DNA of 63,146 nucleotides, filler included, from Octopus bimaculoides (Eukaryota): NCBI RefSeq assembly GCF_001194135.2. It is 5 parts of 4 records of this genome, joined end to end, with 100 filler letters (N's around TTAATTAATTAA, not from the genome) between each part and the next. Parts side by side here need not be neighbours in the genome. Positions count along the whole stretch, not along the records: positions 31,110 to 48,736 come from NC_068983.1; 4 more parts are not named here. The stretch is one strand, 5' to 3'. The position numbers were made by a program, and so were the translations under genes. The notes beneath the pieces were generated by a model. That model saw nothing but the letters and a program-made list of their open reading frames with translations. It made no database searches and was not told where the DNA came from. Below, in pieces: positions 1-63,146 of this stretch (position 1 is its first letter; each line of letters begins with the position of its first letter).

Positions 1-11840: not shown

Positions 11841-13154
11841 GTAAATGGAACCGACTTCTGCTTTATATAAAAATAAGGCTTTCAGTTTTAGCAGGCAGGT
11901 GTTAGTCAGTTTCATGCTTCCAAAGACTTGAATGGTACTTTATTTTATCCACCATGAAAGCATGAAAGGCAGAACTATTATGGATGAGTGCATGTTAAAT
12001 GTAAATGCAACATTGTTACTTTGATTGTTTTTATTTTGTGTGCTTATTACAAATTAATTATTGTCAGACAAAGCCTTAGCACACAATAGCAAATGTGTTG
12101 ATAAAATAAGTACCAGATGAGTACTGGGATCAATGTAATTGACGACCCCCTCTACCAAAACTTCCAGCTTATGCCTATACTAAAAAGACTTATAACATTT
12201 TCAACGGGTTTTTTTTTTTTTTGTGAATTTCTACTACATTATCAGTTGCATTGCTGTGTTCCTGAGATCTGTACAGCATTGTCTTTCAGGAATGTAGATC
12301 TTTGTATACTACATAAGCTTTGCTTTGTTGCAACCTTTTGATCCTGGTCTGGCTTCTGTTCTGAAGATAAATTCCTCCCTTCATTATTCAAGTTTATGAG
12401 GCACTCAAAAAGATCCTCAACTCATTATGACATTAAGAAAAACAAAAAAAGATAAACCCCAGAGTAAGAGATGACTATTCAACTATGCACTTGGTAACCA
12501 ACACAAAAAAGTCAATAACTTGTATCCTGTCGCCAACACCATGATATCTGAAAGTTTTATTAATAATATTCAGTCCACTCTAACCAGTGAGTGAATATTA
12601 TTTACTTTACTTAAGCCCTTTGTTCTCTGTGGAGCATGGGCTGTTGATGACTTTTCTCCTCTCTGGGGCTGTCTTTTTGCTTCTTTTCAGTTGCTTCCCT
12701 GCTTTTTCAGCTTCACCACAGTATTTTACATATATTTCCCTGAGAGAAGGCCTTCATTTCCAAAGTTATGTTGGTTTTGAATTGTCATCAATGATTCTGT
12801 AACTTTACATTTAGTGTTGGCCCTATGCAAACCCATTTTTACTTCTGAGAAGGAGTGAGGTGAGTCATATTAGTCTGGCCCCTGTTCTTTGACCCGTCCA
12901 GCATCAAAGGCTCTACCAGGATTTTGCACTCTGCTGGCATAGCTCTCAAGGTCATTGAGGTACACAAGCCACCACATTGCAGCAAGGACTGATTAAAACA
13001 CTTCCTGTAACATAAGTTGGTGTATGAAGACGACATCTTAGTATTTCAACAAATAGTTAGGAGATTCACCACAACTCCACCCCCAAAACATCCCCCCCCC
13101 CTAAAAACCAGGAAATTATTTCTGCACATTTCTTAAATATTCTGTCTGTTTCAG

Positions 13155-13256
13155 GTTGATGTTATAATAGATATGTGTTGTGCTGAAGGACAAAATCTAC
13201 GATTGTGTATACTACAGGCTAAAAATTTGGTTTCTAAACTGTTGGAAAACCATCAA
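13155..13256 (+). CDS. PALD1: Paladin-like exon 8: VDVIIDMCCAEGQNLRLCILQAKNLVSKLLENHQ
   Basis: tttcag/GTAAGT, 102 nt. Contains the VD..ID.C....NLR..I motif. Confidence 0.9.
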
Positions 13257-13770
13257 GTAAGTTTGTTTTATATCTAAAAATTTTCTTTTTAAAATGTTTC
13301 TTGAGATTCCAGCTTATAATGCCATGTGTTTATGTATCATGCATATGTCTTACAACTAGTGCACAAAACAAAGGAAAAAAAATTGTGCTCAAGGTTTCCA
13401 AAATGAAGTTTTTTTTTTGTTTGTTAATTCAAGATGGTTATTCTCATGGTTGTACACATACTTTGTGGAGAAAGACAAAATTTTCACACCACAAAATTTT
13501 TGTCTGCATACAAAATTAGTAGGAACATTATTTATGAATAATGTGGGGGTTGAAACGATCTTAACATAAACTTTTGATTAAAAGATATATAAGTTATAGG
13601 TGCAGGCATGGCTGTGTGGTAAGAAGCTTGCTTCCCAATCACATGGTCCCTCGTTCAGTCCCACTGTGTGGCACTTTGGCCAAGTGTCTTCTACTATAGC
13701 CTCCTGCTGACCAAAGCCTTGTGAGTGGATGTGGTGGACAGAAACGGAAAGAAGCCTATCGTATATATAT

Positions 13771-15150
13771 TAGGGTGGAGTGAAAAATGCAACTTTGGAA
13801 ATTAGTAACCAAGAATTAATATTTTGTTGTGAATTAGGGTTAAAAGAGGGGTGTATAAAGAAATTTGCAGTTAAATATTTATTTCAGGCTCCACAATGCA
13901 ATTGAAAATTTTTTAAATCGCTATTTTAGGTTGAATTTTGGATTTTATGGATAAGTCATAATGAATACATATTTCTACATAGCAGAATGCAAAACAGTAA
14001 ATATAGTATCCTTAAGAGGTTGCATACCAAGTTTCAATAAAATAGACTATAAAAAGAACAGGAGTGTGAACTTCTTTCCAGTGTCACTGCAATGGTCATT
14101 GTGTGTGGACTCATGTTGTACATGTGTGAAGTTTTCTGCATTGTACCTTGACTTTAGGCTATTGTATTAAAATTAATGATCATGTTAAATTTAGTGTTGT
14201 TTACATTTCGTGATGATTCATAAGCCAATAACGTGTCATGATATTGAAAGCTGAATATTTGGTACTCCATATGATCTTAGTAAGCGAGTTTTGCCAACTT
14301 ATACTGATGTACTAAAATGTGTTTTATTTGAATGAGAAAAAGACAAGAATGTAGTTTAGAAAGATCTTTCAATTAAACAAATTGTCAAGATCATCATCAT
14401 TCATCATCATCATCGTTTAACGTCCGCTTTCCATGCTAGCATGGGTTGGACGATTTGACTGAGGACTGGTGAAACCAGATGGCTACACCAGGCTCCAATC
14501 TGATTTGGCAGAGTTTCTACAGTTGGATGCCCTTCCTAACGCCAACCACCCAGAGAGTGTAGAGGGTGCTTTTACGTGCCACCGGCACGAAGGCCAGTCA
14601 GGCGGTACTGGCAACAGCCACGCTCAAAATGGTGTATTTTATGTGCCACCCGCACAAGAGCCAGTCCAGGTGCACATCCAGCCCTTGTGTTATGATTGAG
14701 TCAGTTAAACCGAAAATCTTAAACTTTTATCTGAAGTACCAAGCATTATTAAAATCTGTATAAAATAGAAAGAATGTGCCATTGTTTCAAACAAAGTGTA
14801 ATGTGTTTAAAAACAGTGCAACAAAAGATTTATTTGATATTTCCTGTTGCAAATGCAATTCCTTTAAAAACTGTAGTTGTAGTAGAGACAAAAATGTACT
14901 ACAGAGAGAACAAGATTTTTTACAGGATCAACAGACGAATAGAAAATTGATCATTGGTGGAATAGATCAAGCAGTATCTAAACGGAACATTCAGAGGTTA
15001 ATTAGAAAGAATCAGCCAGATCAGAGTCACCCTTCTACATCAGCAAAGGAAAATTTAAGATTTTTGGTTTAACTGATTCAATTGTAGCACAAGGGATGGA
15101 TGCCTTTTGCCAAAGAAAAATTATCTTTTCTGCTACAACCTTGACAATTT
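13771..15150 (+). mobile_element. Internally deleted DNA transposon (hATm-like, tentative), interrupted by a SINE
   Basis: Starts TAGGGTGG. Fragment LFDISCCKC.SF.NCSC...FLQDQQTNRKLIIGGID at 14776-15072 recalls invertebrate DNA-transposon proteins. Family assignment is from memory. Confidence 0.45.
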
Positions 15151-16354
15151 GTTTAATTTATTTTAATGTGTGTGTAATCTAGACCTCATGTAACATATAT
15201 TTGGTTACCTAGTATTAAAAATAATAAAGAAAACAAAGTCGAAAAGTATATTTATTTCATATAATTTTGAAATTTCAAGTGTGTTGCGGAACCTGAAGAT
15301 GTAAATTTAAGAACTTCAGACTTTAACACAGTTGATTTTAAAGGATTTCGCTATAAAAAATATATTCTTGAACACATATTTTGAAAATCTGTGTAAAATG
15401 TATNNNNNNNNNNNNNNNNNNNNNNNNNNNNNNNNNNNNNNNNNNNNNNNNNNNNNNNNNNNNNNNNNNNNNNNNNNNNNNNNNNNNNNNNNNNNNNNNN
15501 NNNNNNNNNNNNNNNNNNNNNNNNNNNNNNNNNNNNNNNNNNNNNNNNNNNNNNNNNNNNNNNNNNNNNNNNNNNNNNNNNNNNNNNNNNNNNNNNNNNN
15601 NNNNNNNNNNNNNNNNNNNNNNNNNNNNNNNNNNNNNNNNNNNNNNNNNNNNNNNNNNNNNNNNNNNNNNNNNNNNNNNNNNNNNNNNNNNNNNNNNNNN
15701 NNNNNNNNNNNNNNNNNNNNNNNNNNNNNNNNNNNNNNNNNNNNNNNNNNNNNNNNNNNNNNNNNNNNNNNNNNNNNNNNNNNNNNNNNNNNNNNNNNNN
15801 NNNNNNNNNNNNNNNNNNNNNNNNNNNNNNNNNNNNNNNNNNNNNNNNNNNNNNNNNNNNNNNNNNNNNNNNNNNNNNNNNNNNNNNNNNNNNNNNNNNN
15901 NNNNNNNNNNNNNNNNNNNNNNNNNNNNNNNNNNNNNNNNNNNNNNNNNNNNNNNNNNNNNNNNNNNNNNNNNNNNNNNNNNNNNNNNNNNNNNNNNNNN
16001 NNNNNNNNNNNNNNNNNNNNNNNNNNNNNNNNNNNNNNNNNNNNNNNNNNNNNNNNNNNNNNNNNNNNNNNNNNNNNNNNNNNNNNNNNNNNNNNNNNNN
16101 NNNNNNNNCTCTATTTGACTCGTATCTCGAATGTTGTCTGGTCATTCTGCCGATGATAGTCCTACCTTTGTGAGATATATAATTTTTATCTTACTAAAAT
16201 TGACTTGAAACCATGGTACGGAATATAGATTGGTAAATGTTTTTATTTTTCATTCCCTTTCGAAATTATCCCTATTTTTTGTGGTATGTAGTCTTGCTGC
16301 TATTTCTAGTGGGTTAGATGTCCTATTACAGGTATCTCTGTATTTTAAATAAAA

Positions 16355-16394
<40 letters not shown>

Positions 16395-16665
16395 TATTGA
16401 AGGCTGGAACTAGACAAAATTAGATTGATTTAGTCAGTATAACCAAAGATATATTGCTTCATATCAATTAAGTGCTAGAGAGAAATTTAAGCAACTGACT
16501 ATCCTTAATGTAAATCTGTATCTAATTAAGTGTGCATATATGATGGACTTCTGCATGGTTTCCATCAACTAAATTCTATTCACAAGGCATTGATCAACAC
16601 TGTGCTATACTAACAGACACTTGGCAATGGTGTCATATTGTGGAGCAAACTTGGACTCATGTATT

Positions 16666-16868
16666 CTTTTCTACTCTAGGCACAAGGCCCAAAATTTTGG
16701 GGGAGGGGGCCAGTCGATTAGATCGACCCCAGTACGCAACTGGTACTTGATTTATCGACTCCAAAAGGATGGAAGGCAAAGTCAGCCTCAGTGGAATTTG
16801 AACTCAGAACGTAAAGACAGATGAGATACCACTAAGCATTTTGCCTGGCATGCTAGCATTTCTGCCAC
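16666..16868 (-). mobile_element. tRNA-headed SINE family C with a perfect 16-bp TSD
   Basis: TSD cttggactcatgtatt at 16650-16665 and 16869-16884. Other copies at 5475-5672(-), 7571-7783(-), 17985-18385(+, two copies) and 24750-24970(+). Confidence 0.88.
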
Positions 16869-17358
16869 CTTGGACTCATGTATTTGTAAAGCTAACTTCT
16901 TTATCATATAGCTATTCCTGTGCCTATACTTAGAGAAAATTATCCTTTTGTTTTAATTTGTTAGTATTTTGTTTAATATAGGGTAACATATTTCTTCTGA
17001 TTATTTGATAAAGAGAGCATTGATATCTTGAGGTGACAGGGTATGGGACAACTAGTAAAGAGGTCACTTGATGATGGTATCTTGCCACTGGTACTGCAAT
17101 GCTTACAAGACTTATCAAACGGCTTTGGGTTCTGTCCCACTGCATGTTACCTTGGATAAGTATCTCCTACTAAAGCTCCAGGTCAACCAAAGCCTTGTGA
17201 GTGGATTTGCTTGATGGAAACTGAAAGAAGCTCATTATGTATATGTTCGTATTTTAATGTTCCACTTAGGCATAGTGATACTAATAAGTGTTAGTTGAGT
17301 ACAGAGCACAATATGAAATTAAATAAATGACAAAGGAATGGGAAATTCTACAATAAAT

Positions 17359-17513
17359 TTCATTATCTTACAGCTGTTTCTGCAATAAGATGAGGTGTAT
17401 CACCATATAACTTCCTTGGAGCTTCTAATATGAAGGAAGCTATAAGGTGATGTACTTGCAGTCAGCTCTGAGTGCACTGCATCTTATAGCAGAAACAGCT
17501 GTAAGCTAATGAA
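17359..17513. repeat. Foldback element with nested inverted arms
   Basis: Outer arms cttacagctgtttctgcaataagatg / catcttatagcagaaacagctgtaag; inner arms atcaccatataacttcctt / aaggaagctataaggtgat. Confidence 0.8.
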
Positions 17514-18529
17514 GCCCATTGCATTGAGTATATATATATATATATATATATGCACATGTGTGTGATAGTGAGACTTTGTACTTGCCTTGTTGTCATGTCT
17601 ATTTGCTGGTTGTAAACAATGGCTCACTGAAAATATCAGATGTTGTCATTTGCTTGCAGTCCACTGTGAAAGCAAGTTCGGGCTTCTTGACATGTTTTGA
17701 CATGCTGTGTGATCTTTGTAAGTAAAAGGCTTGTTTATATAGTTGTCAGTTCTCTTTGTAAACATGTCCTGGCTGTTTGCTTATCAAAAGGCTGTGAGAA
17801 TATTGCTTTACTTGAAAAAAGCTGGGGGTAGGTATTAGGAAGGGTGTCTGGTTGTAGAAAACTCTGCCCCAGTATATTCACATCTGATCCATGCAAACAT
17901 GGAAAAGATGGCATTAACACAATGATGACCATGATAGTTATAGCATTCATAGTTGTAATATTAGTAGTTATGATAAGGTGGCGAGCAGGCAGAATTGTTA
18001 GCACATCAGACAAAGTGCTTAGCAACTTTTTGTCCATCTTTATATTCTGAATTTAAATGCTGCCAAGGTCAACTGCCTTTTGTCCTTTCAGGGTTGATGA
18101 AATAAGTACCAGTTGAGCACTGTGGTCAATGTAATTGACTTACCCCCCACCACTCCTACAAAATTACTAGTCTTTTTCCAGATGGCAGAATCGTTAGCAC
18201 ACTGGGCAAAATGCTTGCAGCATTTCAACCGTCTTCTACATTCTGAGTTCAAATATTGCCAGGGTTGACTTTGCTTTTCATTGTTTTGGAATTGATGATA
18301 TAAGTATCAATTGGATCCTGGTGTCGATGTAATCGACTTACCCCCTACCCCAAAATTGTTGGCCTTGTGCAAAAAATTGAAGCCAGTATTTGTAGTTATG
18401 ATATCAATAGTAATGATCTTCATATGAGGCACCACTAGCTATAATAAAAAGTATTTATGATATTGATACATGTGATGTCTTATGATGTATTGTCAGAATG
18501 TAATAAAGTCGTTTACTCTCTACAAACAG

Positions 18530-18622
18530 ATCAAAGAATCTCAGGAGGCAACAAACAAAGCACTTCGGTATTTAGATCGTTATTTCTACCTAATTTGTTT
18601 TAATGCATATCTTGCTGAACAG
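18530..18622 (+). CDS. PALD1: Paladin-like exon 9: IKESQEATNKALRYLDRYFYLICFNAYLAEQ
   Basis: aaacag/GTATGT, 93 nt. AL.YL.RYFYLI.FN.YL is a paladin hallmark. Confidence 0.95.
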
Positions 18623-19665
18623 GTATGTATTTTTCCTTCATATTCAATAAACGATATATTGTGTATTATCATGTATTATTTTGTGTCCCAACATCAAATT
18701 TTCAAGTCACATTAAAGTTAATAAAAGTTTGTGATTGTTACTTTAAAAAAGAAATAAATATTCCTTATATAAAAATAATTAATGTTTACAATGAAAGAAT
18801 GAAGAATTGCTTCTGTGCTCACTGAGCCTGCTAGAAATAGCAGCTTAATTTTCTTCCTCATATACTTCCATCTTAAAAATAGAAGGATGAGTCACAAAAA
18901 CAAAAAAATAAAAATGAAAATACAAGATTATTATGGTTGAAAAGAACGTTTGTATCATAGAACCAGGGGTGGTCAGGGGTAGTCCCAGGTGGTTTGATAT
19001 CAGAAGGGTTAAGGATATGGTGCAATGCCTGTTGCAGAGTTAAACAAATAATTTTATAACAAAGACATCACTATCAAGCAATGAACTTGCAGAATCAATA
19101 AAATGTTGGATACAATACTTCATGGTATTTGTTCTGACTGTCTGCCTTCTGTGTTCAAACCCCACCAATGTTAACTTTGTCTTCCATCCTTTTTGGGTTT
19201 CACTGAATAAAAACTGAAAGGTAATTTTCTATTGTAACAAGATGGGATCAGGGAACAAAACTTATTTTGCTTGTTTGAGTGGGTGGGGGAACCCTCACAT
19301 CCAGAATATTATTAAATCTCATTTTTTTGAATTATCTATTCTGGAGTAGATAATCTATTTACTTTGTATGCTCTATTTAACCTTTGCTTCAACACATCCT
19401 AAGGTTCAATTTCTTTTTTGACTTTTCTATTTATAAATGGTTGGTTATCTAGAGAAAAGGACAGAAAAAACGCTATACATAAATATTTCTTTAAATAGCA
19501 GAAACCAACACTAGCAACTTCCAATAGTTCACATGTATGATAATCATAACAATTCTTCATACTGCCATGTTGGATGAGAACCACAATAGTTCTTCAAGCC
19601 AACACAGTAGCCTAAAGGTTTGTTGTGGCTCTCATACAAGGAAACTTACCTAAGTATTATATATT

Positions 19666-20716
19666 ACTAGCAGTATAGCCTGGCGCTGCCCGGGATTAAG
19701 CTAGGATTATTAAGTGATCAAGTGCTTTATTTCAAACCAAAATAAGTAACATGGACATCAGATTTGAGCGAAATCCGTTGAAATTGGTTTGGCTGAAAAT
19801 GGTTTGCTGGCAATTTGATTGGGAAATCCCATAAGGAATCAGTTTATTGGTTATTTCCACTCATTGACTGTTTTTTTTTTAAAGTTGCATTAGAGATCTG
19901 CATAGGAAAAGGTTGGTCTGAAGGTTTGCATTGGGGATGTGAATTGGAGTAACTTAGGAAAACTNNNNNNNNNNNNNNNNNNNNNNNNNNNNNNNNNNNN
20001 NNNNNNNNNNNNNNNNNNNNNNNNNNNNNNNNNNNNNNNNNNNNNNNNNNNNNNNNNNNNNNNNNNNNNNNNNNNNNNNNNNNNNNNNNNNNNNNNNNNN
20101 NNNNNNNNNNNNNNNNNNNNNNNNNNNNNNNNNNNNNNNNNNNNNNNNNNNNNNNNNNNNNNNNNNNNNNNNNNNNNNNNNNNNNNNNNNNNNNNNNNNN
20201 NNNNNNNNNNNNNNNNNNNNNNNNNNNNNNNNNNNNNNNNNNNNNNNNNNNNNNNNNNNNNNNNNNNNNNNNNNNNNNNNNNAAAGTAGTATATGTGCGT
20301 GTGTGTGAGAGTGAGAGGTGGGAGAAAGATGAACGATTTAAAACAAATAAATGATTTAAAATAAATATATTTGAATTGTTGTGTGAGAAAGTATATATAA
20401 TCTCATTATAGAATATAGTGTCTTTCAAAAACATCGTATATTTTAAACTATATCTCATGTTTAAGAAAAAAAAATGCCTTTTACATTTTACACTTAACTA
20501 CATTTTCATTCCTAATACGCTTTCTGCCTCCCCTTTCCACTTTTTCGTTCTTTTTTTTTTTTGTTAGACGCTAGCAAAGTAAACTCTGTCTTGCTTAGAA
20601 AAATTTGCTTTGATTTCTGTCTGCCTTACCCACTTTTTTCAATTTTTTTTATTTTATACGCTAGCAAACACTGTATCTTCCCCCTGTCACAAACACACTA
20701 TTTCTTTCTTTCTATC

Positions 20717-20749
<33 letters not shown>

Positions 20750-20990
20750 TTCACGCGCGTACGCACAGATTTGACTTCGCCATGTCAACAAACTTCAAAA
20801 TTGGTTAAAGTTTATCGAATTTTACAGGTATACGCGGGTACCTCTGAGAGAAAGTTCACTAAAATGCACATAGGGTCATTCCGAATCTTCTCCTAAAATT
20901 GGAGCGACATGCATGCTAATTTGTGGACGTGCATAAACCACATTCACGTACACATACACACAAACATCCTCTGTTTTATAGATATTGATA
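19666..20990 (+). mobile_element. Non-autonomous Helitron/Helentron-like element spanning a gap
   Basis: 5' actagcagtatagcctggcgctgcccggg; 3' acacacaaacatcctctgttttatagatattgata. Confidence 0.45.
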
Positions 20991-21131
20991 TCACTAATGC
21001 CCAGGCCCCTTTTCAAATATTTATAATGACTATTGTGGTGCTGCTTGTTTTTGTATGTCTCAAATTGGTATTTATAATGTTTATTTTCATATTTTCTTAG
21101 TAGTGATTTCATTTTATAATCCTAAAGTATA

Positions 21132-21257
21132 CAGGGTGTCCACAAAGTCTGGTCACATGGGATTAACACATACTTTAAGAAATTATTATTTCTTATATTT
21201 AATTGTTTATGTTATGATTTTATTTATTCCATGTACCCAGACTTTGTGGACACCCCG
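21132..21257. mobile_element. Tc1/mariner-type MITE
   Basis: TA target sites on both sides; about 29-bp TIRs cagggtgtccacaaagtctgg..catgg. Confidence 0.8.
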
Positions 21258-21391
21258 TATAATATTGTAACTGAAAATCTGTTGAGCTCTTAGATCTGCC
21301 TTTGACGAGATATAAACAGGGATTTATAATTTCATCTCACCTTCATCACTATCATCAGCTTAATATGACATCTGTTGTTTTAACATTTCAG

Positions 21392-21517
21392 GCTCGTCAG
21401 GCATTTAATATCAACTTTAGTGCATGGATGTTGAAACATCCAAATCTTTATCGTATCCAGGAACAACTGAATCTGTTTCCCAAGAAGGGCCAAGCATTGC
21501 TGAATGAATGCATAATG
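21392..21517 (+). CDS. PALD1: Paladin-like exon 10: ARQAFNINFSAWMLKHPNLYRIQEQLNLFPKKGQALLNECIM
   Basis: tttcag/GTATGT, 126 nt. Contains the F..W...HP.LYR motif. Confidence 0.93.
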
Positions 21518-22428
21518 GTATGTTCTCCATTGGATAGTATATTCCTCACTGTGTGTTAAATGGTTATGTATTTTGAATTGGGTGACATTGTTTATTGCAT
21601 GGTATGTTGTGAGTTATATTTTGCATTGTATAACATGTATTGACATGGCTTGAAGGTTGTTGGTCTGGTCTGTGGTGATGACTGGTTGAGTTGATGAATG
21701 AAAATTTTTGTTAAATGGTATATCTCCATTTTCTTATTTTCTTTATATATATATATATNNNNNNNNNNNNNNNNNNNNNNNNNNNNNNNNNNNNNNNNNN
21801 NNNNNNNNNNNNNNNNNNNNNNNNNNNNNNNNNNNNNNNNNNNNNNNNNNNNNNNNNNNNNNNNNNNNNNNNNNNNNNNNNNNNNNNNNNNNNNNNNNNN
21901 NNNNNNNNNNNNNNNNNNNNNNNNNNNNNNNNNNNNNNNNNNNNNNNNNNNNNNNNNNNNNNNNNNNNNNNNNNNNNNNNNNNNNNNNNNNNNNNNNNNN
22001 NNNNNNNNNNNNNNNNNNNNNNNNNNNNNNNNNNNNNNNNNNNNNNNNNNNNNNNNNNNNNNNNNNNNNNNNNNNNNNNNNNNNNNNNNNNNNNNNNNNN
22101 NNNNNNNNNNNNNNNNNNNNNNNNNNNNNNNNNNNNNNNNNNNNNNNNNNNNNNNNNNNNNNNNNNNNNNNNNNNNNNNNNNNNNNNNNNNNNNNNNNNN
22201 NNNNNNNNNNNNNNNNNNNNNNNNNNNNNNNNNNNNNNNNNNNNNNNNNNNNNNNNNNNNNNNNNNNNNNNNNNNNNNNNNNNNNNNNNNNNNNNNNNNN
22301 NNNNNNNNNNNNNNNNNNNNNNNNNNNNNNNNNNNNNNNNNNNNNNNNNNNNNNNNNNNNNNNNNNNNNNNNNNNNNNNNNNNNNNNNNNNNNNNNNNNN
22401 NNNNNNNNNNNNNNNNNNNNNNNNNNNN

Positions 22429-22467
<39 letters not shown>

Positions 22468-22790
22468 CTGTGTGTGTGTGTGATGTAGACTTAGTACACT
22501 TGAAAATGGCTGGAGAATATGCAAAATGAAATATATTGTAGGCAGGAACTGAAAAGATGAATTCTTTCACATTAATATTGACAGGATGAATTTTTTTGTA
22601 AATGTTCATACTGTTGAAACAATTAGTTTTAGAAGCTGGACAACCTTTCCATTCTAATCATTCAACAATAGAGCTAATTGCCAGCCAGGTAGACTGAGGT
22701 AAGTTATGATGGAGTTTCTGTAAGAACATATGATGGCTGTAGTTAATATTTAACTATAAGGTAATGTGGTCAATACTCTCAGCATCTTAA

Positions 22791-23008
22791 CCCTTTTGTT
22801 ACTGTATTTATTTTGAGATGCTCTGTATTTCTTTCAATTACTTTAAATATAACAAAGAAGTTAGTAAAATAACTTAGTTATCATTCAGCTAGTGTTAGGA
22901 ACAAATTGTGACTAAGGTTTGGTGGAAGATTTTTATTCAAAATTTATGAAAACAAGACATTTGTACTCAAAGCCAGACCTGGTTTCAGCTGGGCTGGTAA
23001 CAAAAGGG
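22791..23008. mobile_element. piggyBac-like MITE, different family
   Basis: ttaa|cccttttgttac ... gtaacaaaaggg|tgaa TIRs. Confidence 0.65.
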
Positions 23009-23124
23009 TGAACAACACAAGCACTGTTCCTGATTTCCATTAATTAATAAATCTGAAAGTTATCAATCATTAAAATATAGACAGCATTGTACTTATGAAA
23101 GTAAGTCTTTCTCTCTAAATCTAG

Positions 23125-23244
23125 GTTGAAGACACTATCAGTCAGGAAGACCGTTTGAGTTCAATACAGAATTTAAGTGTAGCTAACTTTCAAAAGGTCA
23201 CTGGTCATCTTCCTCTTTATGGTATGGCACAGCCTGTTTCTCAG
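23125..23244 (+). CDS. PALD1: Paladin-like exon 11: VEDTISQEDRLSSIQNLSVANFQKVTGHLPLYGMAQPVSQ
   Basis: atctag/GTAAGT, 120 nt. VANF.KV...P.YG.AQP marks the start of repeat 2. Confidence 0.93.
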
Positions 23245-23303
23245 GTAAGTCAAAGAAGATTATGTTGTTTTACTGTTGATTTCTTTAAAGTCATACTAAT
23301 ATT

Positions 23304-23519
23304 CTTTTCTACTCTAGGCGCAAGGCCCAAAATTTTAGGGGAGTGGGGGCAGTCGATTAGATCGACCCCAGTATGCAACTGGTACTTAATTTATCGACCC
23401 CGAAAGGATGAAAGGCAAAGTCGACCTCAGCAGAATTTGAACTCAGAACATAACGACAGACGAAATACTGCTAAGCATTTTGCCCAGCGTGCTAACATTT
23501 CTGCCAGCTTGCTGCCTTA
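23304..23519 (-). mobile_element. SINE family C copy with a 14-bp TSD (one mismatch)
   Basis: gtcatactaatatt at 23290-23303 versus gtcattctaatatt at 23522-23535. Confidence 0.88.
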
Positions 23520-23617
23520 ATGTCATTCTAATATTACATATAGCAAAGTAATGGTTTGGCACATTCATTAAAGCCTTGCAAGAAATATCTTGCTGTATTT
23601 TTTTTCTACATTCTATA

Positions 23618-23940
23618 GGTAGAGGACACCAAAAGGGGTCTCAAGGAGTAGCATCTCTGCCTTCCTGAGCTAGTTTTCCACCACATTTCTTAAAAATCGT
23701 GGTAGAGGCCTTGGTCTCGGGACCACTCATGTCTAGAAACTGAGGTTGGGGATAAGCAATGGCATGCTTCCCATAGAAAATCCTGTTCCAAAAAAACCTC
23801 ATGATAGCAAGGGAGAATGGGAACCAGCCAGCCCAAAGGTTGGGATGGGCTGCACCTGTCTGCCTCTGTTGCTATGCCATTGAGGTAGATCTGGCCACCC
23901 CCGGTAACAGGGACAAAACCTGAATTTAAAACACTGGATG
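23618..23940 (+). mobile_element. Repeat family X copy; inverted partner at 25160-25480
   Basis: Shared segments include ctcatgtctag..actgaggttgggg and ccagcccaaaggttgg. Confidence 0.7.
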
Positions 23941-26130
23941 ATGATGAAGATGATGAAGTTCAAATTCTGTTAATGCCAACTTTGTCATTTGTCTCTCCAG
24001 GGTCTTTAGACTAAAGTTCCAGTCAACTTCTGGGATTGATTTAATTGACTAACCCCCACCTTTGAAATTTTACATCTTGTGCCGATCTTTTTCTCTTCTG
24101 TTCACAATTCTGGGCTGTCTTTTCTGCTTCCCTGAGTAAATGCTTTCCTTTCCTGATCTTTGTTTGAATTGTCATCAATGTGTCTGAAATTTATTTTTCT
24201 AAGTAGAGGTGTTGGCTCTTCACAAACCTATTTTTACTACTTGGAACCATGGTCTATATCAGTCTGGCCTCTATCTTTGACCTGTCCAGCACAAGATGCC
24301 CTACTAGGAGCTTGCACTCTGTTAGCATAGTTCTCAGGTGTATCGAGGCATACAGGCCACCACATCACAGTAAAGACTGGACCTTGTGGTGGTAGCATGC
24401 ACCATGTTTTCACTAATTGTTTTTGGTGTTTATGTCCTTACATGCAGATATCGACATCCGCTTGGTTCCCTTTCCACCCTCGACACAGTGGAACATCCAG
24501 GTGATTTACATAGCATAATAAATGGTATAACCCAGCTGCTGTTATTGTAATATTTGTCTTTGTGGTGTTCTAGTATGACCTAAACTGTAATAAGAGCCTA
24601 AATATTTCAAAGAAGGATCAAGGATACAGAGCTTAAATGTTTCAAAGAATTATTAAACTTTTCATTATTGTATTTCTGTTGAAATAAATTGCCTTTGTTT
24701 CAAATAATTTTGAAAATAACAAAGAATTTAATGTAACTGTTAAGCTGCTGCAAGGCAGCAAGCTGGCAGAATCATTAGCACTCTGGGAAAAATGTCTAGC
24801 AGCATTTCTTCTGACCTTACATTCTGAGAGTTCAAATTCTGTTGAAGTCAGCTTTGCTTTTCATCCTCTTGGGGACAGTAAATTAAGTACCAGTTAAGCT
24901 CTTGCATCCATGTAATTGACTTGCTCTCTCCTCACAAATTTCAGGCCTTGTGTCTTTAGTAGAAAGGATCATTAAGCTGCTGTATGATGGCAAACAGACA
25001 GAATCAATAATGTGTTTGACAAAAGGCTAAGGCAGCATTTCTTCAAGCTCTTTACACTCTAAGTTCAAATTCTGAACTGAACTGAAATATCAATTGAACA
25101 CTGGGTTTCATTGTCGTTGTTGTCGTCGTTGCTGTCGCCACTGCTGCCGTCATTGTTGTCCAGTGTTTTAAATCTGAGTTTTGTCCCTGTTAGCCGGGGT
25201 GGCTGGATCTATCTAAATGCCATATCAACCAAGGTAGGCAGGTGCAGCCCTCTCCAACCTTTGGGCTGGCTAATGCTCATTCTCCTTTGCTATCATGAGG
25301 CTTTTTTGGAGCTGGATTTTCTATGGGGAGCATGCTGTTGCTTACCCCCAACCTCAGTCTCTAGACATGAGTGGTCCTGAGATCAAGGCCTCTACTATGA
25401 TTTGTAAGAAATGGAAAACTAGCTCAGGAAGGCAGGTTTGCTACTCCCTGAGACCCCTTTCGGAGCCCTCCTACCCTACTCCTTTCTTGCATAGTACCAA
25501 ACTATGAAGTTGTTATCTTTCGAACATAAGTTAGCATGAAATTTTGATGGAAAGTTTTAATTTACATCCTTTTAGAAGAGAATGTTTGTATCATAGAACC
25601 AAAGGTTGTCTCAAGCAGATTGGTAATGGAAGGTTTAACCCTTAAGTATTTAAAATGGCCACATCTGGCCAAAAATATTCTGCCAGATTTAGGTTCAAAC
25701 TAGCCATATCCAGCCTCTCATGATTACCCTACAATGTCATTCTAAAAATATACAATCACAGCATTGAAATCTTGAAGCTACAAGATAATATATGATTAAT
25801 TTAAAACAATGGGAATAAATAAGCATTACGTTTGGTAGAATAATCTGAATCACCAAGAGAATTAAAGAAGCACATTTCTTTAAAAATAAATTCTATAATT
25901 GACCAACTGTGTTGTAGATGTATGATGTATGACAAAAAAGAAATGAAAAAGCAAACAATTTTGATATTGTTAAGCATGGAAATAACAATAGTGCATGTGT
26001 TTAATAGTGGTTACTATGACTCTATCAAAGACAACAATCCAGATATATATGTATATATATATATATATTAATATATTGATATATAATCTCTTGATCATCT
26101 TTTATTACTTTATTTTGTCTTATTTTCCAG

Positions 26131-26304
26131 GCTGTTAGCAAGGTCTTAGACCATTTGACCAATGTTAAAATGCATTCCCATGTTATCTTTATCAACCTTC
26201 GTAATGATGTCAGTGTTGAAATCCATGGTAAACTGTATTATGTGAGTAATACCAACGACCCAAACAAACAACCAATCTATTTTAATGAGTTATCAAATTA
26301 CAAT
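26131..26304 (+). CDS. PALD1: Paladin-like exon 12: AVSKVLDHLTNVKMHSHVIFINLRNDVSVEIHGKLYYV...NELSNYN
   Basis: ttccag/GTAAGT, 174 nt. Resembles ALGSILAYLT...VVWVSLREEAVLECDGHTY. Confidence 0.9.
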
Positions 26305-27006
26305 GTAAGTCTTGAAACTTTTTCTTTCTTCTTCTACTGCTCTCTCTTTCTTTTTCTTCTCTCTGTCTCTTTCATTTTTGTTATGGGAGAAAAGGAAAAG
26401 GATGTCTCAGTCAAAAGTCCCTTTTTTAAGAAAGTTGTTGTGGGTCACAACCATCTCGTCATCCACCCAACATGTTCAGCCAACCAAAAATTGATGCCAC
26501 TGTTTTAGTTTTTATAGACCAGTTTGCCTGAATGTGTGTTCAAGTGCCCACTCTGGTACCTCTTGAACTGCTAAAATTAGGAAATTGAAACATTTTAATC
26601 AATGGTTACCAAACAAAATAGAGAAACTGTTTTCTTTTTTTAATTTTCTTTTTATCATTTGAAATTTTGATTCTTTTCAAATTTTTAAATTTTATACATT
26701 TAGATTTAGATGGTGGCGCATTATTATAAAATACCCCTGCACCCAACTAATTACTACCACACACACACACACTCCCCCTCTTTCTCTCTCTCTCCCATAT
26801 TGATAACGACTCAATAATATTTTTTTTCTTCTCTCAGCATATAAATATATTTTTGCAAGTATATAAACCAGCTCCTTAATTCTCTCATCATTCACATTTC
26901 CCCCATGACTAATAGGACCTGTAAAAGTCTGAGCCAATATTTATTTTGTTCTTCACTAAATTTCGTTTTGATGTATTCAATGTTTTTTTTTTTTTATATC
27001 TTGTAG

Positions 27007-27054
27007 GATATAGAATCTTTATTCAATGTGGAATCATTCAGGAAACAATTGAAA
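27007..27054 (+). CDS. PALD1: Paladin-like exon 13: DIESLFNVESFRKQLK
   Basis: ttgtag/GTAAGT, 48 nt, phase 0-0. Position fits the QLETLEAQLK segment. Confidence 0.72.
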
Positions 27055-27872
27055 GTAAGTTCCATTTTAATTTACAAATGCAAATCCTTCACATTACTGT
27101 CATTATTTAGTGTCCACTTTTCCATGCTTGCATGGGTCAGATGGAATTTGTTGAGACAGAGTTTCTATAGCTGAATGCCCTTCCTGTTGATAACTCTCAC
27201 ATATTTCCAAGCCAGGTCAAACACGTTTTCACCGAAGATTGGAAACAAATAACACTGCTTGTATGACAGTGACACTCGTTTACAATTATTGCATAATGCC
27301 AAGACACAGAGATACAGACACACATATACAACAGGCTTCTTTCAGTCTCCATCTAGCAAACCTACACATAATGCTTTGTTGCCCAGGAGCTATAGTAGAA
27401 AACTCTTGCTCAAACTGTCATGCTGTGAGACTGAACCTGAAATCATGCTATTAGGAACTGAATTTCATTACCACACAGCCATACCTGTGTCTAAGGATAT
27501 CTGCACAGCTATAGCAGAAAACATTTGCCCACAGTGCTTTGCAGTGGGACTGAACCCAGAATTATGTGATTAGGCAATATATTTCTTAACCACACAGCCA
27601 TGCTTGTGCCTTTTATCTTTTATATTTTCCTTGTTTCAGTCATTTGACAGTGGCCATGCTGGGGCACCGTCTTCAAGAATTTATAGCTGAATTAATCAAC
27701 CCCAGTACTTATTGTTTGTTAAGCCTGATACTTACTCTATCAGTATCTTTTGTTGAACTGCTAAGTTACAGGGATATAAACACACCAACACTAGTCATCA
27801 AGCGATAGTGGGGGCAAACTCAGACACAAAGACACATACATACACACACACACACCTACATATATGTGTATA

Positions 27873-27924
<52 letters not shown>

Positions 27925-27934
27925 NNNNNNNNNN

Positions 27935-27967
<33 letters not shown>

Positions 27968-28290
27968 GCATTTGATGGGCTTTTTTCAGTTTCCATCAAC
28001 CAAATCTTCTTGCAAAGCTTTGGCCAGCCCACAGCTATAATAGAAGACACTTGCCATGCTGTGGGACTGAACCCAGAACCATGTGGCTGGGAAGCAAGCT
28101 TCTTACCACACAGTCACACTTGTGTCCATGTAAATTCCATTTGGTACCTTGGTTTCTTCTTTTATCTCAGCCTCTAGCTTCCTGCATTCTCAACTGCTTT
28201 TTTCAATTCACGAATCATCAATTATGTTTTTGATATTGCATGATTTTCCATTATTTTTTAAAATTATTTTTTAATTCAAATTTTTTCCAG

Positions 28291-28437
28291 TTCCACAAAG
28301 ATGTCAATAATTCAGAAACACCTGATTTGATTGAGATGATGACAACAAAAGATGTATTTAGAATGACTGAAGGCAGTTTTCCAAACCAGCTTTATTATCA
28401 TGTGCCAATACCTTTAAATTATTTATCAAATGAAAAT
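28291..28437 (+). CDS. PALD1: Paladin-like exon 14: FHKDVNNSETPDLIEMMTTKDVFRMTEGSFPNQLYYHVPIPLNYLSNEN
   Basis: ttccag/GTAAGT, 147 nt. T..DVF and YYHVPIP resemble T.QEVF and YHRIPMP. Confidence 0.88.
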
Positions 28438-28479
28438 GTAAGTAGGATTTGTGGTCATTGTTGTTGTTGCCACTGCTAA

Positions 28480-28674
28480 CCACCACCACCACTACCACCA
28501 CCACCGCAAACACCACCACAACCACAACCACAACTACCACCATTATCACCATCATCACCCATCACTTGAACCACTACCACCACCACCACCACCATCACCA
28601 CCATCGCCATCACCACCACCACTACCACCACCATCATCACCAACACTGCTATCACACCATCACTACCACCACTT

Positions 28675-28720
<46 letters not shown>

Positions 28721-28725
28721 TATTA
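28480..28725. repeat. Compound (CAC/CAT)n trinucleotide tract
   Basis: Directly read. Similar compound tracts occur at 8850-9075 and 51903-52130. Confidence 0.9.
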
Positions 28726-29183
28726 TCTTTATTTTTCTTCTCTTTCCAACTTCGTTTCCTTTTCTTGCTGAGTGTCTTCCTGACCCCTAGGGCAAAGAAA
28801 CTCACTGTATATATTGGTTGGCCATTAAAGTAAACACACCAGATTGTTCATTTACAAAGTCAAGTTATGTGATAGATAAAAAAGGACAAAAGAAAGAAAA
28901 AAGCAAAAAAGCAAAAAATAGAAAATAGAAAGAAAGGAAAAGAGAAAACAAAGAAAAAAAGAAGCACCATCTTGTAGCTCTGAGATTTCAGTAATGTGTA
29001 TATTTTTAGAATGGTGTTGTAGGGTAGGTGTGAGAGGTCAGATATGGCAGGTTTGATCATAAAAAAAACAAGAAGGATATTTGGGTCAGATATGGTCAGC
29101 TTAAATGCTAATGGGATACACTAACCACCAATTTTGCTGTTTTGGAATGCTAATTTACTTGAGATATTTTTATATTTGTCCAG

Positions 29184-29456
29184 ATATTTGATTCTTTGCT
29201 TGAAGTTTTCATCAACGTAGAGCGCAAGTACAAAGACAACAGCAACCTAAGGAAATCCATTGAAGTTTCTCATCGCTCAAGTACTGGCGCCGTTTTCAGT
29301 AAAAGCCACAGCAACAAGAATACCTGCAGAACAAGTAATAATAGCAGTGTCAGTAGCATACTTTTCAACCCTGCCTACTGTTTCTTTTGCCCCAGTGGAA
29401 TTGAACGAACCACTTTTGCCATGGCAGTGGCTTGTCTCTATATGTACCAAAAAGTT
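29184..29456 (+). CDS. PALD1: Paladin-like exon 15 with second P-loop: IFDSLLEVF...PAYCFFCPSGIERTTFAMAVACLYMYQKV
   Basis: gtccag/GTAAGT, 273 nt. CX5R (CPSGIER) is followed by TT.AM.VA. Confidence 0.92.
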
Positions 29457-29654
29457 GTAAGTACACCTAAAAGAAATCTTCTATCTGTTCACTTGTTTCA
29501 ATTATTGGATTGTGACCATCAAAGGTTTAGTTGAAAAAAATTGACCCCTATAATTACTTTTAAGAACAGAAATAAAGTTATTACTCAAATGCGTGATAAT
29601 GCTATAAATAGCGTGATCAGGATAAATTATCCATTTATTGCAGAAAAATACGCT

Positions 29655-29727
29655 ACTGGCCAGCCATGAGACTCGAACTCACATCTCTGTGATTACGTGT
29701 CAAGTGTTTTCCCATTAAACTAAACTT
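29655..29727 (-). pseudogene. tRNA-Thr(CGT)-like SINE head or tRNA pseudogene
   Basis: Minus strand tagtttaatgggaaaacacttgacaCGTaatcacagagatgtgagttcgagtctca has D-, anticodon- and T-arm-like parts, but no paired acceptor stem. Confidence 0.45.
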
Positions 29728-30775
29728 TATTTCTGTTCTTACAATACATCTCAACGTTTCTAAAAAAGAACAATCTTTGTTTACTTTCATTGTAAAGTTG
29801 AATTACTTTTAAGTTTGGTAGTTATTCTATCAGTGAAGTTGCATGGCTTACTGGTTAGGGTATTCAGCTCATGATCGTAAGATTGGCAATGTGTTGTGTC
29901 CTTGAGCAAGACACTTTATTTTTACTCAGCTGGTAAAAATGAGTCGTACCCCATTGTACTTTAATGGGCCAGCCTTGTCACATTCTGTGTTATATTGAAT
30001 CTTTCTGAGAACTATATTATTAAGTGTATGTGTGTCTGTGGAGTACTCAACCATTAGCATTGTTAATTTTATAAACAGGCTGTTTGGTCGATTGGATCAA
30101 CCAAAATGTGTTCAGTTGATTGGATCAACCGAAATGTGTGAGTATGTGTATACACACACACACACATGTGTGTATGTATACACAAACATACATTATCCAC
30201 AAAAAATAGATATATGTATGCATACATATACACACATACACATGGACAAAAGCATAGACAAGTATGCACACAATAGAGGGAGAAAGCAATGGAAAAGCCA
30301 GTTTTTTTAAAGTATTTATTCTATCAGTCTCTCTTGATGAACTGCTAGACTACAGGGATGTAAACAAACTAATACCAGTTGTCAAGTGGTGCTGGAGGAC
30401 AAACACCAAGCCATACACACATACATACATATATACATATTTATACATATGGCAGGATTCTGCACAGTTTCCATCTGATCAAATTCACTCACAGGTGAAG
30501 GTTGGTAACAGGAAGAGCATCCAGCAATAGAAAATGTATACTCTTTACTCTCTTTTACTCTTTTACTTGTTTCAGTCATTTGACTGTGGCCATGCTGGAG
30601 GACCACCTTTAGTCGAGCAAATCAACCCCAGGACTTATTCTTTGGAAGCCTAGTACTTATTCTATTGGTCTCTTTTGCCGAACCGCTAAGTTACGGGGAC
30701 GTAAACTCACCACTATCGGTTGTCAAGCGTTGTTGGGGGGACAAAAACAAACACAAACATATACACACACATATG

Positions 30776-30828
<53 letters not shown>

Positions 30829-31139
30829 TCATCATCATCATCATCATCGTTTAACGTCCGCTTTCCATGCTAGCATGGGTTGGACGATTTGACTGAGGAC
30901 TGGTGAAACCGGATGGCAACACCAGGCTCCAGTCTGATTTGGCAGAGTTTCTACAGCTGGATGCCCTTCCTAACGCCAACCACTCAGAGAGTGTAGTGGG
31001 TGCTTTTACNNNNNNNNNNNNNNNNNNNNNNNNNNNNNNNNNNNNNNNNNNNNTTAATTAATTAANNNNNNNNNNNNNNNNNNNNNNNNNNNNNNNNNNN
31101 NNNNNNNNNTTTATTAAGTAATCTATCGTAGTAGCATCT

Positions 31140-31490
31140 CCAGACCTCTTTCTTTGCAGCCTCATTTAGTGCAAGCGTACCATCATCCATGCGAACACAT
31201 TTCTCTCCTACAACATCACTATTCTCTCTCCTACAACATCACTATTCTCTCTCCTACACTGTCTTGCAACACGAAATACCTCGAGTCTTTGGTCCTCACG
31301 GCGCAGAACATTGGCAAATCTTTTCTTATCTGCTTCCCCTCTGGCTAAATAAACCAGTCGCCTAGCTTCCCTTCTGGCAGATTGGTACAATTCCCTGCTA
31401 CCACCGTTCTTCCAGTCCTTCCAAGCCTGTTTCTTTTGTCTAAATATTTTACATAATATTCTGACATTTATAGGCATTTTTATGAGCCAC
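31140..31490 (-). mobile_element. RTE LINE internal fragment
   Basis: KKQAWKDWKNGGSRELYQSARREARRLVYLARGEA...VFRVARQC. Confidence 0.7.
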
Positions 31491-31566
31491 ATTCAATATT
31501 CGCGATTTTTCACTATTCGCAGGTGGTCTAGGCATGTAACCTCCACGAGTACTAGGGGACTACTGT

Positions 31567-31599
<33 letters not shown>

Positions 31600-32049
31600 C
31601 GCACACACACACACACGCACACACACATATATGTTCAAATATACCTATGTTCATTATATATGTGTGTGTGTGTGCTTGTGTGTACATAGGTGATCTTTTT
31701 GAACCCCGAAGAAGTGAAACTATAAAATAGTATGAATGTAGCAATTTCTTTGACATTAAACAACAGGTTTTGGAGATTCCCATCAACTTATTGGTTTGAC
31801 AGAAACATATATGTAGGTTCTTCTTATGTCTTTTCTTAACTTTTTGAGCTTTCAGCTTCCAGTTTTTGTTTACTATTTTACTCTTTTTTACTTGTTTCAG
31901 TCACTTGGTTTTAAATTGAATTAATATTCAATTTATCACCCTATCTATCNNNNNNNNNNNNNNNNNNNNNNNNNNNNNNNNNNNNNNNNNNNNNNNNNNN
32001 NNNNNNNNNNNNNNNNNNNNNNNNNNNNNNNNNNNNNNNNNNNNNNNNN

Positions 32050-32095
<46 letters not shown>

Positions 32096-32250
32096 CTATG
32101 CATTTTCTTTTATTATTCTTTTACTTGTTTCAGTCGTTTGACTGTAGCCATGCTGGAGCACTGCCTTTATATGTATATATAATTAGGGATAAAATCACTT
32201 TAATGATTTTTATCAAATTACCAGCATGAAATAAAAACCATGCAACATTT

Positions 32251-32466
32251 TATACTAAATTTATAATTATATAGATAATTATATTAAAGGGTGCTGATTG
32301 ACCACACCAAGACGCTAGAAATAGATGCCAAATGGCTCTAAAAACCACCTCAATATTCCATTAGCACAAGTTGTAATCAGGCAGATAAAAAAATAAATAT
32401 TTTTTTTTGGTGTGGTCAATCCGCACCCTTTATTATAACTATCTATATAGTTATTAATTTAGTATA
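32251..32466. repeat. Foldback/MITE with about 60-bp inverted arms
   Basis: tatactaaattt...aaagggtgctgattgaccacaccaa versus ttggtgtggtcaatccgcacccttt...atttagtata. Confidence 0.8.
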
Positions 32467-34723
32467 TGTATATATGTATGTATGTATACAAAATGACTCA
32501 TTACATAACCTAAATCTCCACACTGACTCATTTCACAAGCTCCACATAATAAAACAACGGCTATCTAGTCCAACGAAAATGCTTTTTCTTGTATTTGTTG
32601 CTCCATTCTCCAAGTAAATATATATATATATATATANNNNNNNNNNNNNNNNNNNNNNNNNNNNNNNNNNNNNNNNNNNNNNNNNNNNNNNNNNNNNNNN
32701 NNNNNNNNNNNNNNNNNNNNNNNNNNNNNNNNNNNNNNNNNNNNNNNNNNNNNNNNNNNNNNNNNNNNNNNNNNNNNNNNNNNNNNNNNNNNNNNNNNNN
32801 NNNNNNNNNNNNNNNNNNNNNNNNNNNNNNNNNNNNNNNNNNNNNNNNNNNNNNNNNNNNNNNNNNNNNNNNNNNNNNNNNNNNNNNNNNNNNNNNNNNN
32901 NNNNNNNNNNNNNNNNNNNNNNNNNNNNNNNNNNNNNNNNNNNNNNNNNNNNNNNNNNNNNNNNNNNNNNNNNNNNNNNNNNNNNNNNNNNNNNNNNNNN
33001 NNNNNNNNNNNNNNNNNNNNNNNNNNNNNNNNNNNNNNNNNNNNNNNNNNNNNNNNNNNNNNNNNNNNNNNNNNNNNNNNNNNNNNNNNNNNNNNNNNNN
33101 NNNNNNNNNNNNNNNNNNNNNNNNNNNNNNNNNNNNNNNNNNNNNNNNNNNNNNNNNNNNNNNNNNNNNNNNNNNNNNNNNNNNNNNNNNNNNNNNNNNN
33201 NNNNNNNNNNNNNNNNNNNNNNNNNNNNNNNNNNNNNNNNNNNNNNNNNNNNNNNNNNNNNNNNNNNNNNNNNNNNNNNNNNNNNNNNNNNNNNNNNNNN
33301 NNNNNNNNNNNNNNNNNNNTATATATATATATATATATGTCTGTGTGTGTGTATGTATACATGGTTGCTTAGGTAATTTGAAGCTAGCATTAACATTTTT
33401 CCCAAAACCACCAACATAAATACATAATGGAATTATTGATATCATTATTTGCTCACCTGATGACAAAATTATATTCCGACTACTTCAATAATTTTCTTTA
33501 CTTTGTCTGGTTAACAATAATTTGTGAAGTCAAAATATTTCTTCAGTTTTTAAGTAATCAATGGAATATGTAACTGCAAAAAAAAATGCTTTCCTGCTTG
33601 GAGGAAGTCACCTGACTGACTGTCGCCTGCCACACCTATACTACCTTTACTTTGAGGTATACAACAAGCATTGACAATCTATACAAACTGACCTTATTTT
33701 GCTCTGCTTGATATAGTACTAAAACTACTGTGTCATATCAGATCACAAGAGATTAATACAAATTTGAACAATCCAGTGAAATAGCAAAGGCAAACAAAAT
33801 GTGTTACACAATAAACGTTATCAGTGAAGATGTTGAAGTGATTTCTATCCTGTGAGGGTAGAGATACTCATTCACTCACTATCTCCCTTATTCACTCATT
33901 CCCTTATTCACTATACCTCACTCACCACTTACTCACTCTCTCTTATTCTCTTCTCCCCTCACTCCTTACTCACTTATTCCATTACTCAATCATCATCATT
34001 TACTTACTCACTAATTCACTCGTCACCACTAAACTTATTTACTCACATATGCCCTCAGTTAACGGGCTAAGTTGATTGCATCGATGCCAGTACTCAACTT
34101 GTACTTGTTTTATTGATCCTGAAAGGATGAAAGGCAAAGTTGACCTCTACATATACATCATGTGACTGTGATCATGTGATCAACCAGACAATCACAACGG
34201 GCTTTGCATCATTTTAGCCATTGAATAATGCCACCTCACTAGTTAAGCAAGCAGGCAATTATTCCCCCGTGATTAAAAGCGAAATCGTGATGGCACCAGT
34301 ACCAGTAAATCACTAAGAGCACCGTCTGAGCGTGATCGTTGCCAGAGCACCAGCTGTTTGTCTTTAGTGCCAATGGCACGTAAATAGCACCATTTGAGCA
34401 TGACCGTTACCAACGTCACCTTCCTGACACGTGAAAAGACATTCAAGCGAGTTCGTTGCCAGTACCGCTGGTCTAGCTTCTGTGCAGGTGGCATGTAAAA
34501 TACACCATTTGAGCATGGTCGTTGCCAGTACCTCCTGACTGGCCTACGTGCTGGTGGCACGTAAAAGCACCCACTACACTCTCTGAGTGGTTGGCATTAG
34601 GAAGGGCATCCAGCTGTAGAAACTCTGCCAAATCAGATTGGAGCCTGGTGTAGCCATCTGGTTTCACCAGTCCTCAGTCAAATCGTCCAACCCATGCCAG
34701 CATGGAAAGTGGACACATTAAAC

Positions 34724-34757
<34 letters not shown>

Positions 34758-34954
34758 AAAAGGCTGAGATGGAGCAATGTGAAATGAAGCGTTTTGCTCA
34801 AGAACACAACATGCCGCCTGATCTGGGAATCGAACTTACAGTCTAGTGATTGTGAGTGCAGCACACTAAGCACTAGGCCATGTGCCATCACTTATANNNN
34901 NNNNNNNNNNNNNNNNNNNNNNNNNNNNNNNNNNNNNNNNNNNNNNNNNNNNNN

Positions 34955-34994
<40 letters not shown>

Positions 34995-35004
34995 CATATA
35001 TATA

Positions 35005-35150
35005 TATGGTATGGTCATGTGATGCATATGGATGAGGACAGCTGTGTAAAGAAATGCTGATCTCTAATAATGGAGGGAACCTGTCGTAGGGGTAGACCTA
35101 GGAAAACATGGGACGAGGTGGTGAAGCATGATCTTCAAACTTTGAGTCTC
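35005..35150 (+). mobile_element. RTE LINE 3' coding fragment
   Basis: WYGHVMHMDEDSCVKKC...GRPRKTWDEVVKHDL. Confidence 0.7.
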
Positions 35151-35358
35151 ATCACATTGTTAATACTGGTGTAGGAGACATCATTTGTAGCACTGTTGGT
35201 GCTGCTATAGTCATTGTCATTGCTGTTGGAGCTGTTTTCGGTGCTATAGTGGTGGTGCCTGTGGCAGATATCACCTCAGCTTCATGATATGCCATAAAGC
35301 TAAGCACATTATGGACATGAAACTCAGGGTAACCCCATAGACCGGCCACAGCTATCTT

Positions 35359-35430
<72 letters not shown>

Positions 35431-36169
35431 ATGTGTGCTTGCATGCTACAGCTGCTTAAAGTCACAGGTGGGCAGGGACCCCTAGGGAGTGCCGCTAGCA
35501 TGCCCACCAGAGATACTACTCCTTCTGGAAAACTTCTAGCACAGAGGTCCTACACCACCCAGTGGAAGACCTAGACCTGGGCGTATACATCAAATATCGT
35601 TAAGACATCTCTGTCAGCTCTCTGCCAAACTAAGATGGTGGAAAAGCACATCACTGAAACCCTATTTGTGGATGATGATGATGATGATGATGATGATATA
35701 TGTATACATAATCTATATGCATGGATGCATGATCTCTCTCTCTCTCTCTCTCTCTCCACACACATGCACACACTTATATATTTACAGTAGAAATTACATC
35801 TACCAGTAGATGTATGACTGCTGCTGATGTGTTTAGCGCTCCATTTATATTTTCATAATTCAGTCTACTTTCTGTAGGTAACTTCTATACTGAGTAATAT
35901 TAGCACCTCTGGGCTTCTGAGCAAATGTTGGAAAAATAAGGATAAGAAACATATATATATGTCAAGTTGCTCTTGGTAATCTACCTAGAAGGAAATCTCC
36001 GAAATAAAACCTGAGGTCTTGGAAGTTCCTGGTTTGTCAATTTTCATGTCACACTGGTGAAAGTCTTCTTGGACCAATAGGTGGGGGTAGTGCAGTGCAA
36101 ACTACACCCACTGGAAATTATTCATCTGCACAGGTACTTCATGTACACCAAATCTTAGTAAAATCATTC

Positions 36170-37610
36170 AATTGGTTGGTTGGCAGAAACCTAAAAATGC
36201 ACTTGTAACTTACTCTAAAATGTCTCAAACAGATTCAGTAAATATCAAAAAAGGCTTGGGAACATCAGGAGAACAGGTCTGGCTCGGCAGGTGTCCCTGT
36301 GTATCACAGGCTGAGCCCGATCATCATCCTGCCACTGTGGTCAAACAATCTTCAAGAAAAAGTAAAAATAAACATCCTTTTAATTTTGGCTGTTGGAATG
36401 TGTGCACACTTCTTGATGATAATTTCAACAAGAGGCCAGAAAAGCATACTGCACTTAATGACTGTGAGCTTAAGGAATATTCCTTTAATATAGTTGCGCT
36501 CTCTGAAACTTGTCTCTCTGGTGAGGGTCAAGTAAATGAACCTACTTATGGATATATTATCTTTTGGAGTGGCCTACCTGAGAGTCAGCATAGAGAATCT
36601 GGTGTTGGGTTTGCTCTCAAGAATACATTAGTATCCTCCATTGCAGAGCTTCCAAGTGATATATCTGAACGGATCATGTCATACCGTATTAAACTGACAA
36701 AAGGTAGGTTTCTTACCGTTGTCAGTATTTATCACCAACAATGTCCCATTCTGATGAAACAGTAGGACAGTTTTATGATGATCTAGCACAGTTATTGAGG
36801 AGAGTACCAATTTCTGACAAGCTGGTCATATTGGGATATTTCAATGCAAGAGTTGCAAAGAATTACGTTTCATGGCCTGTTTAAGGTTGACATGGGATTG
36901 GAAATGTAATAAAAATGGCATAGATCTTTTGATGCTTTGTACTGAGATAATCTGGTTGTTACCAACACTCTGCTTAAGCAGAAAAATAAATATAAAACCA
37001 CCTGGATGCACCTAAGATCTAAGCACTGGTATCTCAGGTTATATTCTGATTAGAAAACATGATTTGAAAGATGTTTTTAGTGTTCGGGCTATGAGAGGAG
37101 CAGAGAGCTGGACTGACCATCGTCTAGTGCGTGGAAAAATAGATTCTTCAATAATGACTAAAAATCGACATTCTGGTCCTAAGGTACTCAAAAAGTTAAA
37201 TGTTGCAAACTTTAAATTATCAAGATTCCATGATGCTATAGAAAGTATCAATCTTGACTGAAACAATCAATGGGAAAATTTCAAAACAAAAGTATTTCAG
37301 GTTATAAGTTCGTCAGTGGGATTTAAATCATGTAAGTCCAGTGACTGATTCTCAGATAGATCAGCAGAAATTCATGATCTACTTTTAGAAAAACAAAACT
37401 TAGGCAATACACTTCTTTCTCAGTCCTTGAACCCCAACACAAACGAAACTTGCAGAAAGCTTAAAAGGGAAAGTGCAGACTGCTCTAAGGAAAATGAAAC
37501 AGGAATGGTGGAATGATAGAGCAAAAGGGGCACAAGAAGCAGCTGATAGAAATGATGCCAAAGGTTTGTACTCTTATGTTAAGGAGGTATATGGCCCAAC
37601 TCCCCAATGA
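36170..37610 (+). mobile_element. RTE-clade LINE 5' fragment (APE endonuclease), decayed
   Basis: FGCWNVCTL, VALSETCLSGEG, SGVGFA, SERIMSYR, YKTTWMH and WTDHRLV motifs, with frameshifts. Confidence 0.88.
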
Positions 37611-40087
37611 CTGACACCGCTTCTATTCATAAGCACTGAGTAGAATAAACCATGCATTATTTTGTAGCTTCAAAATTTCTATGGAATGTTTGTATACTTT
37701 TAGAATGACATTATAGGGTAGATGTGAGAGGTTGGATTTAGGCCAGATATGGTTGTATTAAATATTAAAAGGTTAAAGACACAAGTTCAGCTAGAATGAA
37801 ATGGTATCTGTTAGTGCATGATAGATAGTGAGGCTGTCTTATGAATGCAGTGGAGTATTGTGCTGTGTATGGGGTGATAAAATGCATGAGTAGATGTGAG
37901 AAACTTGGATGAAATGTGATGAGTTTGCAGTGATAGAGTCGTGGGAGACTGTGTATTTATAAGTGATAAAACATCATCATATAATAATTCTGCTTGTCGT
38001 TGCGTGACTTAGCCCTTTGGTAATGCTTTCACATGATAAGAGGAAAAGAGGGAGAAAGAAAAGGAGGAGAGAGAAAAAGAGGGAGAGAGAAGTGTCCATG
38101 ACATGAAGTAAAGGGAATGTAATTGTAATGCTTTCACATGATTAGTTGAAGTGAAAGAGAGGAGAAAGAAAAAGGACAGAGAAAAAGAGGATAAAGTGAA
38201 GAGTGAGACAGAAAGAGGTTGAAAGAAAAAGAGGAAGAGAGAAGCATCTATGACATGAAGTAGGGGGAACATAATATTTATGACATGGTTAACAAAGTCA
38301 GTTGAAGGTAGAGGAGGAGAGTTAAAAATATAACTTTAGCAGAGGGGTGATGTTCTGATGGCAAGGTCAAAGGCACAGAGAAGGGGGAAAGAGAGGAGAG
38401 AGGGAGATGACGATGATGGTGGTGGTGGAGAGGGTGATGGTAGTGATTGGGTAGTGAGAAGTGTATTTTTTTTTAATTGAACTAAGTTTTTTATATCACC
38501 TATCACTTAATGTATGCACATAAGTGCAATTCCGTGAAATATTTATGCTTATTTACGAAGCAGATATATGCAATTTAATTAAAGGTTGTATCATATGTTC
38601 AGGATATTTTTTTTTGTTTATGGGTGAAAATGGAAAAATAAGAGTGAATATTTTATTTTATGAGTGCTGTGTATTAAGTCGATAAAATTGTGCATAAAGT
38701 ATATAAAGTGTATATATAAAGTGCATCAAGTAATCATTGTATTCCAATTTCTTTCACTTTGAGTAACAGATGAGCAACTATCTTTCCATACAAACACAAC
38801 ACAGGTTATGCTTTCAGGCTTTTTGGATAAAGTTTTCAGAAATAACCCAATAAGTTTACCATGAAATATTCACGGGTCCTGCTAGTAGTGTATTATTGGT
38901 ATTCCACAGATTATTCTATCTTATGACATATACTAAAATGGTAAACATTTGCAAATCAGTTGTTAAAGCTATAAAAGATATATAAAACTTCAGTAATATC
39001 AATATAAAATTTTGGAGATTATTGAATTATAGATGCATTATCTCAAAATTTCTCTTTTATTAAAATGATACAATTTTGGTAACTTCAATTTGTATATGAA
39101 ATAATTTACACATAATAGCCTTGAGACATTGACTTGTAATCACTTCTGTCAGCTGAGGCTAAACATATACATACATATACAAACAGCATACTGCTTGCCT
39201 CCTTCCTGATCTTTTCATCCTAAGAACCATGGGAAAATTTTGTGGATGTCACCTTGTTAACCTATAATTCTGACTACCCCATGGCCCCAGCAGACTAAAT
39301 GGAAAAGGGGTTACTGCAGAGGATGGTAAGAGAGAAGCACTGGAACAGCCACTCTGACTTACAGGGCTTCCATTTATAGATAGTCATCTCTGTCCCCAAA
39401 GTGGTGGGCAAGGATATAGTCCAGGGGCCAAGAACGCTGGAGGTCTCCACTGCTTCAGGCTCAACTATAAACCTGTCAGAGAGTGACTGATACTATGACA
39501 ATAGTTTATTAAAAAAAAAAAAAACAAGTGGTTAACACACTTAATCACTATTCTTTTGAATGGATATACTTCATCAGACTGAGAAAAAAAAAAGAAAATT
39601 AATCCCAAACCACATTACATAGAAATCCCGAGATACTTCAGCGAAAACCATGTCATTGTATAAAGTAACAGTAAATTTAGATCTTTCTAAATAAAAATAA
39701 TTCCTGTTGAAACTATTAGTACAATCACCACTTATTTAAATAATGCTGTATCTATTTGACTTTTAAGATACCAGTTATCATTTTACACTATGTCTCTTGT
39801 TTCAGTTTGGTTGACAACATTATTTGCAATGATTATATGTAACAATTATTTCAACAATGACTAGCCCTTAGTTAAATTACTATCTTTGTTTATTAACATT
39901 GAATGGTATATGCAGTGATGCTGGAGCTATATATATATATATATATATATACATACAGGACGTTTATCAGTAGACAAGGAAGATAAAATGATATTGTCCA
40001 TGACAAAGAATTTAAATGAATCATTTATGTACACAAAGGCAACACTATTTATCTTAAAGCAGAGTTTACTATCTTTTATCCTCTACT

Positions 40088-40435
40088 AGTTTCTATCACT
40101 AGATTGTGGCCATGCTGGGGCACTACCTTGAAAATTTTTGCTTGAATAAATTAACCCCTGTACATATTTTCTTTTTCAACTAGGTACTTATTCTATCAGT
40201 TTCTTTTGCTGAACTACTAAGTAATGAGGACTTAAACACATTAACACCAGTTGTCAAGCAGTGGTGGAGGACAAACACACACACACAGTTACCACATAAA
40301 TGTGAAACAAGGTGGAATACTGTCTCATTCTTCGGACAGTTTTGGTTGAGAACCAAATCTGTCTGATGAATGGGAACATGAAACTCTGAGTAACAGTTTT
40401 TGTGATGTCTTTGTAGCTTTATTAATAAAGTATAT

Positions 40436-40475
<40 letters not shown>

Positions 40476-40678
40476 CTTTATTATATATACATATATATAT
40501 ATATATGATATACAGCAGGTTGTTTTCAATTTCCATCTGCCAAATCCACCCACGAGGCTTTGGTTGGCCTGAGGCTATAGTAGAAGACACTTGCCCAAAG
40601 TGCCATGCAGTGGAACTGAACCCAGACCTTCGTAGCTGGAAAATACATTTTTTATCACACAGCCATGCTTGTGCCTGT
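40088..40678 (-). mobile_element. SINE family A copy carrying a nested hammerhead-bearing insert
   Basis: Family A tail at 40088-40275 and head at 40515-40678 flank about 150 bp of unrelated sequence (40290-40430). Confidence 0.75.
40355..40400 (+). ncRNA. Minimal type I hammerhead ribozyme motif
   Basis: aaatctgt-CTGATGA-atg(ggaa)cat-GAAA-ctc(t)gag-TA-acagtttt. Full core, stems I, II and III, GUA triplet. Confidence 0.7.
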
Positions 40679-41144
40679 TTCTAATGTTTTTGGTTTCATA
40701 TTTTGAATCTATAAATCTCTTTCATTGACAAATTTCTGTTGATGTTGTGCTTTATTGTTTGTTCAGATCTTAACTAAAAAATTCTATAAATGATGTCTTT
40801 TAAAGAAAGTAGACACTTCCACTTGTTTAAACAATATCAGATTCATTCATTATCACCTGTAATGCTACTATATTTGTTTTGTTTTTCGTTTTCCATTTTC
40901 TTGTCATAACATATTCCTTTTTGTGTAGTAACCTTATATGTAGAGTTTATACTGACTTCATGAAAGTTAAATTTTCTGTGTTAAAGTTGTTTCTATAACA
41001 GAAAGACTTACCAAATTATAAGATTACTAAAGAATTTCAAAACTAGTATTTTGGTAGTACCATATAGGTTTTCTAAAAATTCCTGTTTCAAGTAAGTTAT
41101 ATATATATATATATATATAGATCGCTGACCACTACATTTATATA

Positions 41145-41315
41145 TTTTTTTTCCTTGTTTCTCTCCTTATTTCTTTCTGTGTTCCTTTCAGTTGAAGAGC
41201 GTAGCTTGAAACGTCAAAGACTTTCTCTATTCCTGTGCGTTAAACTAATACATCCATTTGTTGTTTACACCACCTGTCTTCGTTAGTTGTTTTTTTCATA
41301 AATTCTCCCATATAT
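41145..41315 (+). mobile_element. Short non-autonomous PLE-derived (retrozyme-like) element ending in (TA)n
   Basis: About 170 bp, similar to the reverse complement of 62280-62440. Carries a hammerhead-like core. Confidence 0.55.
41185..41219 (+). ncRNA. Degenerate hammerhead-like motif, same family as 62366-62402
   Basis: cttt-CAGTTGA-a-gagc(gta)gctt-GAAA-CGTC-aaag. Confidence 0.4.
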
Positions 41316-42324
41316 ATATATATACATGCACACATGCATGCACACACATACATACACGTGTGCATGTGTGTGTGTTAAAACAACTCTTGTATTAACACAT
41401 ACTGATACACTCATAGCACATAGACATAATTGTACATCTGAATACACACATGGAAGAAGACTAAAATAAAATAATACAAAAAAAAAAAATGGAAGATAAG
41501 ANNNNNNNNNNNNNNNNNNNNNNNNNNNNNNNNNNNNNNNNNNNNNNNNNNNNNNNNNNNNNNNNNNNNNNNNNNNNNNNNNNNNNNNNNNNNNNNNNNN
41601 NNNNNNNNNNNNNNNNNNNNNNNNNNNNNNNNNNNNNNNNNNNNNNNNNNNNNNNNNNNNNNNNNNNNNNNNNNNNNNNNNNNNNNNNNNNNNNNNNNNN
41701 NNNNNNNNNNNNNNNNNNNNNNNNNNNNNNNNNNNNNNNNNNNNNNNNNNNNNNNNNNNNNNNNNNNNNNNNNNNNNNNNNNNNNNNNNNNNNNNNNNNN
41801 NNNNNNNNNNNNNNNNNNNNNNNNNNNNNNNNNNNNNNNNNNNNNNNNNNNNNNNNNNNNNNNNNNNNNNNNNNNNNNNNNNNNNNNNNNNNNNNNNNNN
41901 NNNNNNNNNNNNNNNNNNNNNNNNNNNNNNNNNNNNNNNNNNNNNNNNNNNNNNNNNNNNNNNNNNNNNNNNNNNNNNNNNNNNNNNNNNNNNNNNNNNN
42001 NNNNNNNNNNNNNNNNNNNNNNNNNNNNNNNNNNNNNNNNNNNNNNNNAAATATATGTATATATATATATACATACATACATACATACATACATATATGT
42101 GTGTGTATACACACACATATATTTATAGGTATGTATGCATATGTATATGGACATACATATATGCACACACACACATATACATGAATACATATATACACAC
42201 ACACATATATATTTCTAGAACCAAGTGACAATCCTTTTCAGTTTAGTGTCAAGCAATTAAGTGTACTGATTATGATGCTCATGGGTTTTCCTGTAGTTTG
42301 GTCATATGAGGGATGAATTACAAG

Positions 42325-42330
42325 TTTATT
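42325..42330 (-). promoter_or_regulatory. Candidate polyadenylation signal (AATAAA) of the EMI-like gene
   Basis: About 120 nt downstream of the stop codon on the minus strand. Confidence 0.4.
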
Positions 42331-42447
42331 CATCAAGTATTCATATGAATTAGATTTCATTACAAATTCTTTCTGATAATGTTCCGTTATTAGATCACCT
42401 CTGGCAGCAACCTCATTATATAAGGATATTATTGTTTGAGGATCAGG

Positions 42448-42772
42448 TCAAACAGCCACACTACGTGGCCTTCGAACTACTCTCCGCCTGGATTGATGTC
42501 TTGTACGGACTCCATTCCTTGATCGGTCTCTACCATTATGCTGTGTGTTGTGACGTCTACGCGGTTGGTAATTTTTGGGTAATCTAGCATATTCAATTTG
42601 TCCTTCATCTGCAGAAATACTAATCCTCAGACCAGTTTTGTCAATTCCATCAAGTATTCCTGTACAAGTTGTTTTGTTACCCACTGGGTAATGACTTGGG
42701 CAACACACATGGCAGGAGCGCCTCAACTGAACTTTTGAGCACATCCTTATTTCAGATCCATTTGGTTCCAGT
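42448..42772 (-). CDS. Terminal exon of an EMI-like gene: LEPNGSEIRMCSKVQLRRSCHVCCPSHYPVGNKTTC...RRRVVRRPRSVAV*
   Basis: Pyrimidine-rich acceptor (ttcattttccatttttcaaatag), 107 open codons with coding-like composition, stop at 42448-42450, and a minus-strand AATAAA at 42325-42330. Confidence 0.78.
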
Positions 42773-43619
42773 CTATTTGAAAAATGGAAAATGAATAAAT
42801 AAATCATAAAGGAAACAATTGCAAAAAGCTTTAAATATCTTAAATATATTCACATTTACATGCAAAGGAGCCTGTATATGGATAAGTCTATCACATAATG
42901 AACATTTGATAATTAATGAAGCAATAATGGGCATAATATATAGGAGAAGTTAATTTGAGCATTGTGCTTTAATAAAAAGTCTTGTATTCATCACCTAGCT
43001 CTAAAGGATGTGGGACAAGAGGAGTACTGGAGTTTACTGTCAGCCAGGTGTCAAATCTTTTTGTTGCTGAGTTATTTTTTTTCAATGATATTAAACTAGA
43101 AATATGGTTCCTGAGAGTATGTGGTGGTGGAGATGACACTCAATGGTTTTACTTGCTGGCTGCAGAAAAACACACACAAATTGGCTAAATTGTGTAGGGG
43201 ACAGGTGGTCTCTGATTGTTGACACCTGTAGATATGACACACAAAGAAGTGATGAATTGAGGCAGCGGAAGCTATGTGCCATTATAACAGCAAGGTATAT
43301 ATTACTGGCATTTCACTTGATATTTCAAGGTCCTGCTGTGCTACAACTCTGAACCAATTCTACAAACATTCAAATTACTATTTCCCCACACATGCATAGA
43401 GCCACCATTTCAAAGAATAAACAAATTAGAATATAAACTGCTTAAAGCCATAACTTAGTGAGATGAACAATTAAGATTTGTAAAAGTCAATCTTTCTTTC
43501 AAGATCGTTTTTTAAATCTATAATTGTAAATTTCCAATTATAACTAGTAAAATATACTATAATGAAAATGTTTACAATTAAAAGACCTGCCAAAGGAGTA
43601 CAATAAAATATTTTCTTAC

Positions 43620-43730
43620 GTTTGCTGTTTTCCTGTACGAACACATACTCCATTGTTTTCTTCAATGCACACTTCAACTTCAACTTGCTTATATTTTGGC
43701 TGAAGACATTTCACCGTTCTCTCTGTTTGT
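43620..43730 (-). CDS. Internal exon of an EMI-like gene: (R)QTERTVKCLQPKYKQVEVEVCIEENNGVCVRTGKQQ(T)
   Basis: attttattttcgtttgttag acceptor and GTAAGA donor. 111 nt, only one open frame, phase 2-2, matching the next exon. Confidence 0.75.
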
Positions 43731-44544
43731 CTAACAAACGAAAATAAAATGACAAGAATAATTCTAGTGTGATTTTCATTGTACATTTATCAGCTATCTT
43801 TTTCTATAACTTGAACTGATATGTACGTACATACATACATATGTGCAAACGTACATACATATGAACACATACATACTTGCATACAAGACAGGCAAACATA
43901 ATTTTGAGCAATGCTGTCATCGCTTGATTGTTCTCTTAAACATGAGCAGCAAGGATGTACCTTTTGAGTTCTGCTAGTGGGCTATGAAACATTTTGGCCA
44001 CAACTGCTATGGTGTCAGTGATTCGATGCTGATTTATTTATTATTAGACATTTCAATATTTCTCTCATTCTCTCTCCTCCTCTCTCCTTCTCTGTTTATG
44101 TGTATGAGCAAATTTCTCAATGTGCATGAGATGAGGGAAAGTGTGTATGTCAATTAAGTTCAATTAATAAATTGCAATATCACCCTCTTTCTCTCTCTCT
44201 CACTCATTCTGATTGGATATATATACTTCTGTGCATGTGTGCATGTATCCATGTTTATGTTTACTTCAGTGTTAAAATGTACTGTTGCCAAAACAGGCTG
44301 ACTGTCCAGTCAGCTGTGTCCAAATATCACATTTCACTACTAGGGACTTGCTCTCTTTTGGACAGATGTGGAAATAATGAGTGACTCTGGAGAATTTACC
44401 ACCTATGCTGACACATACTTTCATTCCATCATGGAAATTCTCATTGTATTTTCATGTGTATAGCAAAAATTATGACACCATAAGTATTAAGTATAGAAGT
44501 GAATAGATACACTGAGTACAACTATATATATGTTAGCAACAAAA

Positions 44545-45226
44545 GCAGTATTAATACCAAGAGGTAGTATCCCCATTTAAACATGGATGTTCTGTTAGAA
44601 CAAACTTTACTGTGATAGTTGCCATGAGAGAAACTCACCCATTGACTTTTTGGTGCAAAATGCACTCTTGTTTATATCACTAATAGGGAGATAAATTCCT
44701 GCTACATCCAGCTCCATGATCACCAGATCATGTGATTTCAAATTTGTTTGGTCATTTCAATAATGTAAATAATGTACAATCGACTGTGAGAGACATCAGT
44801 GATTCATTTTCCCATCAGTCATATATAAAGTGACTGTGCCAGAGCAGGAACTGGTGTAACAATTACCCTGTTAGTTTGTTAAAAAATATATATTAATGAC
44901 AGAGGCAGTATTAATACCAAGAGGTAATATTTATCCCATTTAAAAACATGGATGTTCTGTTAGAACAAACTTTACTGTGATAGTTGCTATGAAAGAAACT
45001 TTATTGGCTTTCTAGTGCAAAATGCTCACTAATATTGCAAGGTCAAAATCATGTGATCTGGTGGTCTCAGCACTGGAGGTGGTGGAGATTTATCTCAAAA
45101 TACACTAGTGATATAAACACAAATGTATTTTGCACCAAAAAGTCCATGTGAGAGCTTCTCTCATGGCAACTACTGCAGTAAAGTTTGTTCTAATAGAACA
45201 CCCATGTTTAAGAGGAATATTACTGC
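44545..45226. repeat. Three copies of a ~120-bp unit: two direct (44545-44663, 44905-45025) and one inverted (45124-45226)
   Basis: Shared core aaacatggatgttctgttagaacaaactttactg...gtgcaaaat. Confidence 0.8.
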
Positions 45227-45962
45227 TGAGTACAGCTTATTCATGTGAACCAAAGGTAGCTGGATTGATCAACTTAAACAGAAAGAAACTTGGGAGAGAA
45301 ATACTCATTATACTTGCAAAAAATTATGCATGGCTGTATCTCACAAGCCTGAGAAAACCTGTGTCAGATACATCACACCTCACCTAAAAAGCTATAATCT
45401 TGCTGTCCAGGAACAAGAAATAGCAACTAAATATCTAATCAGTAGAAGAAGTATAGATGCCTTTAAAGTTTCTCATTGTGATGAAAATATCAATTGTACC
45501 AAAGTGATACGGAAGGTATCACTTACATAAAAATCAGCTGTCAAAAATGTCCACAAGATACTACCTCCCCATGAGATATAACATTGGCATTAAACTATCA
45601 ACAATACTGTCTGCAGGAATGATTTTTCTGGAGGACACCAGAACTAGAACCAGAATATGTTCATACTTTAAAAAGAAAGAATGCTGGTGGAACATACCAA
45701 TAAAAAGGTTGACTTGGATATATGATGCTGAGCAGAAATAAAGTGAAATATTGATATCTACTGTTATCATTCATCTACAGGCTGATTTGTTTTGCATGAT
45801 TTTTTAGGTATACAGTGTTTTTTAACATTATACATCTTAAATGGACATTCCATGGATGAAATATTGCAGTTGCTTAGCAGATGTGAATGCCTCATCAAAA
45901 ATTTGGGAGAAGAACATTTATGGAGAATGAGAAACTTACAATCTCTTATATTTCATTTGTAC

Positions 45963-46020
45963 CTATTATCATACGTGTGTGACAGGCTACATAAAAGATT
46001 TGCATAAAAGCTGAGGCTCT
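45963..46020 (-). CDS. Putative internal exon of an EMI-like gene: xSLSFYANLLCSLSHTYDN(R)
   Basis: Strong minus-strand acceptor (tttactttgtttttttcatag) and AG|GTACAA donor. Phase 1-2, joins exon 43620-43730 in frame, and supplies the first EMI-type Cys. Confidence 0.5.
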
Positions 46021-47099
46021 CTATGAAAAAAACAAAGTAAACTGAGTGGCATTTTCCAAACACTGTAGATTAGTGGTACAGTGAAAATTTGTAGAACTTT
46101 TCAGGATTCCCCATTTGTACATATGAAATTCAGATGCACAGGCAGACAAATACGTAGACACACACACACACATACATGTATGGATGCATGCATAATCTCT
46201 ATACAAGTTATATTGTTTTGCATCAGAGTATTGGTTAAAAACGCAAACTGCCACATAAATGTTATTTCATGCTTTTATACATTTTTCACTATGCATATGT
46301 GCTGAATGCTTATATACATCTATACTAGTCACCATTTGTATACGGTTGAACATTATTTATTCATTTACATTCACAAAATCTTTGCAAATTTGCAACTTCA
46401 TTTGCATCCCTCATTTCATCCTTGTCTCATATGTAGAGGTGGATAGTGCAAAATATGGATATAGATTAATATTTTCAGTCACAAGTCATAGATACATGCA
46501 TTCACATGCACCCCGTCATCCCCATATACACAAACAAACATAGATGTATGCATTTTCCTTTCTTTTTAATTATTTTATTGCTTTCTAATTAAGATAACAA
46601 ATCTACATAATTAAAATAAAATTAATAACAACAGTAATGAATTTTAGAAAAAGCCAGCAAAATTTCATTGATTTGTTCACAGGTGTGCTGATTTGCAGCC
46701 AAACCACAACATCATCGTCGTTTAACGTCTGCTTTGCATGCTGGCATGGGTTGGATGGTTTGACTGAGGGCTGACAAGCCAGAAGGCTGCACCAGGCTCC
46801 AATCTGATCTGGCAAAATTTCTACAGCTGGATGCCCTTCTTAATGCCAACCATTCTGAGAGTGTAGTGGGTGCTTTTTACATGCCACCAGCATGAAATCA
46901 GTCAGCTGGAACTGGCATCGACCACGCTTGAATGGTGCCTTTTATGTGTTACCGGCATGGGAGCCAGTTAGGCGGTACTGGCATCGACCATGCTCAAATG
47001 GTGCTTTTTACGTCCCACCAGCATGGTTCTGAATCAGGTGGTACTGTCATCAGCCACGACAATGATTTCACTTGACTCAACAGGTCTTCGCAAGCGCAG

Positions 47100-48620
47100 T
47101 TTATTGCCCAATGATTGAAGGGTACTCTTAAATGGGTCAGTTATGCTGCACTGACATAGGCTAAGATTATGGTCTCACTTGGCTTGCCAGGTCTTCTCAA
47201 GCACAGCATATCTCCAAAGGTCTCAGTCACTTGTTATCGCCTCGGTGAGGCTCAATGTTTGAAGATCGTGCGTCATCACCTCATCCCAGGGTCATTCCTN
47301 NNNNNNNNNACATATTCCCTCTACTGCTAGGGTGTGACACTTTTTCACACAGATTTCCTCATCCATTCTCACCACATGACCATATCAATGCAGTCGTCTC
47401 TTTTGCACACCACATCTGATGCTTCTTATGTCCAACTTTTCTCTTAGAGCACTTACACTGTCGTGTATGCACACTGATATTACACATCCAGTGGAACATA
47501 CTAGCTTCATTTTCATGGTCCATGTTTCACTGTCATGTAGCATGGCTGTTCACGCACATGCGTCATACAGTCTACCTTTTACTCTGAGCGAGAGGCCCTT
47601 TGTNNNNNNNNNNAGGTCTTCTCAAGCACAGCATATCTCCAAAGGTCTCAGTCACTTGTTATCGCCTCGGTGAGGCTCAATGTTTGAAGATCGTGCGTCA
47701 TCACCTCATCCCAGGGTCATTCCTGGGTCTACTTCTTCCACATATTCCCTCTACTGCTAGGGTGTGACACTTTTTCACACAGATTTCCTCATCCATTCTC
47801 ACCACATGACCATATCAATGCAGTCGTCTCTTTTGCACACCACATCTGATGCTTCTTATGTCCAACTTTTCTCTTAGAGCACTTACACTGTCGTGTATGC
47901 ACACTGATATTACACATCCAGTGGAACATACTAGCTTCATTTTCATGGTCCATGTTTCACTGTCATGTAGCATGGCTGTTCACGCACATGCGTCATACAG
48001 TCTACCTTTTACTCTGAGCGAGAGGCCCTTTGTCACCAGCAGAGGTAGGGGCTCTCCTAGGCTATTCTTATTTTCGCAGCTATACCCTCAGAGCATCCAC
48101 CCTCGCTACTGACTTGGTCACCTAGGTAATGAAAGCTATCAACTACTTCTAGTTTTTCCCCCTGGCATGTGACAGGAGCTCTTTTCTGCACATTTTCAGT
48201 GTTTATTGCTCCTGAGCATTTTCCACACACAATAACTATCTTCCCAATTAGACTTTCTTCGATATTGCTGCACCTCTTATGTGTCCATAGCTTACACTGG
48301 GTACTATCTTATGGAGTTTCTACCTACGCCTTTTCTAGAGGTTGAGCAGGGCCATCTACCTGAAGAGTTTGTGGTTTGTCTACCTTCCTAATTACTAAGA
48401 CTTTGGTTTTGGCTAGGTTAACCCTAAGGCCCTTCAATTCTAGACCTTGCTTCCACACCTGAAACCTTTCCTCTAGTTCTGATAGTGAGGGAAGCAAATA
48501 TTGGTATCTCAAGTATTTCAAACTTAGCTTATGGAGGAGCTTGCCTTCCCCTCGCAAACTTAAGGACACAGTAATTGTGTCAAGGCCAACAGGAAGCGGT
48601 CCAGCTTCCTAGGGCTAAAC
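47100..48620 (-). mobile_element. RTE LINE 3' part (RT C-terminus)
   Basis: Minus strand gives ELEERFQVWKQGLELKGLRVNLAKTKVL and RRLH.YGHVVRMDE.CVKKC. Contains an apparent assembly duplication. Confidence 0.8.

Positions 48621-63146: not shown

What the first reader, a model, noticed from the sequence alone, without database searches (positions are those of the whole stretch)
42448..46020. Hidden spliced gene encoding a small EMI-like Cys-rich protein, convergent with paladin
Seen: three minus-strand exons with matching phases give xSLSFYANLLCSLSHTYDNRQTERTVKCLQPKYKQVEVEVCIEENNGVCVRTGKQQTLEPNGSEIRMCSKVQLRRSCHVCCPSHYPVGNKTTCTGILDGIDKTGLRISISADEGQIEYARLP...*. Known: EMI domains show N.C....QP.Y...C...C.R...CCPG(Y/F)...C spacing and normally head large EGF-, collagen- or fasciclin-containing proteins. 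Inference: a stand-alone EMI-like, probably secreted protein with two extra Cys and no downstream EGF array. I do not recognise this architecture. The signal-peptide exon was not located.
Basis: partly seen in the sequence, partly recalled or inferred. Interest (0 to 1): 0.72.

Follow-up and report, generated by a model that had tools for sequence, protein, structure and literature searches.

The report
Last two exons of an octopus gene
Two of the three proposed exons are real, but they are the last two coding exons of a large secreted octopus protein already catalogued as "uncharacterized" in sister species, not a hidden small EMI-like gene.

Summary
They have good AG/GT sites, matching phases and dN/dS about 0.15 against Octopus vulgaris. 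They encode residues 717-860, the C-terminus, of the orthologue of an 860-aa protein: O. sinensis LOC115209349 (XP_029633578.1) and O. vulgaris CAI9720399.1, both named "uncharacterized" or "hypothetical".

The third exon (46020-45963) is not supported. In every orthologue the acceptor at 43730 is joined to an exon ending ...CPSVSQCRCCRWSTQ. In O. vulgaris that exon lies 17 kb upstream, beyond this piece's edge.

The protein is therefore not small or stand-alone. It has a signal peptide, about 680 cysteine-free polar residues, and a C-terminal domain with 12 invariant cysteines. The window holds cysteines 5-12 and an Arg-rich tail.

EMI membership failed every sequence test (Pfam, hhalign, motif spacing, position in the protein). 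The fold could not be tested because AlphaFold2 gave pLDDT 34-44. The domain matches no Pfam family or PDB sequence, and a search of 1.84 billion proteins found relatives only in octopods (O. vulgaris, O. sinensis, Argonauta) and in unnamed contigs that are probably other cephalopods.

The parts
43620..43730 (-). Penultimate coding exon (111 nt). It encodes QTERTVKCLQPKYKQVEVEVCIEENNGVCVRTGKQQT, equivalent to residues 717-753 of the O. vulgaris/O. sinensis 860-aa orthologue, and holds cysteines 5-7 of the 12-Cys domain. The first base completes a codon begun in an upstream exon that lies outside the piece.
   Evidence: Splice sites and phase. tblastn 94.6% to P0002. Colinear with L002 70893-71004. 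Same boundaries in L004 4064-4174, and joined in transcripts.
42448..42772 (-). Terminal coding exon (322 nt of coding sequence plus the TGA at 42450-42448). It encodes LEPNGSE...RPRSVAV, equivalent to residues 754-860. It holds cysteines 8-12 of the domain, the conserved GILDGIDKTGLRIS segment, two N-x-S/T sequons, and a 42-residue Arg-rich tail (15 R/K, 1 D/E).
   Evidence: 96% identical to P0002. AG acceptor and TGA conserved in L001 and L002. dN/dS 0.11 for the domain part and 0.20 for the tail.
42773..43619 (-). Last intron (847 nt, GT...AG). It is about 2.3 kb in O. vulgaris.
42310..42447 (-). Start of the 3' UTR, with an AATAAA at 42330-42325. The true polyadenylation site was not determined.
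   Evidence: Colinear with L002 73625-74031 at about 86%.
43731..48736 (-). The 3' part of the preceding intron (17.1 kb in O. vulgaris). The true upstream exon, ending ...GIAQRNTCPSVSQCRCCRWSTQ, is not in the piece.
   Evidence: tblastn finds no match for P0002 residues 1-716 in the piece. Exon map of L002.
45963..46020 (-). Judged a chance pseudo-exon inside the intron, not part of the gene.
44444..46700 (.). Intronic stretch with no counterpart in the O. vulgaris locus. It carries three copies (two direct, one inverted) of a repeat unit about 110-190 nt long, so it is probably a lineage-specific repeat insertion.

Best explanation
Window 43730-43620 and 42772-42448 (minus strand) are the last two coding exons of the orthologue of Octopus sinensis LOC115209349. 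This is a five-coding-exon gene spanning about 64 kb, and it encodes a protein of about 860 aa.

Shown:
- In the orthologues the protein has an N-terminal signal-peptide-like segment. About 680 residues follow with no cysteine and a strongly polar composition (R, S, Q, N, E, P, T, H, G, Y), and they are poorly conserved.
- A C-terminal module of about 110 residues carries 12 invariant cysteines. It is 62-70% identical between octopus and the most distant relatives found.
- The module is split over three exons at conserved positions. The window holds the second and third of these plus an Arg-rich tail.

Inferred mechanism (about 0.3 confidence): the product is a secreted, glycosylated, largely disordered extracellular protein. 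Its compact six-disulfide C-terminal module is the functional anchor, serving either self-association or binding to a matrix partner. This is how C-terminal or N-terminal Cys-rich modules work in mucins, VWF and EMILINs. The basic tail may add polyanion binding. No experiment or expression data were available to test this.
For: - Identity. A full HMMER scan of 1.84 billion representatives gives P0002 (860 aa) at E=1e-86 and 93% identity, with query 16-163 matching residues 713-860.
- Exon mapping. Only P0002 residues 717-753 and 754-860 map to the piece.
- Gene structure. The O. vulgaris exon map and the 17.1-kb preceding intron are. The window from 44443 down to 35973 is colinear with L002 69015-82366 at 86-92% identity.
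- Selection. dN/dS is 0.15. Exon 3 is 93.5% identical to L001, against 84% in the flanks.
- Splicing. The same three-exon layout is present in a distant genomic contig, and transcripts join the exons.
- Architecture. All 12 cysteines of P0002 lie at 702-789 and none lie between 21 and 701. Conservation is concentrated at residues 681-800. All 12 Cys are invariant in the five-sequence alignment.
- Secretion. The orthologue N-termini are MDWSALLSLIVTISFHYASCE and MVKVDFSLILLTLVFLLGNFVSG. N-x-S/T sequons sit at NGS and NKT and are retained as NGT and NQT in distant relatives.
Against: - The upstream four-fifths of the gene is outside the piece, so an intact full-length gene in this genome is inferred from orthology, not seen.
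- No RNA-seq from the source species was available.
- Function is entirely inferred. There is no Pfam, PDB or literature anchor, and the AlphaFold2 models were unusable.
- The taxon of the Logan/ENA contigs (P0004, P0005, P0007) is not given by the tools. Calling them decapodiform cephalopods is my inference.
Confidence: 0.88

Rival explanations
1. A stand-alone small secreted EMI-like protein is made from exon 46020-45963 plus the two downstream exons, with a signal-peptide exon still to be found.
For: The three segments join in frame with AG/GT borders. The Cys spacing from the fourth Cys of the full domain onward is 12-12-7-30-CC-11-C. This loosely recalls the EMI pattern C-12-C-13-C-6-C-35-CC-7-C, which I cite from my own knowledge of the EMI consensus; it is a lead, not a test.
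Against: - Orthologues join 43730 to a different exon.
- Exon 1 has no counterpart in O. vulgaris, has a weak donor, and is one of 21 chance candidates.
- No signal-peptide exon was found in the 2.7 kb upstream.
- There is no EMI profile match.
Confidence: 0.03
2. A short isoform starts at the in-frame ATG at 43786 just upstream of the penultimate exon (MYNENHTRIILVILFSFVRQTERTVKC...). The hydrophobic stretch would act as a signal peptide and yield a secreted half-domain of about 164 aa.
For: ORF 43616-43786 is open and in frame, and it has a hydrophobic segment after the ATG.
Against: - The hydrophobic stretch is simply the translation of the polypyrimidine tract of the acceptor.
- In O. vulgaris a 1-nt indel in that tract puts the ATG out of frame.
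- The product would carry only 8 of the 12 invariant cysteines.
- The same kind of tract-derived ORF also precedes the last exon (MIYLFIFHFSNR in the window; MLFSIFSFIFVSHR in P0007).
Confidence: 0.03
3. The C-terminal module is a very divergent EMI (or CROPT-like) fold that sequence methods cannot see, relocated to the C-terminus.
For: - There is a loose similarity in Cys spacing, a CC doublet followed by P-x-x-Y, and both low-confidence models are all-beta.
- phmmer of an EMILIN-1 EMI sequence found no PDB chain. No check was made that an EMI-type structure is present in the Foldseek PDB library, and the models were too poor for that search to mean anything.
Against: - Pfam EMI gave no hit at E<=10 for any of five members.
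- hhalign probability is 0.1%.
- The WRCCxG[YFW]xGxxC and NWC motifs are absent.
- There are five extra cysteines.
- The position in the protein is the opposite of EMI.
Confidence: 0.1
4. The two exons are remnants of a decaying or truncated gene copy in this genome.
For: The upstream exons cannot be seen in the piece, and the assembly is gap-rich.
Against: - Both exons are intact, with conserved splice sites and stop codon.
- dN/dS is 0.15.
- They are colinear with the single O. vulgaris locus.
- The missing exon is expected about 17 kb upstream, beyond the edge.
Confidence: 0.03

Closest known systems
Octopus sinensis LOC115209349 (XP_029633578.1, 860 aa), Octopus vulgaris CAI9720399.1 and Argonauta hians GAB1600250.1, all 'uncharacterized/hypothetical protein'
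   Same: The window-encoded 144 residues are 95-96% identical to the C-terminus of the O. vulgaris protein. Exon boundaries are the same, the stop codon is the same, and the flanking DNA is colinear.
   Different: Six amino-acid substitutions, a shorter last intron (0.85 against 2.3 kb), and a 2.3-kb repeat-bearing insertion in the preceding intron. The upstream exons are not visible here.
Longer relatives from unnamed transcript and genome contigs (P0004 1291 aa, P0005 745 aa, P0007), probably decapodiform cephalopods
   Same: They carry the same 12-Cys module (67-69% identity, all Cys invariant), the same three-exon split, and a signal peptide followed by a long polar Cys-free region.
   Different: Their terminal exon reads on for about 330-380 more residues holding eight CC doublets, and they have a Thr/Pro-rich mucin-like stretch. 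Octopods stop after an Arg-rich tail.
EMI domain (Pfam PF07546; EMILINs, multimerins, EMID1, EGFL7)
   Same: Both are extracellular, Cys-rich modules of about 75-90 residues with a CC doublet near the end followed by one more Cys. Spacing of four earlier cysteines is loosely similar (my reading of the consensus).
   Different: - No profile match.
- No NWC or WRCCxG[YFW]xGxxC motifs.
- 12 rather than 6-7 cysteines.
- C-terminal instead of immediately after the signal peptide.
- No coiled-coil, collagen, C1q, EGF or FAS1 partner domains.
C-terminal cystine-knot (CTCK) domains of mucins, VWF and norrin
   Same: Both are C-terminal disulfide-rich modules at the end of a long, partly mucin-like secreted protein. 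The local C-x-x-CC-P recalls the CTCK C-x-CC-x-P.
   Different: No Pfam Cys_knot hit. The terminal C-x-C...C and the CxGxC of the knot are absent. This is an analogy of architecture only.

Membership tests
EMI domain (PF07546) | Match to the Pfam EMI profile at or near its gathering score | tested here: not met
   There was no hit at E<=10 for the window peptide or for the five aligned domains. There was none at E<=1 for the full-length orthologues. As a control, EMILIN-1 fragments found with an EMI query do carry PF07546.
EMI domain (PF07546) | Profile-profile similarity to bona fide EMI sequences | tested here: not met
   hhalign of A1 against A2 gives probability 0.1% and E=0.43 over 21 columns. 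A2 is narrow (EMILIN-1 type only), so this test is weak.
EMI domain (PF07546) | Signature motifs: NWC near the start and WRCCxG[YFW]xGxxC at the end, with 6-7 cysteines (consensus recalled from the literature) | tested here: not met
   The sequence reads SCHVCCPSHYPVGNKTTC. The aromatic residue is at CC+4, there is no Gly, the next Cys is at +12, and no W-R precedes the doublet. The full domain has 12 cysteines.
EMI domain (PF07546) | Position at the N-terminus directly after the signal peptide, followed by other ECM domains | tested here: not met
   The domain occupies residues 702-789 of 860, at the C-terminus, and no other Pfam domain is present.
EMI domain (PF07546) | EMI fold and disulfide topology | not testable with these tools
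   AlphaFold2 gave pLDDT 44 from the single sequence and 34 from the 5-sequence alignment. The best Foldseek PDB match was E=0.5 with TM<=0.25, which is meaningless.
Orthologue of O. sinensis LOC115209349 | High identity over the whole available coding sequence | tested here: met
   93% identity over query residues 16-163 at E=1e-86. 95-96% per exon.
Orthologue of O. sinensis LOC115209349 | Same exon boundaries and colinear flanking DNA (synteny) | tested here: met
   The window from 44443 down to 35973 is colinear with L002 69015-82366.
Orthologue of O. sinensis LOC115209349 | Purifying selection on the coding sequence | tested here: met
   dN/dS is 0.15 against O. vulgaris and 0.17 against L001.
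Orthologue of O. sinensis LOC115209349 | Intact upstream exons (signal peptide, large exon 2, first domain exon) in this genome | not testable with these tools
   They are expected more than 5 kb upstream, beyond the piece's edge at 48736.
C-terminal cystine knot (CTCK) | Pfam Cys_knot match and the CxGxC...CxC knot cysteines | tested here: not met
   No Pfam hit. No Cys follows the twelfth one in octopods, and there is no CxGxC.

The most novel reading that the evidence does not exclude
The C-terminal 12-cysteine module is a previously undescribed domain family. It has no Pfam model, no PDB relative and no confident AlphaFold2 model. It appears restricted to coleoid cephalopods and has been conserved since the split of octopods from the more distant contig lineages, and it sits at the end of a fast-evolving disordered secreted protein. 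The window holds its last two-thirds. If so, it would mark a cephalopod-specific extracellular matrix, adhesive or mucus component whose Cys-rich end is the only strongly constrained part.
Probability: 0.55. Interest if true: 0.35.

Novelty: already known. Interest (0 to 1): 0.18.

Why it matters
The main result is a correction. The "orphan small EMI-like gene" is the tail of a gene already present in the RefSeq and GenBank annotations of sister octopus species, so it is not a new architecture.

Two things remain of some interest:
- The gene belongs to the pool of cephalopod-restricted secreted proteins with no assigned function. Its 12-Cys C-terminal module has no family assignment, so it is a reasonable candidate for a new Pfam entry and for expression or structure work.
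- It is a useful caution for reading raw sequence. Polypyrimidine tracts translate into hydrophobic stretches that look like signal peptides. Short, open, phase-compatible pseudo-exons are also common in AT-rich introns: 21 were found in 5 kb here.

Tried and rejected
- Pfam scans gave nothing. These covered the window peptide, the full-length orthologues and the aligned domains. A six-frame scan of the minus strand upstream gave only a sub-threshold DUF7496 hit.
- PDB sequence searches with the peptide and with the profile gave only chance hits to ribosomal proteins and SMAD MH1, at E=0.18-0.9.
- AlphaFold2 gave pLDDT 44 and 34 on the single sequence and the 5-row alignment. Foldseek on the second model was meaningless.
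- The word-indexed homology search found only the L001 exon, twice. The exhaustive HMMER scan was needed to find the orthologues. Two of its eight hits I judge spurious: bacterial Cna-B repeats (P0006) and a cactus repeat protein (P0008).
- A search for a signal-peptide first exon in 46021-48736 found only candidates inside transposon or microsatellite sequence.
- The in-frame ATG at 43786 was rejected as a start.
- Literature searches for the locus name, the protein accessions, the run accessions and 'EMI domain' with 'cephalopod' returned nothing relevant.
- Rfam and tRNA scans of the piece found nothing.
- I did not make an exhaustive scan of the plus strand for paladin exons.
Full report
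**1. The observation**

On the minus strand, the three segments 46020-45963, 43730-43620 and 42772-42448 are each flanked by AG and GT. Whether each segment is a real exon is a separate question, and the answer differs between them.

**2. Exons 2 and 3 are real**

The word-indexed protein search found only one relative, P0001. It lies on a 934-nt genomic contig (L001) from another Octopus-like genome.

- Aligned to the window, the last exon is 93.5% identical without a single gap. The adjoining intron and 3' flank are about 84% identical and have gaps.
- The AG acceptor and the TGA are both conserved.

The exhaustive HMMER scan of 1.84 billion cluster representatives then placed query residues 16-163 on the C-terminus (residues 713-860) of P0002, an 860-aa protein, at 93% identity and E=1e-86.

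- P0002 is Octopus vulgaris CAI9720399.1 ("hypothetical predicted protein").
- Its cluster mate P0009 is O. sinensis XP_029633578.1 ("uncharacterized protein LOC115209349").
- P0003 is the Argonauta hians protein of the same name.

By tblastn, only P0002 residues 717-753 (window 43729-43619, 94.6%) and 754-860 (window 42771-42451, 96.3%) map to the piece. Nei-Gojobori dN/dS between the window and O. vulgaris over these two exons is 0.15, with dS 0.15. It is 0.11 for the Cys-rich part and 0.20 for the basic tail.

**3. Gene structure and splicing evidence**

The O. vulgaris locus (L002, 83.6 kb) shows five coding exons:

| Exon | L002 coordinates | Residues |
|---|---|---|
| 1 | 10001-10048 | 1-16 |
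| 2 | 46817-48748 | 18-661 |
| 3 | 53588-53761 | 659-716 |
| 4 | 70893-71004 | 717-753 |
| 5 | 73300-73624 | 754-860 plus stop |

- The window from 44443 down to 35973 is colinear with L002 69015-82366 at 86-92% identity. The locus is therefore orthologous.
- The intron before exon 4 is 17.1 kb in O. vulgaris. Only 5 kb is available upstream of 43730 in the piece, so the true upstream exon lies beyond the edge.
- A more distant genomic contig (L004) has the same three-exon split of the domain, at 796-984, 4064-4174 and 10043-11302, with identical boundaries (...WSTQ|QT... and ...T|LKPNG...).
- Assembled transcript contigs L003, L005 and L006 carry uninterrupted ORFs across both junctions.

This is spliced-RNA evidence for the orthologous junctions, though not from the source species.

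**4.

- In every orthologue, the residues preceding QTER/QTRK are ...CPSVSQCRCCRWSTQ, not ...SLSHTYDNR.
- Window 44444-46700, which contains 46020-45963, has no counterpart anywhere in the 83-kb O. vulgaris locus apart from microsatellite hits. It carries two direct copies and one inverted copy of a short repeat.
- The donor TAG|GTACAA is weak.
- With loose criteria, the 5 kb upstream of 43730 holds 21 open pseudo-exons whose phase fits exon 4, from about nine acceptor sites.
- No plausible signal-peptide exon exists in 46021-48736.

A second tempting model is a start at the in-frame ATG at 43786 (MYNENHTRIILVILFSFV...). It fails because the hydrophobic stretch is simply the translated polypyrimidine tract, and a 1-nt indel there puts the ATG out of frame in O. 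vulgaris.

**5. What the protein is**

P0002 and P0009 begin with a signal-peptide-like segment, MDWSALLSLIVTISFHYASCE.

- Residues 21-701 contain no cysteine. They are dominated by R, S, Q, N, E, P, T, H, G, K, D and Y, and are only 12-38% identical to the distant relatives in most 40-residue windows (one reaches 50%).
- All 12 remaining cysteines lie at 702-789. Residues 681-800 are 62-70% identical to the distant relatives.
- In a five-sequence alignment, all 12 Cys and many other positions are invariant.
- The spacing is C-5-C-1-CC-12-C-12-C-7-C-18-C-8-C-2-CC-11-C.
- The window encodes cysteines 5-12, the conserved GILDGIDKTGLRIS segment, two N-x-S/T sequons (NGS and NKT, retained as NGT and NQT in the distant relatives) and a 42-residue tail with 15 Arg/Lys.
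- The distant relatives read on in the same terminal exon for a further 330-380 residues with eight CC doublets, and they carry a Thr/Pro-rich stretch upstream.

My inference is a secreted, glycosylated, mostly disordered extracellular protein whose only strongly constrained part is a six-disulfide C-terminal module.

**6. Is it EMI-like?**

Pfam gives no family at all. The cut-off was E<=10 for the window peptide and the five aligned domains, and E<=1 for the full-length orthologues. EMILIN-1 fragments retrieved with an EMI query do carry PF07546, so that annotation works as a control.

- hhalign of the domain alignment against an EMILIN-1-type EMI alignment gives probability 0.1%. That reference alignment is admittedly narrow.
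- The signature WRCCxG[YFW]xGxxC is not met; the sequence reads SCHVCCPSHYPVGNKTTC.
- There are five more cysteines than in EMI.
- The module is C-terminal, whereas EMI domains follow the signal peptide directly.
- A loose resemblance in the spacing of Cys 4-7, the CC doublet and the last Cys remains. It is a lead only.

The fold could not be tested. AlphaFold2 gave pLDDT 44 on the single sequence and 34 on the five-row alignment, and Foldseek returned nothing meaningful. PDB sequence searches found nothing, and phmmer of an EMILIN-1 EMI sequence found no PDB chain either.

**7. Distribution and literature**

The exhaustive scan found eight proteins at E<=0.001. Six belong to this family: O. 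vulgaris (whose cluster also holds the O. sinensis protein), Argonauta, the L001 exon, and three sequences from unnamed transcript and genome contigs (P0004, P0005, P0007). The other two hits, a bacterial Cna-B repeat protein and a cactus repeat protein, I judge spurious because they match only about 40 residues of repeat sequence at 35-43% identity. No paper in the held library mentions the locus or its accessions.

**8. Verdict**

The finding is two-thirds correct as an observation and largely wrong as an interpretation. These are the terminal exons of a known but uncharacterised gene for a large secreted protein. They are not a hidden stand-alone EMI-like gene. The residual interest is that the C-terminal 12-Cys module has no family assignment and seems restricted to cephalopods.

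Noticed in passing
window 43731-43786 and 42773-42807 (minus strand): The polypyrimidine tracts before both real acceptors translate in frame into hydrophobic, signal-peptide-like stretches preceded by an ATG: MYNENHTRIILVILFSFV and MIYLFIFHFSNR. The same artefact starts the prokaryote-style gene call P0007 (MLFSIFSFIFVSHR). It is a trap for ORF-based reading.
   Followed up: yes
L001 405-863 (gene call P0001): The database gene call reads through the conserved TGA stop as Trp (…SVAVWPDPQ…), and the tool reports 'translates_to_query: no'. A non-standard code was evidently applied to this eukaryotic contig.
   Followed up: partly
window 47189-48033: A 430-bp unit is present as two tandem copies at 96% identity, inside degenerate reverse-transcriptase-like sequence on the minus strand. 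Two 10-N gaps lie at 47300-47309 and 47604-47613. It could be a real duplication or a scaffolding artefact.
   Followed up: no
window 36172-37700 (+): A degenerate LINE-type endonuclease ORF, with frameshifts. Pfam Exo_endo_phos gives E=0.007, below the family cut-off. It is colinear and 87-89% identical with O. vulgaris L002 80769-82366, so it is an old insertion shared by both species.
   Followed up: partly
window 46707-47058 and 34291-34756; many places in L002 (e.g. 43650-43890, 45935-46240, 69609-69789): A dispersed repeat family. It includes a 66-nt unit repeated 2.9 times at 46869-47058, is present in opposite orientations in the window, and has at least seven copies in the O. vulgaris locus at 74-86% identity.
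   Followed up: no
window 40072-40680: Another short dispersed repeat next to a (TA)n microsatellite. More than ten copies lie in the O. vulgaris locus at 70-90% identity, so it is probably a SINE or MITE.
   Followed up: no
P0004, P0005 and P0007 (L003-L006): In the distant relatives the terminal exon does not stop after the domain. It encodes about 330-380 more residues with eight CC doublets, for example CCLTREQ...RYCCNTKRYNGR..CCG and YSCCSNGNYLRKVACCL...LCCRK. Octopods have only an Arg-rich tail, so the C-terminus has been lost or gained between lineages.
   Followed up: partly
P0013 and P0019 (Logan contigs): Two contig-derived proteins end ...AAGRDRTH followed by CKYIF.... This is the point where the full-length forms continue with SQGH, so these look like intron-retaining or genomic contigs that mark another exon boundary.
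   Followed up: no
window 31950-32049, 32637-33319, 34897-34954, 41502-42048: Assembly gaps (runs of N) are flanked by AC/TG/TA microsatellites. The low GC values in the composition profile at these places are artefacts of the N runs.
   Followed up: yes
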